A stretch of DNA of 64,000 bases, taken from positions 288,001 through 352,000 of the forward strand of contig JAJYUZ010000002.1 in the NCBI GenBank assembly GCA_021792255.1, read 5' to 3'. Within the stretch, counting starts at the first letter, position 1; each line of letters starts with the position of its first letter. The position numbers and the translations under genes were made by a program. The DNA comes from Thermoplasmata archaeon (GTDB lineage Archaea; Thermoplasmatota; Thermoplasmata; Thermoplasmatales; GCA-001856825). The notes beneath the pieces were generated by a model. It worked only from the letters and a program-made list of their open reading frames with translations, made no database searches and was not told where the DNA came from. Below are positions 1 to 64,000 of the stretch, piece after piece.

Positions 1-359
1 ATATCGGCTTGATAGATCGCTCTCACTGCGATAACTGCGTCATAATATCCATCTTCATATGGAAGGGCGTGCTGATAGTTGAATATCTGGAACGAGGCGC
101 TGCTTTTGGCATTTCGCTGACCTTCGATCGCCTTTTCTATTGCCATCTTTGATCCATCGAAGCCGGTCAGTTCAAATCCTTGGTTCGACAAGAATATTGA
201 ATTTCTCCCAGCCCCACAGTAGAAGTCAAGTATTCTCTTGACAGTATTCGCCTTGAAGAATATGCTCAACTTTTTCATGCTCCGTGATGGAGATTGTTGC
301 CCCAGAAAGTTTCCTTCATAATATGCTTGATAAGGATCTCTTGACGCTTCTTTGTCCAT
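1..359 (-). CDS. Class I SAM-dependent methyltransferase (3' end beyond window start)
   Basis: Not in ORF track; manual translation from ATG at 359 gives MDKEASRD...ILDFYCGAGRNS...LTGFDGSKMAI...LPYEDGYYDAVIAVRAI, i.e. SAM-binding motif I and later motifs. Confidence 0.8.
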   Translation of the reverse strand, partial: MDKEASRDPYQAYYEGNFLGQQSPSRSMKKLSIFFKANTVKRILDFYCGAGRNSIFLSNQGFELTGFDGSKMAIEKAIEGQRNAKSSASFQIFNYQHALPYEDGYYDAVIAVRAIYQAD

Positions 360-508
360 TCCGACTCACTGGTATTTCCTCCTCGTATTCCATTATTGCT
401 ATTGAAATTGATTGCGTATCTAGCTTCCCACCGAGTTTCGAATATTCCAAATTGCTTCGCGTGACCGTTGTTGGTAATGATTAAGTACCGAGCCGTTTTT
501 TGAATTTT

Positions 509-922
509 ATGAGATTCCTTGCGTGGCATGTGGGGAGGTTTAGAGCGGTTCCTTCGGAAAAGGGAAGGTCTCCTATAGTTGAGGATGCGAGAACGGTTGA
601 AACGGAGAACGCCATCTTGGTATTTGCAAACTTCGAGAAGAGTGACGAATCGCATCAACCCGAAATAGTTGCAAAAGCATCCACCGAGATGTCCTCCATA
701 GCTAGCAACCTGAAGGTTGGAAACATCGTACTCAATCCATTTGCCCACCTATTCGCCGAGTCGTCCACTCCAGAGTCTGCAGTCTCTATGTTAAGGGCTC
801 TTGAGACATCTCTTGCAGCGGACGGCTTTCAAGTTCAAAGGCTCGCCTTTGGAATGTTCTACGAGTTGGAGCTAACAGCTAAAGGTCACCGCTATTCAAG
901 GATCGCAAGAAGGGTCGACTAG
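509..922 (+). CDS. Stand-alone archaeal-type ThrRS editing domain (DTD-like fold, putative trans-editing deacylase)
   Basis: NPFAHL and FG...KGH motifs and overall length match the archaeal ThrRS N-terminal editing domain; ATG at 509. Confidence 0.8.
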   Translation: MRFLAWHVGRFRAVPSEKGRSPIVEDARTVETENAILVFANFEKSDESHQPEIVAKASTEMSSIASNLKVGNIVLNPFAHLFAESSTPESAVSMLRALETSLAADGFQVQRLAFGMFYELELTAKGHRYSRIARRVD

Positions 923-1053
923 TAGAACTGATCCTCCCACAATGGTCTGATGTCGCACTTGCTAAAGAATTTCAGCGAACCGATACAGGAACTTATCTTG
1001 TAGTCCTACCTTCAGGTACCTCGGGTAGGGCGTCCGTGAAGCCTGAGATGCGT

Positions 1054-1446
1054 CTAAACCAAGTGCTTTATCTTGCTCTCTTTTATTTTATTTGTGAACA
1101 TTCTCATCTTTTCTGACAGATCATCATCAATGAAGTGCTCAAAGAAGCAAGCTCTTTCCTTTGCCGTTTCCTCATCACATCCCATCAGAGTCAGCAGCTC
1201 ATAGATAGACTTCTCTTTTCTGTTCAGATTCTCGAGCAGTTCCATTCCCTTCTCTGAAAGAGTCATTCCCCTATATTTCTGATAATTGATTAGCCCATCC
1301 TCTGACAGCTTGCTGAGCATCTGAGATACAGATGCAGGGGTTACCTTAAGGAACTGGGCAACCTCTAGGGGCCTTGCGTAACCCTTTTCCCTTATGAAAT
1401 GGTCGATCGATTCCAAATATTTCTCTCTGTCTTCACTGCTTTTCAT
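1054..1446 (-). CDS. DtxR/MntR family metal-dependent transcriptional regulator
   Basis: YLESI...VAQFLKVTPASVSQMLSKL HTH, YQKYRGMTLSEKG, ACFFEH. Confidence 0.85.
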   Translation of the reverse strand: MKSSEDREKYLESIDHFIREKGYARPLEVAQFLKVTPASVSQMLSKLSEDGLINYQKYRGMTLSEKGMELLENLNRKEKSIYELLTLMGCDEETAKERACFFEHFIDDDLSEKMRMFTNKIKESKIKHLV

Positions 1447-1603
1447 TCTACCTAAATAATTTCGGCGAGGTATATCTTTTTTTGTGCACGTATTTGCACA
1501 TCCTGGCGCCTTTCGATCTAACAGAGCAAGTTGCGGACGTGGGATCGTTAAGAATCACAGTATTGAGTCCCAATTATTTAATATCGCAAATCATTCAACG
1601 AAG

Positions 1604-1888
1604 ATGAGAAAATATCCTTGCAGACAGGAAATCACTGAGCAGCTGCTTGAATCCAAGATGAAGGACATTTTCGGTAAGACGGTGAAAAGAGAGAATCACT
1701 ACATTTCTTCTTACTCAGAATCCCTGGAAGTAATTGCCGAAATTACAGGAAAGAAAGAGATATCCGTCGAAACCAAGTCCACTCCAGGAACGGATCAAGA
1801 AATGATCGTAAAGCTCTACAACAAATTTCTTGAGGATGTCACTGGCTACAACGCAAAGGAAAGAAAAAAGATGGTGTCCAAGGGATGA
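1604..1888 (+). CDS. Conserved archaeal hypothetical protein (DUF5611-like)
   Basis: ATG at 1604; C-terminal YNKFLEDVTGYNAKERKK signature; stop overlaps acdA start. Confidence 0.6.
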   Translation: MRKYPCRQEITEQLLESKMKDIFGKTVKRENHYISSYSESLEVIAEITGKKEISVETKSTPGTDQEMIVKLYNKFLEDVTGYNAKERKKMVSKG

Positions 1889-3273
1889 GCATCGACCTCT
1901 TCTCGGTAAACTCGGTATGTCTCATCGGCGCTTCACGAGAAGAAGGCAAAGTAGGGAGTATAATACTGAAGAACCTGAAGAGAAGTTTCAAGGGAGAAAT
2001 TTTGCTAGTTCATCCGACCGCGGATGAAATAGATGGAATCAAGTGTTTCAGGAACGTAGAGGAGATACCCCACAAGATTGATCTTGGGATCATCTCACTT
2101 CCATCCAAGAAGGCAGTCGATGCAGTCAAATCTCTATCGGTAAAAGGATGCAAGATATGCATACCCGTTGCCGGCGGGTTTGGGGAACAGGGAGAAGAAG
2201 GAAAGCAACTAGAAATGGTAATGAAAGAGTTGGCCTCAAAGTATGGGTCCAGAATAATCGGACCTAATTGTGTTGGCGTCATAATTCCGAGGATAGGACT
2301 TAACACCGCCTTGACCAGTGAGGAGAAGAGCAGGTTTCCTTCCGATGGTCCCGTTGGATTTGTTTCTCAGAGCGGCGCACTGGGGCTGCTGACGATAGAC
2401 GAATTTTCCGATTTCGGAGTAGGGTTTTCATCTTTTATTTCGCTGGGTAACGAAATAGACGTAGACGAAACGGATGCAATTGAGACATTGGGAATGGACG
2501 ATGGAACAAAGTCCATTGCCCTTTACATAGAGAAGATTGCAAGAATAGATGACTTCCTGAAAGCGTGCAAGAAAGTCTCTCCGAGCAAAGGCATAGTCAC
2601 GCTCAAGGGTGGACAGACAGATTCTGGGAACAGAGCGACTTCACTCCACACGGGCTCACTTCTCAAGACAAGTTTTTCTCTAAACGGTATTTTCAGGCAA
2701 AATGGAATTATACAGGCGTCAAATGAAATAGAACTGATGGATTACGCGTCCGTATTAGCGCTTGGGAAACCAATATGGGGAAAGAGAGTAGCAGTAGTCT
2801 CCTCTGCAGGAGGAGTAGGCGTGATCGCCACAGATACGCTAGAAAACCAGGGCTTCAAGGTGGGCAGAACCTCAGACGAACTTGCGTCTGAGATAAGGTC
2901 TAAAATCTCCCCGATTGGTTCGCCTTATAACCCAATTGATATGACCGCCGAAGCTACCAACTTCCAGTATGAAAGCGTGATTAATCAAATAGACAAATCC
3001 GGCGAATTCGATTCAATTTTAGCTTTTGTTTTGTTCCAGACGTTTGGGGTCACTGAGGATATCATCGAATTTCTGAAAAGTTACAACAAGACAGGGAATA
3101 CTCCTATCGTGATTGGAGCAGTGGGGGGAGAATACACGAGGAAAACAATGAGGAAGATGATCGAGAACGGAGTTCCAACGTATCCATCAATTTCAAGAAG
3201 CGTTGCCGCTCTAAAAACTCTGGAGGAAAGGGGAGAGTACCTTAGGAGATTCGAAAATGCCAGTAGTTCCTGA
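1885..3273 (+). CDS. acdA: Acetate/acyl-CoA ligase (ADP-forming) alpha subunit
   Basis: CoA-binding IGAS...GKVG, IIGPNCVG, SQSGALG, SLHTG phospho-His, NPIDMT. Confidence 0.9.
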   Translation: MSIDLFSVNSVCLIGASREEGKVGSIILKNLKRSFKGEILLVHPTADEIDGIKCFRNVEEIPHKIDLGIISLPSKKAVDAVKSLSVKGCKICIPVAGGFGEQGEEGKQLEMVMKELASKYGSRIIGPNCVGVIIPRIGLNTALTSEEKSRFPSDGPVGFVSQSGALGLLTIDEFSDFGVGFSSFISLGNEIDVDETDAIETLGMDDGTKSIALYIEKIARIDDFLKACKKVSPSKGIVTLKGGQTDSGNRATSLHTGSLLKTSFSLNGIFRQNGIIQASNEIELMDYASVLALGKPIWGKRVAVVSSAGGVGVIATDTLENQGFKVGRTSDELASEIRSKISPIGSPYNPIDMTAEATNFQYESVINQIDKSGEFDSILAFVLFQTFGVTEDIIEFLKSYNKTGNTPIVIGAVGGEYTRKTMRKMIENGVPTYPSISRSVAALKTLEERGEYLRRFENASSS

Positions 3274-3862
3274 ATTGGAATTCAAAACTATGCTAGATAA
3301 GATGGGCTTCCACCAACCAAAGCGCTTCTTGATAAACGACCGGGAGGATTACAAGGGAGAATTTCCCTCAGTCCTCAAAGTTAGTTCGGAAACAATAACT
3401 CACAAAACAGAGATCGGAGCAGTGGTTGGAGACATCAAGACAAGACAGGACTTCAAGGAAGTTCTGAAGGATATGAAGAGAAAGTTTCCGGGGGAAACAC
3501 TTTATGCAGAAGAAATGGCTAAGAAAGGAGTTGAGCTCATTATTGGGCTCATAAAGGATCCGATGTTCGGAAAGCTCTTGTTATTTGGAGTGGGCGGTTT
3601 CTATTCAGAGCTCATAAGGGACGTGACATTTAAGAGAGTTCCAATAGACAGATATGATGCTGAGGATCTTCTCGGAGAGTTGAAATTTAACAGAGTATTT
3701 GATGGCTACAGAGGCCACAAGGTAAACAAGGAAATCCTGATAGACCTCCTCCTGAAAATCTCAGATTTTTCTATCAAGAATGAGTTCTCGCAGATAGATT
3801 TCAACCCAGTTTTTCTGTACGAGGACGGGTACCTTATCATAGATGCCAAATTGGTAGTTTAG
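3257..3862 (+). CDS. acdB: Acetate/acyl-CoA ligase (ADP-forming) beta (ATP-grasp) subunit
   Basis: HKTEIGAV, ELIIG..DPMFG..FGVGG, DFNPV; overlaps acdA. Confidence 0.85.
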   Translation: MPVVPELEFKTMLDKMGFHQPKRFLINDREDYKGEFPSVLKVSSETITHKTEIGAVVGDIKTRQDFKEVLKDMKRKFPGETLYAEEMAKKGVELIIGLIKDPMFGKLLLFGVGGFYSELIRDVTFKRVPIDRYDAEDLLGELKFNRVFDGYRGHKVNKEILIDLLLKISDFSIKNEFSQIDFNPVFLYEDGYLIIDAKLVV

Positions 3863-3967
3863 TACTATTGGAAAACCCGTCCGTGAATTATTCACTTTCC
3901 ATAAAGGGTTGAAAATTTGACTGACCAAGAAGCATAGGCCGCTTATCCAACTAGTTCTCTCTACTTC

Positions 3968-4933
3968 TTAACTCTCGTCTTTTGCAAACTTCAGAAGTAC
4001 CCTTCCGTCTCTATTTCCATATTCCGCTATTGCTTTTTCATATTCTTTGAAATCATACACTTTCCAGAGCCTACTTTTGATGCGATTCTCAGAGACCAGT
4101 TTTATCAGTTCTGTGAATTCTTTTCTGGTGCCTCCGGTCGATCCAATGATCGATCGCTCTCCCGTATACAGGTGAGCGAGATTCACTTTCACTTCTCTCC
4201 CAGTGAGTGTTCCGAAAGTAACAATCCTCCCATTAGTTTCCAAATAATCCACGTACGGCTCCCAAGCCTCGGCACCCATTGAATTGACTATCACATCCAC
4301 TTTCTCCTGCTTCCATTCAGATGCATTGGTTTCAGCGACCCATTTCTTTCTAGAGACGTAGTATACTGTTGCACCCATCAGTTTTCCAAGGACGACGGAA
4401 TACCATCCAGTATTTCCAGATGCACCAATTACCAGCAGTTTTTCACCGCTCTTCACACCTACCCTCTTGAGTGCGTGATAAGCGGTCAGGCCACCCACCG
4501 GGATCGAAACTGCATCCTCAAAGCTCAAGGAATCGGGGAGAAGTTCCAGATGAGCTTCGTCAGTTCCATAGAATTCAGAAAATCCTCCATTTTCTCCCAC
4601 CCCCAAAACTCCTCCAGTCTTGCATAGCTCCTCCATTCCAGATCTGCATCTTTCACACGTTCCATCATAGATTCGAGGATAGATCAGAACCCTATCACCG
4701 ACCTTGAATTTCTTGGATGAGGAAACACTCTTTACAACTCCAACGAACTCTGCTCCTGGTATATGGGGATATGGAGCTATGTTGTAGTTCACCTTACCAA
4801 GTATTACATTTATGTCCACCGGGTTCAAGCCAGCGTAAACGACCTTTACTACCACTGGACTCTTTGGGTTCTCTACCTCCTCTACCTTCGTATTCTCTAG
4901 TCCTCCGGGTCTCCTTAGCAATAATGCCTTCAC
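3968..4933 (-). CDS. MDR family zinc-binding alcohol dehydrogenase/quinone oxidoreductase
   Basis: GLNPVD, IPGAEFVG, DGTCERCRSGMEELC structural Zn loop, GASGNTG. Confidence 0.85.
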   Translation of the reverse strand: MKALLLRRPGGLENTKVEEVENPKSPVVVKVVYAGLNPVDINVILGKVNYNIAPYPHIPGAEFVGVVKSVSSSKKFKVGDRVLIYPRIYDGTCERCRSGMEELCKTGGVLGVGENGGFSEFYGTDEAHLELLPDSLSFEDAVSIPVGGLTAYHALKRVGVKSGEKLLVIGASGNTGWYSVVLGKLMGATVYYVSRKKWVAETNASEWKQEKVDVIVNSMGAEAWEPYVDYLETNGRIVTFGTLTGREVKVNLAHLYTGERSIIGSTGGTRKEFTELIKLVSENRIKSRLWKVYDFKEYEKAIAEYGNRDGRVLLKFAKDES

Positions 4934-5090
4934 CGTTTTTTATCAAATTGTGGTTAATTAGACCTTTGCTGTGAGAGAGTGTTCGAAAGAATAGAACCCA
5001 GGTAGCTACCAAAAGCTCCCAAGACTGCAGGAGCCTAATTTATAATTAGCACATCAGCAAAAACTTAAACCATGGAGACATTAACTTTTC

Positions 5091-6416
5091 ATGGTATATG
5101 ACGCACAAGAAATCATCAAGATTTCAGAGCAAAAGGATTTGAAATATTTTTATCTCCAGTTCACAGATATTCGCGGGACACCAAAGTCAGTCATGCTTCC
5201 AAGAAACAGGTTAGAAAAAATCCTGGAGGAGGGAGTGCTTTTTGATGGCTCTTCAATCCTTGGTTATGCCACAATTGAAGAAAGTGACATGAGGGCGTTT
5301 CCGGATTACTCCTCCTTTGAAATTCTACCTTGGGCTGTAGATGGAGGTAGGGCTGCCAGATTCGTGTGTTCAATAATGAAACCAGATGGAACTCCCTTTA
5401 AAGGGGATCCGCGTTACATCCTCCAGCAACAACTCTCGAGAATAGAAAAGAAGGGGATGCAATTCTTTGTCGGCCCCGAGTTTGAGTTTTTTTTGCTAGA
5501 GCAAAAGGATGGGAAGTACCAGCCACACGATACGGGAGGCTACTTCACGTTCGGTCCTCTCGACAAGGGAGAAATAGTGAAGAAGGAGATACTCAATTAT
5601 CTGGATTTCTTGGGTTACATGCCAGAGGCAGCCCATCACGAAGTATCTCCAGGGCAACACGAAATAGATTTGAGATACGCTCCAGCTCTTTTTATGGCCG
5701 ATAGAATCATAACGATGAGAACAGCAATAAAGACGGTAGCGGCAAGATTCGGTCTCTATGCTACTTTTATGCCCAAACCGTTCTTTGGCATAAATGGCAC
5801 TGGAATGCATATACATCAAAGCTTGATGACATCTTCAGAAGATCAGAACTTCTTCTGGGATGAAAAAGACAAGAACGGGCTGTCTGAAATGGCGTACCAT
5901 TATCTCGCGGGTGTGCTTTCTCACGCGGTTGAACTCTCACCGATATTTGCCTCTTGGGTAAACTCCTACAAGAGATTGGTGCCAGGGTATGAGGCCCCAG
6001 TCTACATAGCGTGGGGCACTAAGAACAGATCTGCGCTCATAAGAATTCCTGCAGGCGACAAGATCAAGAAGCGTTTCGAATTCAGGGCTCCTGACTCAGC
6101 GGGAAATCCGTACCTGCAGTTTGCCACTATACTGGCAGCCGGACTGGATGGCATAGAGAAGAAGAAAGAATGCCCGGATCCGACCGAGCTGGACATCTTC
6201 CACCTTTCACAGAAACAGAGAGATTCGATGGGAATTGGCTCGCTGCCTGAATCTCTGGGAGAGGCGCTTCATCATCTTAGAAATAGCGAATTCATGAGGG
6301 AAGTGCTGGGAGAACATATCTACAACAATTTCCTTTACATAAAACAGAAAGAGTGGGACGAATTCAGGTCGTACGTGACCGACTGGGAGATCAACAATCT
6401 GCTCCCCATCCTTTGA
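5091..6416 (+). CDS. glnA: Glutamine synthetase type I
   Basis: FDGSSI, HHEVSPGQHEI, TFMPKP, NGTGMHIHQS, NSYKRLVPGYEAP, NRSALIRIP. Confidence 0.97.
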   Translation: MVYDAQEIIKISEQKDLKYFYLQFTDIRGTPKSVMLPRNRLEKILEEGVLFDGSSILGYATIEESDMRAFPDYSSFEILPWAVDGGRAARFVCSIMKPDGTPFKGDPRYILQQQLSRIEKKGMQFFVGPEFEFFLLEQKDGKYQPHDTGGYFTFGPLDKGEIVKKEILNYLDFLGYMPEAAHHEVSPGQHEIDLRYAPALFMADRIITMRTAIKTVAARFGLYATFMPKPFFGINGTGMHIHQSLMTSSEDQNFFWDEKDKNGLSEMAYHYLAGVLSHAVELSPIFASWVNSYKRLVPGYEAPVYIAWGTKNRSALIRIPAGDKIKKRFEFRAPDSAGNPYLQFATILAAGLDGIEKKKECPDPTELDIFHLSQKQRDSMGIGSLPESLGEALHHLRNSEFMREVLGEHIYNNFLYIKQKEWDEFRSYVTDWEINNLLPIL

Positions 6417-6465
6417 AGTCTTCGGGGAGTAGTTAACATTAATATCCTTCATAAATTCAGATTGA

Positions 6466-6538
6466 GGGCTCGTGGTCTAGCGGCTATGACGTCGCCCTTA
6501 CAAGGCGGAGACCGCCGGTTCGAATCCGGCCGGGCCCA
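6466..6538 (+). tRNA. tRNA-Val(TAC)
   Basis: GGGCTCG acceptor/CGGGCCC-A, anticodon loop CTTACAA, T-arm GGTTCGAATCC. Confidence 0.93.
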
Positions 6539-6851
6539 TCTGTCATTTGATGATTGAAACTCCGGACCATAGCAAGAGACGAATGACTTACCAAGTCCAA
6601 TTAGTCCTTTCAGTCTTTGTTGGGCCTGAAATCCCGAGCACACAGTCGAGTGCAATAGATTCCCGTTAGAAAGAGCCGTACTAAGACGGACGAGGGGGAA
6701 CTGCAAACTTACGATGCCTCTCTGGCTATCGACGTGATCTGATTTTGCATGGAGAATTCTCGACCTATCTTTTTTCTTAAAACTCGTTATTTGTCTCCAA
6801 ATTAGCTACTAATCACACTATTTGACGGTTTCAAAAACCTTCCAGCCTATC

Positions 6852-7080
6852 TTATTCTTCTTTGTCTTTTTGACTTCCCATCACTGATGGCAGGGGTAAC
6901 TTCGTTCCTATTATGATCTTTCTTACCCTTTCTGGATCTCCCTTCGTCTTGAGCAGTGTTTCTTTTGCCGTCTGCCACAACTCACCCTTGCTTGTGGGAC
7001 AGAAGTTTGGAAGTTCCTGATATTTCAGTGCGTCTCATATCCACTCATCGGGATTGAGTTCAGGGGAATATACAGGAATT
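6852..7080 (-). pseudogene. IS630-family transposase C-terminal remnant
   Basis: Manual translation IPVYSPELNPDEWI*DALKYQELPNFCPTSK...DPERVRKIIIGTKLPLP; YSPELNPxE is the IS630 third-acidic-residue motif; internal stop. Confidence 0.8.
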
Positions 7081-7081
7081 A

Positions 7082-7216
7082 GCCAATTTCTGTCCAACAA
7101 GTGAAGAAGAACTTACAACAGCTGTCACAAACACGATGACCAAGCTGAAGAATGATCCTGAGAGGATCAGGAGGGCAATAAGGGGATCGAAACTTCCTCT
7201 ACCTGCCTTAACGTGA
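7082..7216 (+). pseudogene. Second IS630-family transposase extreme C-terminal remnant
   Basis: ANFCPTSEEELTTAVTNTMTKLKNDPERIRRAIRGSKLPLPALT* is homologous to the tail of the minus-strand remnant (NFCPTS..EL..DPER..G.KLPLP). Confidence 0.7.
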
Positions 7217-7328
7217 ATAGATTAAACCAAAGTGGAACAATATGAGATTGCCTATTACAAGTAGTTTGTCTTTAAGATTTCAATTACGCTTTCAGTCTTA
7301 ACACAGTTTTCTTTCCCTATAAAATCAG

Positions 7329-7625
7329 TTAATAATGATAGACCCTGATTGAGATCATTGCAAGAAGGATTATCGTTACCAGAATCAGAGTCAGGGTAAG
7401 TATACCCACAGTGTGAAGATGCCTGCTCTTCCTTAATAAAAAATAAAGCATAAAGAACATTATAGCGATGATCAATAAACCTACTACTTCAATATTTAAG
7501 TACCCTTGGTTACCAGAGAAAGGGAGTATAAATAGTGAAGAAGCTACAACCCAAGCTAGAATAGAGAAAATAGGGTAGAAAAGGAAAAAAATCTTACGAT
7601 TTCCAGCCGAAGAGTTTCTGTACAT
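7329..7625 (-). CDS. Small membrane protein (about 3 TM), AT-rich
   Basis: Three hydrophobic segments; begins 6 nt after the peptidase-like gene. Confidence 0.6.
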   Translation of the reverse strand: MYRNSSAGNRKIFFLFYPIFSILAWVVASSLFILPFSGNQGYLNIEVVGLLIIAIMFFMLYFLLRKSRHLHTVGILTLTLILVTIILLAMISIRVYHY

Positions 7626-7631
7626 GATAAC

Positions 7632-8852
7632 CTATCCATTTACGTACGTCCAGTTGTAATAGGAATTTGACCATGTGACTTCTGGGTAATTTCCATTATC
7701 GCTTATCCATCCTTCCTGTGTATTGTAATCGTTGTTAGAGTTTTGAAGAAGGGTGTATTGATTATAGTATCCAGTCGTATAAAGCGTCCAGAGACTTGAT
7801 CCTGCTGAGTTTTGGAGGAAATATCCAGAGGACAGGAACTCCGATTCTGAAAACTCTGGGATCTGCACTATCCAGGTTTTAAGGTCTTGTGTTATTGTTG
7901 GCGCTTCAGTAATGAACTCAATATAGTAGGGTACAAACGTAGGGTCGCTGGAAGACGTACTGACCGCGTACTCCGTACTTGTATTGTAGATGTAAGCCTC
8001 AAATTCAAACCCAGGATTGCCATAGAATACGTAGAAGTTTATATCCCATCCCGGGTTCAGATTGGGCGCACCTGGGTAATTGTACGAAGCTGCAGGATAA
8101 TCTTCGTACCATATGTAGTAAGGACCCCATGACGGCCCCTCAAAAAGGTTTCCGAAATAGTTTCTTTCGTACCAAGTTTGAGCTAGCCCTGTAACTCCGT
8201 TTCCATTTCCTCCCGGTCCTGGTGCCAATGAGTCCCATGTCGCATCAGACTCGTAATTGTTATTCGGGTTTTGGCCGGTGGGGGGAGATTCTATCGTAGA
8301 AACTGGTGTTTCTGCGTACACATAAGAGATTGCTTCATGCGATGGGTCATAGAATTCCCATCCGGACCAGTTTGTTGACGTGCTTGTATACTGATATGTT
8401 TCGTGAAAGAAGCTGACGTTCGCAGATTTGGCCAACCAGCCTTGATTGCTTGCACCCCATTCGAGTTCCATTATTGTCCCATTATGAACACTGACCAGTC
8501 TAACATAAACTGATAGATTACTGTCGCTGAAGTTGTAGGAAATTCCCCACTGAAAATTCGTAGTTAAATTCCTGTTGTTGTAATTGTTTAGGAAGGAAGA
8601 ATTAAGCAAAGTCGAAGTTGTAGAAACTACTTCCGAGTACAGTGTTCGATTGTCGAGATTAATTCCTAATCTACTGGCTTGTGTTGTAATAGCGCCCACA
8701 TTATTTTCAATTTGGTGATTGCCTAGCAAGGCAGTCACGCCAACAGAAGTTTCCTGCGCGTGAGTGACAGAGGCAACGGAAGCAGAAAAAATAAAAATCA
8801 GTGCTAAGACAAAGACTAAAAGCATCCTTAGCAACTTAATCATAACTAACAA
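7632..8852 (-). CDS. Secreted G1-family (eqolisin-like) glutamic peptidase-like protein
   Basis: Signal peptide, then STNWSGW, ATW, LAQT, YYIWYEDYP, IEFITEAP, QIPEF in G1 order. Confidence 0.65.
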   Translation of the reverse strand: MLVMIKLLRMLLVFVLALIFIFSASVASVTHAQETSVGVTALLGNHQIENNVGAITTQASRLGINLDNRTLYSEVVSTTSTLLNSSFLNNYNNRNLTTNFQWGISYNFSDSNLSVYVRLVSVHNGTIMELEWGASNQGWLAKSANVSFFHETYQYTSTSTNWSGWEFYDPSHEAISYVYAETPVSTIESPPTGQNPNNNYESDATWDSLAPGPGGNGNGVTGLAQTWYERNYFGNLFEGPSWGPYYIWYEDYPAASYNYPGAPNLNPGWDINFYVFYGNPGFEFEAYIYNTSTEYAVSTSSSDPTFVPYYIEFITEAPTITQDLKTWIVQIPEFSESEFLSSGYFLQNSAGSSLWTLYTTGYYNQYTLLQNSNNDYNTQEGWISDNGNYPEVTWSNSYYNWTYVNG

Positions 8853-8929
8853 TTTCTAACAAACTAATGAATCTGTCGGACTTCTGCCATAGCGGGTTAA
8901 AAGACGCCTGAATTGTGAAGAAATTAAAC

Positions 8930-9865
8930 AAAAGTGGAATAGATACGATAGAGAAGAGAGATAAAAAAAAGTTTGGAGCAAGTACAATCCGTCACTCGTC
9001 AGGAGGATAGACATCCTCACGGACACATCTTTCCTTGATTCCTGGAACGATGACGTAGAGAGGGAGAACGATGGCAAGGTAGGCCACCCTTATGAATATC
9101 CGAAAGAATTCTTCGTCTTCCTCTCGAAGGCGAGGGAACTGTGGAACATCCCGTTCAGGGAGCTGGAGGGGTTCGTGAGGAAATTGTCAGAACTCACTGG
9201 GAAGTTCAAGCCGTTGAGCTACGTCGCCATATTCCAGCGCATAAGGGGTATCCCCATTTCAGGTATGATAGAGGAGATCAACGGTTCCTCAAGGGACGGG
9301 ATGACCGTTATAATCGACTCCTCCGGGTTGAAGATCACACAGAGGGGCGATTGGCTGACCAACAAGTGGCATACGAAGAGGAAAGGGTGGCTGAAGATTC
9401 ACGTCGCTATAGATGCGGAGAGGATGAACGTCGTCTCACTCACGGTAAGTAAGGAGTTTGCACATGACACGAAGGAGTTCCGCAAACTCCTCTACCCTGT
9501 GGCGGGTAGAGCATCGTCAGTCTACGGGGATGGAGCGTACGGCAGCAGGGGAATCGGGGCGGTGATACCACCACGCAGCGGTTCAAGGTCGCTCTCCAGG
9601 AGTGGAGGTCCGGCAAGAGGCAGGGTGGTGAGGCGCATCAGGAAGATCGGTCTTGAAGAGTGGAAGAAGGAGGTGCAGTACGGCAAGAGGTGGAGGGTGG
9701 AAATATTCTTCTCAGCCTTAAAGCGCACCGTTGGAGAGATCATAATGGCAAACAAGCTGGTCTACCAGATACAGGAAGCTGTGATGAAGATATACGCATA
9801 TTTCCTGATGAAAAAGAACACCGTGGTGAGTTGAGTTGATTGTCATTTACAATTGCTTAACACAC
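8930..9865 (+). mobile_element. IS5-family (IS903-like) element, degenerate transposase
   Basis: Frame from 8974 reads WSKYNPSLVRR...IIDSSGLK...WLKIHVAID...YGDGAY...YGKRWRVEIFFSALKR; in-frame TAA at 8962 removes the start; apparent deletion after DGAYGSR; higher GC than flanks. Confidence 0.85.
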
Positions 9866-9919
9866 TTTTTCTATGCATAAAGTTAATAATTATTATTTGA
9901 ATAAGACGGAGCGATTAAT

Positions 9920-10306
9920 ATGGTCTCAAAAAGAACCATGAGGTATCAGAACAAGAACAGGAATTTGAATGAGCTCTCACAGCAGATAGAACAACAACTA
10001 CAGAGCGAAAGGTACAAAGTTCAATCGAAGCAGCTCCCGACCGGTAACGTGATCCAAGCCCAGAAGGCAGGTATCCTGCGAGACATAATAACCGCAGATA
10101 GGGCATTTACAATAGCGCTTGAGGGTCAGCCAGACGATTTCACCGTGACAGTCGGAATCGGGAAATTCATCCAGAATATAGCGGTTGCAGCCGTGGAAGC
10201 GATTTTACTTTCCGAGCTATTTCTTGTGGTCGATGTACCAGAAATGTTGTGGACGGAACACGTGGAAAAAGGAATAATAAAAGAAATAAACACAATCGTT
10301 GGATGA
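9920..10306 (+). CDS. Conserved hypothetical protein
   Basis: Clean ORF with GGAG upstream; no family recognised. Confidence 0.6.
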   Translation: MVSKRTMRYQNKNRNLNELSQQIEQQLQSERYKVQSKQLPTGNVIQAQKAGILRDIITADRAFTIALEGQPDDFTVTVGIGKFIQNIAVAAVEAILLSELFLVVDVPEMLWTEHVEKGIIKEINTIVG

Positions 10307-10406
10307 AAAGCCTATAAGCACTCAATCATGAAATGCTTGAAGGATCCGGTCTCAAGAATATAAACAAGAGTCCAATGGAGCTATTCAGGAAAGCGCAAAT
10401 TAATTT

Positions 10407-10640
10407 ATGGAAGGTCATTATACCCCTCAAATGAAGTTCACCGGAAACTACGTAATGCAGTACCTATCATTCGCCCTTTTACTAGGTGCAGTAGCGTTCT
10501 ATGTTGGATGGTCTATAGCGTACGGTGACTGGAACGATATTGGATTGTATTCAGTTTCTGTAATACTGATACTCTTTGGAATACTGGGAACAGCTCTGTT
10601 TCATTTTAAGATAAAGCAAGAGGAATCGAACTTAAAATAG
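10407..10640 (+). CDS. Small 2-TM membrane protein
   Basis: Two hydrophobic helices. Confidence 0.55.
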   Translation: MEGHYTPQMKFTGNYVMQYLSFALLLGAVAFYVGWSIAYGDWNDIGLYSVSVILILFGILGTALFHFKIKQEESNLK

Positions 10641-10746
10641 ATAAGAGCACTAGCAGATGTACAAGTTTCATCGACAATACGCTGGTAAGACTGGAACATA
10701 ATATTTTTTATTCAAGACTTGCTCAAGTAAGAAAAGCGGTGGTTCC

Positions 10747-12195
10747 TTGGAGACAGAGCAAAAAAAATATTTACTCACAGCAAAGAAGAGCGAAAACATC
10801 ACAGACTGGTACACACAGGTGATAGTCAACTCCGAGTTTGTCGATTATAGTGCTGTATCGGGTATGATGGTCTATCGGCCGGACTCCTATTTTGCATGGG
10901 ACACGATAAAGGAGGCCACTGACAAATTGTTCAAGGAAGCGGGGGTGCAGGACGTGTACTTCCCGCTGTTCATCCCAGAACGTTTTCTGATGAAGGAAAG
11001 CGAGCACGTCAAGGGATTCTCACCAGAAGTAGCATGGATTACCCACGCAGGGCAGTCTCAGCTTTCGGAGCGCCTAGCAGTCCGCCCAACTTCGGAGACA
11101 ATAATGTACGACAGTTTCTCCAGATGGATTCGTTCTTGGAGAGACCTCCCTATAAAGTTCAATATATGGGCAAGTGTGGTTCGCTGGGAATTCAAGCACC
11201 CTACCCCGCTGCTCAGGAGCAGAGAATTTCTGTGGAACGAGGGACACAGCGCATTTGCCACGCTCGAGGAGGCAGAAGCAGAGCGTAAAATAATTCTCGA
11301 TATCTATGAGAAGATTTTGCGTGAATATCTTGCCATTCCTGGAATAAGAGGGAGAAAGACGGACAACGAGAAGTTTGCAGGCGCTGTAGCGTCTTACAGT
11401 ATAGAACACCTCATGCCAGATGGCTGGGTACTTCAGGGACCGGATCACCATAGCGATGGTCAGAACTTTGCGAGAGCGTTTGACATAAGATTCATAGACA
11501 AAGATGGACAGAGGAAGTACGTTTATCAGAACACCTATGCCATAAGTACGAGAGAACTCGGTGCTATGGTGCTTACGCACGGAGACGACAAGGGGCTCGT
11601 ACTGCCGCCAAAGCTTGCAAGGATACAGATCGTACTTGTGCCAATATACAACGACTTGAAGAAGGAAGAAGTCCTGAGATATTCCAGATCTGTGTACGAG
11701 TCGTTAAGGAGCAATTTCCGCACGTATCTAGATGATCGCGATGAATACTCTCCAGGATGGAAGTACAATGAATGGGAGTTCAAGGGTGTACCAGTGCGCT
11801 TAGAGATTGGACAACGTGAGGTAGATTCAAATTCCGTGACTACCGTGCGCCGTGACACTGGAAGGAAAGAGGGCATGAAACTTGAACAACTTAGAGATTC
11901 CCTGGTTTCACTTCTGGAAGACATACACACAAATCTGTACACTAGAGCCTTGAAATTCCTCGAGTCCCACACATTTGCCGTTAAGAGTTATGAACAACTG
12001 AAGAAGTTGGTTGGCAACGGTATCGCGCAGGCACCCTGGTGTGGATCATATGAATGTGAGGCAAAGATCAACGAAGAGACTGGCGCAAAGATAACAAATC
12101 TTCCCTCAAGTGAGGAGGAGAATGTCAAGGGACAAATGTGCATTTACTGCGGAAAAGAGGCGAAGTATATCGCTAATTTTGCTAGATCATACTAG
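10747..12195 (+). CDS. proS: Prolyl-tRNA synthetase (archaeal/eukaryal type)
   Basis: LAVRPTSET, VRWEFKHP..LRSREFLWNEGH, HGDDKGLVLPP, C-terminal ARSY. Confidence 0.96.
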   Translation: METEQKKYLLTAKKSENITDWYTQVIVNSEFVDYSAVSGMMVYRPDSYFAWDTIKEATDKLFKEAGVQDVYFPLFIPERFLMKESEHVKGFSPEVAWITHAGQSQLSERLAVRPTSETIMYDSFSRWIRSWRDLPIKFNIWASVVRWEFKHPTPLLRSREFLWNEGHSAFATLEEAEAERKIILDIYEKILREYLAIPGIRGRKTDNEKFAGAVASYSIEHLMPDGWVLQGPDHHSDGQNFARAFDIRFIDKDGQRKYVYQNTYAISTRELGAMVLTHGDDKGLVLPPKLARIQIVLVPIYNDLKKEEVLRYSRSVYESLRSNFRTYLDDRDEYSPGWKYNEWEFKGVPVRLEIGQREVDSNSVTTVRRDTGRKEGMKLEQLRDSLVSLLEDIHTNLYTRALKFLESHTFAVKSYEQLKKLVGNGIAQAPWCGSYECEAKINEETGAKITNLPSSEEENVKGQMCIYCGKEAKYIANFARSY

Positions 12196-12408
12196 CGTAT
12201 CGGAAAAGGCGCCTTGGTAGAAATCAGCAAGAGAACCAAACTCGCAAAGACGGTACCCTCTTAGACTTAATACTCTCGTACTGAAGAGGAATAAGGTGGA
12301 CTGTCGATTGGGGCTCTCACCGGTAATGATCTCTAATATTCCGCAGCAAAGCTTTCTTTAAACCAAATTGAATAGCACTGTCTGCGTTTGGGAAAAGGTG
12401 TGCGAGGT

Positions 12409-13179
12409 CTAATCGGCCTCGCTCAGAAAATCCTTTACTTCTTCTATTTTTGATTCAAAGAACTCAGTTCCAGTTCCCTTTGCGACAAATTTTCCGTCGT
12501 AGATCAAGTTCGTATAATCCGATACCTTCCTCGTGAGATTCATGTCGTGAGTGACCAGTACGACGGTGTACTTCTGTTTCAGAGACCTTATCAAATCAAC
12601 GATCTTTCCTTTAGCTATAGGATCAAGGGCACTCGTAGGTTCGTCAAGCATCAGTACCTTTGGTCTTAGCACTAGGGCTCTTGCAATGCACAATCTCTGT
12701 TGCTGTCCTCCCGATAGAGATGTTCCCATCTGTTTCAAGTTTCCCCCCAGTTCCTCGTAAAGATCTGCGTCCTCTAAGGCTTGAACTATAACCTTGTCCA
12801 TTTCCTCCCTCTTCAGTTTCTTACCCTGGATCCTCAGTCCGAAGGCTACATTGTCATATACCGACATTGGAAAGGGATTTGGTTTCTGGAATACCAGACC
12901 TATCTCCCTTCTCAACTCTACAGGATCGAAGTCCCTGATGTTTCTTTTTTCGAAGAGAATATCTCCGGTGACTTCCATAGCAGGATCCATCTCAAGGAGC
13001 CTGTTAAGAGACCTCAACAAAGTGCTCTTTCCGCTCCCAGACGGACCAACAATGGTGTTAACGTTGTTTCTGAATATGTTTAGATCCACTCTGTCAAGTA
13101 TCACCTTGTTCTTTGTCTTAATCTTCAGTTTCTCTATCTCAATTACTTTCTCAACTTTTTCGACACTTTTTTCTTCCAT
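12409..13179 (-). CDS. pstB: Phosphate ABC transporter ATPase
   Basis: GPSGSGKST, FQKPNPFPMSVYDNV, LSGGQQQRLCIARAL, DEPTSALDP. Confidence 0.95.
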   Translation of the reverse strand: MEEKSVEKVEKVIEIEKLKIKTKNKVILDRVDLNIFRNNVNTIVGPSGSGKSTLLRSLNRLLEMDPAMEVTGDILFEKRNIRDFDPVELRREIGLVFQKPNPFPMSVYDNVAFGLRIQGKKLKREEMDKVIVQALEDADLYEELGGNLKQMGTSLSGGQQQRLCIARALVLRPKVLMLDEPTSALDPIAKGKIVDLIRSLKQKYTVVLVTHDMNLTRKVSDYTNLIYDGKFVAKGTGTEFFESKIEEVKDFLSEAD

Positions 13180-13181
13180 CT

Positions 13182-14051
13182 CTATTTCCTCCTGACAATA
13201 TACTTTGAAATCAAAATCAGGGCAGTTACGCTCAGTACGAGTATCATGGCCGACACGAATGCCAGATCGTGAGAGTAGGTAGTTGGCTCGTTAATTCCAG
13301 TCCATACAACGTATGTTAAATACGCTACCTGAGAGTGCAAGAATCCCGTCGGAAGTGCATTGTTGAACCCCGCTGAATAGATAAGCTGTGCAGTCTCTCC
13401 CGCAGATATGCTGACTGCAAGAAGTATTCCGGACAGAATACCGACCTTTGCTTGTGGAAGGTATATTCTTGATGCAACTCTTATGTCGTCCGCCCCCAGT
13501 GCATAAGCGTTCTCTATCTGTTCCTTTGGGATGTTCTTGAAGGAAATTTCTATGATTCTCAGTAGATATGGGAGCATCATCACTGATAGCGCAAGACCAC
13601 CCGCGATCAGCGAAAACCCCATGTGATATCTTATCACTAGAACCAGGTACGCAAATAGACCTATTACTATGGAAGGAACGCTCGTAAGAACATCAGTAAA
13701 GAGACGAGCCGCAGAAGATATTGTACCATTTGATTTGGCGTTGACTATGTAGAGTGCCCCAAGGAGGCTGGGTGGGAGGGAAAACACAAGTCCCATCCCG
13801 ACTAGCATCCAAGTCCCAACAATTGCATTTAGTACCCCTCCTGAAGACGTATTTCCAAACGTGCTCAGAATTTTCCAGGTTATATGTGTAGCTCCAGCAT
13901 TGAGGACGTAGATGAAGATCGAAATCAGGATTACTATCATTGTGCCAAGGACCACGAAGCTAAGTGCATTAGCTACCTTGTCCTTGACCCTCCTCGTACT
14001 GACACTCTTCCACTTCAATTCTGTCTGATCCTTGGCATAAGAGTTAGTCAC
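13182..14051 (-). CDS. pstA: Phosphate ABC transporter permease
   Basis: GGVLNAIVGT, PSIVIGLF, ENAYALGA, GETA; operon context. Confidence 0.92.
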   Translation of the reverse strand: MTNSYAKDQTELKWKSVSTRRVKDKVANALSFVVLGTMIVILISIFIYVLNAGATHITWKILSTFGNTSSGGVLNAIVGTWMLVGMGLVFSLPPSLLGALYIVNAKSNGTISSAARLFTDVLTSVPSIVIGLFAYLVLVIRYHMGFSLIAGGLALSVMMLPYLLRIIEISFKNIPKEQIENAYALGADDIRVASRIYLPQAKVGILSGILLAVSISAGETAQLIYSAGFNNALPTGFLHSQVAYLTYVVWTGINEPTTYSHDLAFVSAMILVLSVTALILISKYIVRRK

Positions 14052-15021
14052 TTTCGTACCCCCTTAGTGCCCCTCTCCCTGCGATCTTTCTTCCAATGAC
14101 GCTCGCGGCGAGGGCAATTAACATCAGAACCATTGCCAGCTCTGCGAGTGCGGCAAGATTCATTCCAGTCGAGTCAGTGAATGCGCTGTCCAAGAGGGAT
14201 GCGATTGCAGCTGCCATAGTATTGGTTGCTGAATATAGGTTACTAGGCAGAACATTGGTTACTGCGCCGCTGACCATAAGGACGGCCATAGTTTCTCCAA
14301 GTGCTCTCCCGATTCCGAGGAGAGTTCCACCTACGGTAGAAGCCCTGGAATAGCGGGTAATCAAGTATTTGCCGACCTCCCATTTTGTTGCACCCAAAGA
14401 AAAAAGGCCGTCCTTGACTTCCTTGGGTACTGTGTCGAACGAATTCACTATGACCGAGGTGACGATTGGTGTTATCATGAAGCTAAGGATGATTCCCGAA
14501 GCTATCAGTCCCGCACCGCTGTATATCTCTCCCTTGAATCCAGGGATAAAAGAGAGGTGCTGTGCCATCCACGGTTCTATATTGTTGAAGAGCAAGGGTT
14601 CAAGAACGATTATTCCCCACAGTCCGTAAACGACGCTAGGAATTCCAGCGAACAGCTCAATCATAGACACCACGAATTTCTTTATCCTAGCTGGAAGATA
14701 TAGCTCAACGTTCAGTGACACCAGGAAGCTAACAGGGAAAGCGATAAATATGGCCAAAGCAGACGTGCTCAGGGTCCCTAAAAGGAATAAGTCCAAACCG
14801 AAGGATGATCCAGCCGGGGCAGGCACTCCGTGTCTTATTATGGGGGCCTGGAATTGGAATCCGGGATTCCACAGATAGGTCGTAAAGAATGAAATTCCGT
14901 TGTACTTTATAGATGGTATTGAGTAGTATACTACAAAAACGATAATGGAAATGAGGACCACCGCTGGTACGGCGGCCATCAGTAGAGTAAGAAAATTGAA
15001 AAATTTATTAGACGTTTTCAT
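14044..15021 (-). CDS. pstC: Phosphate ABC transporter permease
   Basis: ELFAGIPSVVYGLWG, SLGATKWE, GRALGETMAV. Confidence 0.94.
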   Translation of the reverse strand: MKTSNKFFNFLTLLMAAVPAVVLISIIVFVVYYSIPSIKYNGISFFTTYLWNPGFQFQAPIIRHGVPAPAGSSFGLDLFLLGTLSTSALAIFIAFPVSFLVSLNVELYLPARIKKFVVSMIELFAGIPSVVYGLWGIIVLEPLLFNNIEPWMAQHLSFIPGFKGEIYSGAGLIASGIILSFMITPIVTSVIVNSFDTVPKEVKDGLFSLGATKWEVGKYLITRYSRASTVGGTLLGIGRALGETMAVLMVSGAVTNVLPSNLYSATNTMAAAIASLLDSAFTDSTGMNLAALAELAMVLMLIALAASVIGRKIAGRGALRGYESD

Positions 15022-15030
15022 TCGCTGCCT

Positions 15031-18000
15031 CTATCCCGTTATCTTGTTTACCATTGGGTCCACTATCTGCTGGACAACCGAAGATGGTAGAGCAACCAGA
15101 TTGAAAGACTGAAGGTACGTCGCCGCTGCTCCTCCGTTAGGGCTCACCGCCCACTGTATGAAAGCCTGAAGTGCAGATGCAACTGCTGCACTGGTCTGAT
15201 TCTGTTTAACGATGATGTACTCCATGTCCGCTATTGGATACGAGTAGTTACCTGGTGCATACTGAAGTCTTACGGTTCCGTTAGAAGGTATCTGTGATAG
15301 ATAGTGTGAAGCTGCATTAGACACATTTTGAACCGTGGGAGCAACGAACTGGCCCTGCTGATCTTCGAGGTTGGCTACTCCAAAGTGGTCTGCGACAACC
15401 GAGCTTTGGTATGTGGCAGCTATGTAGCTTATAGAGTAGGGTGTCGAGGCCATTGTTGATATGATGCCAGAGTTTCCATTTCCCGTTTCGGATCCTGCAA
15501 CCGATGGCCAGTTCACTGCCGTTCCATATGAGACTCTATTGTTCCAGGTCGCATTCGAGTAACTCAGGAACGAAGTGAACATGAACGTGTCTCCGCTCCC
15601 ATCCGATCTATGTACGGGTACTATCGTGTGATTCGGTAGTGTGACTCCTGGATTCAATGCCGCAATCGCAGGACTGTCCCAGTTGGTTATTGTTCCCATG
15701 TATATTCCCGAAATCACGTTTCCGTTGAGATTCAACGAGGTATTCAGTCCAGGTACATTGTATGCAACGTACTGGTACGATATCATTATCGGAATATTCA
15801 TTGCCCATGGGTCCTTCTGGGCCAGGCTGGGCGGCATGTATGCATCAGAGGCACCTATGACTACAGTCCCTGCGATAGCACTAGAAATTCCGGTCCCACT
15901 TCCTGTCGCTAGAGTCGTTATGGTGGAACCGGTGTAGTTGGCAGACCACGAGTTGAACACAGGATATAGTAGAGTGGACCCGGACTCCGAAAGTGTCACG
16001 AGCTGAGCCGAAGATATAGACGTCGAGATTTGGTTCACTAATGGCTCTACGACTTTTGCTATAACGCTGGAAGGTAGAGGCACAAGGTTGAACTCACTCA
16101 GATACTTTGCCTCAGCGCCTCCATTTGCTCCTACCGCCCAGAGTATGAAATTCTTTAGTGCTGTAGCCGTAGCCAGGTTGGTCTGATTTTGCTTGACGAT
16201 TATGTACTCCATATCAGATATTGGGTATGAGTTGTTACCCGGGGCATATTGGAGTCGGACCGTACCATTCGCAGGTATCTCCGTGAGATAGTGTGAGGCT
16301 GCAAGAGAAACATTCTGGACTGTCGGCGCTACAAACTGGCCGTTCTGGTTCTCAAGGTTTGCAACGTGGAATCCAGCCGAATTGACCTGAGTCTCGTAGG
16401 TCGCCGCGATGTAACCTATTGAATATGGTGTGGTAGACATTGTGCTTATAATCCCAGAGTTTCCATTGCCCGTCACTGAACCCGCTATAGAGGGCCAATT
16501 GACAGAGGTACCGTACGAAACCTTACTGTTCCAAGTAGAATTTGAGTAACTCAAGAACGAGGTGAACATGAAAGTGTCGCCACTGCCGTCAGACCTGTGT
16601 ACGGGAATGATCGTATGGTCTGGTAGTGTGACGCCAGGATTCAGACCTTGAATTGCGGGGTCGTTCCACTTTGTGATAGTCCCCATGTATATTCCAGCAA
16701 GCACATTTCCGTTAAGATTCAGAGACGTATTTACACCCGGAATATTGTAAGCTACATATTGGTAAGATATCATTATGGGTACATTCATAACCCAAGGATA
16801 TTTTTGAGCAATGCTGTACGGCATATAGGCGTCAGATGCCCCAATTATAACGGTTCCAGAGATGGCACTCGATATTCCAGTACCGCTTCCTGTGGCTATC
16901 GTCGTAATGGTGTTATTGGTGTAATTTCCAGCCCACGCATTGAATACGGGATACAAGAGAGTCGATCCGGACTCGGAAAGAGTTACTAGAGTTGCTCCAG
17001 ATATGGATGTGGATATCTGACCTACCAGTGGAACTACAACCTTCGTGACAACATTTGAAGGTATGGCTACAAGGTTGAACGCACTCAGATACCTGTCAGC
17101 TGCTCCTCCGTTCGGACTTACTGCCCAGGTGATGAACGCCTTTAGGGCATTAGCTACTGCTGCACTGGTCTGATTCTGTTTTACAACAATGTACTCCATA
17201 TCCGCTATTGGATAAGAGTTGTTTCCTGGTGCATATTGAAGAGCTACCGTTCCATTCGCTGGTATCTCGGTGAGATAGTGGGAAGCAGCAGTCGAAACGT
17301 TAGCAACTGTTGGGGCAACGAATTGTCCCACTTGGTTTTCCAATTTAGCTGTGTGGAAGCCAGCTGCATTGACCTGGGTCTGGTAAGTCGCAGCAATGTA
17401 TCCAATGGAATATGGCGTGGAGTTCATCGTGCTGATGATCCCTGCATTCTGTTCTCCTGTACGTGCTGCTGGTACCGATGGCCAGTTAACGCTGGTTGCA
17501 AATCCAACTTGCTTTGCCCAGGTAGAATTTGATTTGCTAAGGAACGAAGTGAACATGAACGTGTCTCCGCTCCCATCCGATCTATGTACGGGTACTATCG
17601 TGTGATTCGGTAGTGTGACTCCTGGATTCAATGCCGCAATCGCAGGACTGTCCCAGTTGGTTATTGTTCCTAAGAAGATTCCTGCTATGACGTTTCCATT
17701 GAGGTTTAGAGTAGCCGCAAAACTAGGAATATTGTAAGCAATATACTGGTACGATATCATTATCGGAATGTTCATTGCCCACGAATTTTGGTTGGCTACG
17801 CTATAGGGCATGTACGCATCCGAAGCACCAATAACCACAGTCCCCGCAAGGGCGCTCGATATTCCGGTTCCACTTCCTGTTGATAGTGTCGTAATCGTAG
17901 CGTTAGTATAGTTACCAGCCCAGGCATTGAAAACTGGATACAACAAGGACGATCCAGACTCTGAGAGAGTGACCTTTGCTGGCTGTGTGTTGTGGTGTTC

Positions 18001-18084
18001 CGAAAGGACCACCGTAGCTACGGCTCCGACAACAACAATTAAGACGACTGCAACTGCAATAATTGCTATTGTTGATCTATTCAT
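15031..18084 (-). CDS. pstS: Phosphate-binding protein with three tandem PstS domains and an N-terminal membrane anchor
   Basis: SESGS[ST]LLYP, TGSGTG, GASDAY and HRSDGSGDT each occur three times with a 329-aa period. Confidence 0.93.
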   Translation of the reverse strand: MNRSTIAIIAVAVVLIVVVGAVATVVLSEHHNTQPAKVTLSESGSSLLYPVFNAWAGNYTNATITTLSTGSGTGISSALAGTVVIGASDAYMPYSVANQNSWAMNIPIMISYQYIAYNIPSFAATLNLNGNVIAGIFLGTITNWDSPAIAALNPGVTLPNHTIVPVHRSDGSGDTFMFTSFLSKSNSTWAKQVGFATSVNWPSVPAARTGEQNAGIISTMNSTPYSIGYIAATYQTQVNAAGFHTAKLENQVGQFVAPTVANVSTAASHYLTEIPANGTVALQYAPGNNSYPIADMEYIVVKQNQTSAAVANALKAFITWAVSPNGGAADRYLSAFNLVAIPSNVVTKVVVPLVGQISTSISGATLVTLSESGSTLLYPVFNAWAGNYTNNTITTIATGSGTGISSAISGTVIIGASDAYMPYSIAQKYPWVMNVPIMISYQYVAYNIPGVNTSLNLNGNVLAGIYMGTITKWNDPAIQGLNPGVTLPDHTIIPVHRSDGSGDTFMFTSFLSYSNSTWNSKVSYGTSVNWPSIAGSVTGNGNSGIISTMSTTPYSIGYIAATYETQVNSAGFHVANLENQNGQFVAPTVQNVSLAASHYLTEIPANGTVRLQYAPGNNSYPISDMEYIIVKQNQTNLATATALKNFILWAVGANGGAEAKYLSEFNLVPLPSSVIAKVVEPLVNQISTSISSAQLVTLSESGSTLLYPVFNSWSANYTGSTITTLATGSGTGISSAIAGTVVIGASDAYMPPSLAQKDPWAMNIPIMISYQYVAYNVPGLNTSLNLNGNVISGIYMGTITNWDSPAIAALNPGVTLPNHTIVPVHRSDGSGDTFMFTSFLSYSNATWNNRVSYGTAVNWPSVAGSETGNGNSGIISTMASTPYSISYIAATYQSSVVADHFGVANLEDQQGQFVAPTVQNVSNAASHYLSQIPSNGTVRLQYAPGNYSYPIADMEYIIVKQNQTSAAVASALQAFIQWAVSPNGGAAATYLQSFNLVALPSSVVQQIVDPMVNKITG
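15566..15696. repeat. 131-bp exact direct repeat, copy in PstS domain 3 (partner at 17540-17670)
   Basis: Base-by-base identity with 17540-17670; offset 1974 = 2 x 987. Confidence 0.9.
17540..17670. repeat. 131-bp exact direct repeat, copy in PstS domain 1
   Basis: Identical to 15566-15696. Confidence 0.9.
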
Positions 18085-18254
18085 ATACTCTCAAATCAGC
18101 GAGCCACTGTCAATATTAATTTAAATTCCAATGAGTTTACGCTAAGTCACCAAATGAAAGTAGCGGCACTTACAATACGTAGCCGACAGTACTCTCTATA
18201 CTACTATTTTCTCTAAGGTCACAAAGAAGTTAACGCATCATAGGGTTGATAACT

Positions 18255-19694
18255 ATGAGTACCAGCGTATTCAAAGACTTAGACAATACTCCGCTGGGGA
18301 TGAACCATCTCAAGGTCTGGTTCACCTCAGGCATGGGCTTTTTCACAGACGCATATGACCTTTTCATCATAGGCATTGTTCTGTTGCTATTGGAAGGAAG
18401 CTTGCCGACCTCTTTTCATATAGCCTCGGGCAACGCTTTTATCGGCGCAGGACTCCTCGGATCGTCTGCGATAATAGCAGCAATCTTCGGCCAAGTGATC
18501 TGGGGTACTCTAGCAGATAAGCTAGGTAGAAAGTCAATTTATGGAATAGAGGCGGCTATTCTCGCCACGGGAGCGCTGCTCAGCGCATTCGCCTGGAGTT
18601 ATTGGTCACTCTTTTTGTTCAGATTCATACTCGGATTTGGAATCGGAGGAGACTACCCCATAAGTGCTACGATTATGAGCGAATACTCGAATTCAAAAGA
18701 CAGAGGGAAATTGGTAGCGTTAACCTTTGCTAATCAGGGAATTGGATCGGTAGCAGCAGTTCTAGTCGGCCTGGTGGCAGTCACTATTTTGCCTCCTGAG
18801 TTCGCATGGAGATTCATGCTGGGCTTTGGAGCAATTCCAGCACTATTAGTTGTATACTTGAGAAGGAAACTCCCAGAAACACCAAGGTTCTCAGCCCTTG
18901 TTAAGAACAACGGCGCCGGAGCAAACAAGGCAGCGAAATTCATAAACAAGGACGCTAAAATAGATACTTCCGCCAAATCCAGTGTATCTTCGATCAGGAC
19001 GTTCTTCAGCAACTATTGGTCGATGTTGATTGTTACTGCAGGCAGCTGGTTCCTTCTAGATATGGCTTTTTATGGTACCGGAATTTTCTCAGGACCAATT
19101 ACCAGTCAAATCTTACCGACTTCGTCACTAGCAGGAAAAATCGTAATCGCAGGGATTCCTTTCATGGTAGGGTTTTTCGGTTACTTCACATCAGTTGGCC
19201 TGATGGATAGGGCGGGGCGAAAGACCCTTCAAATTGCAGGATTCATAGGCATGGCAGTACTGTACTTTGCTGTTGCTTCACTGATGTTGACCAAAGGAAC
19301 AAAGATTACAGGTTTTCTCCTACCCTCTACACTGATGCTAGCTCTGTACGCTTTGACCTACTTCTTTATAGACATGGGACCAAACACAACGACATTTGTA
19401 GTGCCAGCCGAAATATATCCAGTAAAGTACAGAACGACGGGCCACGGTATATCGGCCGCATCAGGAAAGATCGGTGCTGCAATCACCACTTTCTTCTTCG
19501 TTGATCTACTTGCATCCGTTGGTCTGAGAGAAGTTCTTTTCCTACTTGCAGGCGTCTCAGTAGTTGGAGCGTTGCTCTCAATATTCCTTAAGGAGACCAA
19601 GCACCTGAGCTTGGAAGACGCTTCTTCAGATAGAATAGTGGAGAACAAGAAACTCGACTCTGAACCTTCGGTTCCAACCCCAACCAGTGAGTAA
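18255..19694 (+). CDS. MFS phosphate:H+ symporter (Pho84/PHS family)
   Basis: SGMGFFTDAYDLF, GIGGDYPISATIMSE, GPNTTTFVVPAE, RTTGHGISAASGK. Confidence 0.88.
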   Translation: MSTSVFKDLDNTPLGMNHLKVWFTSGMGFFTDAYDLFIIGIVLLLLEGSLPTSFHIASGNAFIGAGLLGSSAIIAAIFGQVIWGTLADKLGRKSIYGIEAAILATGALLSAFAWSYWSLFLFRFILGFGIGGDYPISATIMSEYSNSKDRGKLVALTFANQGIGSVAAVLVGLVAVTILPPEFAWRFMLGFGAIPALLVVYLRRKLPETPRFSALVKNNGAGANKAAKFINKDAKIDTSAKSSVSSIRTFFSNYWSMLIVTAGSWFLLDMAFYGTGIFSGPITSQILPTSSLAGKIVIAGIPFMVGFFGYFTSVGLMDRAGRKTLQIAGFIGMAVLYFAVASLMLTKGTKITGFLLPSTLMLALYALTYFFIDMGPNTTTFVVPAEIYPVKYRTTGHGISAASGKIGAAITTFFFVDLLASVGLREVLFLLAGVSVVGALLSIFLKETKHLSLEDASSDRIVENKKLDSEPSVPTPTSE

Positions 19695-19832
19695 TTTTTT
19701 TCTATTTTCTTTTTTTTTGAAAATTTTAAGTTCACGATTTCTGTCAATCAGTTGGATAGTTGAAAAGACCCAATGTCTAAAAGATAATTACCAAAAGGTA
19801 AAGATTTTATCACGTCTCTAATATGATGGTGC

Positions 19833-21287
19833 ATGGAACTTACCAATGGAGAAAAGAAGCTCATAAAATATCTGACGGGGAAGGGGTATGTCCTAACAGA
19901 CGATCTCTTCAAGGTATATGACAAGAATGAAGTTACGAGTTCCATCTCGTGGTTAAGAGAAAAAAAGATAATCAGCGTCATAGAGAAACCTATCACTTAC
20001 TTTTCCATTGGACCCGAAGGAATTAAGGTAATGGCGTCAGGTCTTCCAGAAGAGAGGCTTCTACAGCTTTACAATTCTGGACAGAGGAAGACGATCGAGC
20101 TGGAAAGCATAATGGGGGACGACTTGAGGTACGGTCTCGCTCAGGTGTTCAAGAACGGAGGAAGGGTGGTGAACGGAGAACTGTTCATCGAGGGAGATCA
20201 AAAGATTCAAGATCAAATCTCGCGGACTAAGCATGCTCTGGAAATGGCAAAGGAAGGAAAGCTGAATAGTCAAGATGCTCAACTCCTCAAGCCCAGGAAG
20301 GGCTTCATCAGCGAGAAAGTGAGGATGGAGAGAACGATCAAGTTGACCGCCTTAGGCGAACAGATTGCACCTGAATTGCTGGAGGAAAGCGAGGAAATTA
20401 GTCAGATTACTCCCGAGATCATAGAGAAGTTCGATTCCAGCATGCGTCTTAGACCCTATGATCCCACCCTATATGCTCCGAGATACCTGCCGGGGAAGAT
20501 ACATCCACTATCGGAATTCATAGAAGAAGTGCGAGCGGTCATGCTGGAGATGGGATTTAAGGAGCTCAAAGGGCAGATAGTAGAGACGGCTTTCTGGAAC
20601 ATGGACATGCTCTTCATTCCACAGGATCATCCTGCTCGGGACATGCAGGATACGCTGTACGTTAAAGGAAATGGTGAGATAGACCCAGTACTCGCAAGAA
20701 AGGTAAAGAGAGTCCACGAAAAGGGAATAGCGGGTTCCAAGGGATGGCAGTATAAATGGTCTAAAAAAGAAGCCGAGAAGCTACTCCTGAGGACACATAC
20801 CACAGTGAATACCATCAGATATATCGTTGAACATCCCGAGGAAGAATGCAAGATATTCTCGGTGGAAAAGATCTTCAGGAGAGAAAATCTGGATGCGAAG
20901 CATCTTGCAGAATTTGCACAAGTCGAGGGAGTAATTTCAGGAAAGGGTGTGACATTCGGGGTGTTAATCGACACTCTTGAGTCGTTCTATCACAGACTCG
21001 GTGTCAAAGACGTGTGGGTCAAACCCAGTTACTTCCCATACACGGAACCTTCGCTAGAAGTTCACGGGACCTTCAGAGGAAAGGACATGGAGCTAGGAGG
21101 TGCGGGGATGTTCAGACCAGAAATTCTAAGACCGTGGGGTATCAAGTACAACGTCGCAGCTTGGGGACTTGGCCTGGAGAGGCTTCTGATGACGGTACTG
21201 AACCTAGAAGATATCAGGGACATATACAGGAATGACCTCTCTTTTCTTAAAGAAAGAAAGATTCTGAAGAATCTGTTCGAAGTCTAG
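19833..21287 (+). CDS. pheS: Phenylalanyl-tRNA synthetase alpha subunit (archaeal)
   Basis: HPARDMQDT, LLRTHTT, FRRE..DAKHLAEF.QVEG, YFPYTEPS, WGLGLERL. Confidence 0.96.
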   Translation: MELTNGEKKLIKYLTGKGYVLTDDLFKVYDKNEVTSSISWLREKKIISVIEKPITYFSIGPEGIKVMASGLPEERLLQLYNSGQRKTIELESIMGDDLRYGLAQVFKNGGRVVNGELFIEGDQKIQDQISRTKHALEMAKEGKLNSQDAQLLKPRKGFISEKVRMERTIKLTALGEQIAPELLEESEEISQITPEIIEKFDSSMRLRPYDPTLYAPRYLPGKIHPLSEFIEEVRAVMLEMGFKELKGQIVETAFWNMDMLFIPQDHPARDMQDTLYVKGNGEIDPVLARKVKRVHEKGIAGSKGWQYKWSKKEAEKLLLRTHTTVNTIRYIVEHPEEECKIFSVEKIFRRENLDAKHLAEFAQVEGVISGKGVTFGVLIDTLESFYHRLGVKDVWVKPSYFPYTEPSLEVHGTFRGKDMELGGAGMFRPEILRPWGIKYNVAAWGLGLERLLMTVLNLEDIRDIYRNDLSFLKERKILKNLFEV

Positions 21288-21880
21288 AGTACGTTTTCAA
21301 GTTCCTTTTGAATTCCTTTCTTCTCTCTCTTTACCTCGTATTTTTCTGAAATTATGTTTCCCAGAACCTTCAGTGCAAGTGCGGGGTACGATGTGGATGG
21401 TAAGGGGAGGTATGCATCCGAATCGGAAGATACTTTCAGGCTCTTTACGTCTACCTTCTCTATGAGCCTCCTTCTCTCCCTTTTGTCAAGTCTCTTGCCT
21501 TTGACAGTTCCCGTCACTCCGGCTCTCTCTAGCTCGACATCAAATATCGGTCTGTCAAAAAGCGTGTATAGGATGTACAGAATTTCCTCTCCTCTTTTTT
21601 CGGCAGGTTCCTTGGATATCTGTTCTCCTATCAGTTCGTAGATGGAAGTTTCGTCCTTCTTCAGAAGAAAATACAGTTTGGAAGGCTTGACGTACTTCTC
21701 CTTCAAAACGCTGAAATCGGCCATTGCCCAGAGATACCCCGTCAGAGCAAGGCGGTGGATTTTTGTCTCATCCTCCATGTTTATTTCCTTGTATATCTCT
21801 GAAATGGACTTACCGTCTCCTCTTAGAATGTCAACAATCCTGTCTTTGAGTAACATTCCCCTCAGGCTACCGTTCGGCAT
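21284..21880 (-). CDS. Archaeal winged-helix DNA-binding protein, coupled downstream of fbp
   Basis: KSISEIYKEI...IHRLALTGYL...KPSKLY wHTH-like N-terminus; start overlaps fbp stop. Confidence 0.6.
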   Translation of the reverse strand: MPNGSLRGMLLKDRIVDILRGDGKSISEIYKEINMEDETKIHRLALTGYLWAMADFSVLKEKYVKPSKLYFLLKKDETSIYELIGEQISKEPAEKRGEEILYILYTLFDRPIFDVELERAGVTGTVKGKRLDKRERRRLIEKVDVKSLKVSSDSDAYLPLPSTSYPALALKVLGNIISEKYEVKREKKGIQKELENVL

Positions 21881-22986
21881 TATAGGTCAACCATTCTAGA
21901 GTGTAACTTCTTCTGTATAGCGGGAAGCATTGTATACTCCATTTCGGGTTCAGGTAGCCTGTGAGGCTCGAACGGGCCATTTCTTCTCATGTAGTCAGTG
22001 ACCTGGACTGCGAGTTGCCTTGCCCCATCAAATGCCTTGTCTCCCAGGAGGTCTGCTGGGCCTATTAGTTTCCCCTCGGCCAGTTGGAATCCCAATCCAA
22101 TCACTCTAGGTGGACCATCGAATCTCGACGGGGTAGCATCTGCGACTGAAACAGGCATCATAGGCCCATTGTGACTCCCTCTCATCCATCCAGAGACCAG
22201 ATGTGGGAATGAAAACGCCTCGAGAATCTCTCCCATTGCAGGTAGGCCAGCCTGTGATCTGAATATGGCTACAGGGTCATCTTTACCAACGTACTTGCCT
22301 GCAATTTCGTGAAGTATGTCTGTACTCACCACAGCAACTGCCTCCTTTGCTAAGCCACTCTTCTCAGACGGAAATACCCTCTTTATAACGTATCTTTCCT
22401 TTGAACCGATGAGGGCCAAGATGTCGTATGTTTCTTCCGGGGTCTTTAGAAAGACCTTCTTGTGATTTATCGTATCCCATATCTCGAAGGTAAAACCATC
22501 GTGCATATTAGGATCGATAACCAGGCCCGGCGTATTGAAAGCGTCGGCGAAAATTTTGAAAACCGGAAGGTTGAATGCACCAGGCTCCGTCTTGTCCATC
22601 ATGAACGCGGCAATTGGCTCACTCTTTCTTTCCTCGAATTCCAGCTCTGCCACTCCTGGTCCCATACCCTTAAGATTTCCTGAGAAAGAATCCTTGAGAA
22701 GGTCTTGGCCCGCACCATAGAGCTTAAGCTTCTTTGCCATTTCCGTAGCCTTCAAAAATGCATCCCATGCAAGACCATGGATAAATTCTGAATCCACGCC
22801 GTTCTTGTGAGTCATGATCAACTGTAAATCGTCTCCAACGGACGTGACGTGATAATCAATAATTTTCGATTGATTCTTGGCCTGTTCTAGGACTAACCTT
22901 GCTTCATCCTTCAGCTGAGGGTGAACTCGCGAATGTCCCGCCAGTCCGCCTACGTCTGCCTTAATCAAACTAACTGTTATCTTCAT
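21880..22986 (-). CDS. fbp: Bifunctional fructose-1,6-bisphosphate aldolase/phosphatase (class V)
   Basis: IKADVGG, GDD, LYGAGQDLL, DKTEPGAFN, YVGKDDP, GWMRGSH, FDGPPRV. Confidence 0.97.
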   Translation of the reverse strand: MKITVSLIKADVGGLAGHSRVHPQLKDEARLVLEQAKNQSKIIDYHVTSVGDDLQLIMTHKNGVDSEFIHGLAWDAFLKATEMAKKLKLYGAGQDLLKDSFSGNLKGMGPGVAELEFEERKSEPIAAFMMDKTEPGAFNLPVFKIFADAFNTPGLVIDPNMHDGFTFEIWDTINHKKVFLKTPEETYDILALIGSKERYVIKRVFPSEKSGLAKEAVAVVSTDILHEIAGKYVGKDDPVAIFRSQAGLPAMGEILEAFSFPHLVSGWMRGSHNGPMMPVSVADATPSRFDGPPRVIGLGFQLAEGKLIGPADLLGDKAFDGARQLAVQVTDYMRRNGPFEPHRLPEPEMEYTMLPAIQKKLHSRMVDL

Positions 22987-23061
22987 AAAGATAAATCACC
23001 CTTGCCAGAGTATATCGCTGTACGCTTACAAATAGTTTCTGAATTATGTCAGTTAAAATTA

Positions 23062-23079
23062 GTAGCGTAGCTACACTAC
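23062..23079. promoter_or_regulatory. Near-perfect 18-bp palindrome upstream of fbp (candidate operator)
   Basis: GTAGCGTAGCTACACTAC vs its reverse complement GTAGTGTAGCTACGCTAC, about 80 bp upstream of the fbp start. Confidence 0.35.
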
Positions 23080-23263
23080 AGCCCTCCGCGCTTTGGCTCC
23101 ATCGTCCATTCATTCTATGATTTTTCTCTTTTACAAAGTCCAAAGCACTGACCAGATATTACATACTCAACAATTTAAAAATAGATAACGGAATAAGCGA
23201 AGTCTCAATTGTATCTATGAAAATGAGCTTAAATCCAAGAGTCTCCCTTTTTCTTCGATCTAG

Positions 23264-24163
23264 TCATTCTTGGATTTCCCGAAGGATCTTCGAAACAGCC
23301 TCTTCGCGAGTAATCTCTTCATCGACGACTTCCCTTGCACATCTCTCTACCAAATTATCCTTCGTTTTCAGAACGGCAAGAATCTCTCTCCTGATTCTCT
23401 CCTTTTCCCTGTTTAGCTCAAGATTTCCTTTGCCCTTCTCGTTCCTTGCCGCATTTATCATTCCTGCAAGTTCCCTTATTCCCTCCCCCGTGAGAGCTGA
23501 AACTTTCACAAAACTATGCTTCTTCGAAAGATCCGGTATGCTGATCGTTTCCATCAGTTCCTTTTCAGCAATTATCGCTTCGGGTTTGTCGGCCTTGTTT
23601 AATACGACAAAATCTCCTATCTCCATCTGTCCCGCCTTGATAGCCTGGACCTGGTCTCCCATTCCGGGTGAAAGAACCATCACGATCTTATCAGAGTAGT
23701 GCAGGATGTCTGTTTCGTCCTGTCCGGTTCCGACAGATTCAACCATGGTCATGGTGAAACCCAGGTAAGAGAGCAGATCAATAGAATCACCAAGTGCGAG
23801 GTTCAACCCTCCAGTCGAGCCGCGTGTCGCCATGCTCCGAACGTATATGTTGTCCGTGCTTTCCAGTCTGAGCCTATTGCCAAGCAGAGATCCTCCACTA
23901 TACGGTGATGTGGCATCGATCATGATGATAGCCAGTTTCTCTTTCTTCGAAAATTCAGTAGATAGCCTCGAAATCAGGGAGCTTTTTCCCACTCCCGGTG
24001 GCCCAGTTATTCCGACCACGTACGTACTGTTTTTCTTCTTTTTTATCTTCTTCAACAGGTCAGAGTAACCGCCACTCCTGTTCTCAATGATCGTGACAAG
24101 TTTCCCAATATCCCTCCTGTCACCACGCTCGGCGGATGAGATAAGCTCAGAGACCTTTGGCAT
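23264..24163 (-). CDS. meaB: MeaB/ArgK G-protein chaperone for B12-dependent mutases
   Basis: GITGPPGVGKSS, SPYSGGSLLGNRLR, RSMATRG, ESVGTGQDE, NKAD. Confidence 0.92.
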   Translation of the reverse strand: MPKVSELISSAERGDRRDIGKLVTIIENRSGGYSDLLKKIKKKKNSTYVVGITGPPGVGKSSLISRLSTEFSKKEKLAIIMIDATSPYSGGSLLGNRLRLESTDNIYVRSMATRGSTGGLNLALGDSIDLLSYLGFTMTMVESVGTGQDETDILHYSDKIVMVLSPGMGDQVQAIKAGQMEIGDFVVLNKADKPEAIIAEKELMETISIPDLSKKHSFVKVSALTGEGIRELAGMINAARNEKGKGNLELNREKERIRREILAVLKTKDNLVERCAREVVDEEITREEAVSKILREIQE

Positions 24164-24189
24164 CCTTTTCCTATCTCTTCAACGGTAAA

Positions 24190-24549
24190 TTACTTTTCTT
24201 TTGTTCCCCGCTTAAATGCCTTCAAAGGAAGCATTACACAGTTTATCCTGCCCGGTGAAATTTTGATTGGAAAATTCTCCACGAATGCAAGCTCGTCCTG
24301 TTCCTTGATCGCACTGATCTCTTTATTCACGGCACTCTCACAGAAGAGATCTGTGGAAACTATTGAGAGGATGCACCCCTCTCCCTGCCAACTCATGTCC
24401 GTTATCCTTCCACCGTCAATTTTTAAGTAGAGGACGATCTTGTCTCCGCAGGTGGTCGAAGCCTCGTCTATTTTGATATCATATCTTTCCATCTTTCCGT
24501 TCTTGACGGGGTTCTGGTATCTGTCCATCACTTCATCATTGTACATCAT
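24190..24549 (-). CDS. sufU: SufU/IscU-type Fe-S scaffold/sulfur-transfer protein
   Basis: CGD, GCILS, RINC (three conserved Cys); follows sufS. Confidence 0.85.
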   Translation of the reverse strand: MMYNDEVMDRYQNPVKNGKMERYDIKIDEASTTCGDKIVLYLKIDGGRITDMSWQGEGCILSIVSTDLFCESAVNKEISAIKEQDELAFVENFPIKISPGRINCVMLPLKAFKRGTKEK

Positions 24550-25798
24550 TCAACTCACTCAATGAATTGACAAATGCCTGTACGTCATCTATCCCATTGT
24601 AGACGTAGAACGAAGCCCTCGCCGTACCTGACACACCCAGAGTTCTCATTAAAGGCTCCGCACAGTGATGACCAGACCTCACGTATACGTTCTTGTCATC
24701 CAGAAAAGTCGCGATGTCGTGAGAATGATAGAGGTGGTCCACTATCACATTTCTGCCCTCGAGATTCTTCTTTAAGTTGGAGACGTCCCTCACATTGAAG
24801 GCTATTACTCCTCCTCTTTCCTCAACGTCCGTAGGGCCATAGTACGTTACATTTTTCAGATCCTCTAGGCTCCTCAGTGTCACCGATGTCAGGTTTTTTT
24901 CGTGACTCCTCACGTTTTCCATCCCGATAGTCTTCAGGTAATCTATTGCGGCAGACAGACCGACTGCACCCTCCACGTTTGGGGTGCCTGCTTCAAATTT
25001 TATCGGAGGATCTTCGAAGATAACGCTATGAAAATCAACGTTTCGTATCATTTCTCCTCCCCTGTTGAAGGGAGACATCTCCTCAAGGAGATGATATTTA
25101 CCATAAAGCACTCCTATGCCCATTGGACCCAGCATCTTGTGCCCCGAAAATGCCACAAAGTCATACTGTTCCCTCATACGGAATGGCATGTGGGGTACGG
25201 ACTGTGCAGCGTCAATGATGAAAATAGAATCGTTCTCTTTTGCCATCTTTCCGATTTCCTCGATCGGGTTTATTGTTCCCAAAACGTTCGACTGGTGGGT
25301 GATCGAAACTATTTTTGTTTCCTTCTTTAGTTTTGATTTCAGATCACCTATGTCGAGATGCCCTTTTTCGTCAAAACCGACGTAATCGAGTTTCACTCCC
25401 TTCTCTTCCAATCTCATCCAGGGAAGTATGTTGCTGTGGTGTTCCATTGAAGTGATGAGAATGTGGTCTCCCTTTTTCAGGGATTCTCCTATGGTGAAGG
25501 AAAGCAGATTTAGACTCTCGGTCGTATTCCTCGTGAAAACGACTTCATTGCTCTTTGAACCTATGAAGTCTGAAACGTTAGTTCTGGAATTCTCGTAAAG
25601 TTCTGTAGCCTCATCCGCTAGCTTGTAAACGGAACGATGCACGTTCGCATTCGCTCCCTCATAGTAGCTGATTATGGCGTCAAGTACCTGCTTGGGTTTC
25701 TGCGTTGTCGCCGTGGAATCAAGATAGACTATGTCCTTTCCGTTTACTTTTTTCTTGAAAATAGGAAAATCTTCTTTCTTTCCGCAGGTATTAGTCAT
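24536..25798 (-). CDS. sufS: Cysteine desulfurase (group II)
   Basis: YLDSTATTQKP, NVHR, FSGHKMLGP, FEAGTP, RSGHHCA. Confidence 0.95.
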   Translation of the reverse strand: MTNTCGKKEDFPIFKKKVNGKDIVYLDSTATTQKPKQVLDAIISYYEGANANVHRSVYKLADEATELYENSRTNVSDFIGSKSNEVVFTRNTTESLNLLSFTIGESLKKGDHILITSMEHHSNILPWMRLEEKGVKLDYVGFDEKGHLDIGDLKSKLKKETKIVSITHQSNVLGTINPIEEIGKMAKENDSIFIIDAAQSVPHMPFRMREQYDFVAFSGHKMLGPMGIGVLYGKYHLLEEMSPFNRGGEMIRNVDFHSVIFEDPPIKFEAGTPNVEGAVGLSAAIDYLKTIGMENVRSHEKNLTSVTLRSLEDLKNVTYYGPTDVEERGGVIAFNVRDVSNLKKNLEGRNVIVDHLYHSHDIATFLDDKNVYVRSGHHCAEPLMRTLGVSGTARASFYVYNGIDDVQAFVNSLSELNDVQ

Positions 25799-26948
25799 TG
25801 CCTATCACTTCTTCCACAATTTGAAGATACTTCCTGGATATATCTTCTGGAAGAGGATAGATAATAGGACTAATAAAGCCTTCTATAACGGCCCTTTTGG
25901 CGGTTTTTAGATCGAGTCCCCTACTCATTAGATACAAAATCTGTTCCTCCGAAATGTTTGAGACCGATTCACCGTGCTTTGCCTTTACCTCGCCGTTAAA
26001 TATCTCCAGGACTGGAAGAGCGTTTCCGACCGCTTCCTTTGTCAGGAGTAGTAGATTTGCCATAAGGAAAGACTCCACGTTCAAGGCCTTCTCCTCAATC
26101 CTTATGAATCCCCTGAAAATCAAAGATGACTTTCCTCCCAGAATTCCCTTGAAGGCCGTGTCGTTCTTTCCATGGACAGCCCTGTGATCCGTGAACACCT
26201 CAAGGTCTAGGTGTTCCTGTTTCTTACCCAAGGCCGCCCCATAATAGCCAGACTCGGCGTGTTCACCGATCTGGACGATCCTGAACCTGGAAATGCTCTT
26301 ATTCCCAGGAAGGGAGAGGTGATGTATCTTCAGGGTGGAGTATCTCTCCATGATTATTGTCCTCTCCAGATAACTTAGCTCCGTGTTTTCTTCATCTTCT
26401 AGCAGGAAATAGTCGAGTGAAGAATTCTCTCCCACTCTTATTACCGTCCCTTGGGACACGGATGAATTACCTGTGACGACAAAATTTTCGAGGATTTTTG
26501 CAGACGAGTTGTTTCCTATGGAATACAGGTTCCTCACGTTGAAATCCCGATCTCCAGTGTGAAGAATATTTATCATCTTGTCGCTCTGGTATTTGTCAGG
26601 AACTCCTAGATAGAAACCGTCATTGAAGTAACCTTGATTGATCGCACTCAGCTTGTCATAACTGTCATTGAAGAGGTCCTCAGCCTTCATAAATCGCTGC
26701 GAAATAGCTTCGCTCACTGAAAGGAATTTAACTGTTCCACCACCAAATAGTCTACACGGAGACCCATTGTGAGTAGTAATATTCCTCTGCATCCCCGGGC
26801 ATCCGGACCTGGTAGATCGCAAGAGAGGAAGTAGATCGTTCTCTTTTAGTGCTGTGTAGCTTTTGACCGACGGAGAATCGTGTTCTGACAAAATGGGAAG
26901 GGAATCGGCTATCTTTTTTTTCTCAGTTATTATATCTTCAAGAGTCAC
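25791..26948 (-). CDS. sufD: Fe-S assembly protein SufD
   Basis: Beta-helix repeats, PVLEI...VKAKHG, YLMSRGL. Confidence 0.88.
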   Translation of the reverse strand: MTLEDIITEKKKIADSLPILSEHDSPSVKSYTALKENDLLPLLRSTRSGCPGMQRNITTHNGSPCRLFGGGTVKFLSVSEAISQRFMKAEDLFNDSYDKLSAINQGYFNDGFYLGVPDKYQSDKMINILHTGDRDFNVRNLYSIGNNSSAKILENFVVTGNSSVSQGTVIRVGENSSLDYFLLEDEENTELSYLERTIIMERYSTLKIHHLSLPGNKSISRFRIVQIGEHAESGYYGAALGKKQEHLDLEVFTDHRAVHGKNDTAFKGILGGKSSLIFRGFIRIEEKALNVESFLMANLLLLTKEAVGNALPVLEIFNGEVKAKHGESVSNISEEQILYLMSRGLDLKTAKRAVIEGFISPIIYPLPEDISRKYLQIVEEVIGND

Positions 26949-29413
26949 CCTACAGCACCGTACTTGTTCATCTCTAATTTCACTAGCTTGTTGAATTCTA
27001 TGGAATATTCAAGCGGTATTTCCTTGAGCACATCGTCAAGGAAACCAAGCACGATCAGTGATCTGGCATCTTCCTCCCTGATTCCTCTGCTCATGAGATA
27101 GTCAACCTGGTCCTCAGAGATCTTGCCCACCGAAGCCTCGTGCGAGAACGACGCACTTTCCTCCAGTATTTCGTTATGGGGGTAAGTGTTGCTCTTCGAT
27201 ATGTCGTCCAGAATGAGGGCATCGCACTGCACAGATGCCTTGGAATTGTAAGCACCAGGATTAATTCTCAACTGTCCCCTGTAGACGGACATTCCACCCT
27301 TGCCGGATATGCTCTTGGCTACCACCTTTGAGCTGGTGTGCGGCGCAGCGTGAACGACTTTTGCACCATTATCTTTCCACACAGGTCCGATTCCAAGGGC
27401 GACGTTGAGATTCGAGGTGCTTGCGTATTCTCCCCTCAAAATTGATGACGGATAAGTCATCGTTATCTTTGAGCCAAGGGAACCCTGTACCCATTCCATC
27501 CTCCCGTTTGCCTCCACCCATGACCTCTTTGTCGGTCCGTTGATGATGTTGTCTGACCAGTTCTGAACCGATGTATATCTTACTTTCCCTCCGTTTTTCA
27601 CATACACTTCAACAATAGCCGCGTGAAGCGAGTATTGACTATAAGTAGGGGCGGTACAATTGTGGACAGCGAATCCCTTCACCAGGTAGGAGTTCTGATT
27701 GCTGACCTCGAGGTTGTAGACCTTGTCCTTGAATCTTTCCCTAATTATCTTTCTTATCGGCACATAAAAATTATTTCCAACCTTCCGTGCCTGTGAGAAT
27801 CGTCCATCTTTTGTGTACTTTAATACGTACACCTTTCTGAGCTTCTTAAAGGAAATATTTGCGAAGAACCCGTTTCTCGCAATAATTTCTTGGAACTGGA
27901 ACGCTAGCAACTCGCTGGAAGTTGACGCCTTAACTGCATCGGATTTTAATGATCCATCAGTGCTATTGGTGCCCCCTTCTCCGATATAATTTTCAAATAG
28001 GATCTTCTGTTTCTCAGGGGGAAGTTCCATGATGACTTTTGAGAGTTTTTTCACCGTGTCTCCATTTCCAACGTGGGTCTGGCATAGATCTATCAGCTTC
28101 TGAGAGTGAGAGGTTACAGTCCATTTACCGTCCGCATTCTCCGATATACTTGCTTCTTCTCCCAAAGATCTTGTGAGTTCATAAAGCTCGGTGGCCATTT
28201 TCCTTTCTTTCGGAGACTTGCCAAAGCTTAAGACGAGCTCTCCTGCCTCCCTTACCTCGTTGTAGCGTATTGATCCCCTGGAAGCATACACACCCAGTAC
28301 TATTAGCAGTTCTGGAGTAAACTTGCTGTCGTCTCGGGATCCGGTAGGAGCAACATAAACGATGAAGTCCCCTTCTTCCAGCTTCTCTGCTCTTATGTAG
28401 TCGGGCTTGGCAGAAATTAGCTTCTGCATCGACAGGACTGACGTCCAGCCATTTCCAAGTTTTCTCGCGGTGACTACTGAAGCTCTCTTTATTGCAAGCA
28501 CTGGATGTTCGACCGTAAGTCTGAATGCATTGCCTCTTGAAGAGGGAACGAACGTTAGCATAGTTCCATCGTAGGGTCTCACGAAAGTTCTGGTTACGTT
28601 TGAGCTTTCTCCCGAGTGCGTCATCACATTCTCGGACACTCCAACTGCGCTAATGGGAACGAACGAGTCACCCTTGCTAACGAGCTCTTCTGCGGGCAAA
28701 CAGCCCTCGATATAATGCACAGACCCTCCTGGTTCAGAAATGATCATCGTCCTTTCAAACTGACCTTCAAGTGCCCCGTTCATTCTAAAGTAGGCCTGGA
28801 CGGGAAGATCGAGATGAACTCCCCTCGGGACGTACAGAAATGAGCCACCAGACCATACTGCCGTGTTCAAAGCAGCAAACTTATTATCCGATGGTGGGAC
28901 CACTTTCCCGAAGTGTTCCCTGACTATATCTGGATGCTTCTGGACGGCGCTATCCATGTCCATGAAGATCACACCTTTGTCTTCCCACTGCTTCTTCAAT
29001 CTTGAGTAGACGCCCTCTGATTGCAGCTGGGCAACGGATCCGGCCAGGTACTTCTTCTCCATCTCCGGTACTCCCAACTTGTCAAAGGTATCTTTTATCT
29101 CTTTGGGGACTTCCTCCCAATTGTTTGCCTTTCTGTCCTCGGGTCTTATATAATAAGTAAGGTCATCAAAATTCAGTTCTGAAAGATCAGGGCCCCAAGT
29201 AGGAACGGGCTTTGAAAAGAATATTTCAAGTGCTTTCAGTCTGATGTTTTTCATCCATTCGGGTTCCTTTTTCTCCCTCGACATCTCCTCTACGACGCTT
29301 CTGCTCAGACCCTTCTGTGCTTGATAAGCTGGTTTCAAATTAGTGGTGAAATCGTACTTAATCTCGTTCAGTTTCTTGACTTCATCAATCTCATCTTCAT
29401 TCAATCTTTGCAC
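26945..29413 (-). CDS. sufB: Fe-S assembly protein SufB containing an intein
   Basis: DNKFAALNTAVWSGGSF, GQFERT, HYIEG|...|CTAP, SVQNWS, HEASVGK. Confidence 0.95.
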   Translation of the reverse strand: MQRLNEDEIDEVKKLNEIKYDFTTNLKPAYQAQKGLSRSVVEEMSREKKEPEWMKNIRLKALEIFFSKPVPTWGPDLSELNFDDLTYYIRPEDRKANNWEEVPKEIKDTFDKLGVPEMEKKYLAGSVAQLQSEGVYSRLKKQWEDKGVIFMDMDSAVQKHPDIVREHFGKVVPPSDNKFAALNTAVWSGGSFLYVPRGVHLDLPVQAYFRMNGALEGQFERTMIISEPGGSVHYIEGCLPAEELVSKGDSFVPISAVGVSENVMTHSGESSNVTRTFVRPYDGTMLTFVPSSRGNAFRLTVEHPVLAIKRASVVTARKLGNGWTSVLSMQKLISAKPDYIRAEKLEEGDFIVYVAPTGSRDDSKFTPELLIVLGVYASRGSIRYNEVREAGELVLSFGKSPKERKMATELYELTRSLGEEASISENADGKWTVTSHSQKLIDLCQTHVGNGDTVKKLSKVIMELPPEKQKILFENYIGEGGTNSTDGSLKSDAVKASTSSELLAFQFQEIIARNGFFANISFKKLRKVYVLKYTKDGRFSQARKVGNNFYVPIRKIIRERFKDKVYNLEVSNQNSYLVKGFAVHNCTAPTYSQYSLHAAIVEVYVKNGGKVRYTSVQNWSDNIINGPTKRSWVEANGRMEWVQGSLGSKITMTYPSSILRGEYASTSNLNVALGIGPVWKDNGAKVVHAAPHTSSKVVAKSISGKGGMSVYRGQLRINPGAYNSKASVQCDALILDDISKSNTYPHNEILEESASFSHEASVGKISEDQVDYLMSRGIREEDARSLIVLGFLDDVLKEIPLEYSIEFNKLVKLEMNKYGAVG
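27659..28702 (-). mobile_element. SufB intein (348 aa) with degenerate LAGLIDADG-type endonuclease region
   Basis: Starts CLPAEE, block B LTVEHP, block F VYNLEV, ends VHN followed by extein C; removal restores YIEGCTAP. Confidence 0.93.
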
Positions 29414-30164
29414 TCATCTCGCCTCCCTTGTAATACTCGTAACCTCTCTCTTCGATCACTTTTGCCAGGTCTCCATTTCCGCTTTCAGCTATCCGGCCAT
29501 TTATCAGGACATGAACGAAATCAGGTTTAATGTAATCGAGAATCCTCTGGTAATGCGTAATTATGATTATTCCTGCGCCATTTTCCTTTGCCCTAGCAAT
29601 CGCTTTTGAAACTACCCTGAGCGCATCAACGTCAAGTCCCGAATCGATTTCGTCCAGTATGATGAACTTCGGTTTGAGAATCAACATTTGGAGGGCTTCC
29701 ATCCTCTTTTTCTCCCCTCCAGACAGGCCATCGTTGAGCCCCCTTTCTATGAATGAGCTATCTAGGCCAAAGTACTTCAGAAGTTCCTTCACTTCTTCAA
29801 CGAACTTCTTGTACTCCAGTTTTTCGTCAGGATGGAGAGAAGAATAAGCCGTCCTCAGATAATTGATGAATCTCAGGCCCTGTACCGAGACGGGTTCCTG
29901 GAATGCCACGAAAAGGCCAGCTCTCGCTCTTTCGTACACCTGGAGATCTTTTAGATTTACTTCATTTATTAAGAGATCGCCGCTGTTCACTTTGTACCTC
30001 ACACTTCCGACCACCGTATGGGCTAGGGTGCTTTTTCCCGTGCCATTGGGTCCCATAAGTGCGTGGACCTCTCCGGATTTGACGGTAATCGTAACGTCCT
30101 TCAGTATTTCCTTGTCTCCTACCGAGACACTCAGGTTCTTTATAATGAGAACATTAGGAACCAT
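29397..30164 (-). CDS. sufC: Fe-S assembly ATPase SufC
   Basis: MGPNGTGKST, AFQEP, LSGGEKKR, DEIDSGLDVDAL, ITHYQRIL. Confidence 0.95.
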   Translation of the reverse strand: MVPNVLIIKNLSVSVGDKEILKDVTITVKSGEVHALMGPNGTGKSTLAHTVVGSVRYKVNSGDLLINEVNLKDLQVYERARAGLFVAFQEPVSVQGLRFINYLRTAYSSLHPDEKLEYKKFVEEVKELLKYFGLDSSFIERGLNDGLSGGEKKRMEALQMLILKPKFIILDEIDSGLDVDALRVVSKAIARAKENGAGIIIITHYQRILDYIKPDFVHVLINGRIAESGNGDLAKVIEERGYEYYKGGEMSAKIE

Positions 30165-30253
30165 TGTAATTTGTATGGAATGATGATATTTAAACATTTT
30201 TTACTGTCTAAAGTAATAAAAGTTAAATAGAGTATTTAATTCCCTTCAGTGGT

Positions 30254-30877
30254 ATGGAAGAAATAACCACTCTAGGCAGTAGCAAACGGAGGATACTAGA
30301 GGAACTTCTGGAGAAGCCTAGAGTAATTTATGAGCTTTCAGATAAACTCAGCATTAGAAATAATGCGGTGAGAGAACACCTGACTATGCTTGAAAGCATG
30401 GGATACGTAGAGTCCAAATTCGTAAAGACAAAAATTGGAAGGCCAAAGAAGACCTATAGAATCTCTGCAGACGGGATGAAGTTGTTCCCAAAAAAGTACG
30501 ACCTTCTGCTAAAAATTCTGCTCGACGAACTCACTACAGAAAAGGGGACTATATGGGTAAAAGATTTCTTGAAGAGAGCTGGTGAAAGGATCGTCAAAGA
30601 GGACGGTTCCAAGTCAAAAGACATAAAAGAACTATTGACCTTTTATAACAACCTTGGATGCATGGCCACTGCAGTGGAGAGGGACGGCAACATAGTCATA
30701 AAGAGGAACAATTGCATTTATTATTCAATGGCCCTGGACACAAACAATGTCTTCTGCGGAACCTTCGAAGACGCGTTAATAGAATCAATGCTTCCTTCCT
30801 ACAAGGTAATCAAGAAAGACACGGTTTCGAAGGACAAGTACGACTGTGAGATCACGCTGTCAAAATCAGAATCGTAA
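30254..30877 (+). CDS. SufR-like HTH transcriptional regulator
   Basis: AVREHL..LE..GYV...GRPKKTY wHTH plus C-terminal NC..C..C; divergent from the suf operon. Confidence 0.75.
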   Translation: MEEITTLGSSKRRILEELLEKPRVIYELSDKLSIRNNAVREHLTMLESMGYVESKFVKTKIGRPKKTYRISADGMKLFPKKYDLLLKILLDELTTEKGTIWVKDFLKRAGERIVKEDGSKSKDIKELLTFYNNLGCMATAVERDGNIVIKRNNCIYYSMALDTNNVFCGTFEDALIESMLPSYKVIKKDTVSKDKYDCEITLSKSES

Positions 30878-30912
30878 ATATTTATCTCCCCTGTCGTATT
30901 ACATCACAAGAA

Positions 30913-31959
30913 ATGCTCACGGTAATAGAAACTTTTTACTCTATCGAAGGTGAAGGGCCCTTTATCGGCGTTCCCACGTTCTTCATCAGGCTCTCAGGAT
31001 GCAACCTGAGGTGTTCTTGGACACCAGTTGGTTCGACCAGGATCCTGATGAGCGATCGTAGCTGGAAGCTCGCTAAGGACATCACCGTCGGAGACGTTGT
31101 TCTGGGATTCGAAGGAGAGCATTTCAAGAAATCACGGGTCTTAAACACAGTCAAAACGAGGTCGGAAACGGTAAAGCTCACCATGGAGAGCGGTGGTACG
31201 ATTACGGTCACGCCTGAGCATCCCTTCTATTATCGGGGTTCAAAGACCAGAAGGGCGGATAGAACGATTGGTAAGACAATAAGAACCATAAACCAGGGGA
31301 AAACTGACCTTGAGTATAAGATAAATGGAGAGAATGATAAGGTCATAAAGATCGAGACAGCCGGCATCGCCGATATAAATCATTTTGAGACCGAGACACA
31401 CAACTACATTTCTGAAGGCTACCTCTCCCACAACTGCGATACTAAGTACTCATATTCTGGGGGTGAAAAGATGACGATCGAAAGTCTGGTGGAAGAAGCA
31501 GCCTCATATGGGGCAAAGTACGTCTGCCTCACCGGAGGGGAGCCTCTCTTGCAAAAAGAAGTCTATCCCTTGATGTACAAACTTCTCGACAAGGGATACA
31601 AGATTATCCTAGAGACGAGTGGGTCCATCTCTCTTGAGGATGTTCCGACGGACGACAACATGATAATTTCGATGGACATCAAAACGCCTTCTTCCAACAT
31701 GGTAGAGCACAACGTGTATCAGAACATCGAGCTGCTGGCCGAAAAAGACTATCTAAAGTTTGTGATTGTTGATGAAAAGGACTATTCGTTTTCTAAGTCC
31801 ATAATAGAGAAATACCCATTTGACGGTGAAACAATCTTTCAACCTGAAGGAGGGAAAAACTTGAAGGAGCTAACTGAAAAAGTATTAAAAGAACGATTAA
31901 ATGTCAGAGTACTGCCGCAACTGCATAAATTAATTTGGGGGGACAAAAGAGGAGTATGA
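30913..31959 (+). CDS. queE: 7-carboxy-7-deazaguanine synthase-like radical SAM enzyme containing a mini-intein
   Basis: FYSIEGEG..G.PT.FIRLSGCNLRCSW|CDT, LTGGEPLLQ, ETSG, DIKTPSS, PQLHKLIW. Confidence 0.88.
   Translation: MLTVIETFYSIEGEGPFIGVPTFFIRLSGCNLRCSWTPVGSTRILMSDRSWKLAKDITVGDVVLGFEGEHFKKSRVLNTVKTRSETVKLTMESGGTITVTPEHPFYYRGSKTRRADRTIGKTIRTINQGKTDLEYKINGENDKVIKIETAGIADINHFETETHNYISEGYLSHNCDTKYSYSGGEKMTIESLVEEAASYGAKYVCLTGGEPLLQKEVYPLMYKLLDKGYKIILETSGSISLEDVPTDDNMIISMDIKTPSSNMVEHNVYQNIELLAEKDYLKFVIVDEKDYSFSKSIIEKYPFDGETIFQPEGGKNLKELTEKVLKERLNVRVLPQLHKLIWGDKRGV
31021..31434 (+). mobile_element. QueE mini-intein (138 aa, N-terminal Thr)
   Basis: TPVGSTRILMSD (block A), TVTPEHPF (block B), FETETHNYISEGYLSHN followed by extein C; removal restores CNLRCSWCDT. 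Confidence 0.9.
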
Positions 31960-32576
31960 TGGGGCAGGAATACACTGACGAGGATGGAGAGATAGCGACC
32001 AAGATGGCTAGGAGAGCCATCGAGGAGTACATTGACATTAAATTAATTGTAAAAAACAGTTATGGAGGAAAGTTCGTCGAGAAGAGGGGGGTATTCACTA
32101 CACTCTCCAGTGCGTCAGGCGAATTGAGGGGGTGTGTTGGCTTTCCTGAACCCGTATATCCGCTTGGAGAAGCGGTCATCAAGAGCGCGATCTCAGCAGC
32201 CGTCAACGACCCGAGATTTGCCCCCGTCACGAAGGAAGAAATGAACGACATCATAGTCGAAGTTTCGCTTCTCAGCAAACCGAATGTCTTGGAGTCAAAA
32301 AGCAGGAAAGATCTTCCATCTATGATCAAAGTGGGCCGAGACGGCCTGATCGCGGAGAGGGAAGCTTATTCCGGTCTTCTACTCCCGCAGGTTGCGGTGG
32401 ATGAGAAGATGGACCAAAAAGGATTCCTCAATGCAGTATGTTGGAAGGCAGGAATGGAACCCGACTGCTGGAAAGACGGGGACACTTCAATTTCTACTTT
32501 TACTGCAGAAATATTTTACGAAGTAGAACCTCGCGGGCCAATATTCAGGAAAGTGCTCTCTGTGGAGAAAAGTTAA
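31956..32576 (+). CDS. AMMECR1-domain protein (TIGR00296-like)
   Basis: GVFTTL, LRGCVG, DPRF, EVSLLS, GLLLPQV, CWKAG. Confidence 0.9.
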   Translation: MMGQEYTDEDGEIATKMARRAIEEYIDIKLIVKNSYGGKFVEKRGVFTTLSSASGELRGCVGFPEPVYPLGEAVIKSAISAAVNDPRFAPVTKEEMNDIIVEVSLLSKPNVLESKSRKDLPSMIKVGRDGLIAEREAYSGLLLPQVAVDEKMDQKGFLNAVCWKAGMEPDCWKDGDTSISTFTAEIFYEVEPRGPIFRKVLSVEKS

Positions 32577-33808
32577 TGGAGGTATTCCACGGACTTTTTT
32601 ACATAAGTGGTGAGTTTAGGGAAAAATATGTTGTGGTGGAAAACGGAATAATCAAAGAAGTAAAGAACGAACTATCTGGAATCGGAGTGACGAGCATTCC
32701 AGGTCACATATTTCCGGGAGGAGTGGACATGCACGTTCACTTCCGTGATCCGGGCGAAACTGAGAAGGAAGACTTTGGAACGGGATCGCTCTCAGCTATC
32801 TTCGGAGGAACGACCACGGTTTGTGACATGCCAAACAACAAGGTTGCCATCACAGATACAGCCACGTTCAATTCAAAACTAGCGACAATAGGGAGTAGAA
32901 GTTTCGTCGATTATGGCCTTTACCAGGCTGCTTCAAAATCAATAGTTCCTGAAGCAATTGGTCAGAAAATATTTCTTGGCAAGTCAACGGGCGGACTCGT
33001 GACAGATCTGGATGACTGTGAATGGCAGAACAAATTAAAGGTAGTCCACGCAGAACTGCAGGAGTGCTTGGACAACAACAAGAGAGAGGACAGTGACCTG
33101 GTATCTCACGACGTCAACAGGCCTCTGGAATGCGAATTAGGTGCCATTGAACACGTTTTCAAGTACAACCTTTCAGGTATTCACATAGCTCACCTCACGT
33201 CGATCAGATCGGTAGAGCTCGCGAAGTCTCTCGGATTCACTACAGAAGTCACCCCACATAACTTGTTGCTCAACAACTCTCTTCCGATTACTTCCTTCGG
33301 GAAGGTAAATCCACCATTAAGAAAGAGATCAGTTCAAGAAGAACTGTTGAAGAATCTCAATTCAAAATCCATCGACGTCATATCGTCGGATCATGCCCCA
33401 CATACAATCCGGGAGAAGGAAGTGTTCAAGGACGCCCCTTCCGGGCTTCCAGGAGTAGAAACCAGAGTTCCCCTGATACTGGCAGCTTACAATAAGGGCC
33501 TCATAAGTATTTCGAAGGCGGTTTCCGTACTAATGGAAAGACCGTCAGAAATCTGCAAGATTAACAAGGGTTACATTGCAGTTGGTTATGACGCAGATTT
33601 CATTTCGATCGGTCTCAAGAAAGTCAAAAAGATAAATGGGGAAGGGTTACACTCGGAGTGTGGCTGGACTCCATTTGAAGGATTTGAAGGTATTTTCCCC
33701 GATCTGGTTTACATCCGAGGAGAGATGGCAGTGCAGGAGGGAGAAATAGAATCGAAACCCATGGGGGTATTTCTGAATGCCAAAGAACAGCGAGCGAAGA
33801 GTAGCTGA
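32576..33808 (+). CDS. pyrC: Dihydroorotase
   Basis: DMHVHFRDPG, DMPNN, EVTPH, KVNPPLR, SDHAPH; ATG at 32576. Confidence 0.88.
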   Translation: MEVFHGLFYISGEFREKYVVVENGIIKEVKNELSGIGVTSIPGHIFPGGVDMHVHFRDPGETEKEDFGTGSLSAIFGGTTTVCDMPNNKVAITDTATFNSKLATIGSRSFVDYGLYQAASKSIVPEAIGQKIFLGKSTGGLVTDLDDCEWQNKLKVVHAELQECLDNNKREDSDLVSHDVNRPLECELGAIEHVFKYNLSGIHIAHLTSIRSVELAKSLGFTTEVTPHNLLLNNSLPITSFGKVNPPLRKRSVQEELLKNLNSKSIDVISSDHAPHTIREKEVFKDAPSGLPGVETRVPLILAAYNKGLISISKAVSVLMERPSEICKINKGYIAVGYDADFISIGLKKVKKINGEGLHSECGWTPFEGFEGIFPDLVYIRGEMAVQEGEIESKPMGVFLNAKEQRAKSS

Positions 33809-34088
33809 AGAAAGGATGAAGGAATTGTTTAAGCTTGCAATCGAAGACGAAAAGGACAACAAGATGCAAGAGGCAAACAGAAAATACGAGCTCATCTATC
33901 GCTATTCCACCAAGTACAAATCAAAAGTCCTAGAAGACTCCAAGACGTGGGTGTGCAAGAAATGCAAGAGGGGTATATATTCTGGCACTGGCAGGGTGAG
34001 AATAAACAAGTCAGTTATCACTATCAGCTGTAACAATTGCGGTTATGTCAGAAGGATTCCTATCTCTCGTCAATCGTCTCGGCAGTGA
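33777..34088 (+). CDS. rnp4: RNase P protein component 4 (Rpp21)
   Basis: AEERM..LF.LA, CKKC...RVRI...CNNCG.VRRIP zinc ribbon. Confidence 0.85.
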   Translation: MPKNSERRVAEERMKELFKLAIEDEKDNKMQEANRKYELIYRYSTKYKSKVLEDSKTWVCKKCKRGIYSGTGRVRINKSVITISCNNCGYVRRIPISRQSSRQ

Positions 34089-34305
34089 ACAGTACGTTGT
34101 ATCCGCCCAGGGTTGCATGAACTTTGTCTATCAAAGAAATAGCGTCCGAAACGGTTGCGTGATCTCCCCATTCGTACACAAGGTCTCTAGTTCCTGTAAT
34201 CGGATTGAAGCCAAGAGATTGCAGTCTTGTGATTATTTCAGAGGGTCTCTCTCCCTCTGTGTTGAAGATAATCGATAGGTAGGTTCTCTTGACCATTACC
34301 CTCAA
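34060..34305 (-). CDS. Small conserved hypothetical protein
   Basis: TYLSIIFNTEGERPSE...D.VYEW; globular composition. Confidence 0.6.
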   Translation of the reverse strand: MRVMVKRTYLSIIFNTEGERPSEIITRLQSLGFNPITGTRDLVYEWGDHATVSDAISLIDKVHATLGGYNVLFTAETIDER

Positions 34306-34364
34306 ATTACCATGTGATATTTATTCTTTTATTCTTGTTCTTCAAGAGTAGTGAACTAAGAAAC

Positions 34365-35102
34365 CTAGGGGGTGGCAGCAACTATCATTCGTTGCTTAGT
34401 CATGGTATTCGTGCTACGGTCAAAAGCCATTGATTTCAGCTCGTCATCAGAAAGACTGTTAATGAATCTCTTGCTCTCAATTCCATTTAGGGAATTAGTC
34501 TCAACCGGACTGAGCCACTTTTCGAAGGTAATCTGTTCATTGTCTATTACTGATTTTATTATCCTGAATCCAGCCGACTTGAGAGAAAAAATAAGTTCGC
34601 CCTCATTGAGTGCGGCAAAATGAGTGGGGTCTCTCTTCCTTTCAAGCTTATTAAGCAAATCGTTTGTATCAGTATCAGGCACAATCATATCGCTTATTGC
34701 TAGGATCCCATTCTCTCTCAATAATTCCTTCGACTTCTTAAAAAAGAAGTCTTTCTTGTCAAAGTGATGAAGCGCCCTTCGGCAAGTAATTGTATCAAAT
34801 TTCGAGAAAGTATCATAGGAATAATAATCAGATTTCACAAACTCTACGTTTGTAATTTTGTTTGATGAAATCAGTTTCATTGCCTCTGAAAGCATTGCAT
34901 CCGTGAGATCCAGAGCGACGACGTTCTCACTCCTCTTTGAGAGTTCAAACGCAACAAATCCTGTACCAGTAGCGACATCCAGGGCTCGCGACATTTTCTC
35001 CGGCAGAAGACTCATTAGAATCTTGAGATCATTGCCAGACTTGAAAGAGTCACTCTTCGAGTACTGCTTTGCATGATCATTAAAGAATGGGTTATCGCTC
35101 AT
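34365..35102 (-). CDS. Class I SAM-dependent methyltransferase (UbiE-like)
   Basis: ALDVATGTG, DLTDAML, FDTITCRRALHHF, RDPTH. Confidence 0.85.
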   Translation of the reverse strand: MSDNPFFNDHAKQYSKSDSFKSGNDLKILMSLLPEKMSRALDVATGTGFVAFELSKRSENVVALDLTDAMLSEAMKLISSNKITNVEFVKSDYYSYDTFSKFDTITCRRALHHFDKKDFFFKKSKELLRENGILAISDMIVPDTDTNDLLNKLERKRDPTHFAALNEGELIFSLKSAGFRIIKSVIDNEQITFEKWLSPVETNSLNGIESKRFINSLSDDELKSMAFDRSTNTMTKQRMIVAATP

Positions 35103-35180
35103 AACAATCCCTATAGAATTACCTATTATAACGTTCCCCCGATTAACAATCTTATTCTCCGTTGGTCCCAAATTTCTTTC

Positions 35181-36119
35181 TCAACCAGAAACTGCGATGT
35201 AGCGAGTCAGGGAAGAATGGACTCTAATCTTTCCAACCAGTTTCAATTCGACAAATTCTTTTGCAACATTCAAAAGCTCTTCCGACGGAATGCAAAACAC
35301 TTTCTTTCCTTCAACGTTAGTTATCAGCGAGAAGAATCTTGAGTATAGTGAATCTCGGGACTGAGAGAATATCTTCGCACCCCTCCCGTAGGGGGGATCA
35401 GTGACTATCGCCGAAATGTCTCTAACCGAAGCCAGCTCTGAAAAATCTCCCTGTCTGATATTCTCTGGAAAATCGAAGTGCTTCAGATTCTTGTTTCCTC
35501 CTTCGACCATTTTCCAGCTACGATCTATCCCAAATCCTTGTATTCCCATCCTGAATCCTTCGATTAAGTACGTTCCAGTTCCTGCAAAGGGATCAATGAA
35601 CTTCTCTCCCTCTTTCAGTCCTGCGACGTTCAGCATCCCTCTCGCCAGAATTGGTGAAATGCTTGAGGGATGATTCATTGGTTTAGTCCCGTATCTTTGA
35701 TCAAGCAGATTTGACATCCTTCTTTCGTAGATCATTTCCACAAACAGCGGTTCCCCTAAATTGTAGATGTAAAAGATGACGTCAGGATGGTCTAAATCGA
35801 CTCTTCCCTTGATTCTCTTTGCCAATTCATCAATTAGCGAGTCTTTTCCCTTTTCCTTCTTCTCCTTTATTGCATATTTCTTATTTGGCTCTAAGTCGAT
35901 CGGCTCTTCATCGCCAATGACTCTGCCTATCCGTTTAGAGAAAGCCACTCTAGAGCTGATGAGATGAGGGTGTTTAGTCGAAAAGAACAAGAATTTTTCA
36001 CTTTCTCCAAGTACCTCGCCCCCATAACTGCTGAGCAGTCCTGAAATTTCGGCCCTAGAGATGTCGCGAAAACCACCCAGAAATTCGGAGATTAGTTTCA
36101 ACAATTCTGAATTCCGCAA
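35181..36119 (-). CDS. THUMP-domain tRNA G10 N2-methyltransferase (Trm11/TrmG10-like)
   Basis: VDLDHPD, PSSISP.LAR, DPFAGTG, TDPPYG, VHSSLTR. Confidence 0.85.
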   Translation of the reverse strand: MRNSELLKLISEFLGGFRDISRAEISGLLSSYGGEVLGESEKFLFFSTKHPHLISSRVAFSKRIGRVIGDEEPIDLEPNKKYAIKEKKEKGKDSLIDELAKRIKGRVDLDHPDVIFYIYNLGEPLFVEMIYERRMSNLLDQRYGTKPMNHPSSISPILARGMLNVAGLKEGEKFIDPFAGTGTYLIEGFRMGIQGFGIDRSWKMVEGGNKNLKHFDFPENIRQGDFSELASVRDISAIVTDPPYGRGAKIFSQSRDSLYSRFFSLITNVEGKKVFCIPSEELLNVAKEFVELKLVGKIRVHSSLTRYIAVSG

Positions 36120-36171
36120 AGGTAAATGAATACAGCGATATTCTTAATCAAGTATAACATTTCCATCCGAT

Positions 36172-37176
36172 ATGCCGAAGTACAAGGAAAGCGGCGTCGA
36201 TTTCGGTTCTATCGGAAATTTCAGGAGCTCCATAATAGGGGAACTTACCTTCGAAGGAACGAAATACAAAAGGGCCGCCAGCATTGGGCACTATTCTGGA
36301 CTGATCTCCTTTCTAGGCAACTACCTGGCGATTCATACTGATAATGTTGGGACCAAGACAATGATGGCTCAAAAATATCGTTACTTCGACCAGATAGGAT
36401 ACGATCTTGTAGGAATGAATGTCAACGATGTAATCTGTATGGGCGCTGAACCAATGGCCATGGTAGACTACATAGCTGGGTCCATGCTGGATGCTGAGAT
36501 GGGATCTAAAATAGGAAAGAGCATCAACAAAGCCTGTAGAGAAGCGGGAATTTCCATGGTGGGTGGAGAAACGGCTTCGGTTCCCGATCTCGTGAGAGGA
36601 ATAGATATCTCAGGTACCGTGATCGGTTATCTCGAAAAGGGCAAGGAAATAACTGGTAAAAAAATAAAGGAGAAAGACAGAATAATAGGGCTAGCCTCTA
36701 ACGGCATCCATTCGAACGGCTTCTCCCTAATAAGAAAGATATACGAGAACAGAGAGAGTTTACTTGACGAGGAATTTAATGGAGAACCGTTCTGGAAAGC
36801 CCTGCTGGACGGAACGAAAATCTATTCAAAAAAGATCTTTGAATTAACCCAAGAATTTGATATTCATGGAATATCTCACATCACTGGAGGGGGAGTAAGA
36901 AATGTGCTGAGACTCAGGGAAGCGAGATTCAAACTGACTTTTCCAGAAATGTCCCTGCTATTTCAGAAGATAATAAAAGACGGAGAAATCTCGATGCATG
37001 AGGCATTTGAAGTATTCAACATGGGAATCGGAATGATGATTGTATCCTCTAAAAAGGAAGAGGATGCAATAGTCCAGGAACTGAATGGATTCAGTCCAGT
37101 CAGTATCGGAGAAGTATTCGCTGGCAAGGGTGTTTCTGTAGACAACTTTGGCGTAAGATACGGCAGCTACTATTAG
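36172..37176 (+). CDS. purM: Phosphoribosylformylglycinamidine cyclo-ligase
   Basis: YKESGVD, TDNVGTK, MNVND, GGETA, SNGIHSNGFS, HITGGG, FNMGIG. Confidence 0.95.
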   Translation: MPKYKESGVDFGSIGNFRSSIIGELTFEGTKYKRAASIGHYSGLISFLGNYLAIHTDNVGTKTMMAQKYRYFDQIGYDLVGMNVNDVICMGAEPMAMVDYIAGSMLDAEMGSKIGKSINKACREAGISMVGGETASVPDLVRGIDISGTVIGYLEKGKEITGKKIKEKDRIIGLASNGIHSNGFSLIRKIYENRESLLDEEFNGEPFWKALLDGTKIYSKKIFELTQEFDIHGISHITGGGVRNVLRLREARFKLTFPEMSLLFQKIIKDGEISMHEAFEVFNMGIGMMIVSSKKEEDAIVQELNGFSPVSIGEVFAGKGVSVDNFGVRYGSYY

Positions 37177-37294
37177 CGTGAAAGTGACTTAGTGGCCATA
37201 AAAATTCTGCGCTGTCATCATAATAATTCATAGTAGCGTTGCTAAGGTTTATATTTTTGAATTAACTGCTCTTAATATATTGAGTGATGGTTAA

Positions 37295-37813
37295 ATGATA
37301 GGAAATAAAGCACCAGACTTTGATGCAAAGGCATTCGTAGATGGAAGGTTTGAAGACTTTAGGCTGTCCAGGCTTAGAGGGAAGTGGGTCGTGTTATTTT
37401 TCTACCCAGCGGATTTTACCTTCGTCTGTCCAACTGAGATACAGGGATTTGCAGAAAAATACGAAGAGTTTAAGAAAGCTGGAGCCGAAATAGTCTCAGT
37501 CAGCAGGGACACAATTTATGTCCATAAAGCTTGGGTAGAGCACGATGATAGGGTCGCGGAGGCCAAGTATCCTATGGTGGAGGACAGGAAGGGAGAGATT
37601 TCAAGGGACTATGGAGTTCTCGATGAGGTATCTGGAAACTCCCAGAGGGGACTTTTCATAATAAATCCTGAAGGAATCGTAAAGTACATGGTAGTCACCG
37701 ATGACAATGTAGGACGAAGCACGGATGAAACCTTCAGAGTTCTTTCAGCGCTCCAGACCGGAGGACTTTGCCCTGTTAACTGGGAACCAGGGAAGGCAAC
37801 TCTCAAAGTTTAA
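37295..37813 (+). CDS. ahpC: 2-Cys peroxiredoxin (AhpC)
   Basis: FFYPADFTFVCPTE, GRS.DE, LCPVNW. Confidence 0.93.
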   Translation: MIGNKAPDFDAKAFVDGRFEDFRLSRLRGKWVVLFFYPADFTFVCPTEIQGFAEKYEEFKKAGAEIVSVSRDTIYVHKAWVEHDDRVAEAKYPMVEDRKGEISRDYGVLDEVSGNSQRGLFIINPEGIVKYMVVTDDNVGRSTDETFRVLSALQTGGLCPVNWEPGKATLKV

Positions 37814-37815
37814 TT

Positions 37816-38082
37816 TTATTTTATTATTCTAAAATTATCCAGATCGTCTTCTTCAACGTATCTCTTCTTAACGTCTGTCACGAGAGAATTCGGAATTTCA
37901 GAGATGCAGTATTGAATCAATCTCTCTACCATATCCGGATCACCCTGAATCATAGCCTCGACCGATCCGTCTCTTAGGTTCTTTACCCAGCCTTTGAGAT
38001 TGAGCCCCTTGGCCATTCTTCTCGTTCGCTCTCTGAAACCTACTCCCTGGACGATCCCATAAAATTTTACGTTGCACTGCAT
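37816..38082 (-). CDS. acyP: Acylphosphatase
   Basis: G.VQGVGFR, GWVKN..DGSVE. Confidence 0.93.
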   Translation of the reverse strand: MQCNVKFYGIVQGVGFRERTRRMAKGLNLKGWVKNLRDGSVEAMIQGDPDMVERLIQYCISEIPNSLVTDVKKRYVEEDDLDNFRIIK

Positions 38083-38231
38083 TAAAGTACAATAATTAAG
38101 GTATTCAAATATTTAGTCTCTTTCTGCCTTTTTCATACGGTATGTTCCACAAATCCGTGGTCAGATCCCGTTTATCGAGATACGGGGAAACAGAGGCAAC
38201 GTAGTTATAACGCCTGTACTTTTGCTAAACG

Positions 38232-39182
38232 ATGTTCAGGAATGAATTTCAGTTCACTATCTTGCCAGTCCCCCCTTTTAACTTTGCGCTTACAGTCCGA
38301 AAACCTGCTGGTTGGAGCCTCTTCAACTCGGGTGAGATGTTGGAAGACGATACATTTTGGACCGCAACGAGACTCGAGAAAGTGCTTGCTGGAATTAAGA
38401 TGAAATTCATTGGAACGGTAGAGCGTCCAAAGATCTTGGTTACGGTATTCACGGAATCAGAGGTCCCAATGTCAAAACGTAGTGCAATGTCCAATCATCT
38501 CAAGAAAATGATTGGTGCAGACCAGGATCTAAGTCAATTTTATTTAATGGCAGAGAGGGATGAAATATTGAAACACACCGTGAAGGATCTTTACGGTATG
38601 CACGATACTCAGACCTCTTATCTCTACAATTCCGTCGTCCTGAGCATTTGTTTGCAAATGGCTAGACTGGATAGAAGTCTCAGGATGATGGAGAACATCA
38701 ACCGAATTTATGGAGATCCTGTGGAGTTTGATGGCAAAAAAATCACAGTCGAGCCTGCTGCAGAAAGGATAGCCAAACTTGAGGAAAAGTCGTTTGCAAA
38801 AGAGTGCAATCTTGGATACAGAGCCAAATATTTGATAAAGTCCGCTCAGGTTATCGTTAATGGATTCCCAGACACAGAGGAAATCCTTTCTATGTCTCCA
38901 ATTGAAGCAAAGAAGAAGCTAATGGAACTGCCCGGAGTGGGTGATTACGCCGCGGATATTATCAATCCGCACGGTGGATTTCCAATCGACGCCTGGTCTG
39001 TGGATGTATTCGGGCTTCTGTTTTTCGGAAAGGAGCCTGATAATGCAAGAGATATGATTGAGAAAATAAAAAAACGAGGGCTGAGGAGATGGGGGAAATG
39101 GGCATGGATGGCATTTTTCTATATTGCACAGGATCTTGAAAATCTATCAAGGAGATTAAGTGTGAAGCTTAGGCAGAGCTGA
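38232..39182 (+). CDS. HhH-GPD DNA glycosylase (AlkA/Ogg-like)
   Basis: LGYRAKYL, LPGVGDYAAD, FPID. Confidence 0.8.
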   Translation: MFRNEFQFTILPVPPFNFALTVRKPAGWSLFNSGEMLEDDTFWTATRLEKVLAGIKMKFIGTVERPKILVTVFTESEVPMSKRSAMSNHLKKMIGADQDLSQFYLMAERDEILKHTVKDLYGMHDTQTSYLYNSVVLSICLQMARLDRSLRMMENINRIYGDPVEFDGKKITVEPAAERIAKLEEKSFAKECNLGYRAKYLIKSAQVIVNGFPDTEEILSMSPIEAKKKLMELPGVGDYAADIINPHGGFPIDAWSVDVFGLLFFGKEPDNARDMIEKIKKRGLRRWGKWAWMAFFYIAQDLENLSRRLSVKLRQS

Positions 39183-39251
39183 TTACTGTCGTTTAAAAAG
39201 CTATTTTTCCTTTCAAATAAACTTTAAATAAATCAATTTTATTTGACTTGG

Positions 39252-40205
39252 ATGAACTCAAAACTGATAGCATCTATTGTCGTTGCCGTTGTGATCATTG
39301 CATCAGTTTCAGTGATTTATGCTGAGACTAATAAGACAAAGGCACAACCATCTTCGATCACAGTTACAGACGATTTAGGCAGGAACGTTACAATTTCGCT
39401 CCCGGTGAAGCGGGTAGTTTCTATGGACCCTTCAAACACGCAAATGATGTATGCAATTGGAGCTGGAAATCTTCTGGTTGCCGATACTAGTTTCGATTGG
39501 TGGCCTTCTAATTCAACCAGTCTTCCTCACGTAGCTATGGATAGCGGCGTTGCCTCAGTCGAGCAGGTGGTCAATATGACTCCTGACCTCGTACTTGCAA
39601 CAACCATCCAGCCTGCCCAAATAGTGGATCAGCTGGAGAACCTTTCAATTCCAGTTTTGATTTTTGAACCTCAGAACATTTCAAATATCTACTCCGATAT
39701 GTTGACGTTAGGAAACGTGACAGGGCATCAGTCAGGAGCTAAGGCAGAAGTAAACCACATGAAAACCGTAATTCGCGGTGTGGAGAATAAAATTGCGAAT
39801 TATTCCAAGGAGTCACTCCTCTACATGATGTGGCCAAGCCCGATTTACACAGCAGGTCCAAATAGTTGGATAGATAGTTATTTAGAGGCTGCTGGAGCAG
39901 TAAACATCGCTCAGAATTTAAGTGAACCATGGCCTGTGATTGGAGAGGAACAAGTGGTAAACGACAACCCGCAGACAATAATTGTAGACAACAATACTGG
40001 CGTTGCAAACATCACCTATTTCACCAGCGGAAATAACTCGCAGATGTGGAGCAACATATCCGCGGTCAAAAATTACACACTTCAACACCCCACGATTTTA
40101 ATATTAAACGTGACGGAATCCAACTGGATGAACGAACCCGGACCGCTTGCAATCTATGCAGTTCAAATGATCGCTCAGTTTCTCTACCCGCAGGCTTTCG
40201 AATGA
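39252..40205 (+). CDS. Cobalamin/Fe-siderophore ABC substrate-binding protein (BtuF-like)
   Basis: N-terminal anchor, VTDDLGRNV, RVVSMDPSNT, PDLV, PGP. Confidence 0.85.
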   Translation: MNSKLIASIVVAVVIIASVSVIYAETNKTKAQPSSITVTDDLGRNVTISLPVKRVVSMDPSNTQMMYAIGAGNLLVADTSFDWWPSNSTSLPHVAMDSGVASVEQVVNMTPDLVLATTIQPAQIVDQLENLSIPVLIFEPQNISNIYSDMLTLGNVTGHQSGAKAEVNHMKTVIRGVENKIANYSKESLLYMMWPSPIYTAGPNSWIDSYLEAAGAVNIAQNLSEPWPVIGEEQVVNDNPQTIIVDNNTGVANITYFTSGNNSQMWSNISAVKNYTLQHPTILILNVTESNWMNEPGPLAIYAVQMIAQFLYPQAFE

Positions 40206-41188
40206 AATTGTCTAATTATATTTTTACTATTTTTCTAGTTCTTCTTACAATAATCAATGTACTCGTTTCACTAACGATCGGTCCGGTACACATACCATTC
40301 CTAGAAATTTTGAAGAATATTTATTTATACTCATTTGGCAAAGATCCTAACTGGACGATTTCTACAATAATCTTCTACATACGCCTTCCCAGGATCGTAT
40401 TGGCAGTCATTATAGGAATGATTCTAGGGGTCTCTGGTTTGATCACCCAAACAATTTTCAAGAACCCGTTAGGTGATCCGTACCTGACTGGAGTTTCGAG
40501 TGGAGCAGCTTTGGGGGCTGCGATAGGATTTCTCGTTTCACCTTTTATGGTACCTTTACTCGCATTCATCTTTGCAATGCTTGCCGTTGGAATTTCCTTT
40601 CTTATATCTAGGTCAGATGGAGAGGTCAGCACCGAAATGCTCATCCTTGCAGGTGTTTCGGTAAGCTTCCTTTTCTCTGCGGTTGCATCTTACATCATTT
40701 ATCTGCGAGTGTACAATCTCAGGGGAGTTCTATTCTGGCTGCTGGGTGGTTTGTACGGCGCCACGTGGACTGATGATTTCTGGTTGTCCATCGCACTGAT
40801 CGTTGTATTTCCTCTGATGGTATACTTTAGACGAGAACTTGACATAATGCTCATGGGTGATGAGCAAGCTAAGAGTCTAGGTGTGAATACAGGAAGGGTT
40901 AAGTCCGCCACACTTCTCGTTTCCAGCCTCGTGACCAGTCTGGCCGTATCAGTCGTTGGAATAATTGGATTCATCGGATTGGTTTCTCCTCACATTGGCA
41001 GAAAGTTCGTCGGCGAATCTCACAGGTTTCTTGTGTTTGTATCCCCATTAATAGGAGCAAATATCCTTTTGGTCAGCGATACCATAGCGCGAAGTACGCC
41101 TCAGGGAGAAATTCCCGTGGGAATTATAACCTCCTTCATTGGTGCACCTGTTCTTATATATCTTCTTTACAGGAGGAGAAAGATGTGA
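40202..41188 (+). CDS. FecCD/BtuC family ABC permease
   Basis: IRLPR, NPLGDPYLTGVSSGAALG, IGFIGLVSPH, EIPVG. Confidence 0.9.
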   Translation: MKLSNYIFTIFLVLLTIINVLVSLTIGPVHIPFLEILKNIYLYSFGKDPNWTISTIIFYIRLPRIVLAVIIGMILGVSGLITQTIFKNPLGDPYLTGVSSGAALGAAIGFLVSPFMVPLLAFIFAMLAVGISFLISRSDGEVSTEMLILAGVSVSFLFSAVASYIIYLRVYNLRGVLFWLLGGLYGATWTDDFWLSIALIVVFPLMVYFRRELDIMLMGDEQAKSLGVNTGRVKSATLLVSSLVTSLAVSVVGIIGFIGLVSPHIGRKFVGESHRFLVFVSPLIGANILLVSDTIARSTPQGEIPVGIITSFIGAPVLIYLLYRRRKM

Positions 41189-41922
41189 TCGAAATCCAAG
41201 GACTTACAGTGAGGTACGGAAAGAAGGTGGCTCTTGACAATCTGAACTTGAAAGTGGGAGACGGAGAGAGTCTGATCCTCATGGGCCCAAATGGCTCTGG
41301 GAAAACGACTCTGTTGAGGGCCCTTCTTGGATTAGTCAATCACGAGGGAAAGATAAGCCTGAACGGAAAGCAAACTAGTTCTCTCACGAGAATGGAACTC
41401 GCGAGGGAGATAGCGTATGTTCCACAAATATTCTCAACACCGTACACCTTCACAGTTAAGGAGTTCGTCTCAATGGGTCTTTACAGTCTCACTAGAGAAT
41501 GGTGGGTCGAGGATGAGAGGATTCACAGTATCCTGGACAGAGTTGGGATTTATGAACTGAGAGAGAAGACCATAAACACTCTTTCCGGTGGCGAACTCCA
41601 GAAGGCTATAATTGCCAGGGCTTTGATCCAAGACTCCAACTATATTCTGATGGATGAGCCCACAGCTCATCTCGATATCAAATCAACACAGGAAGTCCTG
41701 GAACTGGTATCAAATTTCAAAGAAAAAGGAACAATAATAGTTTCACACGATCTGAATGCACTGAACAAACTTGGTGGAAGCATCCTTCTCATAAGGAACG
41801 GAAAGATGGTATTTAAGGGTGTGAGAGAAGACCCCGATTTTAAAGACAGAATCGAAGACACCTTCGATACCAAGATCAGCGAGACAGGAGGACTCCTCTA
41901 TTTCCCCCTAGTCCAAAGATAG
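41185..41922 (+). CDS. BtuD/FepC family ABC ATPase
   Basis: GPNGSGKTT, LSGGE, DEPTAHLD, SHDLN. Confidence 0.9.
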   Translation: MIEIQGLTVRYGKKVALDNLNLKVGDGESLILMGPNGSGKTTLLRALLGLVNHEGKISLNGKQTSSLTRMELAREIAYVPQIFSTPYTFTVKEFVSMGLYSLTREWWVEDERIHSILDRVGIYELREKTINTLSGGELQKAIIARALIQDSNYILMDEPTAHLDIKSTQEVLELVSNFKEKGTIIVSHDLNALNKLGGSILLIRNGKMVFKGVREDPDFKDRIEDTFDTKISETGGLLYFPLVQR

Positions 41923-42774
41923 GCCTGTCGAAGAAATCTTGGTCTTAATAGGATCGCCGTACTTTCTCAAGATCTCCAAGGATTCATCATCGTACAATGC
42001 TATTATGCTCTCACCGATTAACGAGACAGATGCAAATTCTCCGGAAAGATCGTCCAGAATCTTTTCAGCTCTCGGCGAAACGAGATTTGAATCAAGTGCA
42101 AACTTTCGACCGATTATGAACGCATTTTTCAGGGTCGGCTTTTTCATGAACGCTTTGAACGCTATCTTCCCATTCTTCAAGATATCCTCAAGACTGGAAG
42201 GAGATTTAATGACCTCTCCGGTTGGAATCTTCTTCTTAAATGGAAGTATCAGCAGTTCCGTAGGTTCCTCCAGTATTTTTTCGGTCACCGAATAGGGGAA
42301 ACTTCCTCCCTTTAGTCTGACGTGAAATCCTCCGGTCATTTGAGACTGCACATCCCCCAAGCCCGTGCCTCTTTGCAATTCAATCTTGTGGGCAATTTCG
42401 TATATTTGGCCGCTTATCGCATCACTTCCCATAATAGCGGCACAGGTGGTAAGCGCTGCACCGGCACTGAGTCCGAATCCGCTAGAGGGGGGGAGATCAG
42501 AATACGAAAAAATTCTGCCAGTAAATTTGAGCATATTGGCCACTTCTTCCTGTATCGAATTATCAATAGGTATTCCGTTGAATCTTACGTCCATCGAATC
42601 GGAATGCTCAATCTTGGTAGTGATTCCGGTTTCCACGCAGATTGAGACTCCCTTCGACCCTTTTTTCAGTAGATTCTGTTCCTTGTTTGGTACAAAGAAC
42701 AGTGTCGCGCTTCCGGGAGAGAATGCCTTATGGGAGTAGCTCGAGAATTCTTTTTGCGACTTCAAACTTATCAC
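41908..42774 (-). CDS. GHMP kinase, pantoate kinase (PoK)-like
   Basis: AFSPG, GSKG, LPPSSGFGLSAG, AH.IE...GTGLGDV; next to coaBC. Confidence 0.82.
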   Translation of the reverse strand: MISLKSQKEFSSYSHKAFSPGSATLFFVPNKEQNLLKKGSKGVSICVETGITTKIEHSDSMDVRFNGIPIDNSIQEEVANMLKFTGRIFSYSDLPPSSGFGLSAGAALTTCAAIMGSDAISGQIYEIAHKIELQRGTGLGDVQSQMTGGFHVRLKGGSFPYSVTEKILEEPTELLILPFKKKIPTGEVIKSPSSLEDILKNGKIAFKAFMKKPTLKNAFIIGRKFALDSNLVSPRAEKILDDLSGEFASVSLIGESIIALYDDESLEILRKYGDPIKTKISSTGLSLD

Positions 42775-43897
42775 CTTCCAGGTCGGTTTCCATCTTGCCC
42801 TTTATGACTACGACTCTAGTGAAACCAGGTCTGACGTCTTTTAGATTATTGGCCACTATCATTTCGAGAGAGTTTTCCGACATTCTCCTCCTCGCCCTTG
42901 ATATCAGCTCTTTCTTAGTAACACCGTACTCAGCCTTGAACCCGACTACCACTCCCTTGTACTTTTCCCTAAGCACCTTGAGGAACTTTGGTGTTGGTTT
43001 GAGGTTAAGGGAAAATGACCTATCTGTGGAAATCTTCCCCCTTCTTTTCTCAGAAGTGAAATCAGAGAGAGCAGCGGGAACTATAACAGTATCATTCTTC
43101 CTTATCACATCTATTTTTGAAACTAGAGAAGCCAGATCGGTGAATTTATCGAATTTCAAGAAAGAAGGTACTTCGACAGTGACCTTTCCCAGAAAGAGTC
43201 TGACGTCTGCTCCCAGGTAATAAGCCATTGTGGCAATATCGATAGATGTTTCCCCTGTCGAGTTGTTGGTGATGATCCTAACGTCATCGATGTTCTCATA
43301 GCTCGAACCCCCAATGACGCAGATCTTCCTGTCTTTGAGTTCGGTATGAAGCGATCTGATGACCTCTGCTACGATGGACCTGTAATCTGAAATCTTTGCC
43401 TTCGACTCCTCTATCTGGGGTTCGGTGAAGATGACACTATACGACTTTAGAATCTCAATATTCTTTAAAATGATCGGATTTGTATACATGTTCAAGTGCA
43501 TCGCTGGGACCACGATTACTGGAATTTTCTCAAGCGCATTGGAAAAGATGGAGGTGACTGGAGTATCATCAATCCCGTGCGCCATCTTGGATATAGTGTT
43601 GGCAGTGCACGGTGACACGAGGAATAGGTCGGAGTCTTCCACAAGCTTGACGTGTTCTATCGCCCCGGAAAGCTCCAGGACAACCTTGTTTTCTGATGCG
43701 TACTCGAGTGTTGACGGATGTATAATCTTCCTAGCAGAGTCGGTCATGACTGGAAATACCTCAGCACCGTGTCTCCTGAGCTCGTGTATGAGTTTCACGG
43801 ATTCCACGGCCGAGATTGAGCCAGTCACTCCCAAAATAATCTTCTTGTCCTTGAGCAGTGAAGATTTTGTAATGAACTCCCCTTTCCTTTGAGGCAC
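42728..43897 (-). CDS. coaBC: Phosphopantothenoylcysteine decarboxylase/ligase
   Basis: GVTGSISA, PCTANTISK, PAMH, DDVRIITN.STG, GFKAE, VANN. Confidence 0.93.
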   Translation of the reverse strand: MPQRKGEFITKSSLLKDKKIILGVTGSISAVESVKLIHELRRHGAEVFPVMTDSARKIIHPSTLEYASENKVVLELSGAIEHVKLVEDSDLFLVSPCTANTISKMAHGIDDTPVTSIFSNALEKIPVIVVPAMHLNMYTNPIILKNIEILKSYSVIFTEPQIEESKAKISDYRSIVAEVIRSLHTELKDRKICVIGGSSYENIDDVRIITNNSTGETSIDIATMAYYLGADVRLFLGKVTVEVPSFLKFDKFTDLASLVSKIDVIRKNDTVIVPAALSDFTSEKRRGKISTDRSFSLNLKPTPKFLKVLREKYKGVVVGFKAEYGVTKKELISRARRRMSENSLEMIVANNLKDVRPGFTRVVVIKGKMETDLEGDKFEVAKRILELLP

Positions 43898-43951
43898 TAC
43901 CGTACATATTATTTACAATAAAAAATTTAATGATGGTCGTTCTCTCTAAAC

Positions 43952-45301
43952 ATGGACGTTAGGGACACTCTTTCCGCCTCTCTAAAGAAAATAGAGACGA
44001 GGGAGGGAAAGAGACTCAACATGTTTGTCTGCGGACCGACAGTCCAGGACAAGCCGCACATGGGTCACGCCAGAACTTACGTATTCTACGACGTTCTTGC
44101 GAGATATCTCAGGTACAAGAAGATAAGGCTGTTCTACCTGATGAACATCACCGACATAGAGGATCATATAATAACCAAGATGCAGGAAACGGGGAGATCG
44201 TGGGAAGACATCATCGACTCAAATTCCTCAGAATTTTTCAGAGTGATGGGGATTCTCAAGAACAATTCCGTAAACTACTACGCATTTGCGACTGATTACA
44301 TCAGCGAAATTATCGCGCAGGTCTCAAAACTGATTAAAAAGGGTTATGCCTATGAGATAGCGGACGGGGTGTACTACAGGGCTAGAAAATTCAAAGACTA
44401 TGGAAAACTGTCAAAACAGAATCTTGATCAACTGATGATCGGGGCTCGTGTGGAAGTGAATGAGGAAAAAGAGGACCCACTCGATTTCGCGTTGTGGAAG
44501 AAGAAAAAAGAAGGTGAACCCTCTTGGCCCAGTCCATGGGGGGAGGGTAGACCAGGGTGGCACATCGAAGATACTGCCATAACCGAGTCATTTTTTGGCC
44601 CGAACTACGACATTCACGGCGGAGCAAAGGATCTAATTTTCCCGCATCACGAATCAGAAATAGCGCAGATGGAGGCGATTTCAAGGAAGAAACCGCTTGT
44701 AAAGTATTGGATCCACACCGGCCACCTTAACGTGGATGACATAAAGATGAGCAAGAGTCTCAAGAATTTCGTCACTGTAGAAGAAGCACTGAAGAATTAC
44801 TGGCCAGAGGCAATCAGGATTATGATGCTGTCCATGCGTTATAACGCTGCCGTAAACTTCGATGAAAAGGCCGTAGTCGATGCACAGGGAACGGCCGAAA
44901 GGATTTCCATCCTACAGCACAGAGTGAACAGCTCTAAACTTACGAAGAACGAAAGGGCGGAAGAAGTGGTCAAGAGGATACTTGCACCACTTGAGAACGA
45001 TGTGAATACTCCGGAGACAATAAAGGAGTTTTTAGGTTTTGTAAAGGATTCCTTAGCAAAGAGTAAGATGACGGAAGAGGAAAAGGGAGAGATCAAGTAC
45101 GTCTTAAACGAAGTAGAGAAGGTCATGGGTATCGTGCATAATGCACCCCTTCCAGAAAGATCCATGGACATAGTACTTAATCTCAGGAACGAACTGAGAA
45201 AGAAAGGCGATTATGGGTCTGCTGACAAGATAAGGGACAGCCTGAAGGATGAAGGAATAAAGATCGAGGATACCGCCGAGGGAAGCTATCTATGGTGGTA
45301 G
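43952..45301 (+). CDS. cysS: Cysteinyl-tRNA synthetase
   Basis: CGPTV, HMGH, DFALWK, GRPGWHIE, DL.FPHHE.E, KMSKS. Confidence 0.96.
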   Translation: MDVRDTLSASLKKIETREGKRLNMFVCGPTVQDKPHMGHARTYVFYDVLARYLRYKKIRLFYLMNITDIEDHIITKMQETGRSWEDIIDSNSSEFFRVMGILKNNSVNYYAFATDYISEIIAQVSKLIKKGYAYEIADGVYYRARKFKDYGKLSKQNLDQLMIGARVEVNEEKEDPLDFALWKKKKEGEPSWPSPWGEGRPGWHIEDTAITESFFGPNYDIHGGAKDLIFPHHESEIAQMEAISRKKPLVKYWIHTGHLNVDDIKMSKSLKNFVTVEEALKNYWPEAIRIMMLSMRYNAAVNFDEKAVVDAQGTAERISILQHRVNSSKLTKNERAEEVVKRILAPLENDVNTPETIKEFLGFVKDSLAKSKMTEEEKGEIKYVLNEVEKVMGIVHNAPLPERSMDIVLNLRNELRKKGDYGSADKIRDSLKDEGIKIEDTAEGSYLWW

Positions 45302-45819
45302 AATTTGATGCGATAGTTTCTATTGATTTAATCAACGAATTCGTCACAGGAAAACTGGGAAGGCCAAAGTTCAAAAAGGTGGTCAAAGCTACCAGAGAAC
45401 TGATAGAAAGGAGTGGAAAATTTACCGTTTTGGTGCAAGATTCCCATACAGAGACGGATCCCGAACTACGAGTGTGGGGACAACACGCTATGGACGGTAC
45501 GAAAGAATCGGAAACGGTCCCTGCACTCAGGGGAACTGGCCCGATTATTAAGAAACACACTTACGATGCATTCTACGATACACCTCTCGAGGCTGTTTTG
45601 ATGGGTCAGGGGGCAAAAAAAGTAGTGTTTTGCGGAGTCGTTACCGATATCTGCATCATCCATTCCGTCGCCTCTGCATTCTACCGTGGTCTCATCCCGA
45701 TAGTGGTCGAAGAATGCACTGACACCTATTCTTCGGCTCAAAAGAAGAGGACCCTCGACTACATGAAGATGAATTATGGAGCAAAAATAATATCTCTAAC
45801 GGAGATTGTCGCAAAATGA
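45292..45819 (+). CDS. pncA: Nicotinamidase (isochorismatase family)
   Basis: ID..NEF, D.H, WGQH, KHTYDAF, TDIC; coupled to pncB. Confidence 0.8.
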   Translation: MVVEFDAIVSIDLINEFVTGKLGRPKFKKVVKATRELIERSGKFTVLVQDSHTETDPELRVWGQHAMDGTKESETVPALRGTGPIIKKHTYDAFYDTPLEAVLMGQGAKKVVFCGVVTDICIIHSVASAFYRGLIPIVVEECTDTYSSAQKKRTLDYMKMNYGAKIISLTEIVAK

Positions 45820-46979
45820 GAAATATCGCTTCCCAAGAGGAGATACTCGACCTGAAAACGACGGACATCTATTTTCTTAGAGCAAGAAAAGTTCTAAGAA
45901 AGATTGGGTTCAATCCTAAGGTGGTAATGGAGATAACTTGCTCCTCAAGGGAACAGCCGTGGATCACACTGTCCGGACTCGATGATCTGACAGAGCTTTT
46001 GAGAGGAAAGAAGGTAGACGCATATTCTCTCCCTGAGGGAACGATTTTCCCTCCAAGAGATATGAACGGTATTCCAATACCAGCGGTGAAGGTCGATGGG
46101 AAGTACTTGGATTTTGGAATGCTAGAAACGCCAATGCTGGGGTCACTGTCCCAGGCGTCTGGCATTGCCACGAAGGCATCTTATTTTAAGAAAAGGATAG
46201 GGGAATTGCCGCTTCTATCGTTCGGTGTGAGAAGGATGCATCCTGCTCTTGCTCCGCTCATCGATAGAAATTCGTACATGGGCGGATGCGATAAGGTATC
46301 AAGCATTATAGGTGCGGATAGAATTGGAAAGAAGGCAGAAGGTACTATGCCTCACTCTCTCCTCCTACTTCTGGGCGAAGACAGGGGATGGAAAGTGTAC
46401 GATGAAGTCATAGAAGAAGGTGCAAATAGAATTGCACTGGTTGACACTTATAGCGACGAGAAAGAATCATCGCTGAGAGCGGCTAGGGCAATAAAGGGAT
46501 TGAATGCCGTTAGGCTCGATACACCTTCCTCGAGACGGGGTAATTTTGCAGATATCGTAAGGGAAGTAAGGTGGGAACTCGACCGCAATGGGAAGAAGGG
46601 GGTAGGGATAATAGTTTCCGGAGGAATAAAAGAAGGCGACATCGAAGAACTGAAGAAAGCTGGAGCCTCTGGGTTTGGGATAGGAACAGCCATTTCAAGT
46701 GCGTCTGCAATAGACTTTGCTATGGACATAGTGAACATCGAGGGTAAGGACAAGACCAAGAAAGGAAAGTACTCCGGGAGCAAGAACGTGTTCAGGTGCA
46801 GGAAATGTCATTCATACTTGGTGTCCGTAAACACAAGGGAAAAGTGTCCCTCAGATGGATCTCAGATGGAAAGCCTCTACCATAAAGTTGTCGAAAACGG
46901 CAAGGTGATTTATAGGGAGAACATACAGGAGAGCAGAAACTACGTTTTGGAACAACTAGGGTGGTACCAATTATCCTAG
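45816..46979 (+). CDS. pncB: Nicotinate phosphoribosyltransferase
   Basis: TDIYF, SFGVRRMHP, GTMPH, VDTY, VRLDTPSSRRG, VSGG. Confidence 0.93.
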   Translation: MRNIASQEEILDLKTTDIYFLRARKVLRKIGFNPKVVMEITCSSREQPWITLSGLDDLTELLRGKKVDAYSLPEGTIFPPRDMNGIPIPAVKVDGKYLDFGMLETPMLGSLSQASGIATKASYFKKRIGELPLLSFGVRRMHPALAPLIDRNSYMGGCDKVSSIIGADRIGKKAEGTMPHSLLLLLGEDRGWKVYDEVIEEGANRIALVDTYSDEKESSLRAARAIKGLNAVRLDTPSSRRGNFADIVREVRWELDRNGKKGVGIIVSGGIKEGDIEELKKAGASGFGIGTAISSASAIDFAMDIVNIEGKDKTKKGKYSGSKNVFRCRKCHSYLVSVNTREKCPSDGSQMESLYHKVVENGKVIYRENIQESRNYVLEQLGWYQLS

Positions 46980-47545
46980 TAACGGGATTCAAACAATACT
47001 CAAATTTCAAGAGAAACCCTTCGGGCGAGATTGCTGAGCTACTGGATGGATCTTACTTTCGGGGGAAAGAAGTGGTTGGTATGGCTCTGGAGGCAAAACA
47101 TTCCGTTCTAGAGAAGGAGTACTTGAGGGAGGTCAAGAAGGGGTACGAGGTAATAGTCAACACTGGACTTTCACCCGGAAGGAGAGTGATAGGAGTCGAA
47201 AAGGTTGCAGTCAACTGGCAAAGCGACGAAAAGGATGAGGATGGAGTATCATCCAAAGCCGGAAGCATATTGAGAGAAGGACCTGATGGCCTCTTTTCAA
47301 GACTCCCAGTGGAAGACATTTTGCACTCATTAAGGTCGGCCAAGATACCCTCAGAGATATCCTTCTCGGCAGGAATTTTCCTGTCCAATAAGATATTTTT
47401 CTTATCGCTTTATTACTCAAAAGGGAAAGCAGGTTTTGTTAATTTCCCTGCCGAAGCAGAGAGTTCACTGGATGGAAAATATCCAACCATGAACATCGAG
47501 AGTATGATCAAGTCCTTAGAAATTACAATCCAGAAAACGATATAG
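46961..47545 (+). CDS. Pyroglutamyl-peptidase I (C15) homolog lacking the catalytic Cys and His
   Basis: ILVTGF...NPS, EKVAVN, GPDG.FS.LP, SAG.F; but FLSN for FVCN and GFVNFP for GFIHVP. Confidence 0.8.
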   Translation: MVPIILVTGFKQYSNFKRNPSGEIAELLDGSYFRGKEVVGMALEAKHSVLEKEYLREVKKGYEVIVNTGLSPGRRVIGVEKVAVNWQSDEKDEDGVSSKAGSILREGPDGLFSRLPVEDILHSLRSAKIPSEISFSAGIFLSNKIFFLSLYYSKGKAGFVNFPAEAESSLDGKYPTMNIESMIKSLEITIQKTI

Positions 47546-47546
47546 C

Positions 47547-47696
47547 CTACTGTCCGCCTCTCTTTTCCTTTGCCTTCAGTCTGAGTTCATGACTGCCGCA
47601 CTTCCTGCACGTCGTTGCTCTAATGGGATTTGATGCATAGCAGTTCATGCATATTTTCTTGTTGAATATTCTATCAGTTGCTTCCTTGAAAGGCAT
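47547..47696 (-). CDS. rpl40e: 50S ribosomal protein L40e
   Basis: Below the ORF-track cutoff; manual translation [49 protein letters not shown]. Confidence 0.93.
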
Positions 47697-47885
47697 TCGT
47701 TCGTAATCAGCACTCTATATAAATCCTCTTCTATAATGATAAAGTGGGTGACGTACAGATCGGTCACAAAGGCTGCGGTCAGATTTGAGACTTACTGAAT
47801 GAATGACTTAAAGATAATTTTAGATTATAATATTTGAAGATCAAAATGCTTCGGATCTGAAATTGCCCAGTACAGTGAAGCCTTT

Positions 47886-48545
47886 TTGACTTCGGATACC
47901 GAGGGCAATCCAGCTGGTGAATCGTTTTATAGCATATCCTGCTACAAAGCTGTGATTGACGCGAGCAACATACCTCCCTCATTCCCCCCACGAAAGCCCA
48001 AGCATACCTACGCAGTGGTGAGTTTAGTGATTGTCATTGCAGTCGTCGCGGTAGCTTCTGGGGTAATAGCAATTCAGCAACTCACTTCAGTCCACCTTCA
48101 CGTTGGTATTCCTTCAGACTCAGAAGTCAATAATCTGGCAGGTCAACAGTTGATACCAAACTTGAATGACAACTACTCTGCTTATTCTGGTTACGGAACT
48201 GCTCTAAAAGAGACGATTGCCTTCTTCAACACATCAAACGGAGAAGGTTTTATTCTGATAGGTTCTTTTGAATTTGCCAACAGGTCGTCGTCATACGGCT
48301 TCTACGTCAACAATCCTCCAAACTCTATGTTTTTCCCGAAGCAATTCTTTCCAAACGCAACCTTCGAGAACGGTTCTTACGACGGCTTCAATTTTTCCTT
48401 CATGATTGAAAATAAGACTGGAAATTATACGTTTATTGCTATTGGACAGTCAGGCTCTTACGCATTTTGGATAGACGATTCGGGTATAAAGCTCTCAAGT
48501 GTAACAAGTCTAATTCACGAAGAAATCCAGTCGATGGAACACTAG
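47886..48545 (+). CDS. Membrane-anchored extracellular protein, unknown function (start uncertain)
   Basis: One TM then an N/S/F-rich domain with several N-x-S/T sequons. Confidence 0.5.
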   Translation: MTSDTEGNPAGESFYSISCYKAVIDASNIPPSFPPRKPKHTYAVVSLVIVIAVVAVASGVIAIQQLTSVHLHVGIPSDSEVNNLAGQQLIPNLNDNYSAYSGYGTALKETIAFFNTSNGEGFILIGSFEFANRSSSYGFYVNNPPNSMFFPKQFFPNATFENGSYDGFNFSFMIENKTGNYTFIAIGQSGSYAFWIDDSGIKLSSVTSLIHEEIQSMEH

Positions 48546-48629
48546 ATTTGGAACTAATTAGGAAATGTTCACAGAAGCTAACAATTTGTCTGGGAAAATT
48601 TAAAATAAATACATTGATTTGAATACGAA

Positions 48630-49181
48630 ATGAAAAGGAGGGTCGCAATCGTACTCCCTTTTGCAGTACTTTCTACCGTTTTGTCAGTCTATACTATTCT
48701 AATCACAAGCCGGTCAAGTCCCGCCTTTTTTGCTGGTTATACGCATTCAGCAATTGCAACTAATGGACCAATGCAGGTTTCAGTCGCGTACCCAATTGGG
48801 TCGATCTTCCTGACTCTTTCTGTTATGGGATGGTTACTGACTGGATACGAGCTGTTTGCTGAACGAAAGAAGGAAATTTCTCACATCCTCCGAACTACGG
48901 TTTCTGGTAGGAAGGATCACTGGGGTATTTATAACGTCTTTAAGGGAAAAGGCGGAGCCAGGCGCTTGACAATACTGGAATCACTTAACGTCCCGAGGCA
49001 AAGAAACGAAGTTGCAAAAATAACTGCTACTGATTGGAAGGAAGTGGATCGTAACATTAGGATTCTGGAGTCAGCGAATCTAATCAGAACTGGTCAGTCT
49101 GGAACTCCATATCCCCGCTACGAACTTACCGAGGAAGGACATGAGCTATTGGAGAAAATCGCTTCAGTAGTCCAAGGCTGA
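48630..49181 (+). CDS. Two-TM protein with C-terminal winged-HTH (membrane-tethered regulator)
   Basis: Two hydrophobic helices then GGARRLTIL...NEVAK...WKEVDRNIRILESANLI...YELTEEG. Confidence 0.7.
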   Translation: MKRRVAIVLPFAVLSTVLSVYTILITSRSSPAFFAGYTHSAIATNGPMQVSVAYPIGSIFLTLSVMGWLLTGYELFAERKKEISHILRTTVSGRKDHWGIYNVFKGKGGARRLTILESLNVPRQRNEVAKITATDWKEVDRNIRILESANLIRTGQSGTPYPRYELTEEGHELLEKIASVVQG

Positions 49182-49240
49182 ATAAGATTCAGGAATTTCT
49201 CAAAGGAAAACAATATTATTTTCTACATTCTTCCGATGGA

Positions 49241-50602
49241 GTGGAACAGAATGTTACGTTCACTGGCTCATTTATGCAGTCTTTTACTTCTATAGGGCCC
49301 CTGCTGGACATCGCAGCACTGTTTTCTGCAATCGCGGTCTATTCCGGCCCCTTTCTCGGAACGGTAATGTTGATCTCCTTCCTAGCGGCATTTACGACTG
49401 TGTACGTAATATGGTCCCTCTCCAAGCACTTTCAATCGAATGGAGGTTACTACCTTTTCGCCGGAAAGATTTTAGGCAAGAGTGTCGGGGTATCTGTTTC
49501 ATTCCTTTACGTCATATACGCCCTGCTAGTCGTACCCAATGTAGCCCTGTTTGTCTCCTTCTTCATTCTTCATTTCTTCGCCCTTAATTCCGAGTTAAGT
49601 TTCATCCTCAGCTATGCAGTACCTTTCCTCTTCATATTTGGAGTTACAGGAATAGTCTCTCAAGGACTTGGAAGGTCCATAAAATATACAATTTCAGCTG
49701 GAGCAATCGAGCTGATCTTCATATCGATTTTGGACGTTCTCTTTTTGACGCACGCAGTTTCGTTCTCATTTCCCATTTTACCAACTACAAACCTAGAAAC
49801 ATATTCCGTCTTCAGTGGTGTGGTCTTTGGAATACTAGCCTTTGCCGGCATGGGTTCACCGGTATTCCTTTCCGAGGATACCAAGAAGGGAGTTGTCACG
49901 ATTCCAAGGGCACTGAAGTATTCCTATCTGGTGACCGGGATAGTCTTGGTAATCTCTGCCTTCTCGATGATGGCTTTCCTCGGAGTGAATGGAATTTTGA
50001 CTTATTCATCTAATCCGTTCTACGTTAACGATTCCATAAGAGTTTCTTTCGGAGTTTGGGCGTACTTCATGTTTGCGGTACTAGCGGTTTTGAGCTCTAT
50101 GAATCTCAGCGTAGCTTACTCCAATGCACTGCTCAACGCGATTCGGAGGATGTCAAAGGATGGAATCTTACCAAAAAAAGTCCAAAATAATTCCCATCTG
50201 ATTCTCGTCTTTGTGGCGTCAGAAGCAGTGGTGATAACTCTTGCAAATACTTTCCTCGGGAATTTTTTGGGATTTGTAGTAATTGCAGCGATCGTTTCGT
50301 TTTCGTTCATGGCTATCCACATCATTGTAGGAGTTTCTCTGATCAAACTTTCGATGAAGCTGAAGGAAGCAGTAAAATTGCTCGCAGCTTCGGCGTCAGT
50401 CCTGATTCTGACAGTTACGATAGCGTTTTCTTTCATTGCAGATTCAAGTCCCGGTAATCCGACGAGGATCTCTATCATCGCATTCCTAACGGCCGTTGTC
50501 ATATCTGCTTCCATTGCGTATCTTGGAAGCACTAGCTCCAAATCGTGGTACGGGAAGATAAACATCCTGAACAACCTGGATTCTACAGAAAGTGATCGGT
50601 AA
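49241..50602 (+). CDS. APC family amino acid permease
   Basis: About 12 TM; SNGGYY, GILAFAG...LSEDTK..IPRA. Confidence 0.85.
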   Translation: MEQNVTFTGSFMQSFTSIGPLLDIAALFSAIAVYSGPFLGTVMLISFLAAFTTVYVIWSLSKHFQSNGGYYLFAGKILGKSVGVSVSFLYVIYALLVVPNVALFVSFFILHFFALNSELSFILSYAVPFLFIFGVTGIVSQGLGRSIKYTISAGAIELIFISILDVLFLTHAVSFSFPILPTTNLETYSVFSGVVFGILAFAGMGSPVFLSEDTKKGVVTIPRALKYSYLVTGIVLVISAFSMMAFLGVNGILTYSSNPFYVNDSIRVSFGVWAYFMFAVLAVLSSMNLSVAYSNALLNAIRRMSKDGILPKKVQNNSHLILVFVASEAVVITLANTFLGNFLGFVVIAAIVSFSFMAIHIIVGVSLIKLSMKLKEAVKLLAASASVLILTVTIAFSFIADSSPGNPTRISIIAFLTAVVISASIAYLGSTSSKSWYGKINILNNLDSTESDR

Positions 50603-50610
50603 TAGAGAAA

Positions 50611-50683
50611 AGCCACCGGAGGGAATCGAGCCCCCGACCTGCTGATTACAAATCAGCTGCTCTTCCGACTGAGCTACGGTGGC
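50611..50683 (-). tRNA. tRNA-Thr(TGT)
   Basis: GCCACCG/CGGTGGC acceptor, anticodon arm GCTGA-TTTGTAA-TCAGC; T-loop reads CTCGATT. Confidence 0.88.
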
Positions 50684-50794
50684 ATTGTGGAGGCTTCTAA
50701 ACTTCTTACGGTTATTTTATCCTTTTCGTCAAGACGGGTCCTGAGATAATAGCATCAGACAATTCTTAAATAACAAAAGACGGTCGCGAAAAAC

Positions 50795-51304
50795 ATGACT
50801 GATTTGGTTACCGGTCTGAAAGCAGGTGCAATTTCGGGTGTTATTTATGGAGTCATAAGTACGGTCATGACAGAGATATTCGCTCTAACAATACTCAAGG
50901 GATTCATTATGACCGTTTTGGACAGAGCCGTAAGCCAAGCTGCAAATTCCGGAGTCACACTCAGCGCGTCTTCACTCTACACCCTAACGATCGACTTAGC
51001 GGGAATAGCCGCCTTCATCGGCGGCATAGTCGCTGGGTTGATACTTGGTATAATCTTCGGGGCCCTGTATTCAAGAATTCCAGGTAAAACTCCGGTCAAC
51101 AGGGGTCTCCTCCTTGGGTTGATCATGTGGCTGGGTCTCAGCGTCCTTGTAGGTCTGGTGAGTCTATTCGAGTACGGCGTATACTATTACCTCATATCAG
51201 TTGCGGATGGATTAGTTCTCTCTCTTATATTCGGGTACCTTTTGGGGTACTTCTTCGGAATGTGGAGGGAGCCTGTTTCTAGTCCAAACGCCACTCAGCA
51301 GTGA
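50795..51304 (+). CDS. 4-TM membrane protein
   Basis: Gly-rich hydrophobic helices; G.IFG.LY.RIPG. Confidence 0.7.
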   Translation: MTDLVTGLKAGAISGVIYGVISTVMTEIFALTILKGFIMTVLDRAVSQAANSGVTLSASSLYTLTIDLAGIAAFIGGIVAGLILGIIFGALYSRIPGKTPVNRGLLLGLIMWLGLSVLVGLVSLFEYGVYYYLISVADGLVLSLIFGYLLGYFFGMWREPVSSPNATQQ

Positions 51305-51435
51305 AAAAAGAAACATGTTTGCACCCGGGTAGGAGTTGAGATCGACCTCTAGCCTATTTCAAGAGAATGATTGAAATTCTTCTTGTGTAATATTGAGAAG
51401 TTCGTAATATTCGGAGCGCAAGATCGAGATTCCCA

Positions 51436-51520
51436 CGCCGAGGGGGAGATTTGAACTCCCGAGCTCTCGCGAGCAATAGATCTCGAATCTATCGCCTTGG
51501 CCGGGCTAGGCTACCTCGGC
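51436..51520 (-). tRNA. tRNA-Ser(CGA)
   Basis: GCCGAGG acceptor, anticodon arm ATAGA-TTCGAGA-TCTAT, long variable arm, GTTCAAAT. Confidence 0.93.
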
Positions 51521-51666
51521 AAGTAAGGGTCAATGGAAAAAGACTCTGAGAATTTAACTATTTGTAATATTCGTCTGACTGGAAGATCCACTTGATGCAA
51601 TTCATTATGGTACCAGATTGCTAATTTTGTCAAAAATCTAATTAGTCAAACTCAGTTTAGAAATTC

Positions 51667-51930
51667 AAGAAAATTTTGTTCCTCTGGAGAGGAGTTTGAA
51701 GATCTGGAGTTCCTCTATCCTTATTACAGAATGATAGATGAGGGACAAACTCCTGTCGTCGCATGGAAGGAATATTACTTCCTACGCTTCAATAAAAGAT
51801 GAACTTGTAAAGGCTGAAGCTTTCTATGAGAGACGAGAAGTCGGAAAAGATGAAGACTCATTTTCATCAAGACATCCGGGTGACCTATAATCCTTCTCAA
51901 AGACGATGCTTGCTCAACTGAGAGACGAAG
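51667..51930 (+). pseudogene. PfpI/DJ-1 family protein remnant
   Basis: KILFL/GEEFEDLEFLYPYYRMIDEG joined to ITSYASIKDEL...SSRHPGDL*; frameshift, central deletion and premature stop. Confidence 0.75.
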
Positions 51931-51975
51931 GGCAATGTATTAGCAAGAGCACGGATTTATCGGAATGAGTTCGAT

Positions 51976-52533
51976 ATGGTAGAGTTGGAAGTTAATTCAG
52001 TCTTGGTCGTGATAGACGTTCAGAAAGCTTGGCTGGATCCGAGTCTTGGAAAAAGAAACAATCCTGATGCAGAAAGGATAATCTCTGGTCTGATTTCAAA
52101 ATTCAGAGAAAGGCAAAAGAAGATTATCCACGTAAGACACGATTCACTTCATCCAGAGTCGATTTTCAGAGAGGGGAAGTCCACATTCGAATTCATGGAC
52201 GAAGTCAGTCCTGCTCCAGGTGAGCTCGTAATCACCAAGCACGTAAACAGTGCATTTATTGGAACAAATCTCGAGGACACTCTCAGGAAACTTGGAGATC
52301 CATTGGTCTTTTATGTGGGGCTGGTGACTGATCACTGCGTGAGCACCACGGTGAGAATGTCAGGAAATCTGGGATTTAGAAGTTATGTAATAGGTGATGC
52401 GTGCGCAACCTTTGATAGAAGGGATTCGACAGGCCGACTTATCCCAGCAATAGAAGTTCACAAGGTAAACCTAGCATCCCTCGACGGAGAATTTGCACAT
52501 GTAGTAAATTCAAGAGATCTGATTTTCCGATGA
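51976..52533 (+). CDS. Isochorismatase-family cysteine hydrolase
   Basis: VIDVQ, KHVNSAFIGT, TDHCVSTT, DACATF. Confidence 0.9.
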   Translation: MVELEVNSVLVVIDVQKAWLDPSLGKRNNPDAERIISGLISKFRERQKKIIHVRHDSLHPESIFREGKSTFEFMDEVSPAPGELVITKHVNSAFIGTNLEDTLRKLGDPLVFYVGLVTDHCVSTTVRMSGNLGFRSYVIGDACATFDRRDSTGRLIPAIEVHKVNLASLDGEFAHVVNSRDLIFR

Positions 52534-52578
52534 TTCTTAACCCTTAGGGATATGCTATCTTTTCGTACTTCTCAAGTA

Positions 52579-55500
52579 CTACTGAGGCAAGGCCAGTCTA
52601 AGTGTTTTGATTTCATTGGGGTTTATTTCTCCGCTGATTTTCTTAGAATGGATCCCATCTGACCTGATTGAATTCTTCAGAACAGATCTTTCAAGAAGAT
52701 CGGTTTCAACGCAATCTCGAATTTCAAACGGTAAGTAAACGGTGAAGTTTCTTCTTTCTCCCGTCGGATTGAATATTCTAAGAATTTTTCCGCTCTCGTC
52801 TTCTGATTGCTTAATCGAAGCTACAACTATTCCTTCTGCTTCCAGATTTCCGCTTCGATATTCTTTCGACTCCAATAAAACGGGTCTAATGTTGAACTTT
52901 ACACCTTCCCTGTAGTAAAGTATAGGGTCACCTTTCTGAATATAACCATACGAGAACGAAAATGAGTTATTGCCGCGATCGGATAGGGGATCTGGCCAGA
53001 ATGGGGATCTCAAAAGTGAAACCCCCAAATGTCCGTCTTTAAATGAAAACCCGTACTTAGAGTCGTTTAGTAGCACAAATGCCTGTCTATTTCTCTCTAC
53101 TGCAACAAATCTATGAGCTGGGAATTCATAGGTCGGTCCAACAGAAGTTCTCTCTATTGTGGAAAAGGCAGTCTCCCCTATACATTTTCCTTCTCCAGTC
53201 TTGAAATACATTCTGAGAAGTCTGTTGTAACCCTTCCAATCGACATCGAAATGAACGTTCACAAATTCTCCATTCAAAGGGAAAGATAATCTCAGAGTCA
53301 GTATTCCCGGGTCCAGGTTGTATCTGATTTCCAGAATTTCTCCATATCCCTCTTCAGAAAATTTCCTCAGGCCTATCTGCTCCAAAAGATGTCCGTGCTC
53401 CATTCCTAGATTGTCTAGCTCCCAACCATCGAAATAGTAAGGAAAATCATTAAAAATCAAGAGTTGCGGGATTGGCAAATTCTTCCCATCAAGACTTATG
53501 GAAGATAATTTTCCGGATTCAATCTTGACGGTCCATTTGTGTAGGGAATCAGGTGAAGATTTTTTCAGTGGTGGAACCATATTGTCTCCTTCCTTGAGGC
53601 TGTAGGCATAGAAGCCCATTCCTCTGTCAAAGTCTGCGTAGAATCCGCACTCCCATCCATTGCTTAGAACTGGTGCTTCCCTTCCCCTATCATCCACAAC
53701 GATCAGTCCTCTCTGGTCCTCCCCCAATGGCACCCAAGTGGAGGTTTTCCACCAATAGGGAGAGAATATCGTGAACGAAGAGTTCGGACTAAGTGGAGTG
53801 GTTCGTTCCCGGACCAAATCTTTCCGGACGTGCTCTGAAAGATCTCTCAGTTCTTTGACTCCGACCCTGTAAACCTCGTCGATCGACGAGCCCGGTATGA
53901 TATCGTGGAATTGATTCCTCAGCAACGTCTTCCACTCTTTGTTCAGTTTCTCCTGCCCCTTTTCGACACTGAAAGATGCTATGGCCTCCGCAACGAATAG
54001 TTCTGACTCAAGCCTCCTGTTCATCATCTTGATGTCTCCATGGGTGGTGTAAGTGCCTCTATGGGCCTCCAGATACAATTCTCCCCTTATGATGGGAAGT
54101 GAGTCTTGGTGAGATTTCACCTTAGATAACCAGTAATCCAAGGGAGAATGTCCCGTGTAGAACGTTTTCCTCGCGGTATCGATAAAATTAATCCGGTCTA
54201 TCATTTCCTCGGTCGGTCCTCCTCCACCATCTCCATATCCATAGATAAGTGGAACGCTCTCGATTAGACTGGATGTCTCATGATTCTTATCAGTGGTGTC
54301 TTTAACGCAACTCAGGTCAGTATCAGAGATGTAGTCTCTCATATGCGAATGTGCAAGAATGGTGCTCCCATCAGGTCCTTCCCAATTGAAGAGATCGTGG
54401 GGAAAGCGAGTAGTGTCATTATAGGTGAATTTGGTGGTCACGAACATTTCAAAGCCTGTCTTTGTCAAAATCTGAGGGAGTTGTTGAGTATAACCGAATG
54501 TATCAGGTAGCCAAGCTACATTGCTGCATTCGCCAAATTCGCTCTTGAAAAACTGTTGACCGTAGAGGAACTGTCTCACAAGGGACTCTCCGCCTGTAAG
54601 GTTGCAATCTGATTCAACGATCATACCTCCAACGGGTATCCATTTCTTTTCGGCGACAAGTTTCTTTATGTCCATATAAACTTCTGGCTCCATCTCCTTG
54701 ATAATTTCGTAGTGACTGACCATGGACTGGAGGAAGGTGAAGTTCTTGGATTTCATTAAATGGGTGACCGTCGTAAAGGTCCTCCTTATCTTCTCTTTAG
54801 TCTCCGCTATTGGCCAAAGCCAGGCTAGATCAATGTGTGCATTTCCCAAGGGAATGATTTCGGGTCCCTTTTTAGATTCATCATTGGCGTTGAGCTCGCT
54901 GAAAATCGCATCTAACGAATCCTTTACGCTTCTTAGATCAACTGATGTAATGGGTGTTTCAATTTCACCAAATTCTTTCAAATGCAGAAAGGGATCAAAA
55001 CTTGTCAGCCCCTCTCCCAGCACGTTAGAAAAAACATCTGAGTGAACCAGATACGAAATCGGATTGACTCTCAACTGAGGAAGACTTCTGAAGAGATCAG
55101 TGATTTTGTCTACCAGATCCCACTTTTCATCTATCCTTGCCATATCGACTGCAACTTGAAACAAATTGAAGAGGGAGTACAGTTCCTCGTCCCTGCTATA
55201 AACGACACAGTTCACTGGTAATCTCAATCCTTTGTGGGAACCTAACTCTCCAGATTCGGAAATTTCTATGTCGATTCTATTAGTATCAAGAGGAATTCTG
55301 AAGTTTTTGTGCCGGTAATCTAAGCCACACTCGCTCTTTCCATTAAGGGTCACCAAACCGCTGCCATTAACATCGACATAAAGTCTGTTTCCTTGTTTGA
55401 AATTCCACACAAGCGAACCAGAAAGAGTGTCATACTCGTGGACGCTTCTCTTGGGGTTAGCGGAAGATATCTTGAGTTCTAGAAGGATCGGGTCCTTAAC

Positions 55501-55587
55501 GGAAGCGAGAAGCAGTATATTCAGTCTGTTTCTGAGCCTTTCTGAGTTTCTTTTCGCCTTTTCGGGACTTGAAGGTTCGAGACTCAT
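52579..55587 (-). CDS. Alpha-mannosidase, GH38
   Basis: AHIDLAWLWP, GESLVRQ, WLPDTFG, GYGDGGGG, ELYLEAHRGTYT, QFHDIIPGSSI. Confidence 0.93.
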   Translation of the reverse strand: MSLEPSSPEKAKRNSERLRNRLNILLLASVKDPILLELKISSANPKRSVHEYDTLSGSLVWNFKQGNRLYVDVNGSGLVTLNGKSECGLDYRHKNFRIPLDTNRIDIEISESGELGSHKGLRLPVNCVVYSRDEELYSLFNLFQVAVDMARIDEKWDLVDKITDLFRSLPQLRVNPISYLVHSDVFSNVLGEGLTSFDPFLHLKEFGEIETPITSVDLRSVKDSLDAIFSELNANDESKKGPEIIPLGNAHIDLAWLWPIAETKEKIRRTFTTVTHLMKSKNFTFLQSMVSHYEIIKEMEPEVYMDIKKLVAEKKWIPVGGMIVESDCNLTGGESLVRQFLYGQQFFKSEFGECSNVAWLPDTFGYTQQLPQILTKTGFEMFVTTKFTYNDTTRFPHDLFNWEGPDGSTILAHSHMRDYISDTDLSCVKDTTDKNHETSSLIESVPLIYGYGDGGGGPTEEMIDRINFIDTARKTFYTGHSPLDYWLSKVKSHQDSLPIIRGELYLEAHRGTYTTHGDIKMMNRRLESELFVAEAIASFSVEKGQEKLNKEWKTLLRNQFHDIIPGSSIDEVYRVGVKELRDLSEHVRKDLVRERTTPLSPNSSFTIFSPYWWKTSTWVPLGEDQRGLIVVDDRGREAPVLSNGWECGFYADFDRGMGFYAYSLKEGDNMVPPLKKSSPDSLHKWTVKIESGKLSSISLDGKNLPIPQLLIFNDFPYYFDGWELDNLGMEHGHLLEQIGLRKFSEEGYGEILEIRYNLDPGILTLRLSFPLNGEFVNVHFDVDWKGYNRLLRMYFKTGEGKCIGETAFSTIERTSVGPTYEFPAHRFVAVERNRQAFVLLNDSKYGFSFKDGHLGVSLLRSPFWPDPLSDRGNNSFSFSYGYIQKGDPILYYREGVKFNIRPVLLESKEYRSGNLEAEGIVVASIKQSEDESGKILRIFNPTGERRNFTVYLPFEIRDCVETDLLERSVLKNSIRSDGIHSKKISGEINPNEIKTLRLALPQ

Positions 55588-55789
55588 GCTGGTACCCAGT
55601 CTTCCTCAGTCCGTACAACCCTATAAACCATGCACAGCCATATGCGCTTCTCAAATTGAACCTGATTGATTTTTGGGTTCCCTCGAAACTCTCACGTTAA
55701 CCATTCATTGTCCTGACTTCGTGAGGCTTGGATAATTTGGAGATGGAAAGTCAAAATTTGACGTAAAGACTTTATATCAAATTTTCAGT

Positions 55790-56005
55790 TTGATATGGGG
55801 TGAGATTATAGCAAGCACTGGGGGGAGGATACTTGAAGATAGGTTTGGAGACGACGCTCATCCTGTAAAAGAGAATCACAACTATTACAACGAATATCCA
55901 CTGCAATCTAAAAGAAAAGTGAGGAGAAGGACGGTTTTCATCTTGGTCGGATTTTTCGTGCTCTTAATTGGAGTAATCGTGCTCGTAACACGGTTTGTGA
56001 TCTGA
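55790..56005 (+). CDS. Small protein with C-terminal TM helix
   Basis: Basic stretch then hydrophobic helix; start uncertain. Confidence 0.4.
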   Translation: MIWGEIIASTGGRILEDRFGDDAHPVKENHNYYNEYPLQSKRKVRRRTVFILVGFFVLLIGVIVLVTRFVI

Positions 56006-56275
56006 ACTAGTAAGTACGGAACAATATGGGAAGAGTTGGCATCAATCAGCACGAACTGAAGGTGGGCTATTCTCTCTCACGTTTTGGAACAATTCGCAAT
56101 TGTCAGTTTTTGGATTTGATCAGTAGCAGAAAATCGGGAGTCAAGTCCATAGATCTGGTTCCATTCTCAGTAGACTGGCTTGAATCTAACCCATGAGATT
56201 AACTGTTTGAACGGATTGATAGAAGGAGCAGGTCGGATAGACGACCTTAGCAGAGAGTTACTCTCTTCGAGCCTA

Positions 56276-56638
56276 TCACTTTGTTGCTATAGCGTCAATC
56301 TCTACTAGAACTCCCTCTGAAGCAAAACCAGTCACAAGAGTCGTCCTAGCCGGAGGATTTTTCGGAAAGTACTTTCCAAACAGATTATTCATTCTATGGA
56401 AATCACCTTTATATGCAAGATAAACTGAAATTTTTACTACGTTCTCCAGGGTGCACCCAGCGGTTTCCAGTACTTTCTTAATCTTATCTATTGCATTTTC
56501 AAACTGCTGATCAAAATTCAGTACTGCACTCGGGACCTGCCCAGTCTGTCCAGAGAGGAATATAAGGTTCCCCGAAACTACGGCATGAGAGTATGGACCA
56601 CCCTTGGGGATACTGTCAACATTTATCCACTCATTCAT
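56276..56638 (-). CDS. RidA/YjgF family enamine deaminase
   Basis: GPYSHAV, LSGQ, MN..F..YF...PART, VEIDAIA. Confidence 0.92.
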   Translation of the reverse strand: MNEWINVDSIPKGGPYSHAVVSGNLIFLSGQTGQVPSAVLNFDQQFENAIDKIKKVLETAGCTLENVVKISVYLAYKGDFHRMNNLFGKYFPKNPPARTTLVTGFASEGVLVEIDAIATK

Positions 56639-56824
56639 ATTCTATTAGTACGTTCCTGGATATTTAGCTCTTTATCTTCTCAGGAAGAGAATGACCAGAT
56701 TCAGGCGCGTAGGAACCTAAAGAAGCCTGAGATTGTTTTCTTTAGTCTTGTGGTTCACAGTTCACAACATAGGCACTAATCCAGAAGCGCCAATAAAATA
56801 TCGTCCTGACCGATGTTGTACCAA

Positions 56825-58084
56825 CTATCTTGGGCGGCCCCTATGAATAGAATTTCTTCGCCCCACGCTTCTTCCGTTGTGCCCTCTTTGTCTCCTATTA
56901 GGCATCTCGTTCTTGTTGTGCTCATGATTGGGCCCGTGATGTCCACGAGAGATTACTTTGAGGTTTCTGAATGGCTCTATATCAATCTCTATTCTCCTGA
57001 TTTCTATGTTAGCCCTCTTCTTTATTTCAGCAATCAAGATTCTTTGGGAGTCGTTGATTATGGTGAACGCCCTTCCCTCCTTTCCCATTCTTGCGCTTCT
57101 TCCGATTCTGTGGATATAAGCAACGGGATCCTCGGGTGCATCGTAATTTATTATGTCTGTAATTTCTGGAAAATCAAGACCTCTTGCAGCAACATTAGTT
57201 GCCACTAAAACGTCTTCGCCATGTCTGAAGGCATTGAGTGCCCTTTCCCTTTCTGCTTGTGATTTCCCACCGTGGAGAAGCGAAACACGCAGTCCTCTCT
57301 CTTTCAATGTTCCTGCGATTCTGTCAGCCATGTTCTTCGTGTTTGTGAATATGATGGACTTTTTTGGTTCGTATTCTGAATAGTATGCCATCAAGAGTGA
57401 AAATTTGTACTGCTGCTGGACAACCCCATAAAGGTGAGACACATTGCCAACTATCTCTTGCTTTTCATCTCCAACTATGATGTTCTTTCTTTCCTCATTC
57501 ATGAACTTTGCCGCCAGTCCCACAATTTCTTTCGGCATTGTTGCAGAAAAGAGGAGTACTTGTTTCCTTCTTGGAGTATGAGATAATATGATTTCTACGT
57601 CATCAATAAACCCCATATCGAGCATGACATCTGCTTCATCCAACACCACAAATTTCAAATTGCTTAGGCGGAGTTCTCGTCTTTCTATAAGGTCCAGAAC
57701 TCTTCCCGGAGTTCCCACTACGATGTTCGCTCCATTTCTCAGGGCGTTTATCTGCATGCTCATTGATGCACCACCGTAGACCGTAACAACTTTCTTTTTA
57801 TAGACAGCCCCTATCTTTTTAGCCACCTCAGCAACCTGAAGCGTAAGTTCCCTTGTAGGGGCGATTATTATCGCTTCAAGCAGATTACTACTTCCTAAAT
57901 TGTTAATTATAGGTATTAGAAATGCTCCTGTCTTGCCCGATCCCGTCTTGGATCTTACGGATACGTCTTTCCCAGCCAAAATCAAGGGGATAGTGATCTC
58001 CTGAACTTCGGTCGGATTAAAAAAACTCATTTTGTTAAGGGAAGAGGTGAGTTCAGACCTTATTCCCAGTCCTTCAAATTTCAT
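56825..58084 (-). CDS. DEAD-box RNA helicase
   Basis: TGSGKT, PTREL, TPGR, DEAD, SAT, ARGLD, HRIGRSAR. Confidence 0.95.
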   Translation of the reverse strand: MKFEGLGIRSELTSSLNKMSFFNPTEVQEITIPLILAGKDVSVRSKTGSGKTGAFLIPIINNLGSSNLLEAIIIAPTRELTLQVAEVAKKIGAVYKKKVVTVYGGASMSMQINALRNGANIVVGTPGRVLDLIERRELRLSNLKFVVLDEADVMLDMGFIDDVEIILSHTPRRKQVLLFSATMPKEIVGLAAKFMNEERKNIIVGDEKQEIVGNVSHLYGVVQQQYKFSLLMAYYSEYEPKKSIIFTNTKNMADRIAGTLKERGLRVSLLHGGKSQAERERALNAFRHGEDVLVATNVAARGLDFPEITDIINYDAPEDPVAYIHRIGRSARMGKEGRAFTIINDSQRILIAEIKKRANIEIRRIEIDIEPFRNLKVISRGHHGPNHEHNKNEMPNRRQRGHNGRSVGRRNSIHRGRPR

Positions 58085-58322
58085 CTAGTTATACCGTCAC
58101 GTCATGTCGACTTTGTTATTGAGCTTAATCCTTATTGAATAATCGACGATATTCCAATACATTTCCGTCCACAATGAAATCACGCACAGTCAAAAAAGAT
58201 CATAGTGAGCAAGTACGTGCGCTTCACTGGTGATAGATTCGAAAGGAAGTGGTAAAGTTAAAAAAGAGACCGAAAGGGGAAAATTGAAGGCATTAATCCT
58301 CAGCAATATGGACCGCCCATAG

Positions 58323-58394
58323 TGGACTGGCGGGGATTTGAACCCCGGACCTCCTGCTTGCAAAGCAGGCGATCTTCCGCTGATCTACCAGCCC
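58323..58394 (-). tRNA. tRNA-Ala(TGC)
   Basis: GGGCTGG/CCAGTCC-A with G3:U70, anticodon loop TTTGCAA, GGTTCAAATCC. Confidence 0.94.
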
Positions 58395-59125
58395 TCTTGT
58401 TTCACTCTCATTTTCTTTTCTTTAGAGAATTTTATCTCTTTGAGGGTTTCTTCATCAATTTGTCCGTCGTATTCCTCCGGTTCCATCATGCTCTCAGGAG
58501 TGACGAACTTGCAGATGAACACTTCTTGACCAGCGTGATATATGTTTTCACCACTACCCACAATAGCCTCACTCTTTATAGGGATCACCAATGGGGTATC
58601 GAAATGATATAGGCCAGCTATGTAGGCCTTCTCTTTGGAACTGGACAGATGAATCCACCTCCTGTCAGATGGCAGTATCCCATTCTCCCTGAGGATTTCG
58701 AACTCCTCTTTGTTCGTGGGATAGAAGAGAATTTCCGGTATGCTATCGGAGGGTAAATCGGTGAGATCGACGTCTATGGAATGCCCATAAGTAGCCCTCA
58801 AGTATCTCTTGTTATCACTCAGCTGATACCTGCCCTTCTGATCCGTCAACACTATTGCAAAAATGTGGGAAGGACCAACGAAGTGAAATCTCCTGTAATA
58901 AAATCGAATCTCTTGGACCATCTCGTCTATGTTTACGTACCCTCTATCTGAGATCTCCAGATGATACCTCTCGGGTTTGTGTCTCAGAATTCCAGTTATA
59001 ATTCTGCCTAGCATATCCACTTCTTCATCTGAAAGAATAAACTTTCCCTCTTCTCCACAGGAAGGACAGTCGTGACCCCTGTAGTAACCATGGACCATGC
59101 ATTTACGAATCTCGTTACTGGGCAC
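58385..59125 (-). CDS. kptA: RNA 2'-phosphotransferase (Tpt1/KptA)
   Basis: N-terminal C..HGYYRG..C..C, ILRH, KGRY, RATYGHS, IHLS. Confidence 0.9.
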   Translation of the reverse strand: MPSNEIRKCMVHGYYRGHDCPSCGEEGKFILSDEEVDMLGRIITGILRHKPERYHLEISDRGYVNIDEMVQEIRFYYRRFHFVGPSHIFAIVLTDQKGRYQLSDNKRYLRATYGHSIDVDLTDLPSDSIPEILFYPTNKEEFEILRENGILPSDRRWIHLSSSKEKAYIAGLYHFDTPLVIPIKSEAIVGSGENIYHAGQEVFICKFVTPESMMEPEEYDGQIDEETLKEIKFSKEKKMRVKQEGW

Positions 59126-59460
59126 CAGCAGAAATTGTGAATGGTGTTATAACACTTTTGCACCGGTAGGGTACCTATGGGTGGTGAACGAAACAGAAAA
59201 CGCCGTGTATTGGCCAAATATTCTTCACGGTTTATCGGCGTTGAATGCTTCTTGAAATCGCCACTTCCATCTGTATTGGAATATTTCCCTTCCACAGTTA
59301 CCATTTATTGAGCAGGACCTTGAAAAAGTCCGACAGTTTCCAAAAAATGAGACAGTGATGAACGCTCGAGGGCATATTTGACCACAGCTTCCATATATAA
59401 ATCTGGACTGCCATCAAAATCAGAAACAATAAATAAAATAGGCGAATCAGCACGTTATAA

Positions 59461-60192
59461 ATGGACGAGTATAACCTGTTCCTCCTAGTACTGATTCCGG
59501 TCCTTTTTGTAATGGGGCTGAGAATCAAAGCATTCAGCAAAGAGGGTGCGATAGCTTCAGCAGTAATAGGTTCTTTGATCATCATAGGAGGCGGATGGCT
59601 TTACTTCGTGATGCTCTTCTTGTTTCTTGGTCTCTCGTACATCTCCACCCTAGCCGGATTCGAAAAGAAGAGGTCTTGGAGTCTACAAGAAGGGCTTAAG
59701 GGAGAGAGAGGGGCCAGAAATGTGCTAGCAGCTGGAGCTATTCCGGCGGCAATCTCTCTGATGAGTTTTTGGAATTTTAACCCGAACCTAGTCTTCTTCC
59801 TATATGTCGTGGCTCTTGGCACAATACTGTCGGATACAGCGGCTTCAGAAATAGGTTCCCTCGACGAAAATACATACATGATATTGACTTTGAAACCAGC
59901 AGAGACTGGAATTAATGGGGGAGTTTCAATCCTCGGAACTGCAGTATCCTTTGTTTTTCCGGTGGTTTTCTCTTTGCTTGGTTTCATAATATACGGAGTT
60001 CTAGGTTCAATTCCTCTCGGCTCTCTGTTAGATCTCATATTCTTTTCTGGATTTCTGGCCTTCATCGGATGCGTGTTCGACTCGGTGCTAGGGGAAACTC
60101 TAGAAAACAGGGGATTTCTGACGAAGTACTCGGTAAACTTTTCATCAGCCCTTTTTGCAACAATAATTGCTGTCCTGGTATTTCTTCGATAA
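59461..60192 (+). CDS. DUF92/TMEM19 family membrane protein
   Basis: RGARNVLA, SDTAASEIG, G.NGGVS.LGT, DSVLG..LE. Confidence 0.88.
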   Translation: MDEYNLFLLVLIPVLFVMGLRIKAFSKEGAIASAVIGSLIIIGGGWLYFVMLFLFLGLSYISTLAGFEKKRSWSLQEGLKGERGARNVLAAGAIPAAISLMSFWNFNPNLVFFLYVVALGTILSDTAASEIGSLDENTYMILTLKPAETGINGGVSILGTAVSFVFPVVFSLLGFIIYGVLGSIPLGSLLDLIFFSGFLAFIGCVFDSVLGETLENRGFLTKYSVNFSSALFATIIAVLVFLR

Positions 60193-60222
60193 ATTTATTT
60201 TATATAAAACGAATCTCAAAAG

Positions 60223-61437
60223 ATGAAGATTCTTCTGATAATTGCCGATGGTCTCGGAGATAGGCCCTTTGAATCGCTTGGTTGGAAAACACCACTGGAA
60301 GCTGCTCACAAACCAAATCTCAACACGCTAGCAAAGGAGGGTATGATCGGTTTGATCGATCCAATAAAACCAGGCATAATTCCGGGATCGGATACCTCAC
60401 ACTTGAATTACTTGGGTTACGATCCGTTCAAATACTACACTGGAAGAGGACCGTTTGAGGCAATGGGCACGGGTCTAACTCTAAGAGGAGGAGATGTTGC
60501 ATTCAGGGCGAATTTCGCTACAGTCGATGAGAAAGGAGTGGTGATAGACAGAAGAGCCGGCAGGATCAGGGAAGGAACTCCGGAGCTTTCCAAACCACTG
60601 AATATGAAGATTGAGGACGTCGAGATACTGTTCAAGGAAGGTACAGAGCACAGAGCAGCGCTTGTCCTTCGGGGACAAGGAATCACGACCAACGTCACCG
60701 ACAACGATCCGCACGCAGAGAATCTGAGACCTAAAGAAATCGTAGCGACATCGAATGATGGAAAAAAGACCGCAAGGATTCTAAATGAATTTTATAACCG
60801 CTCTCTCGACATACTGAAGAGTCAACGTGTTAACGCGGACAGGAAGAAAGCTGGCTTAAAAGAAGCGAACGCGATACTGTACAGAGGAGGAGGAGTCGTC
60901 CCTGCTCTACCGAACTTCAGTGACAGACACTCCATGAGTGGAGGGTACATTGCAGGAGTCGCACTTGTGGCAGGAATTTGTAAGCTGATAGGATTAAAGG
61001 ACTTCACGCCAAAAGGAGTGACCGGATCTACAGACACGAACGTCTTGGGGAAATTTTCAGCCGCTGTGCAGGCGCTTGAGGAAGTCGACTTTGTCTTGGT
61101 AAACGTCAAAGGAACAGATGTTGCAGGACACGATGGAAACGGTATAGTCAAGAAAGAATTCATAGAAAAAATAGACAAGGTACTCGGAGAGACTATCATG
61201 AAAATAAGGAGTGATATCTTAATATGTTTCACGGGGGACCACTCTACCCCCGCAAGCGTAAAGGAGCACACTTCCGATCCAGTTCCAATTCTCCTTCACT
61301 ACCCTGGATGCAGGAGAGATGGCGTGGGAGAGTTTGACGAAATCAAGGCAAAGGATGGATACCTAAGGCTAAGAGGAAGTGATCTCATGAACGTTCTATT
61401 GAGTTCTGCAAACAGGTCAGAAAAATATGGAGCTTAA
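60223..61437 (+). CDS. apgM: 2,3-bisphosphoglycerate-independent phosphoglycerate mutase (archaeal)
   Basis: DGLGDRP, TPLEAA, PGSDTSHL, YTGRGPFEA, D.AGHDG, GDHSTP. Confidence 0.94.
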   Translation: MKILLIIADGLGDRPFESLGWKTPLEAAHKPNLNTLAKEGMIGLIDPIKPGIIPGSDTSHLNYLGYDPFKYYTGRGPFEAMGTGLTLRGGDVAFRANFATVDEKGVVIDRRAGRIREGTPELSKPLNMKIEDVEILFKEGTEHRAALVLRGQGITTNVTDNDPHAENLRPKEIVATSNDGKKTARILNEFYNRSLDILKSQRVNADRKKAGLKEANAILYRGGGVVPALPNFSDRHSMSGGYIAGVALVAGICKLIGLKDFTPKGVTGSTDTNVLGKFSAAVQALEEVDFVLVNVKGTDVAGHDGNGIVKKEFIEKIDKVLGETIMKIRSDILICFTGDHSTPASVKEHTSDPVPILLHYPGCRRDGVGEFDEIKAKDGYLRLRGSDLMNVLLSSANRSEKYGA

Positions 61438-62105
61438 GAGATAGTCTCCTCCAACATCTTCTTGATCTCTTCGTCTCTGCTCTCTACTTTAAGCAGCAGA
61501 TCTCTCGCCTTTTCCTTTTCACCAGAATTGAGATAAATTCTGGACAGTATGATTATGGCATTCCTGTCCCTCTGATCTATCTTCAGGGATACTTCGCAGG
61601 ATTCCTTGGCGTCATTTATTCTCTGGAGCTTCATCAGACTCTCCGCTCTCTGATTCCAGTAGTATGGGTTCCTGTTTTCCATCTTGATTGCTAGGTCAAC
61701 AGAAGCTAACGCTTCGACATATCTGGACATCGAAAACAAGAGGCGCGACTTGTCATAATAATAGACGGCTTTCTTCAACAGATTGATTGCCTTGTTGATG
61801 TAAGTTAGCGCTTCATCTTTGTTGGAGTCAAAGTTCGAAAGGAACATTCGCCGGTAGGCATCGGGATTTGTAGGGTAATCTTCGAGAAGCATCTTTTGAT
61901 AAGGAACCGAGTCTTTACTTTGTTTTTCCAGGACATCTATCAGCAATATGATGGCCTCTATGTTCTTCTTAATTTCTATAGATTTTCTTGCATGTTTCTC
62001 TGCTTCCTCGAAGTATCCATCTTCAGAAAGCTCTACTGCAGCCATGTACTCGTCTGTACTCTTTGCGAGAGATGGGAGCACCCTATCTTCGCTCATGATT
62101 GACAA
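61434..62105 (-). CDS. TPR repeat protein
   Basis: Repeated helical TPR-like units (EAL..I.KAI.L, YW..RA..L..L). Confidence 0.75.
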   Translation of the reverse strand: MSIMSEDRVLPSLAKSTDEYMAAVELSEDGYFEEAEKHARKSIEIKKNIEAIILLIDVLEKQSKDSVPYQKMLLEDYPTNPDAYRRMFLSNFDSNKDEALTYINKAINLLKKAVYYYDKSRLLFSMSRYVEALASVDLAIKMENRNPYYWNQRAESLMKLQRINDAKESCEVSLKIDQRDRNAIIILSRIYLNSGEKEKARDLLLKVESRDEEIKKMLEETIS

Positions 62106-62178
62106 TTAAATTACGACAATTTAACATTTCTGCTAGAAACTAAATAAAAGTAATAATACCAATCACTATATTCTTCCC

Positions 62179-63150
62179 ATGAAGGTCCAGTTGATCGGTT
62201 TGGGTTCAATTGGAAAAAATTTGTTGAGACTTATAGGTCAGAAAGGAAACAGCATAAGGCAGACGATTGGAGAGAATATTGAGGTCGTTTCAGTAAGTGA
62301 CACGACAGGTACGGTCATCACGGACGGAATGCCGCTGACTAGTATCATTCAGGCAAAGGAAGGGGGAGGGCTTAAAACTCTTGATTCTTTTGAGAAAATT
62401 AGTGCAAAGAGTGCTATTGCGGACCTCGAATCCGATATCGTAGTGGAAATTACCCAGAGTACGAAGGATGGGGAACCTGGAATAGCACACATCGTGACCG
62501 CCCTAGAAAACGAGAAGAATGTTGTCACGGCCAACAAGAGTACGTTGGTTTCAGGCGTAGACCTCTTTAAAATGGTAAAGGAAATGAAAAGATCCCTAAG
62601 GTACGAAGCAACCGTTTGTGGAGGTCTTCCAGTGTTCAATCTGATGGATTACTGCATGAAACCAGCTAAGATAATTTCGGTCGATGGAATTTTCAACGCT
62701 ACGAGCACTTTTGTGATTTCTCAGATGGAGAGAGGGAAGAGTCAGTCACTGGCAAGGGCCGAGGCAATCAAACGGGGGTTATCAGAAAAAGACCAAAGAG
62801 ACGATCTTGCAGGGATCGACTCGGCAAGGAAGGGTACAATTCTTCACAGGAGGATATTCGGATCCTCCCTGGTTTTGAAAGATGCGACTATTTCTGCAAG
62901 AGAGAGTGAAATCTCCGTTGGCTTGAGACAAATCACAGAAGTGACGTCAAGTGGTGTCAAGGTCGGATATGAGAAAATAGATGGAAAGAGCATCTATTCA
63001 AATGCTGTCGGGCCATCCATGATCATAAGATTCAACACGGACATAATGGATCATCTCACGTTATATACCGACCACGATGGTCCACTGGAATCAGCAGCAA
63101 CAGTATTAAATGACATAATACTGTCGAGGTCAGAAAAGGTAGGCCAATGA
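62179..63150 (+). CDS. hom: Homoserine dehydrogenase
   Basis: IGLGSIG, VVTANK, YEATVCGGLP, GIFNATS, D..GIDSARK. Confidence 0.88.
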   Translation: MKVQLIGLGSIGKNLLRLIGQKGNSIRQTIGENIEVVSVSDTTGTVITDGMPLTSIIQAKEGGGLKTLDSFEKISAKSAIADLESDIVVEITQSTKDGEPGIAHIVTALENEKNVVTANKSTLVSGVDLFKMVKEMKRSLRYEATVCGGLPVFNLMDYCMKPAKIISVDGIFNATSTFVISQMERGKSQSLARAEAIKRGLSEKDQRDDLAGIDSARKGTILHRRIFGSSLVLKDATISARESEISVGLRQITEVTSSGVKVGYEKIDGKSIYSNAVGPSMIIRFNTDIMDHLTLYTDHDGPLESAATVLNDIILSRSEKVGQ

Positions 63151-64000
63151 ACAAGGGATATGTCGCGTTAGTAGCAGTCCTCTCAGTGCTCTGGGGGGTC
63201 ATGATGGTAATAGATTTAGTGATGTCTATCCTTCTATTTAAGCCGAATTTTTCTGATTTTCTGAACACCTTGTTCCCTCTCTTCATAATAGTACCAGTAC
63301 CGCTTCTTTTGGTTTATCTTCCAGGCACTTTTACTGCAATCTGGCTCGGAGTCGTAGTCGTTGTGGTGATCGTCTTCTTCACTTTTGCCATCTATAAATC
63401 ATCAATGAAGTTCGAGAACTCTTCTCTGTACAGACTCGGAGAATTCTTTGCACTCAATTATTTTCTCTCCATTGTCTACATCGAGCTAATCGCTTTGGCG
63501 GGCTATCCTATTGTCAGTCCTATCACTAATACTACTCCATTTTATCTGAATTTTATCACCATTACAAATGCTGGTCTGTACGAAGAGCTCATTTCTAGAG
63601 TGTTGTACATCGGTATTCCTCTTTTTGTTTACTACGCCTGGAGTGCCCACGGAAAAAAGTCCCATTCCAGGCCAAACAAACTTCCGCTGTACAGAATGAT
63701 CTGGGGGGGCGGTTACAAGTTTGGGAAACCAGAAATCACGTTACTAATAATTTCGTCAATCATTTTCGGATTTGCTCACGTCACGTCATGGGATATCTCG
63801 AAGGTGCCACAGGCAGCCCTGGGGGGGTTATTACTTGGAGTACTGTACCTGAGGTTTGGACTGTATGCAGATGTGTTATTGCACTTCTCCATCGACTCTC
63901 CATCCCTCTTATTGCCGCTTGGCACGGGAGATCCACTGGCTTCAGGATATACCAACTCCTTCATCAACGCAGCTATCATAATTGCGGTCGTAGCAGGGGC
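63147..64000 (+). CDS. CPBP (CAAX protease/Abi) intramembrane metalloprotease, truncated by window end
   Basis: Manual translation from ATG 63147: multi-TM, AGLYEELISR, SSIIFGFAH, VLLHF. Confidence 0.85.
   Translation, partial: MNKGYVALVAVLSVLWGVMMVIDLVMSILLFKPNFSDFLNTLFPLFIIVPVPLLLVYLPGTFTAIWLGVVVVVVIVFFTFAIYKSSMKFENSSLYRLGEFFALNYFLSIVYIELIALAGYPIVSPITNTTPFYLNFITITNAGLYEELISRVLYIGIPLFVYYAWSAHGKKSHSRPNKLPLYRMIWGGGYKFGKPEITLLIISSIIFGFAHVTSWDISKVPQAALGGLLLGVLYLRFGLYADVLLHFSIDSPSLLLPLGTGDPLASGYTNSFINAAIIIAVVAG

What the first reader, a model, noticed from the sequence alone, without database searches (positions are those of the whole stretch)
31021..31434. Thr-initiated mini-intein that splits the radical-SAM CxxxCxxC motif of QueE
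Seen: a 138-aa insertion between W and C of GCNLRCSW|CDT, so the +1 splicing nucleophile is the third [4Fe-4S] ligand. It has intein blocks A (TPVGSTRILM), B (TPEHP) and G (SHN) and no endonuclease. Residue 1 is Thr (ACA, followed by Pro). The block F position that is usually Asp (VYDL) reads INHF, i.e. His. Established: class 1 inteins normally start with Cys or Ser, class 2 (KlbA) with Ala, and class 3 use a Trp-Cys-Thr signature. The intein here has no Cys, so it is not class 3. Inference: since queE is otherwise intact, this is either a rare natural Thr1 intein or one with unusual chemistry (direct Cys+1 attack, His at F4). Splicing would have to happen before cluster loading.
Basis: partly seen in the sequence, partly recalled or inferred. 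Interest (0 to 1): 0.8.

Follow-up and report, generated by a model that had tools for sequence, protein, structure and literature searches.

The report
Natural threonine-first intein in archaeal QueE
The only queE gene of this acid-mine archaeon is interrupted, just before its third iron-sulfur cysteine, by a small self-splicing protein element that starts with threonine instead of the usual cysteine or serine, and evolution has kept that threonine, so it looks like a working example of a chemistry long thought possible but not seen in nature.

Summary
ORF 30913..31959 (+) is a QueE-family radical-SAM gene with a 138-aa, cysteine-free Hint-fold insert (31021..31434) between W36 and the third cluster Cys (CNLRCSW|T...SHN|CDT). 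Residue 1 is Thr (ACA).

It is not an error. Contigs from 4 runs in 3 studies read identically. All 11 full-length proteins of this clade start with Thr. Ten DNA loci use all four Thr codons. His at block F:4 is also invariant (CAT 5, CAC 5), whereas 30 of 30 aligned Cys1 relatives lack His there.

- Selection: intein dN/dS is 0.06-0.19, and the exteins are more constrained.
- Necessity: in 6 of 6 intein-bearing genomes the interrupted gene is the only queE. QueC, QueD and TGT are intact in this genome.
- Distribution: intein-less alleles (up to 87% identical) and a same-site Cys1 intein occur in relatives. One clade member carries a 316-aa version with an endonuclease-like insert.

Best reading: a functional mini-intein with a natural Thr1 nucleophile, spliced by a class-1 route, possibly with His F:4 as helper. 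Direct attack by Cys+1 (class-2-like) cannot be excluded by computation. My searches of the held papers found no report of a natural Thr1 intein, and a 2010 paper states that none had been observed. Verdict: a new variant of a known kind.

The parts
30913..31959 (+). queE precursor gene (348 codons plus stop): QueE-family radical-SAM enzyme interrupted by the intein
   Evidence: Searches give the ORF. In one search the NCBIfam QueE models are the top hits (TIGR04349, 1.8e-61, matched in two stretches, below the curated cut-off). One search found 210-aa intein-less homologues up to 87% identical.
30913..31020 (+). N-extein (36 aa), ending ...GC30NLRC34SW36. C30 is at 31000-31002, C34 at 31012-31014 and W(-1) at 31018-31020.
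   Evidence: C30, C34 and W36 are invariant in 27 of 27 aligned sequences.
31021..31434 (+). 138-aa cysteine-free mini-intein (Hint fold)
31021..31050 (+). Block A (TPVGSTRILM). The Thr1 codon ACA is at 31021-31023. Thr1 and Pro2 are clade-specific invariants.
   Evidence: the ungapped alignment places Thr1 in the Cys1 column of 30 of 30 relatives. ACA 2, ACC 3, ACT 4, ACG 1 in 10 loci.
31210..31224 (+). Block B (TPEHP): Thr64 (B:7) and His67 (B:10)
   Evidence: invariant in the clade. His67 is invariant in 40 of 40 sequences of A2.
31375..31407 (+). Block F (INHFETETHNY): His121 (F:4, 31381-31383) and His127 (31399-31401)
   Evidence: His121 is invariant in the 10 clade members and present in 0 of 30 relatives (Asn 24, Asp 3, Ser 1, Ile 1, one not listed). 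CAT 5, CAC 5.
31426..31434 (+). Block G (Ser136-His137-Asn138): penultimate His and terminal Asn
31435..31437 (+). Cys+1 (TGC): both the splice-junction nucleophile and the third [4Fe-4S] ligand of the mature CNLRCSWC motif
   Evidence: C175 invariant; TGC 7, TGT 3.
31435..31956 (+). C-extein (174 aa), the rest of the QueE radical-SAM domain
   Evidence: TIGR04349 at 6.4e-51, profile positions 36-209 of 210; 87% identity to the intein-less P0016.

Best explanation
This is a functional, vertically maintained mini-intein in the sole queE of a Thermoplasmatales archaeon. It splices by a class-1-type route in which Thr1 is the N-terminal nucleophile.

Proposed mechanism:
1. Shown from sequence: translation gives a 348-aa precursor whose cluster motif is split as C30-x3-C34-S-W | intein | C175.
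2. Inferred from the fold: the Hint domain folds and brings the W36-T37 bond next to N174-C175.
3. Inferred: Thr1 O-gamma attacks the W36 carbonyl (N-to-O acyl shift). [quoted passage not shown]
4. Inferred: the Cys+1 thiol takes over the N-extein, converting the oxyester to a branched thioester.
5. Inferred: Asn138 cyclises with help from His137, releasing the intein.
6. Inferred: an S-to-N shift restores the W-C peptide bond and the CNLRCSWCDT motif.
7. Inferred: only then can the three cysteines bind the [4Fe-4S] cluster, so that QueE can make 7-carboxy-7-deazaguanine for preQ0/archaeosine.
For: The element is real and intact:
- The Hint fold is modelled at pLDDT 90.7 with TM 0.75-0.86 to solved inteins.
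- Blocks A, B, F and G are present.
- The boundaries are fixed by invariant W(-1) and C(+1) and by intein-less alleles.

Thr1 is selected and is not an error:
- 11 of 11 full-length clade proteins start with Thr.
- The 10 distinct loci use ACA, ACC, ACT and ACG.
- Contigs of 4 runs from 3 studies show 0 differences over 30850-32000 (3 of the 4 runs may be the source of the assembly).

Other catalytic residues are kept through synonymous turnover: H(B10), H(F4), H(G6), N(G7) and C+1 each show two codons and one residue.

Purifying selection: intein dN/dS is 0.06-0.19 where dS is not saturated. For the pair L012/L013 the intein gives 0.107 and the extein 0.061.

The host needs the product:
- There is one queE in this 93.6%-complete genome.
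- In 6 of 6 intein-bearing genomes of the family the interrupted gene is the only copy.
- QueC, QueD/PTPS and two TGT-family genes are intact.

Thr1 sits in the Cys1 column without gaps in A2, where Thr6, Ile8, Leu9, Met10 and VGD24-25 are in register.

Co-variation: Thr1, Pro2 and His121, together with A18, T46, R47, R78, A79, R81 and I119, are invariant in the clade and occur in at most 2 of the 30 Cys1 relatives each; T1, H121, T46, R78 and R81 occur in none.

Chemistry is feasible:
- Tori et al. [quoted passage not shown]
- Pasch et al. 2023 (PMC10189870, passages read) cite one Ser1/Cys+1 intein, GOS TerL, so an oxyester-to-thioester hand-over has a precedent.

Internal control: the genome's two other inteins (V-ATPase A, MCM) are ordinary, with Cys1, Asp at F:4 and HN|T. 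The Thr is therefore not a genome-wide oddity.
Against: - No splicing was observed. Everything about the chemistry is inferred.
- Transfer from a Thr ester to a Cys thiol is energetically uphill, and the Ser1/Cys+1 pairing is described as known only once.
- With a strong Cys+1 nucleophile at hand, a direct class-2-type attack would make Thr1 a bystander, kept for packing or hydrogen bonding.
- Conservation of Thr does not prove that it is the nucleophile.
- His at the F:4 column also appears, by phmmer alignment, in the Cys1 BIL2 domain of Tetrahymena (6y75), so it is not by itself a Thr-specific device.
- I could not read model coordinates, so the Thr1-His121 distance was not measured.
- The motif-NX histidine reported for Ser1 inteins has no invariant His counterpart here. 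The only invariant His residues are 67, 121, 127 and 137.
- The curated Pfam intein model scores below its threshold (24.9 against 35.8 bits).
- All clade members come from one genus-level lineage, so the 11 proteins are one evolutionary origin, not 11 independent cases.
Confidence: 0.6

Rival explanations
1. The intein is functional but class-2-like. Cys+1 attacks the W36-T37 peptide bond directly, as in KlbA Ala1 inteins. Thr1 is not a nucleophile and is kept only for geometry or hydrogen bonding.
For: - Cys+1 is present and cannot change, because it is a cluster ligand.
- The ester-to-thioester step of the class-1 route is unfavourable, and Ser1/Cys+1 is reported only once.
- The active site is remodelled at T1, P2 and H121.
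- Tori et al. 2010 describe class 2 as having no obvious sequence signature beyond the missing nucleophile, so it cannot be excluded from sequence.
Against: - The class is defined by the lack of Ser, Thr or Cys at position 1, and a hydroxyl is present here.
- If position 1 were only structural, Ser or Ala, each one base change away, might be expected somewhere among lineages whose inteins are only 49-66% identical. Instead 11 of 11 keep Thr.
- Block B Thr/His, which serve the N-terminal acyl shift, are invariant.
Confidence: 0.2
2. Thr1 is an adaptation to the insertion site, and this reading is compatible with either chemistry. A Cys1 intein placed before the third cluster Cys recreates a complete CxxxCxxC in the precursor, so iron-sulfur or metal binding, or a Cys1-Cys+1 disulfide, could trap the precursor. 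Thr1 together with His F:4 removes that trap, or makes splicing depend only on a free Cys+1. This matters in an organism from metal-rich mine waters.
For: - All 12 same-site Cys1 QueE inteins read CNLRCSW|C..., so the precursor motif is complete, and other radical-SAM inteins do the same. The Thr1 clade alone breaks it.
- The run labels are mine tailings, mine drainage and sediment metagenomes.
- Zinc inhibition of inteins is cited in PMC8616854 (section 2.4 read).
Against: - This is purely inferential, and no test here bears on metal or cluster binding.
- Cys1 inteins at the same kind of site are common and evidently viable.
- Cytoplasmic metal levels are buffered.
Confidence: 0.12
3. The element is a dead or decaying intein. 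The precursor does not splice and queE is a pseudogene, or the organism lives without QueE.
For: - The residue at position 1 is non-canonical.
- The Pfam intein score is below threshold.
- Genomes of this lineage are small.
Against: - The reading frame is open in 10 of 10 loci.
- Extein pN is 0.025-0.12 against pS of 0.32-0.9 among intein-bearing alleles.
- Intein dN/dS is about 0.1.
- Every catalytic residue is kept through synonymous changes.
- The interrupted gene is the sole queE, while QueC, QueD and TGT are intact.
Confidence: 0.05
4. The ACA codon at 31021 is a sequencing or assembly artefact.
For: None found.
Against: - Contigs of 4 runs from 3 studies are identical over the stretch.
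- Nine further loci from other species and metagenomes encode Thr there.
Confidence: 0.01

Closest known systems
Class 1 (standard) mini-inteins such as Npu/Ssp DnaB, Ssp/Npu DnaE, gp41-1 and Mtu RecA
   Same: - Hint fold (TM 0.75-0.86).
- Block B T..H, block F with the HNY histidine, and block G HN followed by Cys+1.
- In-frame insertion at a conserved functional site, with intein-less alleles in relatives.
- A relative that carries an endonuclease-like insert.
   Different: - Residue 1 is Thr rather than Cys or Ser.
- F:4 is His rather than Asp or Asn.
- Pro is at position 2.
- The intein contains no cysteine at all.
Same-site Cys1 intein of Thermoplasmata QueE (P0027-P0058 and P0113, 341-346 aa proteins)
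   Same: Identical insertion point (CNLRCSW|...HN|CDT), mini-intein size and TPEHP block B.
   Different: - It has Cys1, VYNLT in block F (Asn at F:4) and THN at the C-terminus.
- It is only 21-26% identical to the window's intein.
- It is not among the 150 best representatives found with the Thr1 intein, so it is probably a separate lineage or invasion.
- Its exteins form a separate, fully supported clade.
Ser1 (cysteine-independent) inteins with the motif-NX histidine, and the GOS TerL Ser1/Cys+1 intein (Pasch et al. 2023, PMC10189870; passages read)
   Same: - A hydroxyl nucleophile at position 1 that needs an extra histidine near the N-terminal junction.
- GOS TerL combines an O-nucleophile at position 1 with Cys+1, as here.
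   Different: - The nucleophile here is Thr, not Ser.
- No invariant His lies between blocks A and B.
- The clade-specific His is at F:4 instead.
- NX equivalence could not be mapped without coordinates.
[quoted passage not shown] 2010, PMC2807308; passage read)
   Same: It shows that Thr at position 1 can support splicing.
   Different: It is an engineered substitution in a Ser1 intein with Ser/Thr chemistry downstream, not a natural, selected Thr1 with Cys+1.
NCBIfam NF038136, intein-containing Rv2578c-family radical SAM protein
   Same: An intein inside a radical-SAM enzyme. The match to the window's protein spans the extein-intein junction (residues 28-107 against profile positions 67-150, E 2.4e-9).
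   Different: It is a different radical-SAM family. The score is far below the model's cut-off (36.6 against 700 bits). Its residue 1 was not examined here.
Tetrahymena BIL2 Hint domain (PDB 6y75/6tmm)
   Same: It is the closest solved structure by sequence (E about 0.005) and by Foldseek (E 5e-10). It has His in the column of His121 in the phmmer alignment.
   Different: It is a eukaryotic Cys1 BIL domain that makes an isopeptide bond between ubiquitin-like domains (PMC8616854, section 2.4 read). It is not an intein in an enzyme.

Membership tests
Intein, class 1 (standard four-step splicing) | In-frame insertion in a conserved host site, with uninterrupted alleles in relatives | tested here: met
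   intein-less QueE reads CNLRCxW|CD; of 25 family genomes, 17 have an uninterrupted queE and 6 an interrupted one.
Intein, class 1 (standard four-step splicing) | Hint (horseshoe) fold | tested here: met
   (pLDDT 90.7, pTM 0.85). (64 PDB matches at E<=0.001; TM 0.75-0.86 to DnaB, DnaE, gp41-1 and RecA inteins).
Intein, class 1 (standard four-step splicing) | N-terminal Cys, Ser or Thr able to form a linear (thio)ester | tested here: met
   Thr at 31021-31023. It lies in the Cys1 column of 30 of 30 relatives. Thr is allowed by the class definition (PMC5222942, passages read) but was described as never observed in nature in 2010 (PMC2807308).
Intein, class 1 (standard four-step splicing) | Block B Thr(7)...His(10) | tested here: met
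   T64 and H67 in TPEHP. His is invariant in 40 of 40 sequences of A2.
Intein, class 1 (standard four-step splicing) | Block G: penultimate His, terminal Asn, then Cys, Ser or Thr at +1 | tested here: met
   S136-H137-N138|C.
Intein, class 1 (standard four-step splicing) | Block F position 4 Asp (common but not obligatory) | tested here: not met
   His121. Relatives have Asn in 24, Asp in 3 and other residues in 3 of 30. This is a frequent feature, not a defining one.
Intein, class 1 (standard four-step splicing) | Curated profile thresholds | tested here: inconclusive
   NCBIfam TIGR01445 intein_Nterm scores 26.5 bits (cut-off 24.5) on the insert alone and 24.1 on the whole protein. Pfam PF14890 scores 24.9 bits (cut-off 35.8).
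Intein, class 1 (standard four-step splicing) | Demonstrated excision and extein ligation, with a linear ester at residue 1 | not testable with these tools
   This needs expression, mass spectrometry and mutants.
Intein, class 2 (KlbA type) | No Ser, Thr or Cys at position 1 (Ala1); the +1 residue attacks the amide directly | tested here: not met
   Residue 1 is Thr. The mechanism itself cannot be excluded; see the rival explanations.
Intein, class 3 | WCT triplet: Trp at B:12, Cys at F:4 and Thr at G:5, with a non-nucleophilic residue 1 | tested here: not met
   B:12 is Phe69, F:4 is His121 and G:5 is Ser136. The intein has 0 Cys.
QueE (7-carboxy-7-deazaguanine synthase), radical SAM | End-to-end match to QueE models and a CxxxCxxC cluster motif | tested here: inconclusive
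   The best NCBIfam hits are all QueE models, but below curated cut-offs: TIGR04349 scores 207.5 bits for the precursor and 227.6 for the intein-less homologue P0016, against a cut-off of 300. The motif CNLRCSWC is complete only after removal of the insert. QueC and QueD are present in the genome.

The most novel reading that the evidence does not exclude
The Thr1/His-F:4 pair defines a mechanistic sub-type of inteins. A threonine hydroxyl, activated by a block-F histidine in the way serine or threonine hydrolases use a histidine base, starts splicing and hands the N-extein to a cysteine that is itself an iron-sulfur ligand. It would have evolved from a Cys1 ancestor because a cysteine at position 1 recreates the CxxxCxxC motif in the precursor and lets metals, clusters or oxidation jam splicing. 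Splicing of QueE would then be insulated from, or deliberately ordered before, cluster insertion.
Probability: 0.15. Interest if true: 0.8.

Novelty: new variant of a known kind. Interest (0 to 1): 0.62.

Why it matters
- Thr at position 1 has been written into the definition of class 1 inteins for decades, yet a 2010 paper reports that it had never been seen in nature. Here is a whole clade that has kept it under selection, together with a co-varying histidine at the catalytic F:4 position.
- The clade gives intein chemists a natural system for asking how a secondary alcohol is activated for an N-to-O acyl shift, and how an oxyester is passed to a thiol.
- It offers a cysteine-free splicing domain of 138 residues that may be useful where thiol chemistry, metals or oxidants interfere.
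- It adds a clean case to the question of whether inteins at cofactor-binding residues merely parasitise conserved sites or also gate enzyme maturation.

Tried and rejected
- **Alternative register rejected.** phmmer aligned TP(V)G of the window to the TPAG that follows Cys1 in a few relatives (P0159, P0220). That would make W36 the equivalent of Cys1, or imply a deleted Cys1. The ungapped register matches T6, I8, L9, M10 and VGD24-25, and W36 is an invariant extein residue in intein-less alleles.
- **Apparent further Thr1 hits are artefacts.** In one search, T appeared 15 times among 76 extrapolations. Nine are the QueE clade. Six (L071, L080, L096, L097, L126, L127) are alignment artefacts, with the TPxG of strand 2 aligned across a roughly 10-residue gap (L071 was not printed, but its context is identical to L126).
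- **Census of relatives.** The 216 N-terminal stretches in 149 proteins gave C 205, S 5, T 2, Q 1, P 1, F 1 and H 1. Both T, and the Q, H and F cases, are one-residue offsets preceded by Cys.
- **Full-precursor AlphaFold2 model.** Mean pLDDT was 68.3, and intein residues 101-182 were below 50, so it was not used for the intein.
- **Model coordinates are not readable in the script box.** No Thr1-His121 distance could be measured.
- **Loci and homologue searches.**
  - The search for related loci with the single protein found nothing in genome contigs. The alignment query worked.
  - The region-restricted homologue search returned only 8 proteins, all of the Thr1 clade. It found no Ser1 or Cys1 intermediate.
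- **Pfam on the 526-aa relative P0008** found no endonuclease family at E<=0.1. Its two LAGLIDADG-like motifs are my reading of the sequence.
- **PDB sequence search** found only BIL2 (4 distinct sequences, E about 0.005).
- **No RNA holder was listed** for the stretch.
- **Promoter and terminator scan** of 30700-32100 was at shuffle level.
- **Composition.** Intein GC and GC3 (0.473 / 0.572) do not differ from the N-extein (0.481 / 0.583), so there is no compositional sign of recent arrival.
- **Literature.**
  - Searches found no paper reporting a natural Thr1 intein.
  - Searches (polluted by 'Queensland' and similar words) found none on inteins in QueE or in the radical-SAM motif.
  - The library lacks most subscription journals, and supplements were not consulted.
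- **Extein tree.** Its printed tallies treat P0018 and P0019 as intein-less. One search shows that they are N-terminally truncated intein-bearing fragments, so those tallies overstate the number of changes.
Full report
**What is there.** ORF 30913..31959 (+) encodes 348 aa.
- Its first 36 and last 174 residues match QueE-family radical-SAM models end to end. TIGR04349 scores 1.8e-61 in two stretches, below the curated cut-off of 300 bits. The uninterrupted homologue P0016 is also below it, at 227.6 bits.
- Between W36 (TGG, 31018-31020) and C175 (TGC, 31435-31437) lie exactly 138 codons, 31021..31434. They begin ACA (Thr), end AAC (Asn) and contain no cysteine.
- Uninterrupted homologues of 210 aa, up to 87% identical over the exteins, read CNLRC(E/T/K)W-CD(T/S) at this point. 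W36 and C175 are invariant in 27 of 27 aligned sequences.
- The boundaries are therefore set by the host protein: W is residue -1, Thr is intein residue 1, and Cys+1 is the third ligand of the CxxxCxxC motif.

**It is a Hint domain.**
- phmmer of the insert against 1.84 billion cluster representatives gave 509 hits at E<=1e-3. The 149 proteins I inspected are intein or Hint regions.
- NCBIfam intein_Nterm passes its cut-off on the isolated insert (26.5 against 24.5 bits). Pfam Intein_splicing does not (24.9 against 35.8).
- A model of the whole precursor was poor in the C-terminal half of the insert.
- A model of the insert with three flanking residues on each side, built on a 40-row alignment, reached pLDDT 90.7 and pTM 0.85.
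- Foldseek placed that model among solved inteins. There were 64 matches at E<=0.001, with TM 0.75-0.86 to NpuDnaB, SspDnaB, DnaE, gp41-1 and RecA inteins. The best E-value was to the Tetrahymena BIL2 domain.
- In the alignment the insert shows block A (TPVGSTRILM), block B (T64-P-E-H67-P), block F (I119-N-H121-F-E-T-E-T-H127-N-Y) and block G (S136-H137-N138), followed by Cys+1.
- Sequences with the classical VFDIEV / VFDLTV / TYDISV block F put their Asp in the same column as His121. That fixes His121 as F:4.

**Thr1 is real and selected.**
- Contigs of four runs from three studies cover 30850-32000 with no difference. Three of the runs may be the source of the assembly, and the fourth covers the stretch in two pieces.
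- The database holds 10 further full-length proteins of the same clade, 69-98% identical overall, and all 11 including the window start with Thr. Two more entries are N-terminally truncated fragments that still show INHFETETHNY...SHN|CDT.
- Ten distinct DNA loci are in hand: the window, five species genomes and four metagenome contigs. Five genome-contig loci were the same records fetched twice and are not counted. At residue 1 these loci use ACA (2), ACC (3), ACT (4) and ACG (1).
- His at F:4 is CAT (5) / CAC (5). B:10 His, G:6 His, G:7 Asn and Cys+1 likewise each show two codons and one residue.
- Most pairs are saturated at synonymous sites. Where dS could be estimated, intein dN/dS is 0.06-0.19. 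For L012/L013 the intein gives 0.107 and the extein 0.061.
- Among the six species genomes the inteins are 49-66% identical to the window's and 54 of 138 positions are invariant. These include all four blocks.

**The host needs the spliced product.**
- The window's genome (1.59 Mb, 93.6% complete) has a single queE, the interrupted one. It has intact QueC, QueD/PTPS and two TGT-family genes.
- In the family (25 genomes including this one), 24 have a queE match:
  - 6 carry the interrupted form, all in the window's genus, and each has it as the only copy;
  - 17 carry an uninterrupted gene;
  - 1 has only a fragment at a contig edge.
- One genome has no match, and it is 73% complete.
- On an extein tree the intein-bearing alleles fall inside one well-supported clade of 25 rows, interleaved with intein-less ones (with two rows relabelled). 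This fits one acquisition followed by precise losses or homing.
- One member (P0008 / L017) has a 316-aa version with two LAGLIDADG-like motifs. That is my reading, since Pfam found no family.
- Intein GC matches the host gene, which fits long residence.

**How unusual it is among relatives.**
- In the 40-row alignment, the residue-1 column is Thr in 10 of 10 clade members and Cys in 30 of 30 others. I included 7 of the 12 same-site Cys1 QueE inteins and 23 of 45 eligible representatives.
- Clade-specific invariants, each found in at most 2 of the 30 others, are T1, P2, A18, T46, R47, R78, A79, R81, I119 and H121. At F:4 the others have Asn (24), Asp (3), Ser (1) and Ile (1); the tally did not list the remaining sequence.
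- Two wider censuses found no other Thr1.
  - Among 216 N-terminal Hint stretches in the 149 representative proteins: C 205, S 5, T 2, Q 1, P 1, F 1, H 1. Both T are one-residue offsets preceded by Cys.
  - Among 76 extrapolated starts in 121 fetched loci: C 44 and T 15. Of the 15 T, 9 are this clade and 6 are gapped-alignment artefacts.
- The genome's other two inteins (V-ATPase A, MCM) are canonical, with Cys1, Asp at F:4 and HN|T.

**What is not unusual.**
- An intein inside the radical-SAM cluster motif is common in metagenomic proteins. Many relatives read Cxx(x)|C... at the second or third motif Cys, and two (P0132, P0224) carry one intein before each.
- A Thermoplasmata clade has a Cys1 intein at exactly this QueE site (12 proteins). 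It is only 21-26% identical to the window's intein and is not among the 150 best representatives found with the window's intein.
- NCBIfam already has a model for an intein-containing radical-SAM family (NF038136).

**Literature.**
- Tori et al. [quoted passage not shown] - Later texts still list Ser1, Thr1 or Cys1 in the class-1 definition without an example (PMC5222942 and PMC7765530; passages read).
- Pasch et al. 2023 (PMC10189870; passages read) describe an extra histidine (motif NX) conserved in Ser1 inteins. [quoted passage not shown]
- My searches found no report of a natural Thr1 intein. Searches found none on QueE or radical-SAM-motif inteins.
- The library misses most subscription journals and I read no supplements, so a prior report cannot be excluded.

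**Mechanism.**
- Shown: the anatomy, the fold prediction, the conservation pattern and the dependence of the host on this gene.
- Inferred: the Thr1 hydroxyl makes the N-to-O acyl shift at W36-T37, with block B Thr/His and probably His121 as base. Cys+1 then takes the acyl group, Asn138 cyclises, and the S-to-N shift rebuilds CNLRCSWC. Cluster loading follows.
- The main rival is a class-2-like direct attack by Cys+1. It has no sequence signature and so cannot be excluded here. The uphill ester-to-thioester step speaks for it. The strict retention of Thr, rather than Ala or Ser, and of the block B pair speaks against it.
- His at the F:4 column also occurs in the Cys1 BIL2 domain by phmmer alignment, so its role as a Thr-specific helper is a hypothesis. 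I could not measure distances in the model.
- A further, speculative idea is that Thr1 avoids a precursor with a complete CxxxCxxC motif. All Cys1 inteins at this site create that motif, and it could bind metal or cluster and stall splicing.

**Verdict.** The element is a real, selected and very probably active mini-intein whose first residue is a natural threonine. That makes it a new variant of a known kind. The insertion site itself is ordinary. The Thr1/His-F:4 pair is the interesting part, and it can be tested directly with standard splicing assays.

Noticed in passing
P0132 (869 aa) and P0224 (1402 aa), representatives: Two inteins sit inside one radical-SAM CxxxCxxC motif. One lies before the second Cys (CNLA|C... 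or CNLR|C...) and one before the third (...HN|CTY|C... or ...N|CSY|C...). Many other hits carry a Cys1 intein at one of these two Cys, so the motif is an intein hotspot.
   Followed up: partly
L017:1510-2457 (metagenome contig) and P0008 (526 aa): This is a 316-aa version of the same Thr1 intein. It has an insert of about 178 aa bearing two LAGLIDADG-like motifs (WLAGVIDG and YVAGMIDSSG). Pfam finds no endonuclease family in it at E<=0.1, so it may be a divergent or decaying homing endonuclease.
   Followed up: partly
G000 contig C9 about 2065-3612 (-) and contig C3 about 165681-166862 (-), loci L003-L005 and L007: The same genome has two canonical endonuclease-bearing inteins, one in V-type ATPase subunit A (GSGK|CVTGD...LHN|TVV) and one in MCM (GDPG|CLIGD...SHN|TAK). 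Both have Cys1 and Asp at F:4.
   Followed up: partly
window 30906-30950 and 31876-31931: In the mine-water runs, short contigs at 10- to 20-fold higher depth match only these conserved extein ends at 90-95% identity and then run on unlike the window. More abundant relatives with a different queE allele, perhaps intein-less, share the samples.
   Followed up: no
window 31935-31959: The next gene (AMMECR1 family, 31935..32576, TTG start as listed) overlaps the end of queE by 25 bases in another frame. An in-frame ATG follows a few codons later (MMGQ...), so the true start may lie just after the queE stop.
   Followed up: no
window 29397-30877: Upstream neighbours are a divergently oriented SufC-like ABC ATPase (29397..30197, -) and an ArsR-type HTH regulator (30254..30877, +). 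An iron-sulfur assembly ATPase next to an iron-sulfur enzyme may be coincidence.
   Followed up: no
P0159 (706 aa), residues 163-316: This is the nearest full-length non-QueE relative of the intein (37% identity). It ends ...GYLSHN|CDT like the window's intein, but it starts with Cys (MF|CTPAGT...) and has Ser at F:4. Its host protein has only a weak glycosyltransferase-like match.
   Followed up: partly
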